A stretch of DNA of 64,000 nt from Candidatus Bathyarchaeia archaeon (GTDB lineage Archaea; Thermoproteota; Bathyarchaeia; Bathyarchaeales; Bathycorpusculaceae): positions 128,001-192,000 of the forward strand of contig JAVZLK010000001.1 of the NCBI GenBank assembly GCA_038883795.1, written 5' to 3'. Shown piece after piece: positions 1 to 64,000 of the stretch. Position 1 is the stretch's first letter. Each line of letters opens with the position of its first letter. A program made the position numbers and the translations under genes. The notes beneath the pieces are model-generated. The model saw only the letters and a program-made list of their open reading frames with translations. It was not told where the DNA came from and searched no databases.

Positions 1-7
1 TAAACGG

Positions 8-1972
8 CTACATTTTTTCTGGAGCTACTATGCCCAACAGATTAAGAGCGTTTCTTAACACGATTCTTACGGCATTTACGAGGGCAAGTCTTGCGTCGCT
101 GAGCTCTTTTGGTTCAGCTTTTATCACCGGATAGGCGTTGTAAAAAGTGTTAAATTTGTCGCTTAAAGCGTTTGCAAAATCTGCAATCATGTTCGGTTTA
201 AGGAAATCGGTTGCCTCAACAAAAACTTCTGGGAAGTTTGCCAAATCTAAAACTATTTGATTTTCTATTCTTTCCTTCAAAAGCCCATAATCTGGGTTTT
301 CTGGTTTTCTTTCAGCTTTTCGTAGGATGCTGCATGCTCTTGCATGCGTGTATTGTATGTATGGTGCACTATTTTTTTCAAAATTTAACACCCTGTCCCA
401 TGTGAAAACAACTGGTTTGGATGGGTCAACTTCCACAAGCGCATAGCGGACTGCGCCTATGCCAACAAACTCTGCAATTTTCCTCTTTTCATCTTCAGAC
501 AATTGCGGAGAACGTTTCGAAACTTCCTTATAAGCCCGTTCAACCGCTTCCTCCATAACTTCGTCAAAGGTTATGTAGCGTCCCCTTCTGCTTGACATTT
601 TATAGCCTGGAAGCGTTACGAGGTTATAGGCAAAGTGAACCAAATTGTCCGCTTTATCACCATAGCCCAAAGCGTGTAAAGCTATTTTCAACTGCAACTG
701 CGCAAGGCTCTGCTCCATGCCTATAACATTAATGAACCTATCCGCTCTTTCAAACTTCCAGAGTGTATAAGCGATATCTCGTGTGGTATAGAGTGTTGTG
801 CCGTCGGCACGCATAAGTGTCAAAGATGGAACCTCATAATCTTCCCTTAAACCAAGTTTCTGTTTCAAGTTAAGCTCTTTAACCGCCTTTTCTGCGTCAA
901 ACTCTAAAACTCCACCCAAAATAAAGACGTAAGGTGTCCTCTTCAATTTTTCAAGGGCTTTACTAACGCTGTTGCTCCAAACAAGATCGCTTTCCCAATC
1001 CCACGAATCATAAAAAACTCCAGCCCGCCCCAGAGTTTCCCTAAAACCTTGGAGGCATAACTCGCTAACTTCTCTTATCAGCGCTTTCGCTTTCTCTTCT
1101 CCTTTCTCGTAGGCTTGATTTAGCTTGTTAACCTCATTTTCTGGGTCTTCATCCCTGCTAACAGCATCCAAAAGTTTTTCGAAAAGGTTTGGAAAGCGTT
1201 CTTTCAGCTCTACCGCCACGGACATCCAATCGTCCAGTTCCCGGTTAATTTTTGCAACCTCTTCGTTCAGCGAAGCCTTTTTTGCTTTTTCAAGTTCCTT
1301 TTTTAAGCGGTTAATTTCGATAAGGCAGCTGGTTATGGTATAGATTTTTCCAATATAGTGATCTGGTTTGCCCTCTGGTTTGGGTTTACCCAGTTTTTTG
1401 TATCCATAGGCGATGACTGCTGTTTGACGACCAACGTCATCAACATAGTAGTGGCGGAAAACCTTGTGTCCAATGGCTTTAAACATGTTTGCAATGGCGT
1501 CACCTAAAATTGGATTTCTGGCTTGTCCAATGTGTATGGGGTGAAGCGGGTTTACACTTGTGTGTTCAACAATTATTTTTAACGGCTTTTCAGTTTTAAC
1601 AAAACCATATTCCATGTCTAATTGCCAGATTGATTGAATAGTTAAGGCTGAAAACTTTGCAAAATCAACATGAAAGTTTATGTAACCGCCTCCCGCCGGA
1701 GCAACACGTTCAATTAAAGAAAACTTTGACTTATCCATGGCTTCAACTATGCGGTCAGCCAAAACAGCAGGTTTTTCGCCCACGTTTTTGGCAAACTCAA
1801 AACACAGAGAAGAAGCCAGCTGACCAAAATCTGGGTTGGGCGGTTTTTCTAACATTAAACGCGCAATTTCAACTTTCGGAAAAAGTCTCTTTAAAGCATC
1901 TTCTAAAACGGTTTGGCACTCAAGACGGAATACTGCGAAAGGATTTTCCGAAACCATCATTTTCTCTATCAC
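8..1972 (-). CDS. argS: Arginine--tRNA ligase
   Basis: VEHTSVNP..HIGQARN (HIGH) and KMSSRRG (KMSKS) motifs; C-terminal DALR-like domain ending APEKM. Confidence 0.97.
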   Translation of the reverse strand: MIEKMMVSENPFAVFRLECQTVLEDALKRLFPKVEIARLMLEKPPNPDFGQLASSLCFEFAKNVGEKPAVLADRIVEAMDKSKFSLIERVAPAGGGYINFHVDFAKFSALTIQSIWQLDMEYGFVKTEKPLKIIVEHTSVNPLHPIHIGQARNPILGDAIANMFKAIGHKVFRHYYVDDVGRQTAVIAYGYKKLGKPKPEGKPDHYIGKIYTITSCLIEINRLKKELEKAKKASLNEEVAKINRELDDWMSVAVELKERFPNLFEKLLDAVSRDEDPENEVNKLNQAYEKGEEKAKALIREVSELCLQGFRETLGRAGVFYDSWDWESDLVWSNSVSKALEKLKRTPYVFILGGVLEFDAEKAVKELNLKQKLGLREDYEVPSLTLMRADGTTLYTTRDIAYTLWKFERADRFINVIGMEQSLAQLQLKIALHALGYGDKADNLVHFAYNLVTLPGYKMSSRRGRYITFDEVMEEAVERAYKEVSKRSPQLSEDEKRKIAEFVGIGAVRYALVEVDPSKPVVFTWDRVLNFEKNSAPYIQYTHARACSILRKAERKPENPDYGLLKERIENQIVLDLANFPEVFVEATDFLKPNMIADFANALSDKFNTFYNAYPVIKAEPKELSDARLALVNAVRIVLRNALNLLGIVAPEKM

Positions 1973-2055
1973 GCCAATGCTCTAAACCTTTTAGGGTTGA
2001 GGTTATATTTTAATTTGAAAACAATAAAGGATACGCTCATGAGCGTGAACATTCC

Positions 2056-2907
2056 ATGAAGACAAAAATAATATTTTCAGAAAAATGCCTAAACTATGGA
2101 TTCACACACATAGAAAGCCCTGAAAGGGTTAGAAAAGCCTGCGAAATCTTAAAGCAGAAAGGCTACGAATTTTTAACGCCCGAACCAGCCCCAGAAGAAG
2201 CCTTGCTGAAGGTTCATGACGCTGAATACTTATGGAATCTAAAAAAGGGTTTCGTAGAAGACGCAGACACACCAGCCTACGAAAACATATACGAATACGC
2301 AAAACTTTCCGCCGGAGGAGCCATTTTAGCAGCAGAAACCAATGGTTTTTCCCTCATGAGACCCCCAGGACACCATGCGGGCAGAAGTGGCACCGCCATG
2401 GGGGCATATACAAGAGGTTTTTGTTATCTAAACAACATTGCCATAGCAGTGAAGCATTTGAACAAGCCAACCCTAATTTTGGACATTGACGGCCATCATG
2501 GAAACGGAACCCAAGAAATTTTCTCCAAAGACCCAAAAGTAACTTATATTTCACTCCATAGGCATCCGCATTATCCAGGAACAGGCTATGGTTGCGAGGA
2601 AAACTGCCTAAACTTTCCATTATGGGCAGATTGCGGAGAAGAAGTTTACTTAAAAACGTTAGATGAAGCTCTAAGTAAAGTTAACATGGAGAAGTTTGAA
2701 ATAGTGGCGGTTTCTGCAGGCTTTGATGCCCACGCTGGAGATTTAGCTTCTTTGGGTTTAACGGAAAAGACTTATAGAGAAATAGGAAAGCGCATAGCAT
2801 CTTTGAAAAAACCCACATTCTTCGTTTTGGAAGGCGGCTACCATGGCGAAAACATCGGAAGAGATATCGACCAATTGTTAAAGGGAATGGAAACATCAAC
2901 CCGTTAA
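2056..2907 (+). CDS. Histone deacetylase-family (Zn-dependent) amidohydrolase
   Basis: ESPERV, RPPGHHA, GFCYLNN, DIDGHHGNGTQ, SAGFDAH and LEGGY motifs. Confidence 0.93.
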   Translation: MKTKIIFSEKCLNYGFTHIESPERVRKACEILKQKGYEFLTPEPAPEEALLKVHDAEYLWNLKKGFVEDADTPAYENIYEYAKLSAGGAILAAETNGFSLMRPPGHHAGRSGTAMGAYTRGFCYLNNIAIAVKHLNKPTLILDIDGHHGNGTQEIFSKDPKVTYISLHRHPHYPGTGYGCEENCLNFPLWADCGEEVYLKTLDEALSKVNMEKFEIVAVSAGFDAHAGDLASLGLTEKTYREIGKRIASLKKPTFFVLEGGYHGENIGRDIDQLLKGMETSTR

Positions 2908-3002
2908 TTTTTTATGTAAAATTTGTATGGTTAATTTCCTTTTTAGTGGAAGCGATAAGTTTTTAAATTTCTCCAAAATATTTTCGCCGAGAGGGTTTTA
3001 AA

Positions 3003-4376
3003 ATGGCTGAAATAAAGGAGGTCCCCTCCAAAATCAGCCGTTTTGAACGAGTAGGAGCCCACACACACATTAAAGGTTTAGGATTAGACAAGAATTTGAA
3101 AGCAGTAAAAGTTAAGGATGGCATGGTCGGCCAAGAAAAAGCTAGGGAAGCTGCTGGCCTCGTTGTTGAAATGATAAAAGAGGGAAAGTTAAGCGGAAAA
3201 ACTGTGATTTTGGCTGGTCCACCGGGAACTGGCAAGACCGCCATTGCCGTTGCCATATCACGAGAGTTAGGTCCCAACGTTCCCTTCATACAGATGAGCG
3301 GTAGCGAAATTTACAGCAGCGAACGTAAAAAAACCGAAGTTTTAATTGAAGCCATGAGGAAATGCATTGGAGTTGAAATTCATGAAATGCGCAAAGTTTA
3401 CGAAGGTGAAGTTGTAGGCATCGATATAAGAACCACATCGCATCCTTACAATCCATACCAAAAGGTTCCAGAAAGTGTACGAATAACATTAAAAACTACA
3501 AAACAAGAAAAAACCATTGAAGCAGGAGCCTCCATTGCCCAACAAATAATTCAGCAAGGAATAACAGAGGGACATGTCATCCAAATAGATGCGGAAACCG
3601 GAAGAGTGGCAAACCTCGGTTTAAGTTTAGAAAGCACAAAAGGCAAAACCTATGATGTGGATACAAGCCAAAAAATTCCAAGACCCACGGGCGATGTTTT
3701 AAAGGAGAAAGAATTTGTTTATTCGCTTACTTTGGCGGATTTAGATGAGCTCAACGCGAGACAACGCTCTGGAGGATTTTTCTCGCTGTTTTTTGGAGGT
3801 TCAGAATCAAAGGAAATAGATACGGAAGTGCGCATGGCTGTGGACCAACAAGTAAAGGAGTGGGTGGATTCTGGAAAAGCCTTCATACATCCAGGTGTCC
3901 TATTCATCGACGACAGTCACCTATTAGATTTAGAAGCCTTCAGCTTTTTGGGAAGAGCCCTAGAAAGCGAGCTTGTTCCGATAATCATTTTGGCAACAAA
4001 CCGCGGCGTAACAACAATCCGTGGCACAGACGTAAAAAGCCCCATGGGTTTCCCATTAGACCTTCTGGACCGTTCAGTAATAATCGCCACTCATGAGTAT
4101 GACGCAGAAAGCATAAGGGAAATCCTAAGCATAAGAGCAAGAGAAGAAAAAGTAACAATAGAGAACGACGCATTAGAAAGGCTGACAAATATTGGAGCAA
4201 AATCTTCGCTTCGTTACGCCGTACAACTCCTCAGCCTAGCAGCCCAAAACGCGGCTGCCATGAAACGCAAGAGCGTTACTCTTGAGGATGTGGAGAGGGT
4301 TGATGCCCTATTCATGGATATAGGCGAAGCCAGCGAACACCTGAGAAAATATGAAGAAAAACTCATGTACCATTAA
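3003..4376 (+). CDS. RuvB-like TIP49/Rvb AAA+ ATPase
   Basis: AHTHIKGLGL N-terminus, GPPGTGKT Walker A, PGVLFIDD Walker B, ATNRG, DLLDR, SLRYAVQLL. Confidence 0.95.
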   Translation: MAEIKEVPSKISRFERVGAHTHIKGLGLDKNLKAVKVKDGMVGQEKAREAAGLVVEMIKEGKLSGKTVILAGPPGTGKTAIAVAISRELGPNVPFIQMSGSEIYSSERKKTEVLIEAMRKCIGVEIHEMRKVYEGEVVGIDIRTTSHPYNPYQKVPESVRITLKTTKQEKTIEAGASIAQQIIQQGITEGHVIQIDAETGRVANLGLSLESTKGKTYDVDTSQKIPRPTGDVLKEKEFVYSLTLADLDELNARQRSGGFFSLFFGGSESKEIDTEVRMAVDQQVKEWVDSGKAFIHPGVLFIDDSHLLDLEAFSFLGRALESELVPIIILATNRGVTTIRGTDVKSPMGFPLDLLDRSVIIATHEYDAESIREILSIRAREEKVTIENDALERLTNIGAKSSLRYAVQLLSLAAQNAAAMKRKSVTLEDVERVDALFMDIGEASEHLRKYEEKLMYH

Positions 4377-4498
4377 AAATAACACAATTTTTCTCTAAAA
4401 CTGCAGTTTGAAGCTTCTTTAAGCCGTAACTCTGTAAACCCTAACACCAATTTTAAATAGAAGTTCAAAAGAAACGTTCAGTACGGAGTATTGATTAT

Positions 4499-5293
4499 TT
4501 GAAACGTTTAAACCCTTTTGATGTGGGTCGAATAATTGTTACTGGTGGAAGAAAAATTTTTGGTTTCGCCTTGGAGGCATGCTACGAAAAAAGTGTTTTG
4601 CGCCAGCTTGGGGAGTTGGCGGAAAAACAGGGTGTCATAGTGCGCTACATTCAAATTTCAATGCCAAAACCATCAGATGAAACAGCTAAAGCAGTAGCCT
4701 TCATCGACTTTTCACAGTCGCAGCTTTCACCAGAAGAGGCAGAAAAAATTCTCAAAAACCAAAAGTTTGTTAAATCAGTCAAACTCCTAAAACCAGTGGC
4801 TGACAAATTTGTTAGTGATTCACACTATTTCCCATTAACAATAATGGATGAGAGAGCATTAATTTTTAGAAAAGAAATTTACGAAGGAATTTTTAAGGGC
4901 GTAAGAAGCCAGTTCGGTACAGCGGGCGAAGCCTTTCTTTATTATATAGGATTTGAGATTGGAAAACGTGCATACCTGAGTTATAGCAAATTGTCTGGAA
5001 CCGAGGATTTTGAAGCCTTAATCGCCACGGCAAAAGCCGTCAACCTAACCCTTGGCTGGAGCATCCTTAAAGAAGCAAAAATAAATGGAAAAGCAAAAAC
5101 CGCAACAATCACCCTACTAGAAAATTTTGAATGTAACCTTGCAAGAGGCTATGGAAAAGCTTACAGCCAATTCTACAGAGGAGCCATAGCAGGCATCTTC
5201 ACCCAATACTTTAAAACCGAAATGAAAGCCGAGGAAACCAAATGCGTAGCAAAAGGAGACCCATACTGCCAATTTGAAATTAAGCAAGCATAA
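4499..5293 (+). CDS. V4R-domain protein with N-terminal ACT-like domain
   Basis: ENFEC...RGAIAG...EETKCVAKGDPYCQF V4R signature; TTG start. Confidence 0.8.
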   Translation: MKRLNPFDVGRIIVTGGRKIFGFALEACYEKSVLRQLGELAEKQGVIVRYIQISMPKPSDETAKAVAFIDFSQSQLSPEEAEKILKNQKFVKSVKLLKPVADKFVSDSHYFPLTIMDERALIFRKEIYEGIFKGVRSQFGTAGEAFLYYIGFEIGKRAYLSYSKLSGTEDFEALIATAKAVNLTLGWSILKEAKINGKAKTATITLLENFECNLARGYGKAYSQFYRGAIAGIFTQYFKTEMKAEETKCVAKGDPYCQFEIKQA

Positions 5294-5330
5294 AACAAAC
5301 ATAATCATTGTTTGCATTTGCTTAGACCTT

Positions 5331-5409
5331 TGGCGGGCCCGCTGGGATTTGAACCCAGGATCTCCGGCTCCGCAGGCCAGCGTCCTAATCCGTACTAGAC
5401 TACGGGCCC
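5331..5409 (-). tRNA. tRNA-Arg(GCG), CCA encoded
   Basis: Reverse complement folds as a cloverleaf: GGGCCCG acceptor stem, CTGGC-CT-GCG-GA-GCCGG anticodon arm, GGTTCAAATCC T arm, ends GCCA. Confidence 0.96.
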
Positions 5410-5446
5410 ACAGAAACAAATTTGGTTATTGCTAATAAAAGGGTTT

Positions 5447-7054
5447 TTAATTGCTTTTTAGGGTTCTTTCTAAAGCGTCTATCACGTTTTGTTTTCCCAT
5501 GGTTAGGATGTATGGGCCTAATCTTGGTCCTTGGGGCACGCCTAAGAGGATCGTGTATAGGGTTTTGAAGAAGTTGGGTGGTTGGATGTTGTATTTTTTG
5601 GCTGTGTTGAAGATGGCGTTTTGGATTTTTTCGGCTTCGTTTTCGACTTTTAGGGTTTCAATTAATTCTTTTATCGCTTCTTTTTCTTCAAGTGTTAGAG
5701 TGACTGCTGTTTCTTTTATTTCTTCAAAATCTCTTATCCAGTTAAAGGCATACTCGATACGCTTTCGAAGGTTTTCATCCAAGGTTTGGTCTTTCCGTAA
5801 ATAGCCGTAACTTCTTAGCTTTTCAGTTATGAATTCCTCTTCACGCTCTTTTGGCGCCATTTTAGCCAAGAACGTGAGAAGGTTATATGGCACTTTGATG
5901 CTTGGTTTTGAAGGAGGCTTCATCACCCAGCAGTATTCGTATAAGCCTCGAAGTTTGGCGAGTTCCTTTTCATCTTTCAGCTTTTTAACTCCAAAGTATA
6001 TGTCTTCCAAATAATCAAGCTCGTTCATGTAGGCGGGTATATCTGTAACGTCTAAGGTGCGGGTTCCAACAAACCTTTTCAACATTAACAAAAGCAGTGA
6101 TTGGGGCGAACCATAACGGAACCAGACTTGTGGTGTGAAAACGTTTCCTGTGGATTTTGAGATTTTTCTTCCGCTTTTGTCAAGAAACATTTCATACATG
6201 GCGTGGGATGGCGGTTCATAATTGAGTATTTCGCGGCAAATTCTATCGTTTATCCGCACAGAGTCAGCTATGTCTTTTCCATAAGCTTCAAATCTTATGT
6301 CAAGAGCTTTCCATCTGGCAGCAAACTCGCCTTTCCATGAAAGTTTGCCTTCGCCTTTTTTCACGTTGGCTTCGCCTTTGAAGCCGCAGCCTTCAATCCA
6401 TCTGCCTTTGATTTCCATTCCTTCACAAACGTAGAGAACTTTGTCTTCTTTTGGCAGATATTCTAGGGCTTTGGTTGTGTAAATGCGTCCACAGTTTTCG
6501 CATATTGGGAAATATGGTAAGACTTCCATGTAACGCTCTTGTCCCACCTCTTCTTTGACGATTTCACCGACTCTCTTGGCGTTTAAAAGCAAAGTTTCAA
6601 CTTCTTTGTTTAGTATTCCTTTTTCGTAGGTTTCCTTGGCGGAAACGTAACGATATTCTATAGAACACTTGTCCAAAGCTTCCAGTAATAGTGAACTCAT
6701 GTGTTTACCGTAACTTTCATGGCAACCGAAGGGGTCGGGAATGTCGGATACTGGAAAACCCAAATATTTTTCAAGGGATTTTGGCAAGCCAGCCGGAACC
6801 TTCCGCAATCCATCCTTGTCATCACAAAAGGCAACCAATTCTGAATTATAGTTTTGTTCCCTTAAAGCCAAAGTAACAGCATAGGAGCGGGCAGCATCGC
6901 CCAAACTTCCAATGTGTGGAAAACCTGAAGCGCCCAAACCCATTTCGGTTCTTATAAGGTCTAAGCTTCTGCCCAGCTTCCGCTCTCTATCAATTATTTT
7001 TGCTGCCATTTTATCGTACCAAGTGCCTCTGCCAATAATCTCCTTGCTCATCAC
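5447..7054 (-). CDS. lysS: Class I lysine--tRNA ligase
   Basis: SGFPHIG, DDKDGLRKVP, PICENCGRI, FEAYGKD, KISKSTGN and QGPRLG motifs. Confidence 0.96.
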   Translation of the reverse strand: MMSKEIIGRGTWYDKMAAKIIDRERKLGRSLDLIRTEMGLGASGFPHIGSLGDAARSYAVTLALREQNYNSELVAFCDDKDGLRKVPAGLPKSLEKYLGFPVSDIPDPFGCHESYGKHMSSLLLEALDKCSIEYRYVSAKETYEKGILNKEVETLLLNAKRVGEIVKEEVGQERYMEVLPYFPICENCGRIYTTKALEYLPKEDKVLYVCEGMEIKGRWIEGCGFKGEANVKKGEGKLSWKGEFAARWKALDIRFEAYGKDIADSVRINDRICREILNYEPPSHAMYEMFLDKSGRKISKSTGNVFTPQVWFRYGSPQSLLLLMLKRFVGTRTLDVTDIPAYMNELDYLEDIYFGVKKLKDEKELAKLRGLYEYCWVMKPPSKPSIKVPYNLLTFLAKMAPKEREEEFITEKLRSYGYLRKDQTLDENLRKRIEYAFNWIRDFEEIKETAVTLTLEEKEAIKELIETLKVENEAEKIQNAIFNTAKKYNIQPPNFFKTLYTILLGVPQGPRLGPYILTMGKQNVIDALERTLKSN

Positions 7055-7137
7055 GCCATGCTCCTAATAGCATAATTAAAAAGCAAATAAAAATGTTACA
7101 GAAATAGTTAGCAGAACCATAAAAATATAGGGGACGG

Positions 7138-8166
7138 TTACTCGAGTGTTGTTCCACAGTTGGGACAGAACTTAACTCCCGCTTGAACCTCCGAACCACA
7201 TTTTGGACATTTACTAGTGGCTTGTAACGGCGTTCCACAGTTGCCGCAGAATTTCGTTCCAGCAGGGTTTGATGTACCACATTTTGGACACGTAATACCT
7301 ACAGCCTGCAGCGGTGCCCCGCAGTTGCTGCAAAACTTTGCTGTCTGTGGATTTTGGAAGTTGCATTTCGGACATAATACCATAGGCACTGCCGGGGCTG
7401 GTGCTGGCTGAAGCACTTGTGGAAGGATTACTGCTCCAGCGCCTACTGCCGCGCCTGGGCTCTTTGATAGGCTTTCGGCTGATTTTTGGACTGTTTCCAT
7501 TCTTAGAACTTCGGTTGCGCCAACTCCAGTTTTAATGTAGAATAAGCGGTCTCTCCACTCTGGGGTTGTGTCGATTCCCTCAAATTTCACATCGATGAGC
7601 TCAAGCCCTATCCGTGAAAAGGCGTCGAAAAGAACATTTTTTGCAAGAAGGCTTGTTTCGTCAAGTTTACCGTAAACGTCTGCCAGCGAATATTGGCTTA
7701 ATGTGTCAATGAGCCTCTCGTTAAAGTAACCCCTTAGAAAGTTTTGCAATCCATCTGTTGTGAAGGCGCCTTGTCCGCCAACAACCTCGTTAACGAAGAG
7801 GTTTGGTTCTTCCACTCTAAACCAGAAACCACCAAAGAACTTAAGCGGCGCAAGCTCTTTGGTTTGTCCTTGCGCTCCAAATTTTCCTTGGAACTGTTTT
7901 AAAGATACAAAGACAATTGTTGCCCTAAAAGGAACTTTGTCAAATCCGGCAATCTTTGAAATTATGTTTGTTAGTAATGGTAGGTTTGCTGTGGTTAAGA
8001 CGTGGCGTCCAGCTCTAAAAACGTCGTAGGCTTTTCCATCTCTAAAGAAAACTGCGGCTTCGTATTCATGGACGATGAGGTTGTCTCCCCAAGCAATTTC
8101 TTCGATAGGATATTTCCAAACGATGTCTCCTTCTCTCGCTCCAACCCATTCAATAACTTTTGGCAC
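7138..8166 (-). CDS. SPFH/band-7 domain protein with three C-terminal zinc ribbons (YdjI-like)
   Basis: N-terminal IVWKYP..LIVHEYEAAVFFRDGK..GRHVLTTANLP band-7 pattern; three CPKC..KFCxNCG repeats. Confidence 0.85.
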   Translation of the reverse strand: MPKVIEWVGAREGDIVWKYPIEEIAWGDNLIVHEYEAAVFFRDGKAYDVFRAGRHVLTTANLPLLTNIISKIAGFDKVPFRATIVFVSLKQFQGKFGAQGQTKELAPLKFFGGFWFRVEEPNLFVNEVVGGQGAFTTDGLQNFLRGYFNERLIDTLSQYSLADVYGKLDETSLLAKNVLFDAFSRIGLELIDVKFEGIDTTPEWRDRLFYIKTGVGATEVLRMETVQKSAESLSKSPGAAVGAGAVILPQVLQPAPAPAVPMVLCPKCNFQNPQTAKFCSNCGAPLQAVGITCPKCGTSNPAGTKFCGNCGTPLQATSKCPKCGSEVQAGVKFCPNCGTTLE

Positions 8167-8183
8167 GCTAATTTCACCTCCTT

Positions 8184-9416
8184 TTAAATCGTTCCTTTAG
8201 GAATCCAAGGTCTTTGCCCAGCAATAACGCTTCCATTACATGCGTCAACTATCACGGAAAATGATTTGCCGCCCATACGATATTCTATAAACCACCAAGG
8301 CGCATATATTAATTCGGGCTCCTCCATGGGGTAAGCTCCAACATTAAACCGTGAAACAAAAGTGTATCTTGACCTTAACTCCTGTAGGGCTAATCCCTTT
8401 GCTTTTTCCTTAGCCTCTTGAGCGCTTACTTCCACATTAAGCGTTTCCTCACCAGTTTTCCTAAAAGGCTCCTTCCTATCCAAAGGAATTTTGTAGGCGC
8501 CCACATCTGGCTGATATTGGGCTGCTTTTCGTGCCACGACAAGGACATCCATTGTTTCGCTTACGGAAACTCTTTCTTTTCTGTCGGCTAACGCTTTTCC
8601 TGCTCCTTTTCCAGCTCCGCCGAAAATGCTTCCAAGGGCTCCTCCTAAAGCCTGCATGGCCACTTCTTGGGCGAGTTGACTCTTTGTGTCCTTTGCCTTT
8701 ACCAGTGCCTTTTTGCCTTCAAGGTCTCCTTCAAGCTGAACAGTTACAGCCCAATTTGGAACATAACGAAGAACAATGGCGCCCCATTCAGCACGTTCAG
8801 CCATGCCCCGAGTAACAAGAATTCCTTTTGCTACATGATTTTTGGCTATTTCCAGCGTCTGAGAACCAGTAAGCAGTATAGGCAGCATGCTGCATCTTGG
8901 TGGTTGTTCGCCAGTTATGTTGTTGACGTACCCGCAATAGTTGCAAACTACGAGAACTTCTTCTGGATTGTATGTAAGTGGGGCTCCGCAGTGCATGCAC
9001 GCTTCAAGTTTAGGTTTCAATGGTTGCGGTGGTTGCAGTTGAGTTGGAGAGGGCGCTGCCATTGGGGGCGCTGGTGAAATCACGCCTAAACTTTTGGATA
9101 TTTCTATGGCTTCCTGTTTCTGTTGTTCTTTCCAGCCAATCAAAGCACTTGGATTGTCGCATGAATTCGCCAAAGCTTGCTCCACAACATCCATCAAATC
9201 GCTTGGTCCATCAACTTCCACATAAACGTCTTCTGGTACGCCTCTAACTTTGACTGTTGCCTTTTCAAAAAACCCCTTCTTCAGTTCAAGCATGAAGCTT
9301 CTTTCGCCTGGAATAACTTTCTTAGTACTCCAACCAACCTGTTTAAGGTATTCGGGGAGAACTTGTTGAAAATTTGCCATTCTTACTCCTATTTGGCGAT
9401 AGCGAGCTGAAGTCAT
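8184..9416 (-). CDS. Zinc-ribbon protein (YdjG-like core) with extra N-terminal domain and Pro-rich linker
   Basis: CMHCGAP..CNYCG; C-terminal APWWFIEY..VIVDACNGSVIAGQRP parallels the 10346..11098 product; alternative ATG near 9380. Confidence 0.7.
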   Translation of the reverse strand: MTSARYRQIGVRMANFQQVLPEYLKQVGWSTKKVIPGERSFMLELKKGFFEKATVKVRGVPEDVYVEVDGPSDLMDVVEQALANSCDNPSALIGWKEQQKQEAIEISKSLGVISPAPPMAAPSPTQLQPPQPLKPKLEACMHCGAPLTYNPEEVLVVCNYCGYVNNITGEQPPRCSMLPILLTGSQTLEIAKNHVAKGILVTRGMAERAEWGAIVLRYVPNWAVTVQLEGDLEGKKALVKAKDTKSQLAQEVAMQALGGALGSIFGGAGKGAGKALADRKERVSVSETMDVLVVARKAAQYQPDVGAYKIPLDRKEPFRKTGEETLNVEVSAQEAKEKAKGLALQELRSRYTFVSRFNVGAYPMEEPELIYAPWWFIEYRMGGKSFSVIVDACNGSVIAGQRPWIPKGTI

Positions 9417-9949
9417 CCTCCCAATCCTCTAAGGATTTCCGACCTCTTATCCACAAGGCCATCTAGTTCTTCAACTTTCGATATTAGTTCGTCCATTGCT
9501 GTTCGCCAATCGTCTTTTCCAGGTTCTAGCGCGTTTACTTTTTCAACGTCGGCTTTTATGGCTTCAGCTTTTTCTATTAAACTTACGTCATATTCGAGTA
9601 CAGTGTCAAGCTTGTCCTCCTTAACTTTGACAGCGTCAAACATTCCAGCATATCCGGCAACCGCCCTATCTATGCGTTGGGTTACTCTATCAATGCGGGC
9701 TGTAAGCGTATCAAACCTAAAGGTGTCTTCGCTTGAAAGTTTTTGGATGAGAGCGGGGTTTGCAAATTTTCTTCTGAAAGCGGTTTTTGCAGCCTTAAGC
9801 CTATTCACAACCTCCATCCGCACAAGACGGTCGCTTTCCCGTCGCAGTTCCTTCTCTTTGTAGCCTCTATATCCAGGAATATACCCCATAATTCTCTCGA
9901 GAAGACTTCTTTCTTTTCGCACTTTTTCAAAATAGTCTTTTCCACTCAT
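9413..9949 (-). CDS. Conserved all-helical hypothetical protein
   Basis: 178-aa charged helical ORF (IPGYRGYKEKELRRESD, GYAGMFDAVKV); ATGA overlaps with both neighbours. Confidence 0.75.
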   Translation of the reverse strand: MSGKDYFEKVRKERSLLERIMGYIPGYRGYKEKELRRESDRLVRMEVVNRLKAAKTAFRRKFANPALIQKLSSEDTFRFDTLTARIDRVTQRIDRAVAGYAGMFDAVKVKEDKLDTVLEYDVSLIEKAEAIKADVEKVNALEPGKDDWRTAMDELISKVEELDGLVDKRSEILRGLGG

Positions 9950-10299
9950 TTCTTGCTCCTCCAGTATGCAACTATACCTATAACAGCAACAACAATTAAA
10001 AATATGCCTAAAATAACGAAAGTGTTCACCACATTATAGAAGGCGGAAGCCGCTGCAATGGCAAACATTATGACGCCCCAAACCAGATAATAAGTTGATT
10101 CCTTACCAGCCATAAAAGAGAAAACTATAGTGTAAACCCCGAGAGGACCCAAAAGCCAAGCGGGAATATTGAAAATATCAAGCGGAATTATGTTCACGCT
10201 GTAGACGACAACCGCCAATCCTACGGATATGACAAGAATAACGAGGGCTCCAACATTATAATCCAATACTTTGCGTTCAGCGTTCATCTTATTCCTCAA
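9946..10299 (-). CDS. Small multi-pass membrane protein
   Basis: About four hydrophobic segments; stop overlaps the next start. Confidence 0.7.
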   Translation of the reverse strand: MRNKMNAERKVLDYNVGALVILVISVGLAVVVYSVNIIPLDIFNIPAWLLGPLGVYTIVFSFMAGKESTYYLVWGVIMFAIAAASAFYNVVNTFVILGIFLIVVAVIGIVAYWRSKK

Positions 10300-10345
10300 C
10301 GCATATTTGACTTACTATTGCGTAATCGTTTCTTTTAAAGTTTCA

Positions 10346-11098
10346 CTACAAAATTCCAAAACCAGCTGGAGGTATGTCACCCTTCACAACGGTTCCAGTA
10401 GCCCCATCCACTATTAGCTGGTAAGTTTTTCCCTTATACTCATATTTTACAAACCATGTTGGAGCATGGAGGTAAACTGCTTGGTTAACTTTTATTTCAC
10501 TTTTTATCTCAATTATTTTGTCCACATCTTGCTGGGCTAAGTATTTATGGTGCTCTTCGATTTCCTCTTTTGCCTTTTCCAAAGCCTCGCCTTTGTCGAT
10601 CTCGCTGTTTAATACTTTGGCATAACCTTCAATTTTCCTAAAATCATAAGGAATTTTACCCTCTAAGGGCACATCATACTCTTTTGTCGGAAATTCTGTT
10701 GCTTTTCTTGCCAAAATCAGCCAGTTATATTTTTTCTTAATTTGTCCTTCCTTGGTAACGGCTGGTGTGATGCGTTCAAAAATTCCTTTATATGTTGTTT
10801 CTGCTTCTGCTGTTATAATCCAGAAAGGTATGTAAATTAGGGATTTTTCCAAGATTTTTGATTTTCGTGCAAGGTCTGGAGGTTTTAGAAAACCAGTGTT
10901 CATCCAGCTTTTTACAAGTTCTTCAATTTGGGTTGGGTCGTATTTGTTTAGGAGCATTGAATGTTCAAAGGTGAAGGCTTTTCCAGTTTCTATCACAACG
11001 GTGTAGCCACAGTATTTGCATGTGGCTATTATCTCGCCTGGTTCGAAGGATATTGGGGCGCCACAATTCGAACACCTAATTTCTTGCACAATGGACAT
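10346..11098 (-). CDS. Zinc-ribbon protein (YdjG-like)
   Basis: CSNCGAP..CKYCG N-terminus, YIPFW, C-terminal APTWFVKYEYKGKTY..VDGATGTVVKGDIP. Confidence 0.75.
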   Translation of the reverse strand: MSIVQEIRCSNCGAPISFEPGEIIATCKYCGYTVVIETGKAFTFEHSMLLNKYDPTQIEELVKSWMNTGFLKPPDLARKSKILEKSLIYIPFWIITAEAETTYKGIFERITPAVTKEGQIKKKYNWLILARKATEFPTKEYDVPLEGKIPYDFRKIEGYAKVLNSEIDKGEALEKAKEEIEEHHKYLAQQDVDKIIEIKSEIKVNQAVYLHAPTWFVKYEYKGKTYQLIVDGATGTVVKGDIPPAGFGIL

Positions 11099-11105
11099 TT
11101 CTTTT

Positions 11106-12533
11106 TCACGCTTTTGGTTTTTCCCTCTTTATTATTTCTCTCGCCACCAAAACCCCAGAAGCTGAAGCTTGAACTAAACCTCTAGTTACGCCAGCACCAT
11201 CCCCTATAGTAAAGAGATTGCGGATTTTTGTCTCTAAACAACTGCTCAGTTGCAGTTTTGAAGAGTAAAACTTCACTTCCACACCATAGAGAAGCGTATC
11301 TCTTGAGTAAATGCCGGGTGAGATTTTGTCCAAGGCTTTAATCATTTCTCGAATATCAGAAAGGTAACGATAGGGCAAAACAAAGCTTAGGTCGCCTGGC
11401 GTAGCATTTTTTAATGTGGGGGTTATGACGCTTCTTGAGATTCTTTCGGGCGTTGATCGTCTTCCAGCTTCCAAATCGCCTAGACGCTGTATTATTACGC
11501 CTCCGCTTAGGAGGTTTGAAAGCCTAGCGAGGTATTTTCCGTAGGCTATGGGTTCTTTGAAGGGTTCGGTGAAGGATGTGCTTACAAGAATGGCGAAGTT
11601 TGTGTTTTCTGTTTTTCTTTCCGCGTAGCTTTGACCGTTCACCGTTAATACTCCGTTATAAGATTCTGTTATAACTTCGCCATATGGTGCTACACAGAAA
11701 GTGCGAACTTGGTCATCGAAGTGTTTTGAATAATATATAAGTTTGGGCTCGTAAAGGGCGCTTGTCAACTCTTCCATCACAGAAGCTAAGACTTCAACCC
11801 TTATTCCAACATCAACGGGGTTATTGAGGGTTTTTAAGCCTAAGGCTTGGGCTTCTGATTGGAGCCATTCAGCTCCGCTTCTTCCAGGCGCCACGATCAC
11901 ATATTTTGCGAAATATTTTTCGCCATTTACGGTTTCAACACCTTCGACGGCGTCGCCTTTCAATATGAGTCCTTTAACGTCAGTTTTTGGTTTGAATTCA
12001 ACTTTACCGTTTAGTTCTTGCCTCATTTTTCTTAAAGTTTGGGCGCATCTTTCTGTGCCCATGTGGCGAATTTTTTGGCGAATAAGCTTCAACCCAGCCA
12101 ATGAGGCTTTCCGTTCAATCTCTTCTACCTTTTCAATGTCGGCTCCATAACTGTGTTCGGGCGCACCAAACTTTAGGTATATAGAATCTACATAGTTTAC
12201 GAGCTCTTCAAGTTCTTTTGACGAGACATATTGGTTAAGCCAACCGCCAACCTCAGTAGATAGGGTAAGTTTACCATCGCTGAAAGCTCCAGCACCACCC
12301 CACCCAGACAAAAGCAAACATGGTTCACAGTGGACGCATTCAAAACCTCGGCTTGCCGGACATTTACGCTGATTAATATCCGGACCTCTGTCAAGTATGA
12401 GAATGCTTAGTTTGGTTTTTTCTGTAAGCTCTAAAGCAGAGAATATTCCTGCTGGGCCGGCTCCGACGATTATTACGTCGTATTTCAATGGTTTTGTCTC
12501 CTGAAACCCAGAAGTAGATGGGGTAACTTGCAT
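11106..12533 (-). CDS. FAD-dependent oxidoreductase
   Basis: YDVIIVGAGPAG, GWGGAGAFSDGKL, GDGAGVTRG; Cys cluster near N-terminus; true start may be slightly downstream. Confidence 0.88.
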   Translation of the reverse strand: MQVTPSTSGFQETKPLKYDVIIVGAGPAGIFSALELTEKTKLSILILDRGPDINQRKCPASRGFECVHCEPCLLLSGWGGAGAFSDGKLTLSTEVGGWLNQYVSSKELEELVNYVDSIYLKFGAPEHSYGADIEKVEEIERKASLAGLKLIRQKIRHMGTERCAQTLRKMRQELNGKVEFKPKTDVKGLILKGDAVEGVETVNGEKYFAKYVIVAPGRSGAEWLQSEAQALGLKTLNNPVDVGIRVEVLASVMEELTSALYEPKLIYYSKHFDDQVRTFCVAPYGEVITESYNGVLTVNGQSYAERKTENTNFAILVSTSFTEPFKEPIAYGKYLARLSNLLSGGVIIQRLGDLEAGRRSTPERISRSVITPTLKNATPGDLSFVLPYRYLSDIREMIKALDKISPGIYSRDTLLYGVEVKFYSSKLQLSSCLETKIRNLFTIGDGAGVTRGLVQASASGVLVAREIIKREKPKA

Positions 12534-12554
12534 ATATTTTTAGCGAACCACCAA

Positions 12555-12896
12555 TCATTTTTGTGTGTAAGGTATGAGGCAGAGAAACTTCACAGCTTTC
12601 GAGCCAGTATTCCTAAACTGGTGTTCTTCTTTTGGTGGAATAAAAATGACATCGCCGGGCTTAAACTTGCTTTCTTCGCCTCCGCTTTGCACTATGCCTT
12701 CGCCTTCCAAAATGAAAACTTCATGCTCCCAATCATGAGAATGCAAAGGACTGTAACCACCAGGCTCCATCTCAAAAAGCCTCATGGCAAAGTTTTTGGC
12801 GCCTATATCTTTGGTTATAAGCCATCTAACCTTCAACTTGAAAGTTCCTTTCTCCGCATCCTTAGCTTCCACACTAGTGTAGGGAAAAATTTTCAT
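12555..12896 (-). CDS. Cupin-domain protein
   Basis: PGGYSPLHSHDWEHEVFILEGEG..PGDVIFIP..EHQFRN. Confidence 0.92.
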   Translation of the reverse strand: MKIFPYTSVEAKDAEKGTFKLKVRWLITKDIGAKNFAMRLFEMEPGGYSPLHSHDWEHEVFILEGEGIVQSGGEESKFKPGDVIFIPPKEEHQFRNTGSKAVKFLCLIPYTQK

Positions 12897-12946
12897 GTTT
12901 TACTCTCTCCTTAAATAAGAAAGTTAAGTGAATTCGAAAAGATGTA

Positions 12947-13234
12947 TTAATCTTTTATGGCTTCTAGGAGGCTCATGACGTTCCACAATTTCACTCTTGT
13001 ATAAGGTGGCATGTTCGGATCCTGCAAAATCTCATCCAGAATCGAAATAGCGTTGGAAGCCCTAACCGCAGGCGTAAACTCCGTTGTCTGCAAAGCATCC
13101 ATAGAATCTTTAGCGGCTCTCCTAATATTTCGCGGCGTAGTATTATCTTCAGAAACAGCATTTAACACAGCCAAAGCCTGTTTAATCCTCTCTTCATATT
13201 CCTCAAGCTTCTTCTTCCTAACCACAACAGCCAC
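12947..13234 (-). CDS. UPF0147 family protein
   Basis: DNTTPRNIRRAA..AISILDEILQDPNMPPYTRVKLWN. Confidence 0.88.
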   Translation of the reverse strand: MAVVVRKKKLEEYEERIKQALAVLNAVSEDNTTPRNIRRAAKDSMDALQTTEFTPAVRASNAISILDEILQDPNMPPYTRVKLWNVMSLLEAIKD

Positions 13235-13298
13235 CCCACATAATTTTCAATAATAAGTTATTATAGGCTTTTATACTATTCTATTGGAGGCTTAAACC

Positions 13299-13661
13299 TT
13301 GCCACCAGAAAAAGACGAAGAAAAACATGTTAAACGAATGGCCGACCTCCTACGCCAAGGCTTAACCCTCACAGACTTAGCTTGTCCCGCTTGTGCATCC
13401 CCACTTTTCAAGCTAAAAAGCGGCGACCTTTGGTGCGCAAAATGCGAAAAAAAAGTTATAGTGGTGAAGGAAGGAGAAGAACCGAAAATAACAAGTTCCA
13501 TGGTTCTGGAAACTATGGAGGCTACACTCCTAACAAAGATACAAGAGATACAAAACAAAATGCAAAGTGAACAAAACGTAGAAGAGCTTCAAAAGCTTGG
13601 AAGGGCGCTTTCTGACTTGTTGGAGAACCTTGAAAAGCTAAGAAGGATTAAAAGGTTTTAG
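13299..13661 (+). CDS. Sjogren/scleroderma autoantigen 1 (UPF0148) zinc-ribbon protein
   Basis: MADLLRQG..CPACASPLF..CAKC; divergent from UPF0147. Confidence 0.85.
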   Translation: MPPEKDEEKHVKRMADLLRQGLTLTDLACPACASPLFKLKSGDLWCAKCEKKVIVVKEGEEPKITSSMVLETMEATLLTKIQEIQNKMQSEQNVEELQKLGRALSDLLENLEKLRRIKRF

Positions 13662-13673
13662 GCGAAAACGCAA

Positions 13674-14183
13674 ATGCTTGGGTTTTACGAAAATTTTCCT
13701 CAAACCATCCACAAAACAGCCCATTTCACTAGCGTAATCTCAAACAAACGACTACAACAAACCTTAATACGAATACTCAAAGAAATAAACGCCGAATCCT
13801 TCAAATTAGAAGAAATCGCAGACCCATCAATCCCTCAGTGCACAGTGTTTTTCGAGTTTGGCATAGCTGAAGCCAACACTTTCAACTTCCTAAGCAGTGA
13901 AGAAACAAACAAAGCATTAAAAATCATAAACAAAAAACCATTTCAGGTCATGGATTTCTTCTGCGCTATTCGATACTACAAGATGGAAAATGAACAGAAA
14001 AAGCCCTTAAAATTTGATTACTACATGATACGCTTCATATTCAACAAAAACTATGTGGAAACACAAGTTTTCCATGAAAGAGGACCAAGATACATATCAC
14101 CAGACGACCTAGCCAACCTTGTTCTTAACAAGATTAACGAGGCATTTTCAAGAAAAATATTAAAAGCCCTTCAGCCCTCATAG
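13674..14183 (+). CDS. Hypothetical protein
   Basis: 169-aa ORF 12 bp after the previous gene; FEFGIAE, LKFDYY, HERGPR. Confidence 0.65.
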   Translation: MLGFYENFPQTIHKTAHFTSVISNKRLQQTLIRILKEINAESFKLEEIADPSIPQCTVFFEFGIAEANTFNFLSSEETNKALKIINKKPFQVMDFFCAIRYYKMENEQKKPLKFDYYMIRFIFNKNYVETQVFHERGPRYISPDDLANLVLNKINEAFSRKILKALQPS

Positions 14184-14783
14184 GTTACTTTTCTTCAAAA
14201 AGTTCATAACAAAATTTAAGATGGCTTCAGCAACTTCTGCTTTGGATTTGTTTCCATCTATCCTAACAAGTTCCCCTTTCTTAATAAAATCCAAATACAC
14301 GGAGCGCACTTTTCTCTGAGTTTCCAAATCCTCCATGACAGACTTTTTGAACTTTAACCGTTTAATTGCAGTTTCTGGCTCTACATCAATAAAAATTGCC
14401 AAGTCTGGACGCAGTGCATGCCTATTTATGGCTTCAATCCACTTCAAATCAATCCCCGCAGCCCCCTGATAAGCCAGAGAAGAATAAACATAACGGTCAG
14501 AAACCACAATTTTTCCGGCATTTAAGGCTGGAACAATTTCGTTGTTAACATGTTCGAAACGGTCTGCAGCGAAAAGTAAAGCCTCCACAATAGCTGAAAC
14601 CCTTTTTCCACCATGCAAACAATACTTTCTTATAAAGCGCCCAATTTTTCCTAAACTTGGCTCCGCCGTGTAAACAGCAGCATAACCCAGTCTTTTCAAC
14701 CTTCTAACAAGAAGCTTAGTTTGTGTTGTTTTTCCACAACCATCTAACCCTTCAATGCAGATGAAACAGCCTTTCCCCCTCAT
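14178..14783 (-). CDS. tmk: Thymidylate kinase
   Basis: IEGLDGCGKTTQ, LLFAADR, DRYVYSSLAYQG. Confidence 0.95.
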   Translation of the reverse strand: MRGKGCFICIEGLDGCGKTTQTKLLVRRLKRLGYAAVYTAEPSLGKIGRFIRKYCLHGGKRVSAIVEALLFAADRFEHVNNEIVPALNAGKIVVSDRYVYSSLAYQGAAGIDLKWIEAINRHALRPDLAIFIDVEPETAIKRLKFKKSVMEDLETQRKVRSVYLDFIKKGELVRIDGNKSKAEVAEAILNFVMNFLKKSNL

Positions 14784-14872
14784 CTCATCAATCCTTTAAT
14801 CGTTTATAACATTAGGCATTATAAGTGAAGACACATTATAATAATTATTCTAGAAACAATGGAGAAAAGCCT

Positions 14873-16153
14873 ATGCCAAAAAACCATTGGGGAGAAATAA
14901 AAGACCCAGTGCATGGATACGTATACATAACAGAAGAAGAAAAGGAAATAATAGATTCTTATCCCGTGCAAAGACTGCGAAGACTGCGCCAACTGGCTGG
15001 GGCAGAATATGTTTATCCAGGAGCAAACCACACACGCTTTGAACATTCAGTAGGCGTCATGTATTTAGCTGGGAAGGTTGCCGAAAACCCAAACATCTCC
15101 CAGCACATAAGCAAAGAAGAAAGGGAGATTATTAAAATTGCCGCTTTGCTCCATGATGTTGGACACGGACCCTTCTCCCACGTTTTTGAACATTTACTTG
15201 ATAAAGAGTTAGGTAAAACCCATGAAGACATGACTTATTGGATAATTACTAACAGCGAATTAAAAGATACCATCAAAAAGTTTGGTTATAACCCCGAACA
15301 CATTGGAAAATTGGCTGTGGGAAGACTTCACAAACCCAAAAAAGCCTTTCTAGACCAAATAATAAGCAGCGCCGTAGACGTAGACAAACTAGACTTTGTG
15401 ATAAGAGATACGCATCATACAGGCGCGGAGTATGGCTTTGTTGACATTTTCAGACTAATCCATGCATTAGATGTGTTGGACGAAAATTTGGCAGTAGATT
15501 TGGGCGCCCTCTCAGCCCTCGAATCCTTCATAATCGCAAGAATAGAATCATTCAAAAGCATATACTTCCACCGAGTCGGAAGAGCCGCCCAAATAATGCT
15601 TGCCATTGCCATGGAAAAGGCAAACCCAGAACTTGAATTAACCCAATTCAAATCACCAGAAGAGTACCTCGCCATGGACGATTATACGGTCTGGACTCAG
15701 CTTAAAAAATGCAAAAAGTCAAGCGAGATTATAAAAAATCTTGAAAGGCGAAAAATGCTAAAATGCGCTTACGAATGGACCTTTTACGAAAAAGACGTAA
15801 AAATCTCAAACATTTTCAGCAAAGAAGCCCACAGAAGACAACTTCAAACAGACATTGCAAAAAAGGCGGGGGTGGAAACAGAAGCCGTAATAATAGATGT
15901 GCCAACTGTCCCATCAGTTCCCTATCACCATTCAGTTTTAATGGAACCAATGGAAATTCCATCCTTCTACAAAACCCGCGAAGGCGAAAAAGTTCAACAA
16001 TGCTTAAGTGACGTATCAAAAATTTTCGAAGTCCTAAAAGGGTTCATAAACATACTGCGTGTTTACACAAACGAAGAAAACCGTGAAAAAGTTAGTGCAG
16101 CAGCAGCAAAGATTTTAGGTGGAACCCCCACAACAGCAAGAATATCCTATTAA
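14873..16153 (+). CDS. HD-domain phosphohydrolase (SAMHD1/dNTPase-like family)
   Basis: IKDPVHG, QRLRRLRQL, HTRFEHSVGV, LLHDVGHGPFSH, DVDKLDF; ATG at 14873 preferred. Confidence 0.9.
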   Translation: MPKNHWGEIKDPVHGYVYITEEEKEIIDSYPVQRLRRLRQLAGAEYVYPGANHTRFEHSVGVMYLAGKVAENPNISQHISKEEREIIKIAALLHDVGHGPFSHVFEHLLDKELGKTHEDMTYWIITNSELKDTIKKFGYNPEHIGKLAVGRLHKPKKAFLDQIISSAVDVDKLDFVIRDTHHTGAEYGFVDIFRLIHALDVLDENLAVDLGALSALESFIIARIESFKSIYFHRVGRAAQIMLAIAMEKANPELELTQFKSPEEYLAMDDYTVWTQLKKCKKSSEIIKNLERRKMLKCAYEWTFYEKDVKISNIFSKEAHRRQLQTDIAKKAGVETEAVIIDVPTVPSVPYHHSVLMEPMEIPSFYKTREGEKVQQCLSDVSKIFEVLKGFINILRVYTNEENREKVSAAAAKILGGTPTTARISY

Positions 16154-16163
16154 AGTGTGTGAA

Positions 16164-16580
16164 ATGCAGCCAATAACAATAAAAGGAAGAAAAATAGTTG
16201 AGGGACACTGCAAAGCACAAGCCCTCGTATCCGCTAAGCCAATAAGCTTTTTGGGAGGAGTAGACCCAGACGACGGAAAAATAATCGAACGCGACCACGA
16301 TTTGTATGGAAAGTGCATAAAGGATAAAGTCTTGTGCTTTCCGCACGGGCACGGCTCGACCGTTGGCAGCTACGTGCTATATTCCCTTGCCAGAAAAAAT
16401 TGTGCGCCAAAAGCCATAATCAATCAGACTGCTGACCCAGTCGTAGTTGTTGGAGCCATAATAGCGGACATCCCAATGATTGACCAAATAGACATCAGAC
16501 GAATAATGATAGACGACATAGTAGAAGTCGACGCTTACAAAGGTTTTATCAAAATTTGGAAACAGAAAGGAGCAAGATAG
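16164..16580 (+). CDS. Aconitase X small (swivel, DUF126) subunit
   Basis: PISFLGGVDP..G..HGSTVGSYVLY..APKAII; adjacent to the large subunit. Confidence 0.88.
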   Translation: MQPITIKGRKIVEGHCKAQALVSAKPISFLGGVDPDDGKIIERDHDLYGKCIKDKVLCFPHGHGSTVGSYVLYSLARKNCAPKAIINQTADPVVVVGAIIADIPMIDQIDIRRIMIDDIVEVDAYKGFIKIWKQKGAR

Positions 16581-16582
16581 AC

Positions 16583-17755
16583 ATGTACTTAACAAAGGAA
16601 GAAGAACGCATCTACGATGGCGAGTTTGGCTGGGCAAACCAAGTATGCATGAAAATCCTCGTCCGTTTGGGCGAACTTTTCAATGCTAAAAAACTCATTC
16701 CAATAAGCTCCGCCCACGTTTCAGGAGTTTCCTATAAAACCTTAGGAGACGCACCCACAGAATTCCTAGAAGCCTTGGCAAAGGCAGGTGCGAAAGTAAA
16801 AGTAAAATCAACACTAAACCCCCAAAGCCTCGACTGTAATCTCCTCTGCAAAAGGCTTCCATTTGACTTGCATGAAAAGCAAAGGAATGTTCTGAATTAC
16901 TTTGAGAAAATGGAGTTTACGCCCTCACTAACATGCACGCCATACTATTTAGAAGAAACCAAAAAGGGCTCTCATTTGGCATGGGCTGAATCTTCAGCAG
17001 TAGTTTATGCAAATTCGGTCCTTGGAGCGTGGACAAATCGGGAAGGAGGACCCAGCGCCCTTGCAGCGGCAATAATAGGGAAAACACCAGATTATGGCAT
17101 GCATCAAGCTGAAAATCGCCAACCGAAGGTTTTAGTGAAATTAGAAAAACCGTTAATAAATGAGGTTGAGTTTGGTGCTTTAGGGATTTTTTTAGGCGAA
17201 ATTTTGAAAGACGAAATCCCAATAATCCAAGGTTTAGAAAAAGCTTCAAAGGATAACCTAAAACAGTTGGGAGCAGCTCTTGCAACTACTGGAATGGCAA
17301 ACATGTTCTACCACAAGCCCCTACGCATAAAAACCGAAAAAATTGAAAAAGTAAGTGTGCAAACTGAAGATTTAAAAAGAACAATTGAAGAACTGACTAC
17401 AACAACGCAAAAACCAGACCTAATTTTTGTAGGATGCCCCCACTGTTCCCTAGATGAAATTATGCAAATTGCAGAGTTAATAGGTAATAGAAAAATTAAA
17501 AGTGAAATAGAATTTTGGGTTTGCGCATCCCGCTATATCAAAGAAAAAGCCGGAAAATATGTGGAGAAAATAGAAAAAAGTGGATCCTACGTGCTCACTG
17601 ATACATGTGCTGTTGTCACTTGGACAGAAAAGCTTGGAATAAAAACAATAATGACAAACTCCGCAAAAACAGCCCATTATGCTCCTACGCTAAACAAAGC
17701 ACAAACGATACTTGCACCCTTAAAAGAGTGCATAAAAAAGGCTTGCGAAGGATAA
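16583..17755 (+). CDS. Aconitase X large subunit (DUF521); putative phosphomevalonate dehydratase
   Basis: AHVSGVSY, TCTPY, AWAESSAVVYANSVLGA.TNREG, GCPH, DTC, TNSAK. Confidence 0.88.
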   Translation: MYLTKEEERIYDGEFGWANQVCMKILVRLGELFNAKKLIPISSAHVSGVSYKTLGDAPTEFLEALAKAGAKVKVKSTLNPQSLDCNLLCKRLPFDLHEKQRNVLNYFEKMEFTPSLTCTPYYLEETKKGSHLAWAESSAVVYANSVLGAWTNREGGPSALAAAIIGKTPDYGMHQAENRQPKVLVKLEKPLINEVEFGALGIFLGEILKDEIPIIQGLEKASKDNLKQLGAALATTGMANMFYHKPLRIKTEKIEKVSVQTEDLKRTIEELTTTTQKPDLIFVGCPHCSLDEIMQIAELIGNRKIKSEIEFWVCASRYIKEKAGKYVEKIEKSGSYVLTDTCAVVTWTEKLGIKTIMTNSAKTAHYAPTLNKAQTILAPLKECIKKACEG

Positions 17756-17800
17756 GGTTTATTCGAGGGAAAAAGCATCTTGCATGATGCCACAAAAAGC

Positions 17801-17875
17801 GCTCCGGTAGTATAGCCCGGTCAAGTATTCCGGCCTTTCGAGCCGGAGACGCGGGTCCGAATCCCGCCCGGAGCA
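17801..17875 (+). tRNA. tRNA-Glu(TTC)
   Basis: GCTCCGG acceptor stem, CCGGC-CT-TTC-GA-GCCGG anticodon arm, GCGGG-TCCGAAT-CCCGC T arm. Confidence 0.93.
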
Positions 17876-18016
17876 TTAAATTTTAAGCTCATTTTGGGCT
17901 TATTTTTAACTAAAAAGGCTGATTTGAGTTAATTGAAGTTAATTTGGAAGCAAGCTAAAAATAGAACACAAAATTACTGGCAAAAACACCACTGCGATTT
18001 TAAGCTTAATATTAGT

Positions 18017-18268
18017 TTAGTAGACACGTTTACGATGACCTACAACTAACAAGAATACTTGGTTTTTCTTAATCTGATAGAGAACTCTGTAATCGCCTAT
18101 TCTTAAGGAGTAAACACCTTTCCATTCACCGCGTAAAGGCTTTCCTAGGTAAGGGTTAGTCTTTAGCATGTTGATTTCTCGAATTATCCGTACCTGAATT
18201 TCTCTGTTTAAAGCTTTGATGTTCTTTAAAAAGCGCGGCGTAAACCGAATTTCAAATTTCGCTTTCAA
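18017..18268 (-). CDS. RelE/ParE-family toxin
   Basis: NPYLGKPLRG..YSLRIGDYRVLY..VGHRKRVY. Confidence 0.92.
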   Translation of the reverse strand: MKAKFEIRFTPRFLKNIKALNREIQVRIIREINMLKTNPYLGKPLRGEWKGVYSLRIGDYRVLYQIKKNQVFLLVVGHRKRVY

Positions 18269-18452
18269 GGTTTAACTCTCTTATAAGCTCATTCAATGGT
18301 CTAGTCTTGCCCTCTTCAACCTCGCGTAATGCAATCTTCAAATCTCTAACAAGCTTCTTATCCTGCATAACCTCAAGAGTTTCCAATAATTCATCTATTA
18401 AAATTGCGGCTTTTGTAAGTAACTCTTTCTCTTCCGCTGTCAAGATAGGCAT
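18252..18452 (-). CDS. Cognate antitoxin (RelB/Phd C-terminal-like)
   Basis: Small acidic ORF overlapping the toxin start; ELLETLEVMQDKKLV..EVEEGKTRPL. Confidence 0.82.
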   Translation of the reverse strand: MPILTAEEKELLTKAAILIDELLETLEVMQDKKLVRDLKIALREVEEGKTRPLNELIRELNLESEI

Positions 18453-18631
18453 TTACCTTTCACAACCTCTCATAATGTAAGATCTCTACGGGCATCTTAA
18501 CTTTTACGCTCAAAACAGACACAAAAAGACGATAAACAGAATTTGGTTCATCTTGAAATTTGAACAAGTCTTTCTATGAAATCTTCAAATATACAAGAGA
18601 AATTAATTTTTCATGGTGGAGGTGAATAGCA

Positions 18632-20140
18632 CTGTCGTCGGATTTACTTTCTAAGTATTTAATAGAGGCAGAAGAACATATTAAGAATGCGAAGGAACAA
18701 AGTCGAAGCGCCGGCGATGCAGAACAAACAGGTAAAATTGAGGATGCTGCTAAGTTTTATTACTCGGCTGGAAGAGAGTATTTTCTAGCCGCTGTTAAGT
18801 TCAAAATGATTTTAATGTTTTTAAAATACTTATCAGAACCCTCGCTTACAGATGACAAATCGCCTAAGTTAAGGTTAATTGATGCGCTCGAAGGCAGTTG
18901 TAGTTGTTACGAAAAAGCGGCTCAACTTTTCAAAAATGTTGATAACCGATTTATTGAATCGGAGGCTTATGGGAAGGCTGCATTAAATTACATTGAACTT
19001 GCCGAATTAAAGAATGAGAAAGCATTAAAAAGAGAGATTAAAGAAGACAAACTTTCAACATGTGTCGGAGAAATCCAACTCTTCACATATGCTAGAGATA
19101 CACCTCTTGGTAAAGCCATTACTGCTTATCATAATGCCGCATTAGCGCTATATGACCTTGGAATGAAGTATAGAAACTCTGGTGAAATCGATAAGGCATA
19201 CGTGATCATTGGTGAAATGGGTGATGCCTATCTAAGTATAGGGTTACTATACGAAAACGAGGAGCTTGAATCGGCTGTTGAAAATTTCTTTTACGCTGCA
19301 GAAGCATATAAGGAGAGTGGGTTGCTTTCACGAAAAGTGGGAATACCAACAATAGTTCACCATGCACGACTTGAGTGGAGATATGCAACAAGGAATGCCA
19401 AAGAATTTTTCAAAGATGAGAGAGGCTACTACACCCTCGATGATGTAAGGAGAGCCGTCAAAACCTACGAGAAAACGAGAGAATTAGCCGCGAAAATGAA
19501 TAACAAAGAAATTGTGTATAAATGCTCAAAAGCTATAATGCTTCTCTCAGCGGATGTTAAAGAGCCAAGAGATTCGATAAAAAGTTGTCAAGAAATTTGT
19601 GAAGCGCTATCAGAATTTGTGATTCTGCCTATAGACTTGAGCAATAAGCAACTTGAGGCTGCTGATAAGGAAGTTATCCGTTCAAGTCTGAGGAAGTATT
19701 CTGATGACCCTAAACAAGGCGCATACCAACTTATCAGCTACTTAGAAACGAGGCTTAGGTCGTACATTAAAGAAAAACTTAGTTCAACCAATCCGGCAAA
19801 TTGGTTTAAAGAGTTAGTTATTCCTGCTATGAACCCGGACGATTTAAGGATCATCGGTTTAAACTACAATCGAGAAACTGGTAAAAATCCAGATGACCTG
19901 CTGAATGAAGAAAACCCACTTAATTTTGCAAACATCAATCATTTGCAGAAAATCATTTCCAATAATAGACTTTGGGAGAGTTATTTTAAAAACGACTTTA
20001 TAAATTTGGAGGAATTCAACGCTAACATGTCGATTATTGTTAGAATAAGGCATCCAACAATGCATACAAGAGAGACGAACATTTTCGAAGCTGCAGTAAC
20101 TCCAGCGATATGGATTCTGGAAAGACTCAGAATTAGCTAA
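18632..20140 (+). CDS. Helical-repeat (TPR/SNAP-like) protein with C-terminal Swt1-like HEPN domain
   Basis: Repeated A..Y..AA..Y helices; YLETRLRSYI..NW and RHPTMH (R-x4-H); frame stays open upstream of ATG 18806 to CTG 18632, which follows GGAGGTGA. Confidence 0.7.
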   Translation: MSSDLLSKYLIEAEEHIKNAKEQSRSAGDAEQTGKIEDAAKFYYSAGREYFLAAVKFKMILMFLKYLSEPSLTDDKSPKLRLIDALEGSCSCYEKAAQLFKNVDNRFIESEAYGKAALNYIELAELKNEKALKREIKEDKLSTCVGEIQLFTYARDTPLGKAITAYHNAALALYDLGMKYRNSGEIDKAYVIIGEMGDAYLSIGLLYENEELESAVENFFYAAEAYKESGLLSRKVGIPTIVHHARLEWRYATRNAKEFFKDERGYYTLDDVRRAVKTYEKTRELAAKMNNKEIVYKCSKAIMLLSADVKEPRDSIKSCQEICEALSEFVILPIDLSNKQLEAADKEVIRSSLRKYSDDPKQGAYQLISYLETRLRSYIKEKLSSTNPANWFKELVIPAMNPDDLRIIGLNYNRETGKNPDDLLNEENPLNFANINHLQKIISNNRLWESYFKNDFINLEEFNANMSIIVRIRHPTMHTRETNIFEAAVTPAIWILERLRIS

Positions 20141-20203
20141 CAGTGTAACGTCGACTAATTTACTGGTAAATTTGTGCGCCGTTCCCGCCCGGAGCATTTA
20201 ATT

Positions 20204-21409
20204 TTATGGTAACATATCTGCATTTTTTGCCAGTACGGGTATTTCGTTCTTTTTTATATACATAAAATCAAGATATTTCATAGCATTACCGGTTAAATAG
20301 AGAAGTACGTTTTCATCCTTCTCAATAGTTCCGTCATTTTCGAGTTTGTTTAATGCCGTTAGGGTTGCGGAGGCTTCTGGACATGCATACACGCCGTTTT
20401 TGAGAAGGGTCTTCATTGAAGCGATTATTTCTGTGTCATCTACTGCTACTGCCGTGCCCTTCGTTTCTCTTATTGCTCGTAAGACGAGATAGCTTGCGTA
20501 GGGACGGGGAACTCTCAAACCTGCCGCTATGGTTTCAGCGTTTTCCCAAGCCTCTTTTACTTCCGCATCTCCGTTTTTATATGCCTTGACTAAGGGGGCG
20601 CAGCCAGTAGACTGAACAATAATCAGCCTTGGAATTTTTTCTGTCCAGCCGAGTTGTATTAAATCTTTGAAGCCTTTCCAAAGTCCTATTATTCCTTCGC
20701 CTCCGCCTGTTGGGAAGATTATGTTATCTGGTAAATCCCAATTGAATTGTTCTGCAATTTCAAATGCCATGGCTTTGTAGCCTTCATATCTGTAGGGTTG
20801 CTTGTTGGTGGAAACATCTAACCATCCATAATCTTTTCCAAACTTTTTCACCATGTCTGCGGCGTCATTTATCAAACCATCAACAAGATACACTTTGGCG
20901 CCCATAGAAACGCATTCTTTAATGTTGCATTCTGGCGCATCCTTTGGCATGAAAACATAAACTTCCATTCTAGCCTTCGCTCCATAAGCAGCTAAAGCTG
21001 CTGCAGCGTTTCCAGCAGAAGGCAAAGCAACCCGCTTAACTTTTAACTCTTTAAGCCTAGAAACAGCCACAGCCATCCCTCGAGCTTTAAAGGTTCCTGT
21101 GGGAAGCCTCCCGTCGTCCTTCAAAAAGACTTTTGAAACTGCTTTGCTGCCCCTATGAAATCTTAGTATGGGCGTGTAGGGTTCTCCTAAAGAAACTATG
21201 CTGTTAGGCGATGATAAGGGAAGAAGTTCTTTGAACTTCCAAAAGGTATCTTCCCTAAACTCTAAATCACTTTTGGAAACCTTTTCGGAAACTCTTGCTA
21301 AATCATATTGAAATAGAAGGGCTCCACCACATTTTGGGCATACAGTTAAAACATTGTCTGAGGGGTAAACTTCTCCGCATCTGCTGCATTCAGCCCCGAC
21401 TGTGAACAT
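20204..21409 (-). CDS. thrC: Threonine synthase (PLP fold II)
   Basis: N-terminal CxxC..CxxC, PTGTFKARG, SAGNA, PTGGG. Confidence 0.88.
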   Translation of the reverse strand: MFTVGAECSRCGEVYPSDNVLTVCPKCGGALLFQYDLARVSEKVSKSDLEFREDTFWKFKELLPLSSPNSIVSLGEPYTPILRFHRGSKAVSKVFLKDDGRLPTGTFKARGMAVAVSRLKELKVKRVALPSAGNAAAALAAYGAKARMEVYVFMPKDAPECNIKECVSMGAKVYLVDGLINDAADMVKKFGKDYGWLDVSTNKQPYRYEGYKAMAFEIAEQFNWDLPDNIIFPTGGGEGIIGLWKGFKDLIQLGWTEKIPRLIIVQSTGCAPLVKAYKNGDAEVKEAWENAETIAAGLRVPRPYASYLVLRAIRETKGTAVAVDDTEIIASMKTLLKNGVYACPEASATLTALNKLENDGTIEKDENVLLYLTGNAMKYLDFMYIKKNEIPVLAKNADMLP

Positions 21410-21548
21410 ATAGTTTCCCGAATAATTGTAAGAGAGAAATCCTTTAAGTTTATTGTGAAAACTTCAACCATAAGCATATTTTACATAAAACTCATATAGA
21501 AGGATGCTTCTATCCGATAATCTTCAAACTTTAAAAGGAGATGAAGAA

Positions 21549-23084
21549 ATGACTGAAAAAGCACCATCAAGTTATAAGAGGTTGATGGAAAAAGTTAGGG
21601 ATTTACTAACTCTTCAGTCTGCCATTTCCATCATCCACTGGGACATGGAAACAATGATGCCACCGAAAGCAATTACGCTACGAAGCCAACAATTAGCCCT
21701 CCTTAGCCGAATCGAACATAGAATGAGCACAGATCCTGAAGTAGGCAAGCTGTTGGAGGAGGTTATGCGCCCTTCGGAATACGAGAAGCTCGACGTAATT
21801 CAAAAAAGAAACGTGTATTTGATAAAGAAGCAGTATGATGAAAAGACAAAGATTCCAGAAGAACTTGTTGCAGAAATAGCAAAACAACAAGCTATAACCG
21901 TGGATGTCTGGAAAAAAGCCAAAGCAGCCAGAAACTTCGCTATGTTCAAGCCTGAACTTGAAAAACTTGTCGAATTAGAGAAGAAGGCTGCAGAAATTTT
22001 GATGAAAGTAAAAGAAACCGCCACGCCCTACGATGCATTAATAGATATTTTTGAACCAAAAATGACGGCAAAAACAATAACAAAAGTTTTTAATGAACTA
22101 AGAGAAGGTTTGGTTTCCCTACTGAAAAAATGTGAAGCTGCTCCAAAACAACCAGACGTAAGCATTCTCAAACGCAAAGTTCCAATAGATGTGCAGAGAA
22201 AAATTGCTAAAGCGCTTGCCGAAGTTGTCGGTTATGATATAGAGTCAAAAGAAGCCGGAGGCAGACTTGACGAAACAGAACATCCTTTCACAACAGGTTA
22301 TTATGATGATGTGCGGATAACCACGCATTATTATGAAGACAACTTCACATCTTCAATATTTTCAGTGTTACATGAAGCAGGACACGCTCTCTACGAGCAA
22401 AACTTGAAAAAAGAATGGATGTTTCAGCCTGTAGGAACAAGCTGCTCTTCAGGCTTCCACGAATCCCAATCTCGGTTTATAGAAAACATAATCGGAAGGT
22501 CCCGTGAATTTTGGATTTATTTCCTGCCAAAAATGAAGGAAATTGCGGGCAACATCCTTTCTGATGTGAATTTGGAAACTTTTGTCCACGCTATTAATCA
22601 AGTTACGCCTTCAAAAATCCGCGTTGAAGCCGATGAAGTAACCTATGGACTTCACATAATAATAAGGTTCAATATGGAAAGAGACCTTTTCGCCGACAAA
22701 ATAACTGTGAAAGAACTTCCAGAAATATGGAACCAACATTACAAGGAATATTTAGGAGTCAAAATTGAAAATGATTCTGAAGGTGTAATGCAGGACACCC
22801 ACTGGGCCAGCGGATTGTATGGATACTTCCCAAGTTATGCCTTAGGCAATATTTATAGCGGCCAAATCCTCGCAGTCATGGAAAAAGACCTTAAAAACTG
22901 GAAGGAACAAATTGCAAAGGGAAACATAAATGACGTGAAGGAATGGCTAGTCAAAAACATTCACTCCTATGGAAACCTCTATGATCCGGAAGAGCTTATA
23001 AGAAAAATCACTGGAAAAGGCTTGACTGTTAAACCATACTTAAACTATCTGAACGAAAAATACTCTGAACTTTATGGCTTTTAA
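21549..23084 (+). CDS. Carboxypeptidase M32 (Taq-type)
   Basis: HPF, DVRITT, HEAGH, HESQS, IRVEADE, QDTHW, GYFPSY. Confidence 0.95.
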   Translation: MTEKAPSSYKRLMEKVRDLLTLQSAISIIHWDMETMMPPKAITLRSQQLALLSRIEHRMSTDPEVGKLLEEVMRPSEYEKLDVIQKRNVYLIKKQYDEKTKIPEELVAEIAKQQAITVDVWKKAKAARNFAMFKPELEKLVELEKKAAEILMKVKETATPYDALIDIFEPKMTAKTITKVFNELREGLVSLLKKCEAAPKQPDVSILKRKVPIDVQRKIAKALAEVVGYDIESKEAGGRLDETEHPFTTGYYDDVRITTHYYEDNFTSSIFSVLHEAGHALYEQNLKKEWMFQPVGTSCSSGFHESQSRFIENIIGRSREFWIYFLPKMKEIAGNILSDVNLETFVHAINQVTPSKIRVEADEVTYGLHIIIRFNMERDLFADKITVKELPEIWNQHYKEYLGVKIENDSEGVMQDTHWASGLYGYFPSYALGNIYSGQILAVMEKDLKNWKEQIAKGNINDVKEWLVKNIHSYGNLYDPEELIRKITGKGLTVKPYLNYLNEKYSELYGF

Positions 23085-23145
23085 CGCCTCCTTCTTTCAC
23101 TGCACATTATACAGTTTTATACATTCTCAAATGAGGGAGGCCAGA

Positions 23146-23560
23146 TCCGACACCAGCCGACACCAAAAAATCCAACAAAATGCAGCGAAATGTCTATTTA
23201 TATTTGTTATACCGACAGTTTTATATACAACTTTGAAATTTAACATCTATTGGTGGACTTAAAGTGTCGGAATACAATTTCAAAAAGCCAGAATCAAGGG
23301 AGGAACTTATCAGAGTATTGACGGATGCTGCCAGAAGAGAAATGCAGGAACGAATTCGCGCCAAGGAAAAACCGACAAAACCTACAGTTTCAGGAACAGC
23401 GAAAATTTTGAATATTCATAGGGATACGCTTTATACTTGGCTTAAGGAGTTTAATGTCGATTTTGATGATATTTGTAAACAAGTTTCTACGAAAGTTTTG
23501 TCGGAAACTGTGGAAGCGCCTGGAAAATATACCTATTTAATCGGCGAAGCCCTTGTCGGA
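23146..23560. promoter_or_regulatory. Cluster of CCGACA/TGTCGG sites over the fae-hps promoter and 5' end (putative operator array)
   Basis: CCGACA at 23147, 23157, 23212, 23372; TGTCGG at 23265, 23499, 23554. Confidence 0.5.
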
Positions 23561-24721
23561 GAGGGTAATGAGGTTGCGCATATTGATCTTTTGATAGGGG
23601 ATAAGGATGGGCCTGTTGGAGAGGCTTTTGCTCAAGGGCTTTCTAATCTTTCTATGGGGCACACGCCATTATTAGCGGTTATAAGGCCTAATCTTCCACC
23701 TAAACCTCATACTTTGCTTGTGCCAAAGGTTACTGTGAATAAGTTTGAAGATGCAAACAAGATTTTTGGTCCGGCGCAGGCTGCTGTGGCGAAGGCTGTT
23801 GCGGATGCTGTTGAGGAGGGGATTATTCCTAAAGAGAAGGTGGATGATTGGGTTATAATTTGCAGCGTTTTCATGCACCCCCAAGCTAGCGATTATCGGA
23901 AAATATACCACTATAACTATGGAGCAACCAAGCTGGCTTTAAAGAGAGCATTGGCAAAGTATCCTTCATTGGAGAAGGTTTTCTATGATAAGGATAGAGC
24001 TAAACATCCAATAATGGGATTCAGAGTGCCACGCCTTTGGAGACCACCATATCTGCAAATATCTTTGGACATACCAGACTTGGATAGAACTAGAAAGATT
24101 ATAGCTCAGATTCCTCGCAGCGACAGAATAATATTGGAGGCCGGAACGCCGCTAATTAAGCGCTATGGAACAAGGGTGATAAGCGACCTTCGAGATGTTG
24201 CCAAAGATGTTTTCTTCATTGCAGATTTGAAAACTTTAGATGTTGGAAAGGTTGAAGTTGACTTGGCTTATGATGAAACCGCAGACGCCGTTATCGCTGC
24301 AGGATTAGCCCCGGAAGAAACCCTTAACGCCTTCATTCACGAAGCAAAAAGACTTGGAATATATGCAGTGGTGGACATGCTAAACGTAGAAGATCCTATC
24401 AAAAAGTTGAAGACGCTTAGAGAATTTCCCGACGTAGTAATCATCCATAGAGGAATCGACGAAGAAAGCGGAAGGACAATAGGATTGGAGCTAATACCAG
24501 AACTGCGGAAAACCTTCAGCGACAAGCGCTTTTTGATTGCCGTGGCAGGCGGCATAGTGCCAGAAACTGCTAAAGAGGCTTTAGAAAAAGGCGCCGACAT
24601 AATCGTTGTTGGGAGGTATGTGACGCAGTCAAAGGACATTGAAAGGGCTGTGAGGGAGTTCCTTGAGCTTACGCCTTCCATGAGAGAAGACATAGACTTG
24701 TTCAGAGTTCACGTAGAATAG
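23264..24721 (+). CDS. fae-hps: Bifunctional formaldehyde-activating enzyme / hexulose-6-phosphate synthase with N-terminal HTH
   Basis: Fae: [40 protein letters not shown]; HPS: [25 protein letters not shown]; about 85 extra N-terminal residues with an HTH pattern. Confidence 0.92.
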
Positions 24722-24831
24722 TCTTTGCTAACCCACTTTTAAAATAATTGTTTCTGGCAAATTTCTCCATTTTTCGTAAATCCTTAATAGAGAGAATTTC
24801 AACTTTCATAACACTACGGGGAAAAACTTTC

Positions 24832-25272
24832 ATGCCAAAGTTCAAAGTGATCATATCAGACCCAGAAACAGGAACATCAAAGGCAATAGAGCTCGAGGAG
24901 GCTCGGGCACTTCCGTTGATTGGAAAGAAAATAGGCGACATAGTGGACGGGTCAGTAGTGGATTTGCCTGGTCATAAAATACAGATTATGGGTGGCTCCG
25001 ACAAGGATGGTTTTCCAATGAGACCGAACGTTCATGGTGGAGTCCGCAGAAAAGTGATTCTAAGCGGAGGGGTAGGATTTAATCCAAAGAGTGAAGGGGC
25101 TAGGAGACGTAAAACAGTTCGTGGAAACGTGATAACTGATGAAATTGTTCAAGTAAACATGAAAATTGTTGAGAAGCCAAAGAAGCCAAAGGAGAAAAAG
25201 AAAACAAAAGAAGAGAAGGAAAAAGAAGCTGAAGAGGCATCAGAAACATCCACAAGCGAACAAGAAGCCTAG
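24832..25272 (+). CDS. rps6e: 30S ribosomal protein S6e
   Basis: FKVIISDP, GGSDKDGFPM, RRRKTVRGN; charged C-terminal tail. Confidence 0.95.
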   Translation: MPKFKVIISDPETGTSKAIELEEARALPLIGKKIGDIVDGSVVDLPGHKIQIMGGSDKDGFPMRPNVHGGVRRKVILSGGVGFNPKSEGARRRKTVRGNVITDEIVQVNMKIVEKPKKPKEKKKTKEEKEKEAEEASETSTSEQEA

Positions 25273-25327
25273 AGTCAACATTTATTAGCTTGCACAAGTT
25301 TAACCATTCTAATAATTTGCAAGGTTT

Positions 25328-26590
25328 ATGGGAAAAGAAATGAGCAGTGAAAAACACACCAACATACCAAAACAACCTGAAATTAACATAGGCACCATAG
25401 GTCATGTTGACCACGGCAAGACAACTTTGGTGCAAGCGTTAACTGGTGTTTGGGCGTCAAGGCATAGTGAAGAATTAAAGAGGGGCATAACAATAAAATT
25501 GGGCTATGCCGACATGCCAGTTTACAAATGCCCAAAATGCGAACCGCCCAAAAATTATTCCACAAAACCAGTGTGCCCAAATTGTAATTCAAAAACAACT
25601 TTTTTTAGAGCCATAAGTTTCGTTGACGCCCCAGGTCATGAGGCGTTGATGGCGACTATGCTTTCAGGAGCCGCAATAATGGATGGCGCATTACTAGTGA
25701 TAGCTGCTGATGAACCATGTCCTCAACCACAAACCAGAGAACATCTTGCAGCCGCCGAGATAATAGGCATAAAGAACATAGTTATCGTACAAAACAAGAT
25801 TGATATTGTAGACGAGAAAAGGGCACGCGAAAACTATAATGAAATTAAAAATTTTGTCAAAGGAACCATAGCTGAAAACGCCCCAATAATTCCCGTTTCG
25901 GCACAGCGTGGAGTCAACATAGATGTTCTCCTACAAGCCATCGAAGAGTTTATACCCACACCAAAAAGAGACGAAACAAAACCTCCACTTATGTATATAG
26001 TTCGTTCCTTCGACGTTAACAAACCAGGTACTCTAATTGAAAAGTTGGAAGGCGGCGTAATTGGAGGAACGATACTTCAAGGCAAATTTGTGGTGGGAGA
26101 TGAAATTGAAATTCGTCCAGGAGTAGTATTGGAGAAGGAAGGAAAGGGCAACTATAACCCTCTTTTTAGCCAAATTGTAAGTTTGCATGCTGGTGGAAGA
26201 AGCGTAAATGACGCCCATTGTGGTGGACTAGTCGGTGTCGGAACTCTGTTAGACCCGTCCTTTTCAAAAGCCGATGGCTTAACTGGAAACATCGCTGGAA
26301 AATCGGGAATGCTGCCGCCAACTTTGTCGGAGTTAACATTAGAAACAAATGTTTTGGAGCGCGTGGTTGGAACGAAAGAACTTTTGAAAGTTGAAGAGAT
26401 AGGCATGAATGAAAACCTTCTTCTGCACGTGGGTGCTGCCATAACCCTTGGGAAAGTGGTTTCAGTAAAAGGAGAAAAGGTTACAGTCAAGCTTACAAGA
26501 CCCGTATGTGCACAAAAAGGTTCAAGAGTTGCCCTAAGTAGAAAAATTGCAGGCAGATGGAGACTCATAGGATATGGAATGATACAGTAA
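25328..26590 (+). CDS. eif2g: Translation initiation factor 2 gamma subunit
   Basis: QPEINIGTIGHVDHGKTT, EELKRGITIKLGY, DAPGHE, RWRLIGYG. Confidence 0.97.
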   Translation: MGKEMSSEKHTNIPKQPEINIGTIGHVDHGKTTLVQALTGVWASRHSEELKRGITIKLGYADMPVYKCPKCEPPKNYSTKPVCPNCNSKTTFFRAISFVDAPGHEALMATMLSGAAIMDGALLVIAADEPCPQPQTREHLAAAEIIGIKNIVIVQNKIDIVDEKRARENYNEIKNFVKGTIAENAPIIPVSAQRGVNIDVLLQAIEEFIPTPKRDETKPPLMYIVRSFDVNKPGTLIEKLEGGVIGGTILQGKFVVGDEIEIRPGVVLEKEGKGNYNPLFSQIVSLHAGGRSVNDAHCGGLVGVGTLLDPSFSKADGLTGNIAGKSGMLPPTLSELTLETNVLERVVGTKELLKVEEIGMNENLLLHVGAAITLGKVVSVKGEKVTVKLTRPVCAQKGSRVALSRKIAGRWRLIGYGMIQ

Positions 26591-27001
26591 ATGACAACTT
26601 CAGACAAAAAAACAATAAAAGTAATTTTAGACTCAAACGCCTTATTTGTCCCGCTCCAATTTAAAATTGACATTTTTGAAGAGTTGCGAACCTTGTTGGA
26701 TAGAAATTTTGAGCCCATTTTGCTTTTGCCTGTTAAGCGTGAGCTTGAAAGGTTGGCGAATGAAGGTTCTCCGAAAATGAGGAAAAATGCTTCTTTTGCT
26801 TTAGAGCTTGCTGAAAAATGTAAGTTAGTTTATGATGAATTTACGGCATCTGCTGATGAGGCGATTATCCAAGTGGCCAAAAAATGGAAATGCCCAGTGT
26901 TTACGAATGATAAATTGTTGCGAAAGAGGCTAAGAGATATAAATGTGCCAGTTATTTATGTGAGGCAAAAATCACATCTAGAAATTGACGGGAGGATGTA
27001 A
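26591..27001 (+). CDS. PIN-domain protein (Fcf1/Utp23-like)
   Basis: VILDSNAL..ADEAII..FTNDKLL; standard position after eIF2gamma. Confidence 0.88.
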   Translation: MTTSDKKTIKVILDSNALFVPLQFKIDIFEELRTLLDRNFEPILLLPVKRELERLANEGSPKMRKNASFALELAEKCKLVYDEFTASADEAIIQVAKKWKCPVFTNDKLLRKRLRDINVPVIYVRQKSHLEIDGRM

Positions 27002-27005
27002 CCTC

Positions 27006-27599
27006 TTGTTCAAACTTATAACATTAGAAGATACAATCCGCATACCGCCAGAAACCTTCGGCAACCCCTTGGAAGCGGTAGGCTACCAACAGGTCAAGGC
27101 AAAATATGAAGGGGTTGTGGACGAAGAATTAGGATACGTAATAGCTGTAACCGAGGTGAAAGTAAGCCCCATTGGAAAAATAATTCCAGGCGACGGCGCT
27201 GCATATCACAAGGTAACCTTTTCCTTACTAACATTCTATCCCAAAATTCAGGAAGTGGTGGAAGGAGAAGTTGTGGAGGTGGCCGATTTCGGCGCCTTCG
27301 TGCGCATAGGTCCCATTGATGCTTTATTGCATGTTTCACAGCTTATGGACGATTTCATTTCGTATGATGAGAAACAGGGAGTATTACTTGGAAAGGAAAC
27401 TAAGCGAAAACTTGCAAGCGGCGACCAGGTTCGTGTTCGGATAACAGCAGTTTCGCTAACGAGGGCTGGAGGTTCGGGGAAAATCGGTGTGACAGCAAGG
27501 CAGCCTTTTCTTGGCAAGTTGGAGTGGATTGATGAGGATGTGGAGAAAATAAAGAAGAAAGCAGAGAAACCTTCAGAAAAAGAAGAAGCAAAAAAATAG
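27006..27599 (+). CDS. rpoE1: RNA polymerase subunit Rpo7 (E')
   Basis: EVVEGEVVEVADFGAFVRIGPIDALLHVSQ S1 domain; RQPFLGKLEWI; TTG start. Confidence 0.95.
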   Translation: MFKLITLEDTIRIPPETFGNPLEAVGYQQVKAKYEGVVDEELGYVIAVTEVKVSPIGKIIPGDGAAYHKVTFSLLTFYPKIQEVVEGEVVEVADFGAFVRIGPIDALLHVSQLMDDFISYDEKQGVLLGKETKRKLASGDQVRVRITAVSLTRAGGSGKIGVTARQPFLGKLEWIDEDVEKIKKKAEKPSEKEEAKK

Positions 27600-27613
27600 A
27601 CAAAGGTGGGTGA

Positions 27614-27799
27614 ATGAGCGAAAAAGCCTGTGCAACATGTCATTTCATAACAAAAGAAAACGTATGCCCAAAATGCAAAACCTCATCCCTAAGCGATGAC
27701 TTCAGCGGTATAGTAATAGTTTTCGACCCAGAAAACTCAGCCATTGCAAAAGCCATGAACATTAAAGAGAAAGGACGATACGCATTAAAGGTCAGATAG
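27614..27799 (+). CDS. spt4: Transcription elongation factor Spt4 (RpoE'')
   Basis: ACxxC..CPxC..SAIAKAMNI..GRYALKVR. Confidence 0.94.
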   Translation: MSEKACATCHFITKENVCPKCKTSSLSDDFSGIVIVFDPENSAIAKAMNIKEKGRYALKVR

Positions 27800-28333
27800 A
27801 TGGGCATTTTATACGCATTAACACTAGAGCTGCGCATCAAACTTAAAAAGCCCTTAGGCACATTAATCCGAGGCTCATATACTGAAACAATGAAAAAGCT
27901 TTTAGAAATGATAAAGGAAGAGAAGCCTTCAACAATAATTTCTGTTGGAGACACCGTTTCAAAAAACATTATAGAAAATCAGATGATGCCTCAATTGGCG
28001 ATAGTGGATAACAGAGTCATGAGGAAAAGCATCCAACCAATCCCAACTACAGCAGAGGAAGTTATCCATGTAAAAAATCCGCCGGGAACAATAACTGAAG
28101 AGGCTGCAACCGCTATCCAAATGGCATTAAAAAGCAATCGTCATGTCAAAATAATTGTAGATGGAGAAGAAGATCTATTGGCTCTCATTGCTATTTTGCA
28201 TGCTCCCCAAAACTCCTTTGTTATTTACGGGCAACCTTATGAAGGCATAGTAATCGTTAAGGTCACGCAAGAGAAAAAGGCTGAGGTTTCCGAAATTTTG
28301 GAAGCGATGGAAACTGTTCGAAAAACTAAATAA
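27800..28333 (+). CDS. GTP-dependent dephospho-CoA kinase (DUF359)
   Basis: LKKPLG, SVGD, NPPGTIT, VDGEEDLLAL, YGQP. Confidence 0.9.
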   Translation: MGILYALTLELRIKLKKPLGTLIRGSYTETMKKLLEMIKEEKPSTIISVGDTVSKNIIENQMMPQLAIVDNRVMRKSIQPIPTTAEEVIHVKNPPGTITEEAATAIQMALKSNRHVKIIVDGEEDLLALIAILHAPQNSFVIYGQPYEGIVIVKVTQEKKAEVSEILEAMETVRKTK

Positions 28334-28374
28334 GAAGGGATGATATCAATCAACTCCACATTTGAGGAGCCAAC

Positions 28375-28686
28375 ATGGACATTAAGATAATATCCGACAA
28401 AAAGAACCCGCTGCTAAAAAGGAGGGAAGTTGAGTTTCTAGTGGAGCACACACAAACCGGCAGCACTCCACCCAGGCTTGAAGTTAGAAAGGCTGTGGCT
28501 AGCGCATTAAAAGCGGATATAGATTTGGTTGTTATCAAAAAATTTGAGACCAAGACAGGAACGAATGCCGCCGTTGGAATAGCAAATGTTTATGATTCCG
28601 TTGAACAGTTAAGGCTTATCGAACCTGAATACATTATTAAGCGGAATGTCCCCACTGAAAAACCAAAGGAAGAGGAAAAGGGATAA
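28375..28686 (+). CDS. rps24e: 30S ribosomal protein S24e
   Basis: NPLLKRREV, TPPRLEVR, EPEYIIKRN. Confidence 0.95.
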   Translation: MDIKIISDKKNPLLKRREVEFLVEHTQTGSTPPRLEVRKAVASALKADIDLVVIKKFETKTGTNAAVGIANVYDSVEQLRLIEPEYIIKRNVPTEKPKEEEKG

Positions 28687-28688
28687 AC

Positions 28689-28931
28689 ATGAGCGAAAAA
28701 GCGGAGGAAGTGCCGGAAGAGAAAAAGGAAGCTGGAAAAGTAGCTAAGGCTGAAAAGAGGAAGAAAAGGAAAAAGGGCGTTTTCTCATTATACAAAATTG
28801 AAAAAGATAAGGTTGTTAGATTGCGTCCAACATGCGAGCGATGTGGACCCGGATATTTTATGGCTGACCATGGCGACAGATACACTTGTGGACATTGCGG
28901 TTTTACACGGTACAAACCTACTGAGAAGTGA
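28689..28931 (+). CDS. rps27ae: 30S ribosomal protein S27ae
   Basis: CERCGPGYFMADHGDRYTCGHCG. Confidence 0.95.
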   Translation: MSEKAEEVPEEKKEAGKVAKAEKRKKRKKGVFSLYKIEKDKVVRLRPTCERCGPGYFMADHGDRYTCGHCGFTRYKPTEK

Positions 28932-28977
28932 ACAACTTTAAATCATGCGAATACATGATAATTTCAGATGAGCTTAG

Positions 28978-29400
28978 ATGATTAGAGTAAATGTTTCCAT
29001 AACTAATGTTTCTGCCGAACGCTTTTGGGATTTCCGAAAACCCATTCCACCCGTCCAAATAAACACAAACCTAAATCTTTTAGGAATGGAGAAAAAACCA
29101 GACGCTTTAGAAGTTCCCTTCGTTTTAACAATCAGCTTCAACCCTTCTATAGCCCAAATAAGCCTAAAGGGCAGAGCCTATGTGGTTGGAGATGCAAACG
29201 ACATCGAAAAAATATATAAGGATTACGAGGAGAAAAAGCCGCCGCCACCAGTCATTGTGCAATCAATTTCCAACGTTGTCTTCATAGAATCCGTGATAAT
29301 TTCTAAGACGCTAAATATTCCGCCGCCAATTCCACTACCACAAATACCAGAAGCTAAACAGCCTAGCAAAAAACCTTCAGAAAGGGATTATAGTGCATAA
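28978..29400 (+). CDS. Conserved archaeal protein, possibly SecB-like fold
   Basis: Four beta strands, then helices and a PPPIPLP tail; fold call is inference. Confidence 0.6.
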   Translation: MIRVNVSITNVSAERFWDFRKPIPPVQINTNLNLLGMEKKPDALEVPFVLTISFNPSIAQISLKGRAYVVGDANDIEKIYKDYEEKKPPPPVIVQSISNVVFIESVIISKTLNIPPPIPLPQIPEAKQPSKKPSERDYSA

Positions 29401-29404
29401 AATT

Positions 29405-29809
29405 TTACTTTAATGGAACATACATTGAAGAACGGGATGCGCCTATACCTGGAGTTCCATGCTTTACTGGTTTATTGGTTATCGCAAACTCGCCAAGATA
29501 ATGCCCAATCATTTCCGGCTTAATTTCAACGGGAACAAATTCCTTTCCATTATGAACAAATATCGTGAGCCCAACCATTTCGGGAAGAATAATCATGTCC
29601 CGCACATGAGTCTTAATCTTAACGTTGCCTCCCTTTCTAAGGGCTTCTTTGGCTTCTCTTATTTTCTCAAGCAATATCCTCTGCTCGGGTGTTAGGCCAC
29701 GCTGGAAACTTCTTCTCTGCCTTGAAGGAAGCAGATTTATGAATTCATCCATGGACAAATTTTGCAGTTGGTTAAGGGTATATCCGCGATAGGTGAACTC
29801 CTTTGGCAT
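29405..29809 (-). CDS. rps19p: 30S ribosomal protein S19
   Basis: [36 protein letters not shown]. Confidence 0.97.
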
Positions 29810-29869
29810 TTTATCACTCCACCATGATTGCAGTTACATTAAATGCTATAAACCTTCTGTTGTTTTTAA

Positions 29870-30610
29870 TTATATTGTTCTTTTCTTCTTTTGTCCAGCA
29901 CCCCTCGCCGCAATCAAACCAACCTTTTGTCCAGGTGGTGCTCCATGGGAGGTTGTTGTAACCTTTCTTGCGCTTCTTTTGCTACTGCCATAGGGGTGCA
30001 CAGCGGCAACCATTGCCCTACCACGAGTTCTTGGATACTTTCGCCCTCTCGCCTTCATCAAGTGAAATTTAACGCCAGCCTTCAAGAATGGTTTCTCTGT
30101 TCTGCCAGCCCCAGAAACAACACCGACAGTTGCTCTACAGCGGTCGTCAATATAGCGGGTCTTTCCCGAAGGAAGTCTGATTATGGTTCCTTGACCAGTA
30201 TGCGTAACAACCATAGCGTAAGCGCCGGAGGATTTTGCGATTTTGCCGCCGTCGCCTGGACGAAGCTCGATGTTACATATCATGGTGCCTTCTGGAATTT
30301 TTCCTACGGGAAGAATGTTGCCCACATCTACTGGAGCGTTTCCGCCCATCTGAATCTGTTGCCCTAGATACAATCCTTCTGGAACCACAGTGTAGCATGT
30401 TTCACCATTTTCAAATCTTATCAAGGCTAAGGGTGAACCTCTTCCAGGGTCATGAACGAACTCTTCAACAACCCCTTTTATCGTCTTTTCAAAATACTCT
30501 TCAGTCGTCATAGTTACGGGATATTGTGATGGAGCTACTCTTTTGTGAGTTGCCGCCCGGAATGTGGGGGCACCGCGTCCACGCCTTTGAACTCGAATTC
30601 TTTTTCCCAT
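29870..30610 (-). CDS. rpl2p: 50S ribosomal protein L2
   Basis: MGKRIRVQRRGRG, HDPGR, HPYG, PPGQKVGLIAAR. Confidence 0.97.
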   Translation of the reverse strand: MGKRIRVQRRGRGAPTFRAATHKRVAPSQYPVTMTTEEYFEKTIKGVVEEFVHDPGRGSPLALIRFENGETCYTVVPEGLYLGQQIQMGGNAPVDVGNILPVGKIPEGTMICNIELRPGDGGKIAKSSGAYAMVVTHTGQGTIIRLPSGKTRYIDDRCRATVGVVSGAGRTEKPFLKAGVKFHLMKARGRKYPRTRGRAMVAAVHPYGSSKRSARKVTTTSHGAPPGQKVGLIAARGAGQKKKRTI

Positions 30611-30631
30611 TAATCATCCCCTTACAAACTC

Positions 30632-30892
30632 TTACAATATTCCAAGTTTGATTGCTACATCTGCCGCTTTATAGTCTGGATGAAGCTTAACAAAAGCTTT
30701 CTTTTCCCCCTGCGGGGTAATTTGAAGGTTCACCTTTTCAACTTCAACTTCGTAAAGCTCTTCAACAGCCCTTTTAACATCTTTTTTGGTTGCCTTAAGA
30801 TTAACTATAAAAACAAGCTTATTTTCTTTTTCAACCATTAAGCTAGCAGCTTCGGTCATCAAAGGATAAAGTATAACTTCATATGGATCCAT
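30632..30892 (-). CDS. rpl23p: 50S ribosomal protein L23
   Basis: PLMTE, ENKLVFIV, KKAFVKL. Confidence 0.96.
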   Translation of the reverse strand: MDPYEVILYPLMTEAASLMVEKENKLVFIVNLKATKKDVKRAVEELYEVEVEKVNLQITPQGEKKAFVKLHPDYKAADVAIKLGIL

Positions 30893-31674
30893 TATGCTTT
30901 GCCTCCAAAAAGCTCATTAAGCTTCTCAATTGTGCCACGTGTCCAAATGGTAAGTCTTCCTGGATGCGCCCCCGGAGCAAGAAGTTCTGTGTTTAAATTG
31001 TTAAGCGTAACCACATCTAAACCCGGAATGTTCCGTGCAGCTTCCATTATCCCCTTATTCTCGTTCACAACTATGAGCGGCCCTACAGCTTGTTTTATTT
31101 TTCTTCCCCTTCGTTTGCCTTTTCCAGCGCGAATGTTTCTGCTTTCTTTAACTCGGTAAACGTCTGAAAATACCCCCAATTGTAGGAGAGTTTCTTCAAC
31201 CTCCTTTGTCCTTTTTAACTCTTCGATGTCGTCTGTAACGACAAGTGGAATTTGTGGAACATCCTCAATAGCGTGGTTTCGAGAGGCTACAACTTCTTTT
31301 TGAGCTGTTGCGGCAATTGCCGAAAGTAATGCAAGCCTCTTCTCCTTTTTCGGGATTTTTTTAAGAATTATTTTATTAGAAGTGGGCGGGTGAGCTGCTC
31401 TTCCGCCAACCGTTCCCGGAGCAAAAGCTCCTCGCGCACCTGGTCCTTTAATTCTTGGAATTCTTGCTATGCCAAGGTCTACTCCTCTAGATTCTGCTGA
31501 TGTTCTTTTTCCAGCCATTGGGTCTCTGCCTTGAGGCTGGATTCTGCTTGATTGTATGGCTAATACGGCTCTTTTTATGACATCTGGTCTTAAGGGAGTT
31601 TCAAAGACTGATGGAAGCTTTATTTTTCCGACTGGTTTTCCTTGAAGGTTAAAGACTTTTACTGTTCTTGCCAT
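30892..31674 (-). CDS. rpl4p: 50S ribosomal protein L4
   Basis: RPDVIKRAV, TSAES, RAGKGKRRGR, LAPGAHPGRLTIWT. Confidence 0.96.
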   Translation of the reverse strand: MARTVKVFNLQGKPVGKIKLPSVFETPLRPDVIKRAVLAIQSSRIQPQGRDPMAGKRTSAESRGVDLGIARIPRIKGPGARGAFAPGTVGGRAAHPPTSNKIILKKIPKKEKRLALLSAIAATAQKEVVASRNHAIEDVPQIPLVVTDDIEELKRTKEVEETLLQLGVFSDVYRVKESRNIRAGKGKRRGRKIKQAVGPLIVVNENKGIMEAARNIPGLDVVTLNNLNTELLAPGAHPGRLTIWTRGTIEKLNELFGGKA

Positions 31675-31690
31675 TTGTTCTTCACCAGCT

Positions 31691-32704
31691 TTACTTTCCT
31701 TGTGGTGATTCGAGGGATATTTGAGTGATTCGTGGCAATTCTTCGATGGCTTGTTTTGGTGGGCGAGCTGGATACCGCAGTTTTATTGGACGTTTTTCTG
31801 GTCCCGGCACACTTCCATCAAGCAGAATGTAGGGTCCGTGGACTATGCCGTATCTTATGAAGCCACCTTTCGGCGTTACTTCTTTTCCATCGTTTCCTAT
31901 TTTGAGAATGCGTTTGTTGTATTCTGTTCTTTGGTGAAAGCCCATTTGTCCAGCCCTTGGAACACTATACATTACGTGGTGGGGGTTCCATGGACCTAGG
32001 GTGGCTACGCCCCTTTTTGTCTTTCTTCCTTTATGTTGGAGGATTGTTACGCCCCAACGTTTTACTGGTCCTTGAAAGCCCTTTCCAGTAGAGACGGCGA
32101 TAACATCTACGTATTGTCCCTCTTTGAAAATTTCTGCTGGATTCACGGTTTTTCCAAGCAAGTTTTTTGCGTATTCAAATTGTTGTTGTATTGTTCCTCC
32201 GCCTACCTCAATTTCTGTTATGTCTGGTTTTTTCTTTGGCACGCCAGTTTGTTTAGGCTGGGTTATGGCAATAACTCGGATTTTTGTTATTTTATCCAAG
32301 TTTTCTTCAATTTTTTTGAGACTTTCTTCCGTGTTGAAGTTCTCCGGAAGGGTGAAAACCCTTTCAAGTTCTTCAGGAGGATCTTTCATCCACGCTTCCG
32401 TGATAGTTTGCAAACCATAAGCGTTTTTTGTGTAAGCCCGAACAGCACACACAAGCATTGGCGGAGTTTCTATAATAGTTGCAGCACGCATGACTTCTTT
32501 CCCATAATTTGGTGAACGCTTCCTATCCTCTATTGCAAATACGTAGGTCATGCCAGCCTTATAACCCATAAAACCCAAAAGCCTAGGCGTGTCAGCCACT
32601 ATTTTTGGCCAAAAGCGGATTCTAGCCACTAATCTTTTAGCACGTTTCCTAGGCAAATAAGCAAGCGAACCATGTTTTGGTGCGTGAGTTTTTCGGTGAC
32701 CCAT
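31691..32704 (-). CDS. rpl3p: 50S ribosomal protein L3
   Basis: HGSLAYLPRKRA, GYKAGMT, GKGFQGPVKRWG, GFHQRTEYNK. Confidence 0.97.
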   Translation of the reverse strand: MGHRKTHAPKHGSLAYLPRKRAKRLVARIRFWPKIVADTPRLLGFMGYKAGMTYVFAIEDRKRSPNYGKEVMRAATIIETPPMLVCAVRAYTKNAYGLQTITEAWMKDPPEELERVFTLPENFNTEESLKKIEENLDKITKIRVIAITQPKQTGVPKKKPDITEIEVGGGTIQQQFEYAKNLLGKTVNPAEIFKEGQYVDVIAVSTGKGFQGPVKRWGVTILQHKGRKTKRGVATLGPWNPHHVMYSVPRAGQMGFHQRTEYNKRILKIGNDGKEVTPKGGFIRYGIVHGPYILLDGSVPGPEKRPIKLRYPARPPKQAIEELPRITQISLESPQGK

Positions 32705-32868
32705 TGTTTCTCGCTTCGCGTCTTTTAGGAATAATAATAATGAGTTATAAACGTTACCGTTAAAGGCTAATTTTTGGAGCGAAAATTATCCAATACGGGT
32801 AGGCCCCTCTAGGTTTTTGCTCTAGTAAATGTTATAAAGTGAGAGATAGAGTCTTTTAGGGGTTTAGC

Positions 32869-33483
32869 GTGTCGGATATTGCGTCTAAAGTGGTTTTTGC
32901 CCTTTATAATTCTGGATGCTTAAAGTTTGGCACTTTCAAGATTAAATCTGGAGCCATAAGCCCCTACTACATCGACCTCGCCTCCCTACTTTCATCACCA
33001 AAAGACTTATCCACAATCACTGACTTGGCAGCAGAAAAAATTAAGGAGATTATGCAAACTGAAAAAATAGACAAGTTAGCCTCCATCGAATTGAAAGGTG
33101 CTCTAATACTGCCAAGCATAGCATGCAAAGCGAACTTGCCATGCACCATAGTAAGAAAAGAAGACAAGACTTATGGAGTTACTGGAAGGATTGCGGGAGC
33201 AGATGTTGTTGAAGGCGAAAACATACTATTCTTTGATGATGTTATCACTGAAGGATTATCCAAGCTTGAAGGAATAAAGGCATTAGAAATTCACGGAGCG
33301 CGTATTAAAAACGTGATGGTTGTAGTGGACAGAGAAGAAGGCGGCAAAGAAACCCTTGAAAAGTTAGGGTATAAAGTGCACGCTTTAACAAAAATTTCAG
33401 AACTTGTTAACTTTCTCTTTAGCTCAGAATACATTTCACAAGAACAAAGAGACGCTGTCTTAAACTATATTAAAAAGCCCTAA
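32869..33483 (+). CDS. pyrE: Orotate phosphoribosyltransferase
   Basis: FGTFKIKSG.SPYYIDL, VRKE.K.YG, FFDDVITEG, VDREEGG. Confidence 0.88.
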   Translation: MSDIASKVVFALYNSGCLKFGTFKIKSGAISPYYIDLASLLSSPKDLSTITDLAAEKIKEIMQTEKIDKLASIELKGALILPSIACKANLPCTIVRKEDKTYGVTGRIAGADVVEGENILFFDDVITEGLSKLEGIKALEIHGARIKNVMVVVDREEGGKETLEKLGYKVHALTKISELVNFLFSSEYISQEQRDAVLNYIKKP

Positions 33484-33538
33484 AATTAGTTTACTAAGAG
33501 GCATTTTGGCAAATAAAGATATGTTAGGCGACGCTGTT

Positions 33539-34006
33539 CTATATCCTTTCATCTAAATAACAATAACCAGCAGCTACTTTCTGACGTATCTCCTCAATCC
33601 ATTTGTCAACGCCAAAAATCTTAATCTTCTTTATTCCTTCTAAGGCATGAGGCCCATATTTTTTAAGTTTTTCACACTCTTCAATTTCAGTGCATTCTGC
33701 ACAAGTGGTGTAGTTTTTTACCTTACAACAATTACGAACCGCACAATTAGGGTCTCCACCGCCAGCCACGCATCCTGGGCACTCACCAAATATTTTAACC
33801 CAGCCATCTAGAACTTTTTCGTATTCTGCGTAGTGTTGAAAGGCTGGTTCCCATTTTGCTAGTTCTGGGGCAATTTTGTCAAAGCCATATGCTTTTGTAA
33901 CTTTTCGAAGATTTTCAACAGCCTGTTTTATTTTTCCTTGATATATTCCACAAGCACCACAATATAAACCGCAATATCCTACCAAACTTTTGTTAGATTC
34001 TGCCAA
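33539..34006 (-). CDS. Cys-rich DUF3795-like protein
   Basis: GYCGLYCGAC..CPGC..CAVRNCC..CAEC..C; TTG start at 34006 preferred. Confidence 0.78.
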   Translation of the reverse strand: MAESNKSLVGYCGLYCGACGIYQGKIKQAVENLRKVTKAYGFDKIAPELAKWEPAFQHYAEYEKVLDGWVKIFGECPGCVAGGGDPNCAVRNCCKVKNYTTCAECTEIEECEKLKKYGPHALEGIKKIKIFGVDKWIEEIRQKVAAGYCYLDERI

Positions 34007-34163
34007 CAGAAGATGCCCCTTGCATACTAATCGTAAAGATGTAGTTAAGCTTTCCCAGAAAAAGAGCAATTTCGCAAGAACAAGCAGATACCGTGCTGAA
34101 TTATGCTTAAACGAAAAACTTTTGGCTGTATGAAACAATTAAGCTTCAACGGAGAAGTAAAAG

Positions 34164-34391
34164 ATGAAAACCTACTTAACAATAATATTTAGCAGTGAAG
34201 GGGCAAACCCAATAGAAGTTGTTGAACGATTGCGCTCTATTGGATTCAAGCCTTTAAAGGGAGTGCACGACCATGTTTACGACTGGGGCAAAAAGAAAGT
34301 TGAGCTTGAGGACATTCTACAAGTTGCATGCTCAGTCCATGAAACCCTAAAGGGCTGCAAAGTACTTTACAAATTACAGACAAAAGAATAA
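34164..34391 (+). CDS. Small conserved hypothetical protein
   Basis: MKTYLTIIFSSEGA..GFKP..HDHVYDW..HETLKG; GGAG upstream. Confidence 0.7.
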   Translation: MKTYLTIIFSSEGANPIEVVERLRSIGFKPLKGVHDHVYDWGKKKVELEDILQVACSVHETLKGCKVLYKLQTKE

Positions 34392-34399
34392 CATCATGC

Positions 34400-34966
34400 T
34401 CAATAGTAACGTTCAACAATAACCATCATTATTTTTTTGGCACACTCTTCGGGAGACAACCTTGCCGCGTCAACTTTCACTTCTGGGTTTAATGGTTCTT
34501 CGTAGGGTTGTCCAATTCCAGGCACCGTTGGCGCTTCGCCCTTCAAAGCTTTTTCATATATCTTCTTAGGAGCCAGATGTGTTTCTGTGCGTCTGGATTC
34601 TCGCTGCATGCAGATTTCTAAGGGACATTCAAGGTACGCCTCTATAAACTTTGGGATTTGCGCCCTTGCATTTTTGCGGTAACATCTTAGGTTCCCAGTT
34701 GCGTCTATAATCACGTTAACTCCATTATCTGTAAGCAGTTTGGCAATGTAAACAAGGGTTGCGTAAACAGCATTACGCTCCTCCACGGTGTATTTTGGTT
34801 TCGGCGTCATTACTTTTCGCAGAGAATCCGATGACAAAAGTTGTGCATGAATTCCCTTTTTTTCAAGAAGGTTGAGTAAAGCTTTTGCGACAACGGATTT
34901 TCCGCTGCCGGGCAAACCAGTAACCCAGACACACCAGCCTTCTTTAACCATGAATCTCGCTTCCAT
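34400..34966 (-). CDS. Adenylyl-sulfate kinase-like P-loop kinase
   Basis: WVTGLPGSGKS, CPLEIC..R, VPGIGQPYEEP. Confidence 0.8.
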   Translation of the reverse strand: MEARFMVKEGWCVWVTGLPGSGKSVVAKALLNLLEKKGIHAQLLSSDSLRKVMTPKPKYTVEERNAVYATLVYIAKLLTDNGVNVIIDATGNLRCYRKNARAQIPKFIEAYLECPLEICMQRESRRTETHLAPKKIYEKALKGEAPTVPGIGQPYEEPLNPEVKVDAARLSPEECAKKIMMVIVERYY

Positions 34967-35372
34967 AAAACAAATTTAATGGCAATTCACTCATAAATCC
35001 TCTCAAAAACTCGTAATCTCCTATCTTAAACAAGTGACTTATGCACTTGCAATCTGAAGAACCAAAACCTTGTACGGGAATGCTCTTTTTACTTATGACC
35101 CCTGCTACTTCACATTCACTAAAGGATCCCCGCACTGTAAAAACCCTCAAAACTTTTACATTATCGTCAATGAGCAGATGGTCTATGTGCCAAAATTTTG
35201 GTTTATCTTTCCTCAAGTGGCGTTTTACCCTTTTGTCTAAACCTTTTTTAGCTGAACCTACATAGGCGTAAATGCCCTTTTCAAAGTTTAAGTTTCCCAA
35301 GGCACCTACATTCACGCTAATATTTTTGTTAACCTTGATAATTAAAACATAAATACTGTTCACTGCGCTCAT
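34944..35372 (-). CDS. GIY-YIG (DUF123/Uri) nuclease-family protein
   Basis: GIYAYVGSA..RVKRH..WHIDHL..GFGSSDCKCISHL. Confidence 0.87.
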   Translation of the reverse strand: MSAVNSIYVLIIKVNKNISVNVGALGNLNFEKGIYAYVGSAKKGLDKRVKRHLRKDKPKFWHIDHLLIDDNVKVLRVFTVRGSFSECEVAGVISKKSIPVQGFGSSDCKCISHLFKIGDYEFLRGFMSELPLNLFYGSEIHG

Positions 35373-35551
35373 CCGTTTAAGAATTATTTGGGTTATACCA
35401 TTTCAAAATTTCATTAATAGCCTCATCGGAATAGCCCATTTTTTTAAGTTGCCTTTTCAAATCCTCGATTAACTCATCATCCAAATCAGACGCCACAAAC
35501 AGCAAAGATTCAATCCAAAACTATTTATCCTTTATCCTCAACGGTTAAGCC

Positions 35552-35998
35552 ATGCCAAACCAAAAAATACTCCACCACGTAACCTATTGTAGCTTATACT
35601 GCAAACTCTGCGCACAACAAAGTCGCATACCAAAACAAGCCGCCCAGCTAAAACAAAGCCTCCATGAAGAAGGGTTTGACGACTTTTCCCAATATTCTGG
35701 CAGTTTCTGCAAAAACTCGCAACATTCAATTGCAACTGCAGAATAGGTAAAGGTGGACCTCCAGACTGCAAAATCCGTAACTGCGCCAAAGAAAAAGGCA
35801 TAGAAGTTTGCCCAAGTGCAAAGAGTATCATGCGCGCGTATCAAAGCACTAGCACTACATTATCCAACCTTAATTCAAGATGGAAAACGTTTGCAAAAGG
35901 TTGGCATAGAAAAATGGGTTAGGGAACAAGAGAAGAGAGCTAAGCGTGGAGTGGTTTACGCGGATATACGCTATAAAATGAGAACTAAATTTCACTAA
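35552..35998 (+). pseudogene. Frameshifted DUF3795-like gene
   Basis: YCSLYCKLC in one frame, CRIGKGGPPDCKIRNCAKEKGIEVCP in a second, GIEKWVREQ in the last segment; at least two frameshifts. Confidence 0.7.
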
Positions 35999-37109
35999 TG
36001 TAGGAGTTTACACGCTCTAAATCGAATTTTTCAAAATGCAAAACATTCCTTACGAAGTTTAGAAGTTTTATGCGAACATCCTTGCTGAGGTTGGGATACC
36101 AAATCGGTGAAGCAACAACCAGCCCACGCCAAGCATAGAAGGGCTGAACAACCTCAAGAATCTCCCAATCGTCTGTTTTCTCCAAATAGTTTTCCCAGAA
36201 CAAACGGAACAAACGTTCAAAAACTCCAGTTAACTCGCCATACTTTTGCAAAGAATAAAAGATGTAATTAATTGTCATAGCAGTAACATCATCTGCAGGT
36301 TCGCCCCACTCGCCTCGGCTGCGGTCTAAAACTGTAAAGTCCGTGCCTTCGCGAAACATAACATTCCATGGATGAAAATCGCCGTGCACTTGACTAAGCC
36401 TATGGGCTTTGCGCTTAAGCCTCCAACGCCAAACGGTGCAGTCTCTTTCGATATCAATAAGGCTTGACTCATTGACAAAATCAAGTTCAGGTGAATAACT
36501 ATCCAGCAAGCCCATGATACATTCTCCATGTCCAATAAGTTCACGGGCACGCCTAACATAAAGCCATGGAGCATCCCGCTTAACCTTATGAATTTCAACA
36601 AGATAATTCGACAAGGCTAAACAGCGTTGCTCATCCAACTCGCTTAACTGCCCAGTCTCTTTTAAACGGTCAAGGTCGAAATGGTAGAGTTTACCATCAA
36701 CAAGCTCGGTTAAAATGAAAAATTCGCCACAATCACCCAAAGATTTTAAGCCGTCGCCTTTTACTTTAAAAGCACCCACATCAATTGAACGCACATGACG
36801 CGGTAACCTATTAAATGCAGAATGCTGCCAAAGCAAAATCTGCGCCCTATCAGAGAAATAATCATGCCCAAAACCTTCAGAATGCATGGTCTCCAAAACA
36901 ACCCGCTTAGTCACCCCATCAACCGTAAACTCGATAACATAAGGAACGCCATAACCAAAACCCTTCAAATCCTTTGAGGTCTTAGACCTTTTAGAACCAA
37001 GTCTCCAAACTCCACAAATCTTGACGTCAGCGTTATATAAGGAAGATAGATATTCACGTAGAACATTTTCGGAAACTTTTAATTGATAATTATCTCTTTT
37101 TGTAGTCAT
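35985..37109 (-). CDS. Aminoglycoside-phosphotransferase-like kinase
   Basis: VHGDFHPWN Brenner motif, LDRSRGEWGEPADD. Confidence 0.82.
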   Translation of the reverse strand: MTTKRDNYQLKVSENVLREYLSSLYNADVKICGVWRLGSKRSKTSKDLKGFGYGVPYVIEFTVDGVTKRVVLETMHSEGFGHDYFSDRAQILLWQHSAFNRLPRHVRSIDVGAFKVKGDGLKSLGDCGEFFILTELVDGKLYHFDLDRLKETGQLSELDEQRCLALSNYLVEIHKVKRDAPWLYVRRARELIGHGECIMGLLDSYSPELDFVNESSLIDIERDCTVWRWRLKRKAHRLSQVHGDFHPWNVMFREGTDFTVLDRSRGEWGEPADDVTAMTINYIFYSLQKYGELTGVFERLFRLFWENYLEKTDDWEILEVVQPFYAWRGLVVASPIWYPNLSKDVRIKLLNFVRNVLHFEKFDLERVNSYISEI

Positions 37110-37572
37110 CTGACTTCACCCACACTAGAACATCTCGCCACAAATAAAGGCTTAAGGTGAAAGCTGTACTTAAGTATATAAGCAAGTTGATTGAAAACCA
37201 AGAAATTCTGCCGCTACTGCGGTACGGTAAAAGAAAGTTTCCGATAAATGCCACCGTGATTCTCATATAAACATAACAAGCGGTTCCTACTAAAAGGAGA
37301 AAGAGAATTTTATCAAAAGTTCGAGAGGGATCAAGTTTTCTGTTCTTGATACACCATAAAGCATAAGCAAAACCGCTTAGGGTTAACAAATAAACAGGAA
37401 TGTAAAGGTAGGTTAAACCAGCATTAACAAATATTTTGGCTAAGGGCCCAGCCTCATACTGCGAAAGCGAATACCCCAAACTTTCAACATACAATGTGGA
37501 GATTACATCCAACACCCCCAGAAAGGGAGAAACCCAAATAACTTTGTCAACGCTATCCAACTTTTCCATCAT
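37090..37572 (-). CDS. Membrane protein
   Basis: Four hydrophobic segments; LDVIST..EAGP. Confidence 0.65.
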   Translation of the reverse strand: MMEKLDSVDKVIWVSPFLGVLDVISTLYVESLGYSLSQYEAGPLAKIFVNAGLTYLYIPVYLLTLSGFAYALWCIKNRKLDPSRTFDKILFLLLVGTACYVYMRITVAFIGNFLLPYRSSGRISWFSINLLIYLSTAFTLSLYLWRDVLVWVKSDDYKKR

Positions 37573-37645
37573 ACCCTACTATAACAACATAATGAAAGCT
37601 TAAAAATTATAATATTACACTTTAAGCATCCTTATAGCGATTAAA

Positions 37646-39001
37646 ATGAACATACTAATCCAAAATGGAACCATCTTGACAATGCATGATGGAGAAGTTA
37701 TACGGCAGGGTGCTGTCGCAATAGAAGAGGAAACAATAGTTGATGTTGGGAAAACAAACGAGCTAAAAGGAAAGTATGGAAGAGGCTACGAAAAAATAGA
37801 CGCAAAAGGCAAAATAATCATGCCAGGATTTGTTAACACGCATCAACATGCTGCCATGAGCTTATTACGAGGATACGCTGACGACTTACCACTACAAGAA
37901 TGGCTGGAAAAATGGATATGGCCCATAGAAAAACACATGACCGCCCATGAAATTTACGTTGGGGCCCTATTAACAGCGGTGGAATCCATAATGGGTGGAA
38001 CAACAACAGTCAACACCATGTACCATTACACACCAGAAGAAAACGAGGCAAAAGCCTTCGCCGACGCCGGATTAAGAGGGGTAATCGGCCATGTTTGCTT
38101 CTCATGGAGAAAAAAGGAGGATAGAAAAGCATTATGGGATTTGGCTAAAAACTGGCACAATAAAGGAAAAGGATTGATCCGCGTCAGCGTGGACCCCCAT
38201 GCGCCTTATACTGTTGACCCAGAATACATGAAAGAACTGAAAACGCTAAGAGAAGAGTTGACTGAAAAGTATGGTTCAGAAAATGCGCCAATAATTTGGC
38301 ATACACATATTGCTGAAACAAACGATGAACCAGAAAAAATCCGAAAGGCCTTCAACATCCAAATTAAAAATGGAATTATGAAATATTTAGATTCTTTAGG
38401 AGTTTTGAATGAGAGGGTGGTTGCAGCCCACTGTGTAGCCTTAACAGATGAAGACATTAAAATCATGGAAAAAAGAGATGTAAAAGTTTCACATAGTCCC
38501 ATTTCAAATCTTAAACTTGCCTCTGGAATAAGCCCCATTCCAAAAATGCTGGAAGAAGGCATAACAGTTTCCTTAGGCACAGATAGTCCATGCTCAAACA
38601 ATACTGCAGACATGTTTGAAACCATGAAAACCACTGCCATTTTACATAAAGGAATAAACAAAAATCCAACCCTTTTGCCAGCGGAAAAAATTTTGGAAAT
38701 GGCAACTATAAATGGTGCAAAAGCTTTGGCTTGGGATAAGGAAATAGGTTCAATAGCTGTGGGTAAAAAAGCAGATTTAATTATTATCAGCCTAAAAAAG
38801 CCCCATCTCACTCCCCTCCACAATGAAACAAGTCATATGGTTTACGCTGGAAAATCCTCCGATGTGGAAACCGTCATAATAAACGGCAAAATAATCATGG
38901 AAAATGGAACACTAAAAACTTTGAACGTTGAGAAAATTATGGTGCTTGCCGAAAAAGCCAAAAATAACCTTCTTAGACGGGCAAACGCCAACATTAAATA
39001 G
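37646..39001 (+). CDS. mtaD: MTA/SAH deaminase (amidohydrolase)
   Basis: [32 protein letters not shown]; directly upstream of ahcY. Confidence 0.85.
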
Positions 39002-39036
39002 TTAGTTTTAATGAGGATAAAAGGAAGGAGTTTGAA

Positions 39037-40293
39037 ATGGAAAATTTCAAAGTAAAAGACGCAAGCCTTGCCTCTAAAGGACGTTTACAAATAGAGTGGG
39101 CATCAAAACACATGCCAGTTCTAAACCAAATAAAAGAAAGATTCCAAAAAGAAAAACCCCTCAGAAACCTAACCTTAGGCGCATGCTTACATGTAACAAA
39201 GGAGACAGCTGTCCTCATTGAAACTTTTCTTGCTGGCGGAGCAAAAGTTGCATTATGTGGTTCCAATCCGCTTTCTACACAAGATGATGTAGCAGCCGCC
39301 CTTACAGAAAAGGGCGTGAATGTTTTCGCTTGGAGAGGACAAACAACAAAGGAGTATTACTGGTGCATTGAGAAGGTGATAGACTACAAGCCAAAAATAA
39401 CGCTTGATGACGGCGCAGACCTTGTTGGAACAATTCATAACAAAAGAACAGAAGCAATACCAAACATTAAAGGAGGCACGGAAGAAACCACCACGGGTGT
39501 CTTACGATTAAGAGCTATGGAAAAAACTGGTGCACTAAAATATGCAATAATAGCCGTAAACGATGCTTATACCAAATACTTGTTTGACAACAGATACGGA
39601 ACAGGGCAAAGCACCATAGACGGAATCCTAAGAGCCACAAACATCCTTTTAGCAGGCAAAAACTTTGTCGTCTGCGGTTACGGATGGTGCGGAAGAGGAA
39701 TAGCCATGAGAGCGCAAGGAATGGGCGCCAATGTAATAATAACTGAAGTTAACCCTTTAAGGGCTTTGGAAGCAGCAATGAACGGTTTCCGCATAATGCC
39801 GATAGCCGAAGCAGCAGAAATAGGCGACATATTCGTAACAGCCACAGGCGACATAAGCGTCATAAGAAAAGAACACATGCAAAAAATGAAAGACGGTGCC
39901 ATACTAGCCAACAGCGGCCACTTCAATGTTGAAATAAACCTTAAGGAGCTCGAGGAATTAGCGGTTTCAAAGCGAACCATTAGACCAAACCTTGAAGAGT
40001 ACACGTTAAAAGATGGAAGAAAACTGTATCTTCTAGCTGAAGGAAGACTTGTGAATCTGGCATCAGCGGAAGGACATCCTTCAGAGGTTATGGACATGTC
40101 CTTTGCGAACCAAGCCCTCTGCGTTGAATACTTGGCCAAAAACGAAAAAATGCCACCAAAAGTTTACGAAGTCCCAAAAGAAGTGGACGAAACTGTTGCT
40201 AGGTTGAAGCTTAACGCGATGAAAATAAAGATAGACGAGTTGACGGATGAGCAGAAAAGGTATTTGGCAACATGGGAAATGGGAACTATATAG
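39037..40293 (+). CDS. ahcY: Adenosylhomocysteinase
   Basis: [49 protein letters not shown]. Confidence 0.97.
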
Positions 40294-40369
40294 AATTGAA
40301 ACCGAAAGCTATGGTAAACTTTTTAAAGCTTAAACGAATAAACATGGCTTACATAGGGTGATGATATAA

Positions 40370-40714
40370 ATGGTTAGTAAAGACCAAACAATTGGCGGAA
40401 TAATATTTATAGTCTGCTTAATAGTAGGCATATTATACACTGTTGGATTGTTCTACTTCGGAGAACCCTTTAAACCTTGGCCAATAGAGTTTTGGCTTGT
40501 TGCAATTCCAGTGTTTCTCGCATTCATTGCCATAATGGGCATTGGAGCATGGATAGGTTGGACTATGGCTACAACGCCACCACCGAAACCAATAGAAGAG
40601 ATAACAAGCGAAGTGGAAGAGAAAAAGGAAGAAGAGAAGCCGGAAGAAAAACCAGTGGAAGAGGCAACAGAAACTGAAGAAGAGAAAAAGCCTGAAAAGA
40701 AAAAGAAAAGCTAA
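40370..40714 (+). CDS. Two-TM membrane protein with acidic/lysine-rich tail (DPM2-like by eye)
   Basis: DQTIG..LYT TM1, VAIP..GAWIGWTM TM2, EEK-rich tail; GGGTGA SD. Confidence 0.75.
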   Translation: MVSKDQTIGGIIFIVCLIVGILYTVGLFYFGEPFKPWPIEFWLVAIPVFLAFIAIMGIGAWIGWTMATTPPPKPIEEITSEVEEKKEEEKPEEKPVEEATETEEEKKPEKKKKS

Positions 40715-40793
40715 AAGCAACAACTTTCGCTAAAATCTCATCTTACAAAATTTTATCCATATTTTATGTAGCAAACTAATAGGAAAACAAAAA

Positions 40794-41165
40794 TTATAAT
40801 CCAAGAAACTTGAAGGCAAAATATAAAGCCAAATAAACCACAGCGGAAATCCCAAAAATCACGACAATGATTTTTGGAGAAATCGAAATAAAAGGAGTCT
40901 CTTCGCCTTTAGGCTGTATCTCATACTCTTTAATGATGTGTGTTTCAGCGTCAACCTTAACCAAAGCTAAAAACTTTTTCATCTCCACCTCCACTGTGTA
41001 AATTCCTTCTTCCAGTGAAACCCTTTTTGGTTTTAGGCTGCCCTTATTTCCAATTCTCTTAAGAAAACCAGTAGCAATAGCTGTCACAGTTTCAGCATTC
41101 AATTCTCTCGTCTGAGGCGTAGCAGATGTAAGAGCGCTAGGCGCTTTTCTCTGCAAGGTTGCCAA
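40794..41165 (-). CDS. Hypothetical protein with C-terminal TM anchor (PepSY-like segment)
   Basis: YTVEV..VKVDAETHII pattern followed by a hydrophobic C-terminal helix. Confidence 0.55.
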   Translation of the reverse strand: MATLQRKAPSALTSATPQTRELNAETVTAIATGFLKRIGNKGSLKPKRVSLEEGIYTVEVEMKKFLALVKVDAETHIIKEYEIQPKGEETPFISISPKIIVVIFGISAVVYLALYFAFKFLGL

Positions 41166-41243
41166 TTATGCTGTCTCCTATGTCGGTTTATACAAACTAT
41201 CTAGATGTTTAAAAGAGCATGTGCGTATCATTGTTAACCAACC

Positions 41244-41642
41244 TTAACCAGTTACGTTCTTGAGCATGCACTGCACTATGTTTCCGCACATCATACACTC
41301 TTCTGGGATTTTCTCTTTTGTTTTACGCTCGCTTAAATATCCAAAATGATGAGCACACCCTTGTATTTTAGGCGGTGCTTGCAAAGTTTCCTTTTCTTTT
41401 GGAGGCTTTACCTCTTGAGTCTTAACGCCCACTTCTACCTCTGGTTTTTGACCTGTTTCAATTATTGGAATGTTTTTTCCCACGGTGATTTCTGTTAAGC
41501 AGTATGGGCACGCATCATACTTTTTGGCATGTTTTAGGTTTAAATTTTCAGCTTTAATGGGCGCTGTAAACACTTTTCCGCAAGATGGGTTTGGGCAGAT
41601 GTAGGTTTGGTTATGGGGCGCGTTATCTTTCTTTTTTGTGAT
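41244..41642 (-). CDS. Multi-zinc-finger hypothetical protein
   Basis: CPNPSC..CPYC and C.HHFGYL..CMMC..C; frame is open upstream of the GTG at 41573 to an ATC after GGAGG, which adds the first Cys pair. Confidence 0.6.
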   Translation of the reverse strand: MTKKKDNAPHNQTYICPNPSCGKVFTAPIKAENLNLKHAKKYDACPYCLTEITVGKNIPIIETGQKPEVEVGVKTQEVKPPKEKETLQAPPKIQGCAHHFGYLSERKTKEKIPEECMMCGNIVQCMLKNVTG

Positions 41643-41742
41643 TTTTGACCCTCCTTTAACATAGAATCGGATTCCGAGTTTATAGTGTTAATGAATCCAA
41701 AATTAATATCGTGAATATCCGCCCAAAATTACATTAAAAAAT

Positions 41743-42321
41743 TTATGGAGAAGCTAACTTTTTTAGGTCTTCCTCGCCCTCCGCATATCCAGAAGCTATC
41801 AAAATGTCGTCTACCAGAATTTTGGTTTCAGGCTTTGGTCTTATACATCTGCCTCCTCTTCTTATGGCGAGAACCCACATTCCAGTTTCTTCATGGACTT
41901 TAGCGTCTCGCAATGTTTTGTTTACAAGAGGAGAGTTTTCTGACACCTTTACATACGTAACGGTTTCTTTTGCTTCTTCTATCGTCAATTTCAGCACTGG
42001 GTGGGGCTCTATTTCTCTCAAAACAACCTCAGCTATTTCTGCTGCAGCATCGGCTATTTTTTCGGTTACAACGCCTAATCTTATCAGCCCCAAGAAACCT
42101 TTAGCTTCTTCCTTTTTAAAACCGCTTGACAGCACAAGTAATTCAAAATCCGTGTGCAATTTGTCCACATACTCTTCTAATTTCTGAACTTCTTCAGCCA
42201 ATTCCTTACTATTCATCAGCAATGACGAGTAAGCTAAATCCATCATAAGCTCTGAAGTGTCTTTAAGCTCGACAAACTTTTCCACTATTTCCTCAAATCT
42301 TCGGCTAGACTTTACTGACAT
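41743..42321 (-). CDS. PhoU-like + TrkA-C (RCK-C) protein
   Basis: LKDTSELMMDLAYSS..EKIADAA; C-terminal GMWVLAIRRG..P..DILI. Confidence 0.85.
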   Translation of the reverse strand: MSVKSSRRFEEIVEKFVELKDTSELMMDLAYSSLLMNSKELAEEVQKLEEYVDKLHTDFELLVLSSGFKKEEAKGFLGLIRLGVVTEKIADAAAEIAEVVLREIEPHPVLKLTIEEAKETVTYVKVSENSPLVNKTLRDAKVHEETGMWVLAIRRGGRCIRPKPETKILVDDILIASGYAEGEEDLKKLASP

Positions 42322-42324
42322 AGG

Positions 42325-42933
42325 TTAAGCCCCCCATTTAAGCCGTTTCCCCTCACAAAATTCTCTAAACTCTTTTAAGCCCTCAGGAGCCCCACGGGCT
42401 ATGATAATGTCACCTACTTTAATTTTCTCTGTTTCCTTGGGGTCGATTACCCAGTCCTTGTCTCTGCGAATTGCAATTATGTCAACACCCATTTCTGCCG
42501 CCAATTTCAATTCGCCTATCGATTTTCCAACAAGTATGGAATTATTCATTATCTCAACTCTGATTAGGCGCTCTTCAACTTTTTCAAAAATTTCTCCAAT
42601 TATAGGGTGTATGCCAATCTTTTGGGTAACGATGGCTGCTATATCAGCAGCTGCATCGGATATCTTGTCAGCGGCGGAAGCAACTGTTGAAACACCTGTC
42701 AGGGCCTCAGCGTCTTCGGGATCTCTTGCGGCAAGCATTATTGTCATGTCCAATTGATAAGCTAGGGTGTCAACGCGCTTTTCAAGTTCCAAAACATCTT
42801 CAGCAAGATCTTTATCATTAAACAAAGCTGCCGAATATGCCAAATCGATCATCAATTCAGATAGGTTCTTCATTTCAAGGAAAAGTTCTCGGACGGGGAT
42901 TGGTTGATATTCAATCTTCTCGAAACGAGGCAT
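42325..42933 (-). CDS. PhoU-like + TrkA-C (RCK-C) protein, paralog of the next gene
   Basis: MKNLSELMIDLAYSA..DKISDAA; GVDIIAIRR..P..GDIIIARG. Confidence 0.85.
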   Translation of the reverse strand: MPRFEKIEYQPIPVRELFLEMKNLSELMIDLAYSAALFNDKDLAEDVLELEKRVDTLAYQLDMTIMLAARDPEDAEALTGVSTVASAADKISDAAADIAAIVTQKIGIHPIIGEIFEKVEERLIRVEIMNNSILVGKSIGELKLAAEMGVDIIAIRRDKDWVIDPKETEKIKVGDIIIARGAPEGLKEFREFCEGKRLKWGA

Positions 42934-42991
42934 ATTGTTAAAGTCGCTCCAACCATCACTATAATAAAAGTTTTTGATTATTATCCTTTTC

Positions 42992-44188
42992 TTAAAATTC
43001 GCCTACTAGAAACAGGGCTACAAGCAAAGCAATGGTTGTGATACTGTCTGCAAGGGAACTTTCAATGGGAATAACAAAGTTGTCTGGGTCTAACCCTTTT
43101 TGAAAGGTTAAGATTGCCACAGCAAATGATATTATGATAATTGCCGACACTGCAATTAAATTGGCTATAAGTAAGAGAGTTGTGAACCCAAGAAAGGCGG
43201 AAGGCGAGAGCATATTGTTTATGGAAAGCGATAAAGCCGAAAATAAAACAAAGTAAACAACAGCAGAAGCCCAAGCTGCAAAAATCTGTTGAGAATGGTT
43301 TCGCATAGCAGTAAAAGAAGGTTTAAGCAAACCTAAAGCGAGCTTTGTTGTGGCTGTAGAACCCACAACAGAACCCACATCTCCTACAGTATCAATTAGG
43401 GCGGGGTAGACGCTATAAATCTCTTTGCGTCCTTCTACAATAATGCTTATTCTATTAAGCACAGTTCCGGTGATGTTAACGATAAAAGCCACAATTAACA
43501 GTGTAGCTAAAGATTCTTTCAAAGTTTTAATAAACTCGTTTGTCTTAAAATCTCGCAAAACAAGATACAATGTCAAAAATATATGGAAAAACATGACGAA
43601 AACAACGGCATATTTAGAAAAACCGTATAAAACAAGCACAAAAATGTAGCACATCGTTATAAATATGTCAGCAACGGTCGACATTATTGGATATTCAATA
43701 ACATCCGGGTCTAAACCCTTCTTAAATGTTGTAAAACCAACACCCATCGTAATAAAAGAAAGAATAAGCCCAAAAGTCATGGTTGAAACCACAGCCGCAA
43801 AAATATCAAAGAAAACATCGGAAGATATTCCCCAAAAAACACTCCCAAAAAACATTGAAACACAACTCATAAAAATGCTGGTCTCCAAAGTTAGAACAAT
43901 AATCGCATCAAACAAAACATAAAAACTCTTTGTATTTCCAAAAAACTTTGGATAAATTGTACCAAGATGCAATGCGGTACCCAAGCGTCCACTAAACAAT
44001 CCGCTTATCATCCCCCGCGCACTTAAGATTGTTGGATAAACAGCTATAGCCCAAGGATAAGATTGGAAAACATTAAAGCAATAAGCCACAAGAAAACCAG
44101 CGATTACACCGCCAAAATCGAAAGCATACGCTATTAAAGTCTCTTTAAAAGCTTTAAAAAACGCTTTATGATCTTCATAACTTGTCAT
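42992..44188 (-). CDS. MgtE/SLC41-type divalent cation transporter (duplicated membrane domain)
   Basis: Two repeats ending KGLDPD..P..(T/S)xAD; no CBS domains. Confidence 0.88.
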   Translation of the reverse strand: MTSYEDHKAFFKAFKETLIAYAFDFGGVIAGFLVAYCFNVFQSYPWAIAVYPTILSARGMISGLFSGRLGTALHLGTIYPKFFGNTKSFYVLFDAIIVLTLETSIFMSCVSMFFGSVFWGISSDVFFDIFAAVVSTMTFGLILSFITMGVGFTTFKKGLDPDVIEYPIMSTVADIFITMCYIFVLVLYGFSKYAVVFVMFFHIFLTLYLVLRDFKTNEFIKTLKESLATLLIVAFIVNITGTVLNRISIIVEGRKEIYSVYPALIDTVGDVGSVVGSTATTKLALGLLKPSFTAMRNHSQQIFAAWASAVVYFVLFSALSLSINNMLSPSAFLGFTTLLLIANLIAVSAIIIISFAVAILTFQKGLDPDNFVIPIESSLADSITTIALLVALFLVGEF

Positions 44189-44234
44189 CGGCTAAAAGCC
44201 TCCTTCTCTAAAACTCCACCAGCAAAATTACTGA

Positions 44235-44376
44235 GAAGAGACTCTACGGATAGGATTGTTTGCCTACTAGCCACATGGAGGGTTACCTCTGTTATAGGCT
44301 GCTGTGTTAGAAAATGAAGAACGTCCATGAAGAGAATGATGGCTAGCCTCATCCTGCGCACCTTCTGAGTCTTTTC
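44235..44376 (-). ncRNA. Candidate structured 5' leader of the MgtE operon
   Basis: Four nested complementary segments: GAAAAGACUC/GAGUCUCUUC, AGGAU/AUCCU, GCUAGCCA/UGGCUAGU, CAUGGA/UCCAUG. Confidence 0.45.
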
Positions 44377-44540
44377 GTCCTCCGTCCACTTCAATGTCCA
44401 CTCTCATGTGTTCGCTCTTAAACCCTAAACAGTGGCACTATATTGCTTAAATAGATTTCCAACAAGGCTTATGAAAAATTCGTATTTAAAATTCATAATG
44501 GTTTTAATTTTTCAAATCCTAACCCTTCGCCATATCAAAG

Positions 44541-44738
44541 GTGAAAAGCGTGTATATAATATGGGTAAAAATTGATGAAACCTTGCCAAAAATTGAACTG
44601 AAAGGTGAATACCAAACAAAACGGGAAGCAAAAATGGCAGCAAAACAAGCTATAAGCAACATAAAAGTCGAAATCGTAAATGCCTCGCAAAAACGAGATT
44701 ATATAAAACCATTAGCGACAGCAAAGGCTATACGCTGA
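44541..44738 (+). CDS. Small hypothetical protein
   Basis: 65-aa GTG-start ORF; no recognised family. Confidence 0.4.
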   Translation: MKSVYIIWVKIDETLPKIELKGEYQTKREAKMAAKQAISNIKVEIVNASQKRDYIKPLATAKAIR

Positions 44739-44753
44739 AACCAATTTTCCATT

Positions 44754-45143
44754 TCAAACGGAACGTTCGCATATTGAACATTTGCATGTTTTCAAAGCTG
44801 GCAAGTCTTTTTGATGTAGTTCGCAGATAATCTCCTCAGACCTTATCTTGGCACATATATCACATAATTGTTCTACAACTCCCTCTATTGAGGCATCACC
44901 TTTAGCTAATGTGTTTGCAAGCTTTGAAACTCCCTTCATCACCTCTTCGGAATGCCCTATTTCCTCTAAAAGCACTGATCCTCTTTCTCCCTTTAAATAT
45001 TGGGTTATTGCCGCAGGCGTTAACTCCATTTTTGTGGATGCGTCAATTTTGCGCATGTTATACTTTTCCATTAGTTCTTTCATTACTAGCACTCTGATTG
45101 CTGGGAGGACATGCTTAACTATGATTACGCATGGTGGTTTCAT
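44754..45143 (-). CDS. HTH transcriptional regulator with C-terminal Cys/His cluster
   Basis: MKPPC..VLPAIR..LTPAAITQYLKGERG..C..C..ICELH..C.C..C. Confidence 0.85.
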   Translation of the reverse strand: MKPPCVIIVKHVLPAIRVLVMKELMEKYNMRKIDASTKMELTPAAITQYLKGERGSVLLEEIGHSEEVMKGVSKLANTLAKGDASIEGVVEQLCDICAKIRSEEIICELHQKDLPALKTCKCSICERSV

Positions 45144-45184
45144 TTTTGTTTCCCTATTTTTCTTTATGCAGTAAGCTTATATAT

Positions 45185-45218
45185 TTTTAACGGCGTTAAT
45201 TATTTAACACTGTTAAAA
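45185..45218. promoter_or_regulatory. Tandem palindromic operator TTAAC-N3-GTTAA (two copies)
   Basis: TTAACGGCGTTAA 45187-45199 and TTAACACTGTTAA 45204-45216, between the divergent regulator and the serK-cysK genes. Confidence 0.6.
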
Positions 45219-45227
45219 GGGCCAACT

Positions 45228-45650
45228 ATGATACAAACCAAACTAAAAATAGTCAAACTAAACAAACTAAAACAGCACGAAGAAGTCGACCCTACACACC
45301 TAAAAGAGTTAAAAAAAGAAATAGCCTCAGATAAAATTTTAAAGTTCGCCATAGCCGCCGACAAAAACACAAACATCATCCTCGATGGACAACATAGGTT
45401 CAACGCCATCAAAGAATTAGGATGCAAACGCATCCCAGTAGTCTACGTTGACTACAACTCACCAGAAATAGAAGTTCAAAGCTGGAAGGGCAATCCGCAT
45501 TTGACTAAAAAAGACGTAGTCGAAGCTGGCTTAAGCGGAAGAAAATTCCCACCAAAAACCTCAAAGCATATGGTAAGAATTGGCAGCACCCTCCACCATA
45601 TATCAGTCATCGAGAAACGTGTCGACATTCCACTAGAAAAGTTAAGGTGA
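45228..45650 (+). CDS. ParB/Srx-fold protein, probable free-serine kinase (SerK-like)
   Basis: LKQHEE..ILDGQHR..IPVVYVDY..TKKDVV..FPPKTSKH; 7 bp upstream of cysteine synthase. Confidence 0.7.
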   Translation: MIQTKLKIVKLNKLKQHEEVDPTHLKELKKEIASDKILKFAIAADKNTNIILDGQHRFNAIKELGCKRIPVVYVDYNSPEIEVQSWKGNPHLTKKDVVEAGLSGRKFPPKTSKHMVRIGSTLHHISVIEKRVDIPLEKLR

Positions 45651-45657
45651 TTTAAAA

Positions 45658-46575
45658 ATGATTGTGGCGGATGACATAACCCAACTTATCGGCAAAACCC
45701 CTATGGTAAAAATAAATAGGCTTACTGGACCAAACGATGCCACGGTTTATGCAAAATTAGAATGGTACAACATTGGCGGTTCAGTTAAAGATAGGATGGC
45801 TTTGTACTTAATAGAATATGCGGAAGCAGCCGGCAAAATCACTAAAGATAAGAAAATCTTGGAAGCAACGTCAGGAAACACTGGAATAGCGTTAGCTATG
45901 ATAGCAGCTGCAAAGGGCTACAAAATATGCATTGTAATGCCAGAATCCGTAAGCATCGAAAGAAGAAAAATCTTAGAAGCATACGGAGCCGAACTAATCC
46001 TATCGCCGGGCGAAAAGGGAACAGGTGGAGCCATAGAACTTAAACAAAAACTTCTCCAACAACATCCAAACGAATACATAAATCTAGACCAATTTAAAGA
46101 TCCAGCAAACATCCTCGCTCACTACCAAACAACGGGAAAAGAAATTCTCGAGCAAACCAAAGGCAAATTAGACATGATTGTTGTAGGGGTTGGAACAGCG
46201 GGCACAGGCGTAGGAGTTTCCCTACGAGTCAAAGGCTATAACCCAAACATAAAAATAGTTGGCGTAATGCCAAGCCTAGGCGTAAAAATCCAAGGATTAA
46301 GGAACCCAAAGGAACCCTATCCCACACAGCTTTTTAGACCAGAATGTTTTGACGAAATTGTCGAGATTTCGGAAAGTGAGGTGTCAAAAACTTTTGAAGT
46401 GGCACGAAGGACTGCGAAGGAAGAAGGATTACTTATTGGTATGAGTTCAGGAGCAATCCTATACATCGCATTGAAAAAAGCCAAAGAACTTGGTAAAGGG
46501 AAGACAATAGTGGCAGTTCTTCCAGATTCAGGAGAAAAATATCTAAGCACATCACTATTCAAAGGAATAACTTAA
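45658..46575 (+). CDS. cysK: Cysteine synthase (PLP; O-phosphoserine/O-acetylserine sulfhydrylase)
   Basis: IGKTP, GGSVKDR, EATSGNTG, GVGTAGT, IQGL, GMSSGA, PDSGEKYLST. Confidence 0.93.
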   Translation: MIVADDITQLIGKTPMVKINRLTGPNDATVYAKLEWYNIGGSVKDRMALYLIEYAEAAGKITKDKKILEATSGNTGIALAMIAAAKGYKICIVMPESVSIERRKILEAYGAELILSPGEKGTGGAIELKQKLLQQHPNEYINLDQFKDPANILAHYQTTGKEILEQTKGKLDMIVVGVGTAGTGVGVSLRVKGYNPNIKIVGVMPSLGVKIQGLRNPKEPYPTQLFRPECFDEIVEISESEVSKTFEVARRTAKEEGLLIGMSSGAILYIALKKAKELGKGKTIVAVLPDSGEKYLSTSLFKGIT

Positions 46576-46708
46576 ACCAAAAGCGCCGGGAATGGTTTAC
46601 ATCTCGGTTTAAATTCTCGGTAAATCCTTCTTCTATAGAGCGCCGATGTAGGTTCTGAGGTTAAATTCCAACCCACCGAGAGCTTCATGTGTCTCCCGCG
46701 TAAAAGTT

Positions 46709-46789
46709 CTAGTGTCGTCTTTTCTTTCTTCTAAACTTCCTTTTTTGCTGCTTCGCAACCTTGGCCTCACGACGCCTCTTAGAACCCAC
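46709..46789 (-). CDS. 26-aa highly basic peptide (MGSKRRREAKVAKQQKRKFRRKKRRH)
   Basis: Read by hand; GTG start (in-frame TTG just upstream); 24 bp downstream of the RHH gene. Confidence 0.4.
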   Translation of the reverse strand: MGSKRRREAKVAKQQKRKFRRKKRRH

Positions 46790-46813
46790 CAACCATCTTC
46801 ACTCTTCATATAT

Positions 46814-46951
46814 TTATTCGGCGACCCATGTTTTTACAGCTTCTTCGACAGCTCTGGATAGGTCGCCCTTTTTCCCGCCGAATCTCTCAATGGCCTTTAA
46901 TCTGAGCTTCTTTTCCAGCTCATCTGGAATATCCACGCATATCCGGCCCAT
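46814..46951 (-). CDS. Ribbon-helix-helix (CopG-like) DNA-binding protein, 45 aa
   Basis: MGRICVDIPDELEKKLRLKAIERFGGKKGDLSRAVEEAVKTWVAE; GGTGA SD; below the ORF-track size cutoff. Confidence 0.8.
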   Translation of the reverse strand: MGRICVDIPDELEKKLRLKAIERFGGKKGDLSRAVEEAVKTWVAE

Positions 46952-47172
46952 TTCAATCACCAAACTTAATTTTTCTGACACGATTCGCACGTGCTAGATG
47001 TTCTTCCAATAAGCAAATTGCCAGATACCAAGTATTCCCTTCATTTTTGTTATCATCTTTTTTCACCTTAATTTGCTTATCCGCATTATATATTATGTCA
47101 TTACTAACTTATAAGGATAGCTGTTTAAGCATTTACGCGCTAAATTACATGTGCGCTTGAAAATAAGTTTAA

Positions 47173-47616
47173 ATGTGTTTGTGCTTTATTGAAATGCTAG
47201 GATTTATGATGAGCAAATTGACCACGGCTGAGGTGAAAGTTAGTAAAGTTATGACTAAAAATCTGATTACTGTTTTCCTTGGCAGTATGGTAGAGGAAGC
47301 TGTGAGGAAGATGATTGACTTTGATGTTGAATGCCTTCCCGTCGTTGATTCAAAAGGAATATTACATGGCTTACTCACTTTTAGAGACATAGTGACGAAA
47401 GTTATTTACTCACAAGCTGATGTAAGAAGGCTTAAAGTTGAAGACATAATGGCTAAAGACTTAGTGACTTGTAATCTTAGCTGCACGGTTCTTGACGTTG
47501 TAAAAATAATGAAGAACAAACATCTTAGGCGGATTCCAGTAGTAAACGCCAAAAACAAACTTATGGGACTGGTTACAGATTTTGATTTAGCATTGTTTGG
47601 ATGGGACTTCAAATAA
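47173..47616 (+). CDS. CBS-domain-pair protein
   Basis: VSKVMTK..LPVVD..GLLTFRDI..VEDIM..RRIPVV..GLVTDFDL; true start probably near 47207. Confidence 0.88.
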   Translation: MCLCFIEMLGFMMSKLTTAEVKVSKVMTKNLITVFLGSMVEEAVRKMIDFDVECLPVVDSKGILHGLLTFRDIVTKVIYSQADVRRLKVEDIMAKDLVTCNLSCTVLDVVKIMKNKHLRRIPVVNAKNKLMGLVTDFDLALFGWDFK

Positions 47617-47631
47617 GTTTTGCACAGAGGG

Positions 47632-48599
47632 CTAAAAAGCTTCAACTTTATTCTTAAAAGGTGCGACTCTTTTTGCAACTTTAAACATTCTAAGCCATTC
47701 CGTATCAGATAAAAACAATCCCACATATGCTCCAGCGTTGCAGGCTATTCCACATCTTTCGCATATGGGTTTCATTCCATTCTCGTCTGTGTTAGATATG
47801 ACACAAGATTGTTTTATTTTGCCGCTGCTATCCAAATTTACAAAAAACCAGTTTGGACAATTTGCAGTCCATTTTCCATCTCTGAATAGGTTTAATTGTT
47901 TCGATGTATTAGCAATAAAATCCGGATATCTTTCTTTTATTTTTAATAACTTACCTATGGTATTATTTCTTAGTTTTCCATAAGGCAACCATAATTTATC
48001 ATTATAAGAGAAAGGTGTATGAAATTGAAATGTGAAAGCTCTGGCGAAACTGTACCATTCATTGACAACATCTTCTATGCATTTATAGTTTAAACTGTTT
48101 ATCGTCATGTTAATGACCGCATCCACTTCTGGATGGTCAAGAACGTTTTGTTTCACCTTACTGTATATTTTCATACCTCTGATTGCATCGTGAATACTTT
48201 CTATTCCATCTATTGAAATGAAATATCCTGCACCAAAATCGACTAATGGCAACGTCCCATTTGTCACTATAGTGACATAGCGCCATTTCATCTCGCTTAG
48301 AATGGCCTTAATAACGTCTGGTCTAAGAAGTGGTTCGCCGCCGGTTAGACTAATGGACATTACATCGTTTTTTATGAATTTTTCCCTTACGACATTTCTC
48401 CATTCATCAGCACTTAATTCTTTGCGTGGCGTCCTGTTCAGCCACCAGTAACAATGTTTACATTTTAGATTGCAAAAATTTGTAATGTCAGCGGAACCAA
48501 ATATTGGTAATTTTTTCTTTAAATATTTTATTTGAATTATTTTATAAGCAACTTTTGTAACGCCAACTAGTTTTTCAAATTAGAAGACCCGCGCGCCAT
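47632..48599 (-). pseudogene. Radical SAM protein with apparent 5' frameshift
   Basis: CNLKCKHC, TGGEP and TNGT are in frame with ORF 47632..48360; the ATG at 48599 is out of frame across an A5 run (T5 at 48571-48575 on +). Confidence 0.65.
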
Positions 48600-48631
48600 T
48601 AATTTCTGGTAAATGCTTTCAAGAAGTATAT

Positions 48632-48745
48632 TTACCTTCTCTTCTGTTTCTTTCCACCACGAGCCCTTCTAGTTTGATGCCCCCTCGCTTTCTTACGGCG
48701 AGCGCTCTCTTTGGCTTTTCTAAGGGAATCCTGTTCTCTACTCAT
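48632..48745 (-). CDS. 37-aa highly basic peptide (MSREQDSLRKAKESARRKKARGHQTRRARGGKKQKRR)
   Basis: Read by hand; ATG preceded by GTGAAGGA; lies between tRNA-Ser and the radical SAM gene. Confidence 0.45.
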   Translation of the reverse strand: MSREQDSLRKAKESARRKKARGHQTRRARGGKKQKRR

Positions 48746-48864
48746 GTTCCTTCACTTCATCTCTCTCAAAATATCAACAGCATCCTTCTCAAAAACCTTC
48801 TGTTAAAAGTACAAGTCTGCTTTTTTCCTACTCGTATCAAGTTACATTAATGGTTCGGCATAAG

Positions 48865-48984
48865 CGCCGGGGAAGGGATTCGAACCCTTGCGAGCCCGAA
48901 GGCCCACTGGCTTACTTGCCCTATTCTAGCCCTTATTCTGTTTTGATCTCGAGGCCAGCGCGTTAACCACTCCGCCACCCCGGC
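48865..48984 (-). tRNA. tRNA-Ser(CGA) with 35-nt intron at 37/38 (48913-48947)
   Basis: GCCGGGG acceptor stem, CTGGC-CT-CGA-G^intron^A-GCCAG, long variable arm GGGCCTTCGGGCTC, GGTTCGAATCC. Confidence 0.92.
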
Positions 48985-49019
48985 AAACGGATTTAGGTTG
49001 CTTGTATTCTAAAAGGGTT

Positions 49020-49844
49020 TTATTTAATTAATAGTGAAGGGAACATCCACTTTTTCTTCTTTTTGCGTTTCTTCTTGTCCCATTCGTAGAGTATTTTTGT
49101 GGCTTCGTTGGCTATTTTTATGGCGTTTTCTTCGCCTGCTCCGGGTTTAAATTCGTTTTTGCATCTATTAGCATAAACAGCGCATATGGATCCTGCCCTT
49201 AGCCCGTAAAGGTTTGCTAACGTGTAAAGTGTGGCTGCTTCCATTTCGAAGTTTAACACTTTTGCCTTTTGCAAAGTTAAAAACAAGTCTTCCATGTGCA
49301 GTGAATAGCCCTTAACTGTTGGGCGGTTTTGTCCAGCGTAAAAGTCTGCTGTCGTTGCAGTTACGCCAACATGATAATTGCTTATGCCAAGGCTTTCAGC
49401 CGCCTCAATTAAGGCCAACAGAACTTCATAGTTTGCGAAAGCTGGATACTCCGGTATAACGTAACAGTTGCTTGTATAATCCAAGCGGACAGCAGCAGAA
49501 GAAATAATCACGTCGCCACAGTTTATGTCTTCTTGTATGGCGCCGGTGCTGCCCACACGAATAAAGGTACGCACACCAACACGCGAAGCCTCGTTAACAA
49601 CAATTGCCATGCAAGCCGGGCCAATGCCACTTGAAAGGGCAGAAATTGGAACTCCTTTATATTTGCCTGTGAAACTTCGGAATTCGCGGTGGCAAGAAAC
49701 TTCTTTTGCGAATTCCCAAAAAGAGGCAATCTTTGAAACACGGTCCGGATCTCCGGGCACGAGTAAATACTCAGCTAAATCGCCTTTCTTAAATGCAATG
49801 TGGTATTGTTTTTCAGATGGTATTGAGTGCATTCTGTTCACCAT
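49020..49844 (-). CDS. udp: Uridine/nucleoside phosphorylase
   Basis: QYHI, PGDPDRV, REF, IRVGSTG, FYAGQ.R, NFEMEAA. Confidence 0.88.
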   Translation of the reverse strand: MVNRMHSIPSEKQYHIAFKKGDLAEYLLVPGDPDRVSKIASFWEFAKEVSCHREFRSFTGKYKGVPISALSSGIGPACMAIVVNEASRVGVRTFIRVGSTGAIQEDINCGDVIISSAAVRLDYTSNCYVIPEYPAFANYEVLLALIEAAESLGISNYHVGVTATTADFYAGQNRPTVKGYSLHMEDLFLTLQKAKVLNFEMEAATLYTLANLYGLRAGSICAVYANRCKNEFKPGAGEENAIKIANEATKILYEWDKKKRKKKKKWMFPSLLIK

Positions 49845-49851
49845 AGGAGAA

Positions 49852-50835
49852 TTAACCCTTTCTGGGCATTACTAAATCTGCTATGTCAACACTGTGCTCA
49901 TAAATCTGCCTTAACATCGAGGCAGCAGCAAGAATGTTAGGCATAATTTCCAAAGGCTGCTCCTTAGCAACCTTTTCCACACTCGTAAATATTTTTTCAA
50001 CCTTTTCTCGCTCACCACGCACCTTCTCCGCTAAACCTACATCGCCCGCCAAAAAAGCCTTCAAAGCGTCTTCATGCGCTTGGAAACAAGCAAGGTGAAG
50101 GTCAACGAAGGTTTTCTTAAAGTTTTCAGCCAAAGTCTTGCCCTTCAACTCAATTGTTTTTAATGCCACCCTAACGCATTCATCGCCAATGGCTTCTACT
50201 AAACTTGCTACGAGGCGATAGTCTAAACATTCTATGGGGCGTACTCCTAGTTTTTCGCTTAAGCTTGGGTTTTGAATTATTGTTCGGAGAATGCGCACTA
50301 AAAGGAAATAAAGGCGATTCACTTCGTCGTCGCGGGCTATAACAGCCTTTGCTAAGTGCACGTCTCCATCCACCAAAGCATTAACAACATCGCGGTGCAT
50401 GCCTGCAGCAATCGTGTAGCCTCTTCGAAGAATTTTTTCAGGCGGAAAACCTGAGGGTTCCAACAAACATTGTAGGACTATGCGGGAATAATCTTCTTCC
50501 ACAATTTCTAAACCAATAAGTCGACTAACAGCATTTTTAACTATATCGCGAACCTCAAAGCTAATACGCTCTTTCGCCTCGATAGTAATAATGTCAAACC
50601 CTAAGAGATACTTCGCTATGATTTCCCGACTCAGATAAAGGCTAGGCCCCAAAGTAATAGCACGGGGAGAAAGCTCTGCGCCATATTCGGGATCTATAAG
50701 GAGCTTGCCCTCGCTGGTTTCACTGACTGCCACAACAGAGCCAGGTTTAAAGCCGTGGCGTTCAGCCCAGCGCTTAGGCAGACAAACGAAGAATGTGCCG
50801 CTTGGAGTACGTTGGACTTTACGTAATTCGCTCAT
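49852..50835 (-). CDS. AbrB + PhoU phosphate-uptake regulator
   Basis: RKVQRT..FFVCLPKRWA (AbrB), RDDEVNRLYFLLVR (PhoU); ATG at 50835 preferred. Confidence 0.87.
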   Translation of the reverse strand: MSELRKVQRTPSGTFFVCLPKRWAERHGFKPGSVVAVSETSEGKLLIDPEYGAELSPRAITLGPSLYLSREIIAKYLLGFDIITIEAKERISFEVRDIVKNAVSRLIGLEIVEEDYSRIVLQCLLEPSGFPPEKILRRGYTIAAGMHRDVVNALVDGDVHLAKAVIARDDEVNRLYFLLVRILRTIIQNPSLSEKLGVRPIECLDYRLVASLVEAIGDECVRVALKTIELKGKTLAENFKKTFVDLHLACFQAHEDALKAFLAGDVGLAEKVRGEREKVEKIFTSVEKVAKEQPLEIMPNILAAASMLRQIYEHSVDIADLVMPRKG

Positions 50836-50918
50836 TTCAATCACTAATCGTAAATTTGCTGCATACCTATAATATAAACGCATCTAAATAAAAAATTAAA
50901 ATACAAACGTAAATGTGA

Positions 50919-51515
50919 GTGTTAGAATTGAAAAAATCAATTATAATAGGTATAGATTTAGCGGGAACCCCCAAAAATCCAACGGGATGGGCTTTGTGGA
51001 AGGATAAAATGGTGAAAACGGCTTTAGTTTATACAGACGAGGAAATTCTTGAGGGTGTTTTAAGCCATGCGCCATCCATTGTGGCGATAGACGCTCCGTT
51101 AAGGCTGCCGAAAGAGGGAATTTTAAGGAAGGCAGATAAAGAAATGATAAGGCTAGGATACAGGGTTTTTCCGCCAAGCCTCCCAGCAATGAAAAAGCTA
51201 ACATTACGGGCCATAAAAATAAACAAGTTAATACTGGAAAAAAGCTATAAAATAATAGAAGTACACCCAACGTCAACCAGAAAGGCTTTGAGCATGCCCT
51301 TAAAAGAGTGGGAAAGAATTCAAATAGCCTTGCAGACTTTAGGAGTAGAAGGAGACATAAAAACTCGCCCTTTGACGTCTCATGAAATCGATGCAGTAAC
51401 AGCAGCCTTAACGGCCTATCTCCACATGCAAAACCTAACCGAAGCGATAGGAGACGCAGAAGAAGGCTTCATAATCGTTCCTAAAAAAATGGATTGGAGA
51501 ACCCTAAAAATATGA
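50919..51515 (+). CDS. DUF429 RNase H-fold protein
   Basis: GIDLA, VAIDAPL, IEVHP, HEIDAV. Confidence 0.85.
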   Translation: MLELKKSIIIGIDLAGTPKNPTGWALWKDKMVKTALVYTDEEILEGVLSHAPSIVAIDAPLRLPKEGILRKADKEMIRLGYRVFPPSLPAMKKLTLRAIKINKLILEKSYKIIEVHPTSTRKALSMPLKEWERIQIALQTLGVEGDIKTRPLTSHEIDAVTAALTAYLHMQNLTEAIGDAEEGFIIVPKKMDWRTLKI

Positions 51516-53065
51516 GCCAAAATGAAAAGTTGCATAAAGCTGTGGAATTAACTATTGAGGCAGGATACCAACTTGACAAAGACGCTTTCGAATTCCTAAG
51601 CAGTTTGGCGGCAAAAGAGGACCCTACAGAAATCATAAATAAAGCCCTACAAAAAATTGGAATGATGAAAGAAAAACCGCTTTTCATTGGTAGATCCTTT
51701 CTGGAAGAATTGGTAAAAGAACAAAAACCGAAAGAGGAGGTTCTTATTCAACAAATAGAACCATCCCCAACGATACAGGAAACTGTGCCACCTTTTGGGA
51801 AAGGAAAATTCCACCCATTTGCAAAAGACATTGAAGCACGCATTAAGGTAATTGATAACCCAGCGGAAAAGTTAAGCTCAAGCGGAACGATGGAGGATTA
51901 TCTGCAATATTTTCAAGATAGATTTAAGCGCATAGAAAAATTGCTAAGGCAACGAATAGATGTTAAAAGTGCAACTTCAATAATTGAAGCCCTAAAATCT
52001 CCTCCAAACACCCGTTTAAAAGTAATTGGCATGGTCACAGAAAAGAGAGAAGCAAAACAGAAAATCTTGTTAACAGTTGAGGATTTGAATGCAAGCGCTA
52101 CAATGTTAGTGCCTCAAACCGCACCAGAAGAAGTTTTGAAAAAGGCACGTTGCCTCCTCCTTGATCAAGTTGTCTGTTTTAGTGTTGTAAAAACAAGAGG
52201 CAACCTATTAATAGTTGAAGATATAATCTTGCCAGACATAGCACAGAAAACACCTCATACGGCGCCAATTCCAGTTTACGCTGTACTCACCTCGGATATG
52301 CATGTGGGCAGCACAAAATTTCAAAAAAAGGCTTTTAACCGCTTTCTTTTATGGCTTAATGGCGAATATGGAAACGAAAAAATGAGAGAGATAGCAAGCC
52401 ACGTCAAATATATTTTAGTGGCAGGCGATATTGTGGACGGTATAGGAGTTTATCCAAACCAAGTTAAAGAATTAGCAATAAAAAATATCGATGAGCAGTA
52501 TAGGCTTGCCCAAGAATATTTTGAAAACATTCCAGAATACATCGAAGTGACGGTCATACCAGGAAACCATGATGCCCCCAGAAAAGCGCTGCCACAACCA
52601 CCCATAAAGAACCCTTTCTTGGAAACACTACAAGAAAACCGAAAATTCTATTCCCTTGGAAACCCTTGCACCATAAGCCTTCACGACGTTGAAGTTCTGT
52701 TATACCACGGTCGCAGCTTAGACGACGTCATCCCCACAGTTCCCGAAATGGATCCCAACCAGCCTGAAAAAGCAATGAAGCTATTACTACAGAGTCGCCA
52801 TTTAGCGCCCACATATGGCGAAAAAACACCCATCTCCCCTGAAAACAGAGACTGCCTAGTTATTGAGCGCGTTCCCGACATTTTCCATGCCGGTCACATA
52901 CACGCATTAGGCTATACATCTTATCGTGGAGTCTTAATTGTAAATTCAGGAGGATGGCAAGAGCAAACAGATTATATGAGAAGAATGGGCTTTGTTCCAA
53001 CGCCCGGAAAAGTTCCCGTAGTTAATCTCCAAACACTGGAGGTCAATATCCTTTCATTCTCTTAA
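51512..53065 (+). CDS. polB: DNA polymerase D small subunit (DP1, proofreading exonuclease)
   Basis: YFQDRF, SDMHVGS, GDIVDGIGVYPNQ, PGNHD, HGRS, RHLAPTYG, HAGHIH, WQEQT. Confidence 0.95.
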   Translation: MSQNEKLHKAVELTIEAGYQLDKDAFEFLSSLAAKEDPTEIINKALQKIGMMKEKPLFIGRSFLEELVKEQKPKEEVLIQQIEPSPTIQETVPPFGKGKFHPFAKDIEARIKVIDNPAEKLSSSGTMEDYLQYFQDRFKRIEKLLRQRIDVKSATSIIEALKSPPNTRLKVIGMVTEKREAKQKILLTVEDLNASATMLVPQTAPEEVLKKARCLLLDQVVCFSVVKTRGNLLIVEDIILPDIAQKTPHTAPIPVYAVLTSDMHVGSTKFQKKAFNRFLLWLNGEYGNEKMREIASHVKYILVAGDIVDGIGVYPNQVKELAIKNIDEQYRLAQEYFENIPEYIEVTVIPGNHDAPRKALPQPPIKNPFLETLQENRKFYSLGNPCTISLHDVEVLLYHGRSLDDVIPTVPEMDPNQPEKAMKLLLQSRHLAPTYGEKTPISPENRDCLVIERVPDIFHAGHIHALGYTSYRGVLIVNSGGWQEQTDYMRRMGFVPTPGKVPVVNLQTLEVNILSFS

Positions 53066-53595
53066 GATAAACCACGTGCAATCAACCGTGCAACCCGAAG
53101 GGGTTCGGGAATTCTGCCAAAAAGGCGCAAAGAACGCACAAAGCTAGAAGCCCACCTAACATTTGTGCCCACCGTTTCCATATACAATGGAGCTTCGCCT
53201 TTCTTGATGTGGATTTTATAAACTGGGCCAAGCCTTTGAAACACTCCCCAGCGCGCCTCCCAATCTTTAAAATGTCTTTTGAGGGCACGTTTTACCGCTT
53301 TGTTATTTGGTTTTGTTTGCGCTATTATGAGAAGGGGCTTTCTGAATTTTTCGTGAATCAGCATTGGATCGATAAGGTTGAAACCAGCATAAGATACACC
53401 AGCTAACAGAATGGCATCGAATTCCCAATCCTCTAGGATTTCGGCAAGCTTTTCCGTCGCGTCTAATCCATCAACCGTTATTTTTGTGACTTTCACGTTT
53501 TCAATGGTAAATTGTCTTAGCAAAACTATGGCGAGAAGAGTTTCGCGGGTTACTCCTTTCTGGAAACTTCCGTCTTCAACCCCCACGGTTAGCAT
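53062..53595 (-). CDS. DUF99 endonuclease V-like protein
   Basis: VGVEDG, VDGLDAT, GVSYAGFN, IPEPLRVARLIA. Confidence 0.87.
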   Translation of the reverse strand: MLTVGVEDGSFQKGVTRETLLAIVLLRQFTIENVKVTKITVDGLDATEKLAEILEDWEFDAILLAGVSYAGFNLIDPMLIHEKFRKPLLIIAQTKPNNKAVKRALKRHFKDWEARWGVFQRLGPVYKIHIKKGEAPLYMETVGTNVRWASSFVRSLRLFGRIPEPLRVARLIARGLS

Positions 53596-54820
53596 GTTTT
53601 GAAAGGCTTTTTGTTTCATATTCCACCAGACGCCCAAGTCTAGGGTCATTAGCGAAAACGTCTCTAATAAGAGTGCGCGCTATTTCTAGCCTAATTTTTT
53701 TCGTTCTTCCATACCGTCCCATGCTTATAACCTTAGCATTCACAAGCCCCATAGAATCTAGCTCATTCACCAAAGTGCTCAGCCGCCGTTGTGTTAAAGG
53801 GGTAACGCCCACTTCTCCACAAAGTTCCGCATACACATCATATATCTCGCCTGTAATGGCGCTATGAATGTTCGCCCTATTCAAATGATATACGCTCAAG
53901 ATCACAAGCTTTGAATGCAAAGTTAAATTCCGTAAGGCCTCGACAACTCGGTTGTGTTCAATGTGTTTTTCAGCTTCTCGAACATGCTCTTCAGCTACAA
54001 AACTTGCTCCCTTCCGTTCGGCAACCTCCCCAGCAACACGCAACAAATCTAAGGCTCGCCGCGCATCACCATGTTCTGCAGCTGCCAAAGCAGCGCAAAG
54101 GCTTATAGCTGCTTCAGATAAAGCGCCGTCGTGAAAGGCTAGTTTAGCCCGTTCCAACAAAATGTTTCCCAATTCACTAGCATCGTAGGGCCTAAAAACA
54201 ATTTCTTCCTCGCTTAAGGAACTAAAAACTCTTGGGTCCAGAAACTCTTTCAGGCGAAGATCATTTGATATACCCACAATGGACGCTTTACTATTACGCA
54301 AATTTTCATTTATTCTTGTCAACTCATAAAGGAGATTATCTCCGCGTACTTTTACTAGAGCGTCAATTTCATCTAAAGCGACAATAAAAACAATTTTTAA
54401 AACATCTAAACCAGCTTTAAATCTATCAAAGACTTCACCGACAGATAAACCAGTAAACGGAACATGCACACCTATACTTTGGCATAATCCAGAAAAAACG
54501 CGGTATTCAGAGCCAGCCATGCGACAGTTTACATAACAGAATTTGACAGGAGCGTTAAACTCCTTAGCTTTTTCCTCTAAATGACTTAAAACATATTTTG
54601 TTACCGCCGTCTTGCCTGTACCAGTTTTTCCATATATAAAAACGTTGGAGCATCTAGACCCTTTAAGAACTGGGGCAACTGTTTCCCCGAGTCGTGTAAT
54701 TTGTTCTTCTCTATGAGGAAGTTTATCAGGTAAGTAATCATGCCGCAAGACCTCTCTGTTTTTGAAGATTTTATTATTTGAAATAAATTTCTCGAACACG
54801 TCGTCAAGGATGTTGCTCAT
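53576..54820 (-). CDS. cdc6: Orc1/Cdc6 replication initiator
   Basis: IFKNREVL..LPHRE, YGKTGTGKT, LDEID, HGDARRALDLLR, GRYGRT wing. Confidence 0.97.
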   Translation of the reverse strand: MSNILDDVFEKFISNNKIFKNREVLRHDYLPDKLPHREEQITRLGETVAPVLKGSRCSNVFIYGKTGTGKTAVTKYVLSHLEEKAKEFNAPVKFCYVNCRMAGSEYRVFSGLCQSIGVHVPFTGLSVGEVFDRFKAGLDVLKIVFIVALDEIDALVKVRGDNLLYELTRINENLRNSKASIVGISNDLRLKEFLDPRVFSSLSEEEIVFRPYDASELGNILLERAKLAFHDGALSEAAISLCAALAAAEHGDARRALDLLRVAGEVAERKGASFVAEEHVREAEKHIEHNRVVEALRNLTLHSKLVILSVYHLNRANIHSAITGEIYDVYAELCGEVGVTPLTQRRLSTLVNELDSMGLVNAKVISMGRYGRTKKIRLEIARTLIRDVFANDPRLGRLVEYETKSLSKHANRGG

Positions 54821-55574
54821 GCGAGCCCCTCGGTAACTTTAGTGGTAAAACCCCTATTTCCGGTAGAAAAATAAGCTCTACCATACAAAAAACTAAATGT
54901 TCAACACAAAAATCCTAAAACAAAACTTTGCACATTTACTTGCAGTTTTGGTTAATGAAACACACACCCCACAATTTCTTTTGGAACTCTGTAAGTTTCA
55001 GAATAACTTTTGAGATTCCTGTTAGCTAGGAATATACTCTGAAAGGTTAGAGGACATCATTTTACTATAATACTTATTGTAAAAGTTTTTTGACAAACAC
55101 TAAAAACATAATTTACAACAAAAATGTGTAAAAGGAAATTTTTCCACAAGAAATGAAGGGGTGCCGCTAAAACAAAAATGAACAACAGCTAATACTAAAT
55201 TTCATATTATATTACCTAATTTTCACTTTCGCACTTTAATGCGCCTCTCGCTAAGTTCACAATTTGTAAAGATCTTGTGAAATTAACTTAATAACGCCTC
55301 TTTTTCGACTCCACTTTTCTAAATATTTACTTTTTCTTGCTTCTTTTATGTGAACCGGCCACCCCTTCACTTCCGGTGGAAATAGACATTATTCCATGTT
55401 TTTATTTCTAATTCTCTTCTAGAGAATATGTGAAGTCAGTAAAGTCAAAAACGTTAAAATTTTTCCTTCTTTTTTCTTTTCCTCTATTTAATACACTTTT
55501 TCATTTTTTCTGATCTACCATAACAGCTATAACTTGTGAAGTGTAAATTGTGAAACACCTATGGTGCTTCGCTG
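54821..55574. other. Chromosomal replication origin (oriC)
   Basis: About 750-bp AT-rich intergenic region upstream of cdc6 with four ORB-like TTCYN4GAAN2-4GGGG boxes: 54850-54869(-), 54966-54987(-), 55141-55166(+), 55357-55382(-); the last two are inverted around an AT-rich core. Confidence 0.9.
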
Positions 55575-56006
55575 ATGCCAGCTAAAAAAATGCGTGTAGA
55601 GCTCTACGATGGCGAGGGCAATAAATATACGGTGTCCTTTGAAGGTCAAATAACTAGGGAAAAGGCTCTCCGCCTATTGGATATGGTAGAGCTTTTGGGT
55701 GGGGTATCAGCAAGTGAAGGAAACCCAGGGACACCTATCCCTGTGACGTCCGACCAGTTAAATAAGTATAGCAAAGTTCGTATGCTAATTCAGAAACATT
55801 TTCCGTTAGTTTGGTTTTCTTCTCGGGATGTTCAGTTAGTTTATGAGCAAGAATTAAAGGAGCCTATAAGTCTTAGCACTGTTGCAACATACCTTTATAG
55901 AATGGCAAGCAAAGGGATGCTTGCTAAAGCTGGGGCCTCTAATCGTTTGAAATACAAGTTGATGCCCACTTATCCGCAAATATTGCCTAAACAGCAGACA
56001 CCATGA
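55575..56006 (+). CDS. Origin-adjacent protein: small N-terminal domain plus C-terminal winged HTH
   Basis: WFSSRDVQ..YEQ..ISLSTVATYLYRM..G.L....R.KY wHTH pattern; divergent from cdc6. Confidence 0.75.
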   Translation: MPAKKMRVELYDGEGNKYTVSFEGQITREKALRLLDMVELLGGVSASEGNPGTPIPVTSDQLNKYSKVRMLIQKHFPLVWFSSRDVQLVYEQELKEPISLSTVATYLYRMASKGMLAKAGASNRLKYKLMPTYPQILPKQQTP

Positions 56007-56013
56007 TACCCCT

Positions 56014-56733
56014 TTATTTGGCTTCTGTTTCCTTCTTTTTTAGAATGTTTTCCATTTCCTTCTTCACGTTATATTTGAATGGAATTTTGCTTGTATCCCT
56101 CTCCAAGTACCCTCCTTCGTAAAGCTTCTTCATCAACCGCGCTGTATGTTCTCGGCTGAGCTTGATGCGCTCTTTTATTTCAGGCGCGGTTTTAGGGCCT
56201 TCAGAAGCCAACATTTCCAGAACAGCCAATTCTGTTTCTGTGAGAGGGGCTAAGGCCTTTTCTCTTTTTATGGGTATTACCGCCTCAATTTTTGCCTCGG
56301 GAACCATAGAAAACTGTCGAGTTTGCTCCTCAACTTCCGAGACCTTCGAATTTAACTTTTCAAATGCCGCAGAAAGAGCACTTACTCTTTCATCAACTTC
56401 ACCAAGTCTTTTTGAAATTTCCTCTTTATGTTCTAGAACTTTACTTACTTTTTCCTCTAAAGATTGAACCCTCTTAGAAGTTTCTTCCGTTTTGTTTAAT
56501 GCTCTTTCACTTTTTGAGGAAAGGGCTTCAACTTTATAAACCACCAACTCCATCCTTTCAGCTTCGCGCTTTAACTCTTTATTAAAGCTCACTACAATGT
56601 CGCCAATGATTTCCCTTGCCTTTTCATATTCTTTCCGCACCTTTTGCACCTGTCTATAGTACTCAACAGCAGCCCATACAGTTATGACAACCAAACTTCC
56701 AACAAGAATCAAAGGCGTATCCAAATGGAACAC
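56014..56733 (-). CDS. Membrane-anchored coiled-coil protein with C-terminal winged HTH
   Basis: N-terminal TM LILVGSLVVITVWAAV, about 110-aa heptad coiled coil, LTETELAVLEML..TAPEI..LSREHTARLMKKLYEGGYLER. Confidence 0.8.
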   Translation of the reverse strand: MFHLDTPLILVGSLVVITVWAAVEYYRQVQKVRKEYEKAREIIGDIVVSFNKELKREAERMELVVYKVEALSSKSERALNKTEETSKRVQSLEEKVSKVLEHKEEISKRLGEVDERVSALSAAFEKLNSKVSEVEEQTRQFSMVPEAKIEAVIPIKREKALAPLTETELAVLEMLASEGPKTAPEIKERIKLSREHTARLMKKLYEGGYLERDTSKIPFKYNVKKEMENILKKKETEAK

Positions 56734-56739
56734 CTCACT

Positions 56740-57010
56740 TGTGATTTATATGTGATTACGCATAATCCAAGCATGTTACATCACACATCACAGTTTTTAA
56801 CATAAAAGATTTAAAGATTACGGTCAAATCGGAACTATAAGATTCGATGACATCACACATCACAATAATCGAGGCAAACACTTGATACTAAATGATACAT
56901 TAAAAGTCAGCTTTTTAGGAGTTCTTGATTTTTCCGCCCTAATTTGCGCCCCAATTAGCATAGTGAATTAAAGAGTACTTTTCCCTTGCATGTGACTTGT
57001 GATGTCACAT
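56740..57010. repeat. Heptad TGTGATG/CATCACA repeat array
   Basis: ACATCACACATCACA at 56778-56792 and 56850-56864; TGTGAT at 56740 and 56751; TGTGACT-TGTGATG-TCACAT at 56991-57010. Confidence 0.75.
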
Positions 57011-57484
57011 AAAGCCCTCAGCGGGGTTTGAAAGCTTTTTTAAACTGTTTTCAAGCTCTTCCCTAACCATCTTAATGAGTTTTAAATGTTCATCAAGTTC
57101 GCTGCCCTTGTTTGGTATATCCTTGTATGCTTCCATAAACTCGTGTAATTTGTTTGCTATTTCGAGATATGGATCGAGCGTTGTGTCTTCAAACACTCCT
57201 AAGTATCCTAGGAGCAGTATGGTGTAGATTGATTTTATGACGTTTTCTTTTGCTTGTTTTAAGGTTCTGTTAAAGGCTCCGCGGCTTATTTTTGCCTTTG
57301 ATAGCCTTAATCTGGCTTTTTCGTCGTATTTTAGTTGTTTGCCTGAAATATTCTCGGCTAATATGTCAATAAGCAATGTTTCAAGCTGAGTTTTTGTTAA
57401 GTGACTGTTTTTGGCGAGCGTTCTCACAATAGGGTCGTTTAATGCGTTTGTTAACCAGGCTTGGACATTTTCTTTAAGCTTCAA
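57005..57484 (-). CDS. Helical HTH-like (Tfx/sigma-4-like) hypothetical protein
   Basis: LTKTQLETLL..ISRGAFNRTLKQAKENVIKSIYT; TTG start. Confidence 0.65.
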   Translation of the reverse strand: MKLKENVQAWLTNALNDPIVRTLAKNSHLTKTQLETLLIDILAENISGKQLKYDEKARLRLSKAKISRGAFNRTLKQAKENVIKSIYTILLLGYLGVFEDTTLDPYLEIANKLHEFMEAYKDIPNKGSELDEHLKLIKMVREELENSLKKLSNPAEGFM

Positions 57485-57627
57485 GCTTTTCTCTCCACAG
57501 ACTTGCTGGATGGATACACTTTTGTATACAATTATTATTTTAACTTATCGAGTGCTATGATGAAAAGTATGCTTTGCTAACACAAACATTTTATGTTAAA
57601 GGAAATAGTGTAGGATGAGGATGTCCT

Positions 57628-58800
57628 TTGAATTTAAACTTTAAGCCCGCAGATCGCCTAAAAGGCATAAAATATTCTGGAATACGCCGCTTTTTTGAAA
57701 TAGCCCAAAAAATGCCAAATGTTATCAATTTGAGCGTCGGTGAACCCGATTTTGCGCCGCCAAAGCACGCTTTAGATGCCGGTTGGCAAGCCATGAAAGA
57801 AGGTAAAACCCATTATACACCAACTAATGGGATTCCTGAGCTTAGAGAGGCTTTAGCGCGGAAAGCCTATCAAGACTATGGTCTCCAATACGATTCAAAC
57901 GCTGAAATACTTGTTACTGTAGGCGGGACTGAGGCTATTTCTTTGGCCGTTGCTGGGCTGGTGAATCCCGGTGATGAAGTGCTGATTCCAAACCCCGGAT
58001 TTGTTTGTTATGAACCAAGTGTTCTCTTGGCAGGCGGTGTTCCTGTTTATGTTCCTTTGCGGGAGGAAAATTCTTTCAAACCGTCTGTTGAGGATGTGAT
58101 ATCGCGTATCACGAAAAGGTCACGTGTGATGATACTAAACTATCCTAACAACCCTACGGGTGCTGTTCTTTCTCATGATGAAGCAGCCACTTTGGCGAAA
58201 ATTGCTGTAGAGCATGATCTGCTTGTGATTTCAGATGAGGTTTATGAGAAAATAGTTTATGATGACGCTAAACATAGTTGCTTTGCGGCTTTTCCTGGAA
58301 TGCGAGAACGCACTCTCGTCATTAACTCTTTCTCTAAAACTTATGCCATGACGGGTTTGCGTGTTGGGTACATTTATGGACCAAAAGAGCTTATTTTTTT
58401 TCTTTGGCTCGTTCATCAGTATACTGTTGCCTGTGTAGATAGTCTCGCACAACATATCGCCTTAGCAGCATTGAAAGGTTCACAAGACTTTGTTAAAAAT
58501 ATGGTGCAAGAGTTTGATAGGCGAAGACAATTAGTGCATAAAAGGCTTATGGAAATTGAGGGTTTTAATTGTAGTCTCCCCAAAGGCGCTTTTTATGTTT
58601 TCCCAAACATAAAAGCCTTTGGCATGAGTTCAGAGGAGTTTGCTGAGTTCCTTGTGAAAGAAGCGGGCGTTGTGACTGTTCCAGGGTCTGCATTCGGCGT
58701 TCATGGTGAAGGACATATAAGAATTTCCTATGCTGCGGCGTATGAAAAATTAGAAGAAGCATTAAACCGTATAGAAAGAGCTGTTAAAAAGATTAAGTAA
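57628..58800 (+). CDS. Class I/II PLP aminotransferase (AspAT-like)
   Basis: GEPDF, NYPNNPTG, SDEVY, SFSKTYAMTGLRVG. Confidence 0.93.
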   Translation: MNLNFKPADRLKGIKYSGIRRFFEIAQKMPNVINLSVGEPDFAPPKHALDAGWQAMKEGKTHYTPTNGIPELREALARKAYQDYGLQYDSNAEILVTVGGTEAISLAVAGLVNPGDEVLIPNPGFVCYEPSVLLAGGVPVYVPLREENSFKPSVEDVISRITKRSRVMILNYPNNPTGAVLSHDEAATLAKIAVEHDLLVISDEVYEKIVYDDAKHSCFAAFPGMRERTLVINSFSKTYAMTGLRVGYIYGPKELIFFLWLVHQYTVACVDSLAQHIALAALKGSQDFVKNMVQEFDRRRQLVHKRLMEIEGFNCSLPKGAFYVFPNIKAFGMSSEEFAEFLVKEAGVVTVPGSAFGVHGEGHIRISYAAAYEKLEEALNRIERAVKKIK

Positions 58801-58806
58801 ACTCTT

Positions 58807-59640
58807 TTATAACTCCTCTGTATGCCTTTTTAATTCGTCGAAAAGTTCCGGACGTAAATCCCTTAATGTAGGAACAAAAGTTTCCACGGGCTTTATGTTT
58901 GCATAATCCACATCACACATCACAAGGTCCTCTTCATCATATTTTGCTTGGGCTAAAACTTTTCCATTAGGCCCCACAAGTCGGCTTCCTCCCCAAAACT
59001 GCAAGCCATCTTCTATTCCTACAAGATTAACATAAGCTAGAAAAGCCGTGTTCTCCATGGCTCTAGCTATGGTTAGCGCCTCAAAAAATGCTTTTCTGAT
59101 TGCTGGGGATGCAGAAATGCAGACTATTAATTGGGCCCCTTTTAGCCTTATTAAGCGGCTTACTTCTGGGAAAAATATGTCGTAACATATGATTAAGCCT
59201 ATTTTTCCAATTTTTGTTTCAAAGGCTGTTGCGTGATATCCATGGCGGAAATACCTTTTTTCTTCAAAGACGCTGTGAGTTGGAAGATACATTTTTCGGT
59301 ATTTTCCTATGAAGCCTTCCGGGCCTATGAGGACCGCCGCATTATAAAGGGTAGCTTTAGTTTTTTCGCTTAATTCCGGCATTCCAAAAACGATATAGGA
59401 GTTTGTTTTCTTGGCTATGTCTTCTAAGGCTTTAACCGAAGGCCCCGGTATTGTTTCTGCTAACTCATATAATTGGTCTCTAACAGTGTAGCCTGTTAAC
59501 GAAAGTTCTGGAAAAATTGTAAGGTTTGCACCCTGTTTTTTAGTTTTGTTTACAATAGCCTCCATTTTCTTTATGTTTGCTGCTTTGTCTCCGCGTTTGC
59601 AGCTGATTTGCGCTAAGGCCAATTTAATTTTATTTTCCAT
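58807..59640 (-). CDS. Carbon-nitrogen hydrolase (nitrilase family)
   Basis: FPEL, YRKMYL, ICYDIFFPE catalytic Glu-Lys-Cys. Confidence 0.92.
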   Translation of the reverse strand: MENKIKLALAQISCKRGDKAANIKKMEAIVNKTKKQGANLTIFPELSLTGYTVRDQLYELAETIPGPSVKALEDIAKKTNSYIVFGMPELSEKTKATLYNAAVLIGPEGFIGKYRKMYLPTHSVFEEKRYFRHGYHATAFETKIGKIGLIICYDIFFPEVSRLIRLKGAQLIVCISASPAIRKAFFEALTIARAMENTAFLAYVNLVGIEDGLQFWGGSRLVGPNGKVLAQAKYDEEDLVMCDVDYANIKPVETFVPTLRDLRPELFDELKRHTEEL

Positions 59641-59653
59641 TTATTATCCTCCA

Positions 59654-60496
59654 TTAATAGTAAGTGCGGGGGAGTCTGAAATCAGCTCCGACCGTGCGAT
59701 ACTCAAGCTTAGTTGTTAATAACATTCTTCTTTTATGTTCCATGGAAAGCCACCGATTTTTTATTCTCTCCACAAGTGCTTTTTCAACGCCTAATTGCTG
59801 GGCTATGTCTTTCGTTTCCATAAAATGTTCAAGTCCATAAAGAATAAGGTCTAGGGTGTCATATTTTATGCCAAGCTCTGTTTCTGCTAACTGCCCAGGC
59901 CATAGGGCTGGGGAGGGTGGTTTTGCCAAAATTTCTTCTGGAATTCCAATGTGTTTTGCGAGTTTTCGAACTTGCGTCTTGTATAAGTCCATTATTGGTG
60001 ATATGTCGGCGGCTACGTCGCCCCATTTTGTGAAGTAGCCCATCATAGTTTCTGATTTGTCTGAACTGCCGCACACAAGCATGTTATTCCTATTGGCGAA
60101 GTAATAAATGTAAATCATTCTGGTTCTGGCCTTTATGTTGCCCTTACACACTTTATCATTCGGGTCAAAATTTGGTATTGATCTATAGAACGCTTCTAAC
60201 GTTGTGGTGATATCTACAATTTTTGTTTTGAAACCAAATTTTTTAGCCACGAGTTTAGCGTGTTCAATGTCCTTTTCGTTGTATGTTTCCTTTTCTGGTA
60301 ACATGAGCCCTAACACTTTTTCGCCGCCGATGGCTAGAGCAGAAAGAGCAGCAACGGTGGAGCTGTCTATGCCTCCGGATAAGCCCAAAACTACGCCCTT
60401 CGCATTGGATTTTTCCACGTAATCTTTAATGAAACGCTTTATTTTCGTTTCTACCTCTTTAAAGTCCAATTCTAGAACTGAGGGCTTTAATTCCAA
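59654..60496 (-). CDS. nadE: NAD+ synthetase
   Basis: GLSGGIDS, GNIKARTRM, GYFTKWGD, PSPALW, EHKR. Confidence 0.95.
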   Translation of the reverse strand: MELKPSVLELDFKEVETKIKRFIKDYVEKSNAKGVVLGLSGGIDSSTVAALSALAIGGEKVLGLMLPEKETYNEKDIEHAKLVAKKFGFKTKIVDITTTLEAFYRSIPNFDPNDKVCKGNIKARTRMIYIYYFANRNNMLVCGSSDKSETMMGYFTKWGDVAADISPIMDLYKTQVRKLAKHIGIPEEILAKPPSPALWPGQLAETELGIKYDTLDLILYGLEHFMETKDIAQQLGVEKALVERIKNRWLSMEHKRRMLLTTKLEYRTVGADFRLPRTYY

Positions 60497-60594
60497 ATGG
60501 ATGCATCCTCATTATTTTGTGGTTATAAGCGTATTTAAGGACAAAAATAAAATACTGGGGTGATGTAAGCTTTACGGTATAGAAGGATTCGAAT

Positions 60595-60852
60595 ATGGGG
60601 CGAAGAAGGAGGAAAGTTGTTCGCATTCCCAAGAAACGGTTGCCTAAATTCTTCTCCTGTCCAAAGTGTGGAAAGGAAGCGGTTAGGGTTGAAATTCTTC
60701 GTGAGGAAGGGCGTGCAATTGTTGGTTGTGGAAGTTGCGGTTTAAAAGAAGAGTTTAATGTTAAACCAGCACAAAGCGAGGTTGATGTTTACTGTTTATT
60801 TACAGACAAACTTTATGGAGGTTCTAAGAAAAGCACACCCCCACAAGTTTAG
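60595..60852 (+). CDS. elf1: Transcription elongation factor Elf1
   Basis: [26 protein letters not shown]. Confidence 0.88.
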
Positions 60853-60877
60853 GGAATTTGCGAATAGGCTGGTCTTT

Positions 60878-61636
60878 ATGGTAGGACGTGTTGAGAAATA
60901 TTTGCTTGAAAAAATCGAATCTGAAGGGGCAATTCACATAACCCTTATAGACCCTGAAAAGGTTACCCCACCTCAAGCGTCCAGAATTGTTGCTAAAGCA
61001 ACTTTAAGCGGGACAGCGGCAATAATGGTTGGAGGTTCCACATTCGTTTCCACAACGCATCTGGACAGCATTGTTAAGGCTGTTAAACGCACCGTAAAGG
61101 TTCCAGTAATCCTTTTCCCTAACAATATCACTGGCATAAGTCGTCACGCGGACGCTATATGGTTTATGTCGTTATTAAACTCTGTTGACCCCTATTTCTT
61201 GATAGGCGCCCAAGTTTTAGGTGCTCCTCTTGTTAAGAAATACCACTTAGAGCCTATTCCAATGGGGTATATCATCATCGGTGATGGCGGTACCGCTGGT
61301 ATTGTTGGAAAAGCGGTTCCTGTCCCATACAACAAGCCAGAACTTGCTGCTGCGCATGCCTTAGCAGGTCAATACTTGGGTATGCGGTTCATATATTTGG
61401 AAGCTGGTTCTGGCGCTAAGAAACCTGTTCCTCCAGAAATGATTCGGATTGTTAAAAGTTATGTTGATGTTCCCTTGGTTGTTGGAGGAGGCATAAAAAC
61501 GAGGGGGCAAGCGTTAGCGGCGGCGTCTGCAGGGGCAAACATTATAGTAACTGGTAATATTGTTGAGAACGCTGAGGTTAGAGAGAAGGTTTCTGAAATT
61601 ATTGAAGGTATAAGAGGTCATAGGTCGTATAAGTAA
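60878..61636 (+). CDS. Geranylgeranylglyceryl phosphate synthase
   Basis: TLIDPEK, MVGGS, SLLNS, YLEAGSGA, VGGGI, VTGN; ATG at 60878. Confidence 0.93.
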   Translation: MVGRVEKYLLEKIESEGAIHITLIDPEKVTPPQASRIVAKATLSGTAAIMVGGSTFVSTTHLDSIVKAVKRTVKVPVILFPNNITGISRHADAIWFMSLLNSVDPYFLIGAQVLGAPLVKKYHLEPIPMGYIIIGDGGTAGIVGKAVPVPYNKPELAAAHALAGQYLGMRFIYLEAGSGAKKPVPPEMIRIVKSYVDVPLVVGGGIKTRGQALAAASAGANIIVTGNIVENAEVREKVSEIIEGIRGHRSYK

Positions 61637-61948
61637 TTGACATCGTTTGAAAATTATTTTAACGCTTTAAAGAAAATTTTGGGAAATGAGAACGCCTATG
61701 AAATTTGGCCAAATTTCGACCCTCAATATGATGAGCATGAGTATGCTTGGGCTACGCTGAGAGGTTTAGGCGAAGTTTTACTGCTGAATTGTGGAGTTTG
61801 TGATGGGCCTTCTGATTTGCGGCACATAAACTGTAAGGAATGTGTTGAAAAGCGAAGTAAAATTGCAAGAGAGGCATATGAAAGGGCTACGGGGCGTTTT
61901 AAGGAAAAGTGGTCTACTATATTTTTGTGTAGAATTCACATGGAATAA
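61637..61948 (+). CDS. Small Cys-rich hypothetical protein
   Basis: CGVCDG..CKEC; TTG start abutting the GGGPS stop. Confidence 0.6.
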   Translation: MTSFENYFNALKKILGNENAYEIWPNFDPQYDEHEYAWATLRGLGEVLLLNCGVCDGPSDLRHINCKECVEKRSKIAREAYERATGRFKEKWSTIFLCRIHME

Positions 61949-62046
61949 AACCATTTTACAGCCTTTATTTTTGATTTTTTTATGTCACAAAACAAAAATA
62001 AACAGTGATAACACAAGAACGTGCGTGTTGTAGCATGAACGGTCCC

Positions 62047-64000
62047 ATGAGCGAATCCTATAAGCAATATGTGGAAACTTTAGAAAACCAACTTCAGCAA
62101 TTATACACTTTAAGCCAGAAAGCAAGAGAAGAAGGCTTTGACCCCACACTAAACCCTGAATGTAAAATTGCAAAGGATTTAGCTGACTTGGTGGAGGGAC
62201 TCGTAGGACCAAAGGGTGTTGCTGAAAGCATTAGAGAATTGAGCAAGAAGCTTTCAAGGGAAGAATTAGCCTTTAAAATCGCCGAAGAAATTGTCTATGG
62301 CAAATTTGGGCACATGGAAGCTGAAGCAGCGGCTGAACAAGCAGTGCGCACTGCCCTAGCAATTTTGACGGAAGGGCTTACAGCAGCACCTTTACAGGGT
62401 GTGGCGAAGGTGAAAATTAAAACAAACTATGATAGAACACGTTATCTTGCCGTTTATTTTGCTGGTCCAATTCGCTCTGCTGGTGGGACAGATCAAGCCT
62501 TAACTTTGGTTGTTGCTGATTTTGTGCGCCGTTTGCTTGGGCTTGACCGTTATAAACCTACGGAAGATGAAATTTCACGGTTTGTTGAGGAGATGCGGCT
62601 TTATGAACGTTCTGTGAGTCGTTTTCAATATCATGTTTCAGATGATGAACTTAGGAAAGCGCTCCATTGGCTTCCAGTGGAGGTAACGGGTACCGAATCT
62701 AATCCTATTGAGGTTTCTTCTTTCCGAAATCTTCCTCGTATTGAAACTAATCGTGTGAGGGGTGGGGCGCTTAGGGTTGTGAACGATGGTGTTGTGGGGC
62801 GTTCTTCCAAGGTTTTGGCAATTGTTGAGAAGCTTGGTATTGTTGGGTGGGATTGGCTGAGGGATTTTCGGGAAAAGTCGGAGAAAAAGTCAGCAGGGTT
62901 TATGGACGAAGTAATTGCTGGGCGCCCAATTTTCTCATTTCCATCTACTCGTGGCGGCTTTCGCCTCAGATATGGAAGAGCACGGAATACTGGTTTGGCT
63001 GCCGTTGGTGTCCATCCAGCGACTATGTGGGTGCTTCAAGGTTTTTTGGCAGCTGGAACACAGCTTCGTTTAGAGCTTCCCGGAAAAGGAGGCGTTGTTG
63101 TTCCAGTTGACAGCATAGAACCGCCCATTGTTTTATTAAAAGATGGGTCTGTTATCCATGTGTCTATGGAGAATTTCAGCCATGTGAAAGACGACATTTC
63201 CAAAATTCTTTTTTTGGGCGACATTTTGATTAGCTTTGGGGATTTCCTATATAATAGTAAGTCTCTTGCGCCTTCTGGTTATGTAGAGGAATGGTGGGCT
63301 AAAGATTTACAAAAGGCTATCACAGAAAAGTTTAATGGAAACATTAAAGACTTAGCAGAAGTCACCAAAATTTCGTGTGAAAGGCTTAAGGCTTTTTTGG
63401 AAAATCCCTTCACCAATAAGCCCACAATTCAGGAGGCAATCCCTTTATCTTTAGCATTACATGTACCTCTTCATCCCTCCTTCACATTTTTCTGGTCGAA
63501 TCTCCGTTCAATTGAGGAGCTTGAACAGCTGCGAAGCTGGTTCCTTAACTCCAAAGTACAGAAAGAGGGTGGTTTAGTTTGTGAAATCGTTGGAGATATG
63601 CAAGCTAATGTTAAGCAAGCTTTAGAAACGCTATGTTTACCTCACAAAGTTTCGGGAGGCAAAATCGTTATTGAGGGAGATGATGCGCATGCCTTTGCCT
63701 TCTCCCTTGGTTATGAATCTGCAAATGCTGTTGACTTTTCTTCTGCCAAATCCATTGTAGAAGCAGTCAGTCAACTTGCTGGCGTAAAAATTCGAGAAAA
63801 GGCTGCGACGTTTGTTGGAGCTCGTATGGGAAGACCTGAAAAGGCAAAAAGGCGGGAGATGAAACCGCTTGTGCATATTCTTTTTCCAGTTGGTTTAGCT
63901 GGTGGGGCTCAGCGTGACATTATGGAAGCGGCTAAGAAAGAGCGGATTTTTGTGGATATTGTTAAGCGTAGGTGCCGAGTTTGTAATACTACTACTTTTA
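62047..64000 (+). CDS. polC: DNA polymerase D large subunit (DP2), truncated by the window end
   Basis: Hand translation: GFDP, AILTEG..AAPLQG, YFAGPIRSAGGT, FRLRYGRARNTG, GARMGRPEKA; absent from the ORF track because there is no stop in the window; in-frame ATG also at 62035. Confidence 0.95.
   Translation, partial: MSESYKQYVETLENQLQQLYTLSQKAREEGFDPTLNPECKIAKDLADLVEGLVGPKGVAESIRELSKKLSREELAFKIAEEIVYGKFGHMEAEAAAEQAVRTALAILTEGLTAAPLQGVAKVKIKTNYDRTRYLAVYFAGPIRSAGGTDQALTLVVADFVRRLLGLDRYKPTEDEISRFVEEMRLYERSVSRFQYHVSDDELRKALHWLPVEVTGTESNPIEVSSFRNLPRIETNRVRGGALRVVNDGVVGRSSKVLAIVEKLGIVGWDWLRDFREKSEKKSAGFMDEVIAGRPIFSFPSTRGGFRLRYGRARNTGLAAVGVHPATMWVLQGFLAAGTQLRLELPGKGGVVVPVDSIEPPIVLLKDGSVIHVSMENFSHVKDDISKILFLGDILISFGDFLYNSKSLAPSGYVEEWWAKDLQKAITEKFNGNIKDLAEVTKISCERLKAFLENPFTNKPTIQEAIPLSLALHVPLHPSFTFFWSNLRSIEELEQLRSWFLNSKVQKEGGLVCEIVGDMQANVKQALETLCLPHKVSGGKIVIEGDDAHAFAFSLGYESANAVDFSSAKSIVEAVSQLAGVKIREKAATFVGARMGRPEKAKRREMKPLVHILFPVGLAGGAQRDIMEAAKKERIFVDIVKRRCRVCNTTTF

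Follow-up and report, generated by a model that had tools for sequence, protein, structure and literature searches.

A dense cluster of TGTGAY/RTCACA hexamers, arranged as 7-bp repeats, lies next to a candidate replication origin in the genome of a Candidatus Bathyarchaeia archaeon and most likely provides docking sites for P2, the protein encoded beside it. Judged from sequence, the chances are about even that the hexamers form the operator array of this membrane-anchored, stalked MarR/TrmB-type protein and that the neighboring genes, P1 and P3, have separate operators. The original prediction for this stretch of DNA (the window, 64,000 nucleotides in all) proposed that three DNA-binding-type genes beside oriC and their heptad repeats form one module for origin anchoring or segregation. 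We confirmed its sequence observations in part, and its functional interpretation is partly supported.

The three open reading frames were found where they had been predicted, with P1 at 55575-56006 on the plus strand and P2 (56014-56733) and P3 (57005-57484) on the minus strand. The Cdc6/Orc1 initiator gene (53576-54820, minus strand; Pfam Cdc6_C 3e-27, Cdc6_lid 2.6e-25, and AAA) is separated from P1 by a 754-bp oriC-like intergenic region with 32% GC (54821-55574). This region has two inverted ORB-like cores, ATTTCCGGTAGAAA at 54856-54869 and CTTCCGGTGGAAAT at 55370-55383, which form inverted repeat I9. Across 29 loci its length is 692-824 bp, and TTCCAGTGGAA-type 9-mers are common to 13-16 of them. 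The cumulative GC skew of the contig reaches its minimum in the 180-185 kb bin, corresponding to 52-57 kb of the window. Together, the inverted ORB-like cores, the ORB cores in relatives and the skew minimum support the placement of oriC next to the trio, as originally predicted. The proposed synteny with cdc6 also extends to relatives: the order Cdc6-oriC-P1-P2-P3 is found in every one of the 28 retrieved order-level loci containing the genes. Among loci from other Bathyarchaeia families, 15 of 20 have Cdc6 no more than 10 kb from P3, as do 7 of 16 loci from other classes. Orthologues of Cdc6/Orc1, P1 and P2 are present in 41, 36 and 35 of 41 relatives, respectively, and P3 in 164 of 201 class genomes and 44 of 131 genomes from the phylum's other classes. 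The origin-flanking trio is a set of old, conserved small genes of Bathyarchaeia, and their order is partly retained beyond the class.

In P2 (236-239 aa, with a possible alternative TTG start at 56724), a linker of about 125 aa joins a predicted N-terminal transmembrane anchor to a MarR/TrmB-type winged helix at the C terminus, in agreement with its first description. Pfam matches to MarR (30.9 bits) and TrmB (27.7 bits) both exceed the cut-offs, and a hydrophobic 19-aa N-terminal window is found in 27 of 28 aligned orthologues. Lysine or arginine occurs 0-1 times before this window and 3-7 times after it, and the 0-6 residues that precede the anchor leave essentially no external domain; the predicted anchor and topology are conserved among the orthologues. 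The distance from the end of the transmembrane segment to an IPIK motif is 119-132 residues. The linker, conserved in length and variable in sequence, is probably a coiled coil, with residues 33-150 matching coiled-coil families in a Pfam search. Bacterial ToxR and CadC and ArnR of Sulfolobus are membrane-bound one-component transcription factors with a sensor domain outside the membrane, or a signalling module. P2 would resemble them in tying a cytoplasmic DNA-binding domain to the membrane within one polypeptide, but it differs in its near-absent sequence before the anchor and in placing the DNA-binding domain beyond the long linker.

Between P2 and P3, nine hexamers within 270 bp form the genome's densest cluster; counted in 300-bp windows, the next densest holds four and the genome mean is 0.17. 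The hexamers make up four sites. Site A (TGTGAC-T-TGTGAT-GTCACA, 56991-57009) contains the palindrome TGTGATGTCACA, overlaps the P3 stop codon (57005-57007) and is an inverted copy, with two mismatches, of the 15-mer ACATCACACATCACA. Site B (56850-56864), an exact copy of this 15-mer, lies about 35 bp upstream, in the P2 sense, of the putative BRE/TATA-like element of P2 (56809-56824), which reads ACCGTAATCTTTAAAT on the minus strand. Site C (56778-56792), another exact copy, overlaps the start site predicted from that element, and site D (56740-56757) falls downstream of that start, ahead of the P2 start codon, and is kept in relatives. The pair TGTGAT-N5-TGTGAT in site D, at 56740-56756, had been overlooked in the original prediction.

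The exact 15-mer is present at 56778, 56850 and 58910, as had been reported along with the inverted variant at 56991, and has no further copy in the 2,182,157-bp genome; shuffled sequence gave an expectation of 0.09 matches, with at least four in none of 100 shuffles. All four genome-wide matches of RTCACA-N-RTCACA lie in this locus, as do the single match of the TGTGAY/RTCACA palindrome and the sole match of TGTGAY-N5-TGTGAY, which is site D. The repeats had been described as intergenic, which holds for 56778 and 56850, but the third exact copy (58910-58924) lies inside a CN-hydrolase coding sequence, where it encodes V-M-C-D-V. It is kept only in some close relatives and lost where the peptide or its codons change, and is probably a coding look-alike outside the system.

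The layout D-C-TATA-B-A is retained site for site in 29 order-level loci, although site spacing drifts (C to B, 61-74 bp start to start), and ATTTAAAGATTAYGGT at the BRE/TATA-like element is kept in the order-level loci as well. In three relatives scanned whole, nine of the ten heptad matches are located between P2 and P3; the remaining one is the codon look-alike in the CN-hydrolase gene. The expected association of heptads with the origin stood in one respect, the pairs being unique to the locus in this genome and in the three relatives, but not in another, as they form one cluster per genome with no origin-centred spread. This cluster is 1.4-2 kb from the ORBs, a distance that an inserted NurA-HerA pair extends to 4.5 kb. 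In other orders the hexamer sequence is kept while number, spacing and orientation are reshuffled, and the palindrome at the 3' end of P3 recurs. Of 13 class-level loci with P2, 12 have hexamer clusters (the exception, L053, is below the cluster threshold), and the seven without P2 have none; these counts overstate independence, the genomes compared being kin. P2 was sought elsewhere in the seven genomes lacking it at the locus and was not found.

P1 (143 aa) consists of an N-terminal beta-hairpin and helix, a disordered linker and a C-terminal winged helix, which bears out its earlier assignment. Residues 62-130 have pLDDT 80-92 in an AlphaFold2 model from a 29-row alignment, and Foldseek matches to the Fur DNA-binding domain, RosR and MecI/BlaI have probability 1.0 with E values of only about 0.008-0.05; the Pfam match is sub-threshold only. 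The candidate promoter and operator of P1 (55517-55554, plus strand) has the BRE/TATA-like ACCATAACAGCTATAA at 55517-55532 followed by TGTGAAGTGTAAATTGTGAA at 55535-55554, and both patterns are kept in order-level loci with one genome-wide match each. The repeat TGTGAAG-TGTAAAT-TGTGAAA at 55535, originally grouped with the heptads, is present but belongs to a TGTGAA class that is a conserved motif set separate from the TGTGAY heptads. Other members of this class lie in the P1-proximal half of oriC (55256-55434; TTCACA at 55256 and TGTGAA at 55276, 55349 and 55429), where they flank the ORB core at 55370. The 754-bp region holds six against 0.49 expected, a density that by itself is not unique in the genome, and positions near -325/-305, -232, -152, -46 and -31 from the P1 start recur in most of 29 loci. 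The nearest precedent for such ORB-flanking sites is UBP of Sulfolobus, described in a published report (PMC12141716) as a non-initiator protein whose ucm motif lies between the ORBs of an origin, and as a beta-rich saddle protein that binds the chromosome at hundreds of places and makes contact with MCM. P1, in contrast, has a winged helix and locally confined sites, and we found no sequence or fold relation between the two.

P3, a 159-aa orphan protein, is the best conserved of the trio (mean column identity 71% in a 29-row alignment). It had been called HTH-like; the AlphaFold2 model is indeed all-helical (pLDDT 71), but P3 has no match in Pfam, NCBIfam or PDB, and no HTH family or fold was found. 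A third motif class, GTATAC-N6-GTATCC, is represented by the operator-like repeat GTATACAAAAGTGTATCC (57512-57529, minus strand) immediately downstream of a TTTAAAA-type box, which is kept across loci and has one genome-wide match. P1 and P2 have each been lost independently across loci. These losses and the separate operator motif of each gene argue against a single three-gene machine, which the original prediction had assumed.

We propose that the N-terminal anchor of P2 would sit in the membrane with the winged helix in the cytoplasm, on the end of the linker, where it could bind the four neighboring sites and their nine hexamers. With site B upstream of the BRE/TATA-like element, C over the predicted start, D in the leader and A at the stop codon of P3, the gene upstream, bound P2 would regulate transcription of its own gene and might also affect read-through from P3. 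The heptads bracket the element and overlap the predicted start site, the own-promoter arrangement that the original prediction had set against anchoring. P1 would bind sites of the TGTGAA class, found at its own promoter and from there for about 300 bp into oriC, on either side of an ORB, and the P3 gene would carry GTATAC-N6-GTATCC as a private operator. We infer the binders, the promoter assignments and repression from sequence. In one study (PMC4158304), the TrmB-family regulators TrmBL1/Tgr bind the Thermococcales glycolytic motif TATCAC-N5-GTGATA and repress from the start site or activate from upstream of the BRE/TATA. P2 exceeds the Pfam TrmB cut-off, and its array shares the GTGAT/ATCAC half-site with that motif and has sites in both positions. 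Unlike the regulators described there, it has a C-terminal rather than N-terminal winged helix, a membrane anchor, no sugar-binding effector domain, one site cluster per genome instead of a regulon, and direct heptad pairs with zero-spacer palindromes instead of an N5 inverted repeat.

Some features count against an operator array. Nine hexamers in 270 bp with a site at a neighbor's stop codon exceed the needs of plain autoregulation, and it is hard to see what purpose a regulator would serve if all its strong sites were at its own gene. Sites confined to the protein's own gene are typical of centromere-binding proteins, and the array might instead be an origin-proximal membrane tether or centromere-like site used in positioning, segregation or cell-cycle control, with autoregulation as a by-product. 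The finding of one unique array of several sites in each genome, next to oriC in all order-level and most class-level loci, would suit this role, as would the intrinsic anchor, a linker fit to be a spacer, and a linkage of P3, P2-like and P1-like genes to Cdc6 and ORBs that extends to other classes of the phylum. RacA with DivIVA in sporulating Bacillus, like Noc, attaches origin-proximal DNA to the envelope through many sites spread over large regions, and contact with the membrane is made by a partner protein or an amphipathic helix. P2 shares with them a DNA-binding domain and a long coiled-coil-type linker, but has one cluster and an intrinsic anchor, and Pfam detected no homology. The omega protein of pSM19035, to which the repeats had been compared, is a ribbon-helix-helix protein that acts on WATCACW heptads together with a ParA-type ATPase. 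The 7-bp unit, the ATCAC core, the direct and inverted copies and the location at the protein's own promoter are alike; the analogy nonetheless misfits the folds, P2 and the P1 C-terminal domain being winged helices, and neither ORFs nor Pfam matches reveal a ParA-type or other partner ATPase in the module of this genome. We consider a tether unlikely. P2 and the array are absent from 7 of 20 sampled lineages, six of which keep Cdc6 beside P3 and three of those six ORB cores too, while all four genomes of family f24 keep P3, P2 and arrays without orthologous cdc6 (only a 30-33% identical paralogue was found, about 340 kb away in the one single-contig genome where position could be compared) and without ORB cores found at their loci. 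The array occupies the predicted P2 promoter and neither overlaps nor surrounds the ORBs. In Caldarchaeum, no cdc6 lies within 10 kb of the P3/P2-like pair, and the P2-like protein has no long linker. Origin adjacency has also misled before: three small conserved genes by the main Haloferax origin, oapABC, were first suspected in replication, but one report (PMC10927574) identifies them as arvABC, encoding the small GTPase ArvA (OapA), a DUF2073 protein and a zinc ribbon that drive vesicle formation. Their products are unrelated to P1-P3, and the case is a caution against inferring function from origin position.

It is also doubtful, and we think rather improbable, that P3, P1 or an unlinked factor binds the hexamers and P2 is merely the regulated gene. 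The class-level loci were centred on P3, so P3 is present in every one sampled and the co-occurrence leaves room for it as binder or co-binder; its stop codon, moreover, lies inside site A. P1 has a winged helix and a motif with the same TGTGA core, and the composite ACCRTAAY + CTWTAA has only two genome-wide matches, one at the promoter of P1 and one at that of P2, suggesting that they share a factor. Arrays are nevertheless missing from all seven loci with P3 but without P2 and present in all six with P2 but without P1, and genomes that lack P2 still have GTGAA-type repeats upstream of P1, so that each motif class behaves independently of the other. A role of the repeats as RNA, with C/D and A/B arms folding in the P2 leader, a P3-P2 intercistronic transcript or a plus-strand small RNA, is very improbable. 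Arms A and B are 88% complementary over 17 nt, C and D could form two 6-bp helices, and T-runs occur in the variable middle of the spacer. However, Rfam families at E up to 5 gave only two chance-level matches elsewhere, the spacing drift is accompanied by an unconserved interior of about 90 to 330 nt, and the second heptad of site A is changed here with site B unchanged, which leaves a mismatch. The reshuffled hexamers of other orders likewise fit protein sites and not a fixed fold.

Docking of P2 on the hexamers at its own gene would have a consequence beyond its transcription. If P2 does bind there, it would keep DNA that lies 1.4-2 kb from the ORBs at the membrane.

Archaeal replication origins are known mainly through Orc1/Cdc6 proteins and ORB elements, and accessory archaeal origin factors are only now emerging (UBP, 2025). 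Bathyarchaeia are among the most abundant uncultured archaeal groups, and to our knowledge nothing is known about their chromosome organisation. A full-text literature search found no paper on the trio of small genes P1, P2 and P3 considered here, and none describing a membrane-anchored winged-helix protein for an archaeal origin.

ORF reading combined with Pfam searches of 53-60.5 kb places the DNA polymerase D small subunit at 51494-53065 (+), Endonuclease dU at 53062-53649 (-) and Cdc6/Orc1 at 53576-54820 (-), followed by an oriC-like spacer of 754 bp (32% GC) and then by P1 at 55575-56006 (+), P2 at 56014-56733 (-) and P3 at 57005-57484 (-). Beyond P3 are genes for a class I/II aminotransferase, a CN-hydrolase and an NAD synthetase, the last identified from its translation and not from Pfam. 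The minus-strand reading frames listed for the endonuclease and Cdc6 share 74 bp (53576-53649); either the true endonuclease start lies further in or the genes are tightly coupled. Two ORB-like cores, inverted to each other, are found in the spacer at 54856-54869 and 55370-55383, the arrangement of an Orc1/Cdc6-type origin, in which inverted ORB elements surround an AT-rich stretch beside cdc6; ORB cores are also present in relatives. The spacer measures 692-824 bp in 29 related loci, with TTCCAGTGGAA-type words common to 13-16 of them, and the cumulative GC skew, calculated along the 280-kb contig, has its minimum in the bin containing the spacer, which is weak evidence from one contig only. 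On these sequence features we accept the Cdc6-P1 spacer as the predicted oriC. The assembly also encodes a second full-length Cdc6 paralogue with 30% identity (contig C17, 11172-12275) and two shorter Cdc6-like fragments (C59, 5262-5921, and C40, 12-641), and a second origin in this genome is possible.

The original prediction, that a membrane-anchored P2 tethers repeat-marked origin DNA, depended on conserved synteny with cdc6, and the order PolD-Cdc6-oriC-P1-P2-P3 was indeed found in 28 of 28 fetched order-level loci containing the genes. Among 41 genomes searched, P1 is present in 36, P2 in 35 and P3 in 37. We discounted this order-level synteny as a sign of an origin link because the aminotransferase, CN-hydrolase and NadE genes are equally syntenic there, and therefore used class- and phylum-level loci instead. 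In a class-level set of 20 loci from other Bathyarchaeia families, centred on P3, Cdc6 lies within 10 kb of P3 in 15, only the PolD small subunit does so in 4, and neither in 1; 12 of these 15 also have ORB cores in the interval from Cdc6 to P1 or P2. Relatives of P3 were found in 44 of the 131 genomes sampled from other classes of the phylum, and 16 such loci include 12 with a P2-like gene beside P3 and 7 with Cdc6 nearby, four of these with ORB cores. The association of the trio with the origin is old and stronger than a chance neighbourhood. The Caldarchaeum P2-like protein keeps the anchor and an SREHTARL helix on a short linker, and its gene has no cdc6 within 10 kb. At one Caldarchaeum-type locus (L069, 9821-10614) the gene after a P3-like gene of 131 aa encodes a protein of 146 aa with a hydrophobic segment and an LSREHTARL recognition helix as in P2, without the long linker; the P2-like protein of L077, from another class, combines a coiled coil with a winged helix and shows no obvious anchor.

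A NurA-HerA insert of 2.6-2.7 kb separates P1 from P2 in 12 of 28 related loci (L016, L017 at 4554-7137, L018, L020, L024, L032 and L034-L039), with fragments only in L023; it is absent from the window, between 56006 and 56014. Both insert genes are co-oriented with P1. The NurA-like gene, of about 345 aa, was assigned with very high confidence from Atlas features (30 of 30 matches in NurA clusters), and the HerA-like ATPase, divergent and of about 520 aa (Pfam DUF87, 3.4e-11), was not found in this genome. A defence-island reading of the module was set aside, as PADLOC gave weak coiled-coil and HerA matches only.

Residues 164-223 of P2 match MarR (PF01047, 30.9 bits against a cut-off of 24.6) and TrmB (PF01978, 27.7 against 25.6), the same domains being precomputed for its homologues, and residues 33-150 match many coiled-coil families in Pfam; public annotation offers only 'MarR family transcriptional regulator'. 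The recognition helix, LSREHTARLMKKLYE-GYLER, is nearly invariant. A hydrophobic 19-residue window (Kyte-Doolittle 1.85-2.75) stands at the N-terminus of 27 of 28 aligned orthologues, the exception being an ORF whose start was chosen too short. There are 0-1 lysines and arginines before this window and 3-7 after it, an asymmetry that predicts a cytoplasmic location for everything beyond the window. The conserved IPIK motif follows the anchor at a distance of 119-132 residues, though this is the least conserved stretch in sequence, and we assume that P2 would dimerise through this linker; a predicted homodimer scored well below the mark, which speaks for neither outcome. The winged helix is C-terminal, the protein ends 15-25 residues later and no effector domain was found. 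P2 thus differs from TrmB, TrmBL1 and Tgr, which have an N-terminal DNA-binding domain and a C-terminal effector (sugar) binding domain. It shares with the ToxR/CadC type a transmembrane segment joined to a DNA-binding domain, but only 0-6 residues precede its anchor and it has no extracytoplasmic or signalling sensor domain. Its scores against Lrs14/Sta1 models are far below their cut-offs (NF040939, 27.1 bits against 90; NF053606, 24.4 against 80).

P1 is predicted to fold as a beta-hairpin plus helix, small and matched to no fold, a disordered linker and a winged helix like those of the Fur DNA-binding domain, RosR and MecI/BlaI. The suggested analogy with omega-type heptad binders, which are ribbon-helix-helix proteins, is at odds with the folds, as P2 and the C-terminal domain of P1 are winged helices. 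P3 is the best conserved of the trio (71% mean column identity) and has 3548 database relatives, all 'hypothetical' and all Bathyarchaeia where named. It had been described as HTH-like: the predicted structure is all-helical, with the N-terminal 95 residues its confident part, but no helix-turn-helix was demonstrated by family, sequence and structure searches. P3 has no family match, Foldseek with the predicted structure gave no match at E <= 0.001, and the best result of a wide structural scan (Z 6.6) is driven by low-confidence C-terminal helices and lies within noise for helical proteins. A possible sigma-70 region-4-like helix pair, read from ISRGAFNRTLKQAKENV and also suggested by a fairly confident Atlas result, counts as no more than a lead. 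Nothing useful came from searching PDB sequences with P3, P1 or the NurA-like protein. P1 and P3 also differ from UBP/ucm, which has hundreds of genomic sites and a beta-rich saddle fold (PMC12141716): P1 has a beta-hairpin, a helix and a winged helix, P3 is all-helical, and the motifs are locally confined. ParB/ParA-type families are absent from the Pfam matches of seven neighbouring proteins and from the ORFs in 50-64 kb, so that, in a search of the locus only, the trio lacks the adjacent ParA/SegA ATPase that accompanies the DNA binder of ParB/parS or SegAB.

The 15-mer stressed in the original prediction, ACATCACACATCACA, occurs exactly at 56778, 56850 and 58910 and inverted with two mismatches at 56991, where shuffles expect 0.09 matches and at least four were seen in 0 of 100 shuffles; the three exact copies are the only ones in the 2.18-Mb assembly. 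The related patterns are as confined: genome-wide, RTCACA-N-RTCACA has four matches, all at this locus, TGTGAY-N5-TGTGAY only the one at 56740, and the TGTGAY-RTCACA palindrome only the one at 56998. The 300 bp from 56740 contain nine TGTGAY/RTCACA hexamers, against four in the next densest window of the genome and a mean of 0.17. Whole-genome scans of three relatives (2.2, 1.6 and 0.9 Mb) yielded ten double-heptad matches, nine between P2 and P3 and the tenth a CN-hydrolase look-alike. The description of the 15-mers as intergenic repeats applies to the copies at 56778 and 56850, but that at 58910 lies inside the CN-hydrolase gene, where it encodes V-M-C-D-V. When 26 orthologues are aligned by codon, its DNA match is kept only where peptide and codons are kept, and is already broken in one same-genus member; we treat it as a probable coding look-alike. 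A mobile-element or att-site idea, raised by GCATAATCC common to copies 1 and 3, was rejected because copy 3 is explained by codons, there is no integrase and the region is syntenic across the order.

The spacer between P2 and P3 has one layout throughout 29 order-level loci. Nearest the P2 start codon is site D (TGTGATT-N4-TGTGATT), next outward is site C (GTTRCATCACACATCACA), and a conserved block, ATTTAAAGATTAYGGT, separates it from site B (ATGAYGTCACACATCACA). Between site B and site A (TGTGATTTGTGAYGTCAC), which lies at the P3 end with the P3 stop codon within its last hexamer, comes variable, T-rich DNA some 90-330 nt long. Read in the P2 sense the block is ACCRTAAT-CTTTAAAT, which we infer to be the BRE plus TATA box of P2. 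Site C would then cover the predicted P2 start site, site D would be part of the leader, and site B would stand some 35 bp upstream of the box. The composite ACCRTAAY + CTWTAA has two genome matches only, at the P2 and P1 promoters. A sigma-70 promoter and terminator scan was set aside as inapplicable to archaea. Among RNA data sets consulted for start sites and expression, two runs labelled metatranscriptomic but probably DNA gave related-strain contigs only, and the one raw-read RNA run gave 0 matching reads.

Hexamer clusters, defined as at least four hexamers with gaps of at most 80 nt, occur in 12 of the 13 class-level loci that encode P2 and in 0 of the 7 that do not; the genomes are kin, and these co-occurrence counts are not independent. 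A profile search for P2 elsewhere in the seven P2-less genomes gave weak coiled-coil matches only. Arrays are kept in all six loci having P2 without P1, and GTGAA-type repeats upstream of P1 persist in P2-less genomes. The hexamer array thus travels with P2 and the TGTGAA set with P1. TrmBL1 and Tgr, of the TrmB family, recognise TATCAC-N5-GTGATA, repressing from the start site and activating from upstream of BRE/TATA (PMC4158304), and both the recognition and the positions would fit binding of the array by P2. The most likely reading, and for us about an even bet, has P2 binding the hexamer array beside its gene and so controlling its own promoter, with P1 and P3 having separate operators.

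Those operators are distinct. The triple reported at 55535 exists, but its motif class is TGTGAA and not the TGTGAY of the heptads. Upstream of P1, ACCATAACAGCTATAACT is followed in all order-level loci by TGTGAA-N-TGTAAA-N1-2-TGTGAA and next by a CACC...GGTG pair whose end is the ribosome-binding site. This pair, at 55555-55574 between the P1 operator and the start codon, takes the form CACC-N3-8-GGTG in nearly all order-level loci, so that a small hairpin could hide the ribosome-binding site, which its GGTG arm provides. Upstream of P3, order-level loci have a TTTAAAA box followed by GTATACAAAANTGTATCC. The P1 and P3 patterns have a single genome match each; a near-match to the P3 operator core, TATACAAAAACGTAT, was noted at the very start of contig C13 (position 61). 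In the Cdc6-P1 spacer there are six TGTGAA/TTCACA words against 0.49 expected, and most of 29 loci show the same distances from the P1 start (about 325/305, 232, 152, 46 and 31 bp), with the -232 word always some 20 bp away from the ORB's G-string and dyad. Their density is not unique genome-wide, so the evidence for this set is its positional conservation. As these words interleave with the ORB, the motif set that touches the origin is P1-type and not the heptads.

That P2 holds the origin-proximal array at the membrane, as originally proposed, draws support from four features: P2 has an intrinsic anchor, a ruler-like linker and no sensor domain, and its multi-site array is single. Even so, we consider this role unlikely. 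In 7 of 20 lineages both P2 and the array are missing, and six of these seven loci keep Cdc6 beside P3, three of the six with ORB cores too. Conversely, all four genomes of one family (G204, G192, G097 and G166; loci L043, L044, L054 and L061) retain P3, P2 and arrays beside the PolD small subunit but have lost the orthologous cdc6; they have only a 30-33% identical paralogue, about 340 kb from P3 in the sole single-contig genome, and no ORB cores were seen in these loci. This loss may reflect a change of main origin. The original prediction had itself named binding confined to the genes' own promoters, as in simple autoregulation, as grounds for rejection, and the array is one cluster on the inferred P2 promoter, its distance from the ORBs being 1.4-2 kb in this genome and some 4.5 kb in relatives with the inserted gene pair. 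A RacA-like system would have many sites spread over the origin-proximal region, but all double-heptad matches lie within 270 bp, apart from one coding look-alike 2 kb off; this comparison concerns double heptads. Adjacency to an origin can also mislead: the position of Haloferax OapA once tied it to replication, and the protein is now known as ArvA, a vesicle GTPase (PMC10927574).

Two further explanations rank below both roles for P2. Binding of the hexamers by another protein is rather improbable, given how the array follows P2; the class-level loci were centred on P3, which is present by construction, and their co-occurrence says nothing on P3 as a co-binder. Still further down, and very improbable, is that the repeats act as RNA. 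An Rfam scan of 54700-57700 gave nothing real.

It is conceivable, if doubtful, that the trio forms an origin-linked control layer of Thermoproteota with two putative parts. By occupying the TGTGAA sites that interleave with the ORB, P1 would tie Cdc6 loading or origin firing to its own expression. Anchored P2 would hold the array at the cell envelope, and with it the origin region when newly replicated, its stalk of fixed length providing an intrinsic chromosome-to-membrane tether without need of ParA/SegA.

The three proteins are small and either soluble or easily truncated, the three motifs are short, unique and deeply conserved, and all are amenable to in vitro tests without a genetic system. 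If P2 binds the array, it would be a rare winged-helix regulator that has its membrane anchor built in and lacks a sensor domain, and if P1 binds the ORB-flanking sites, it would be a candidate modulator of origin firing. If autoregulation is all there is, the trio would still be a clean example of three private operators older than the divergence of the phylum's classes.
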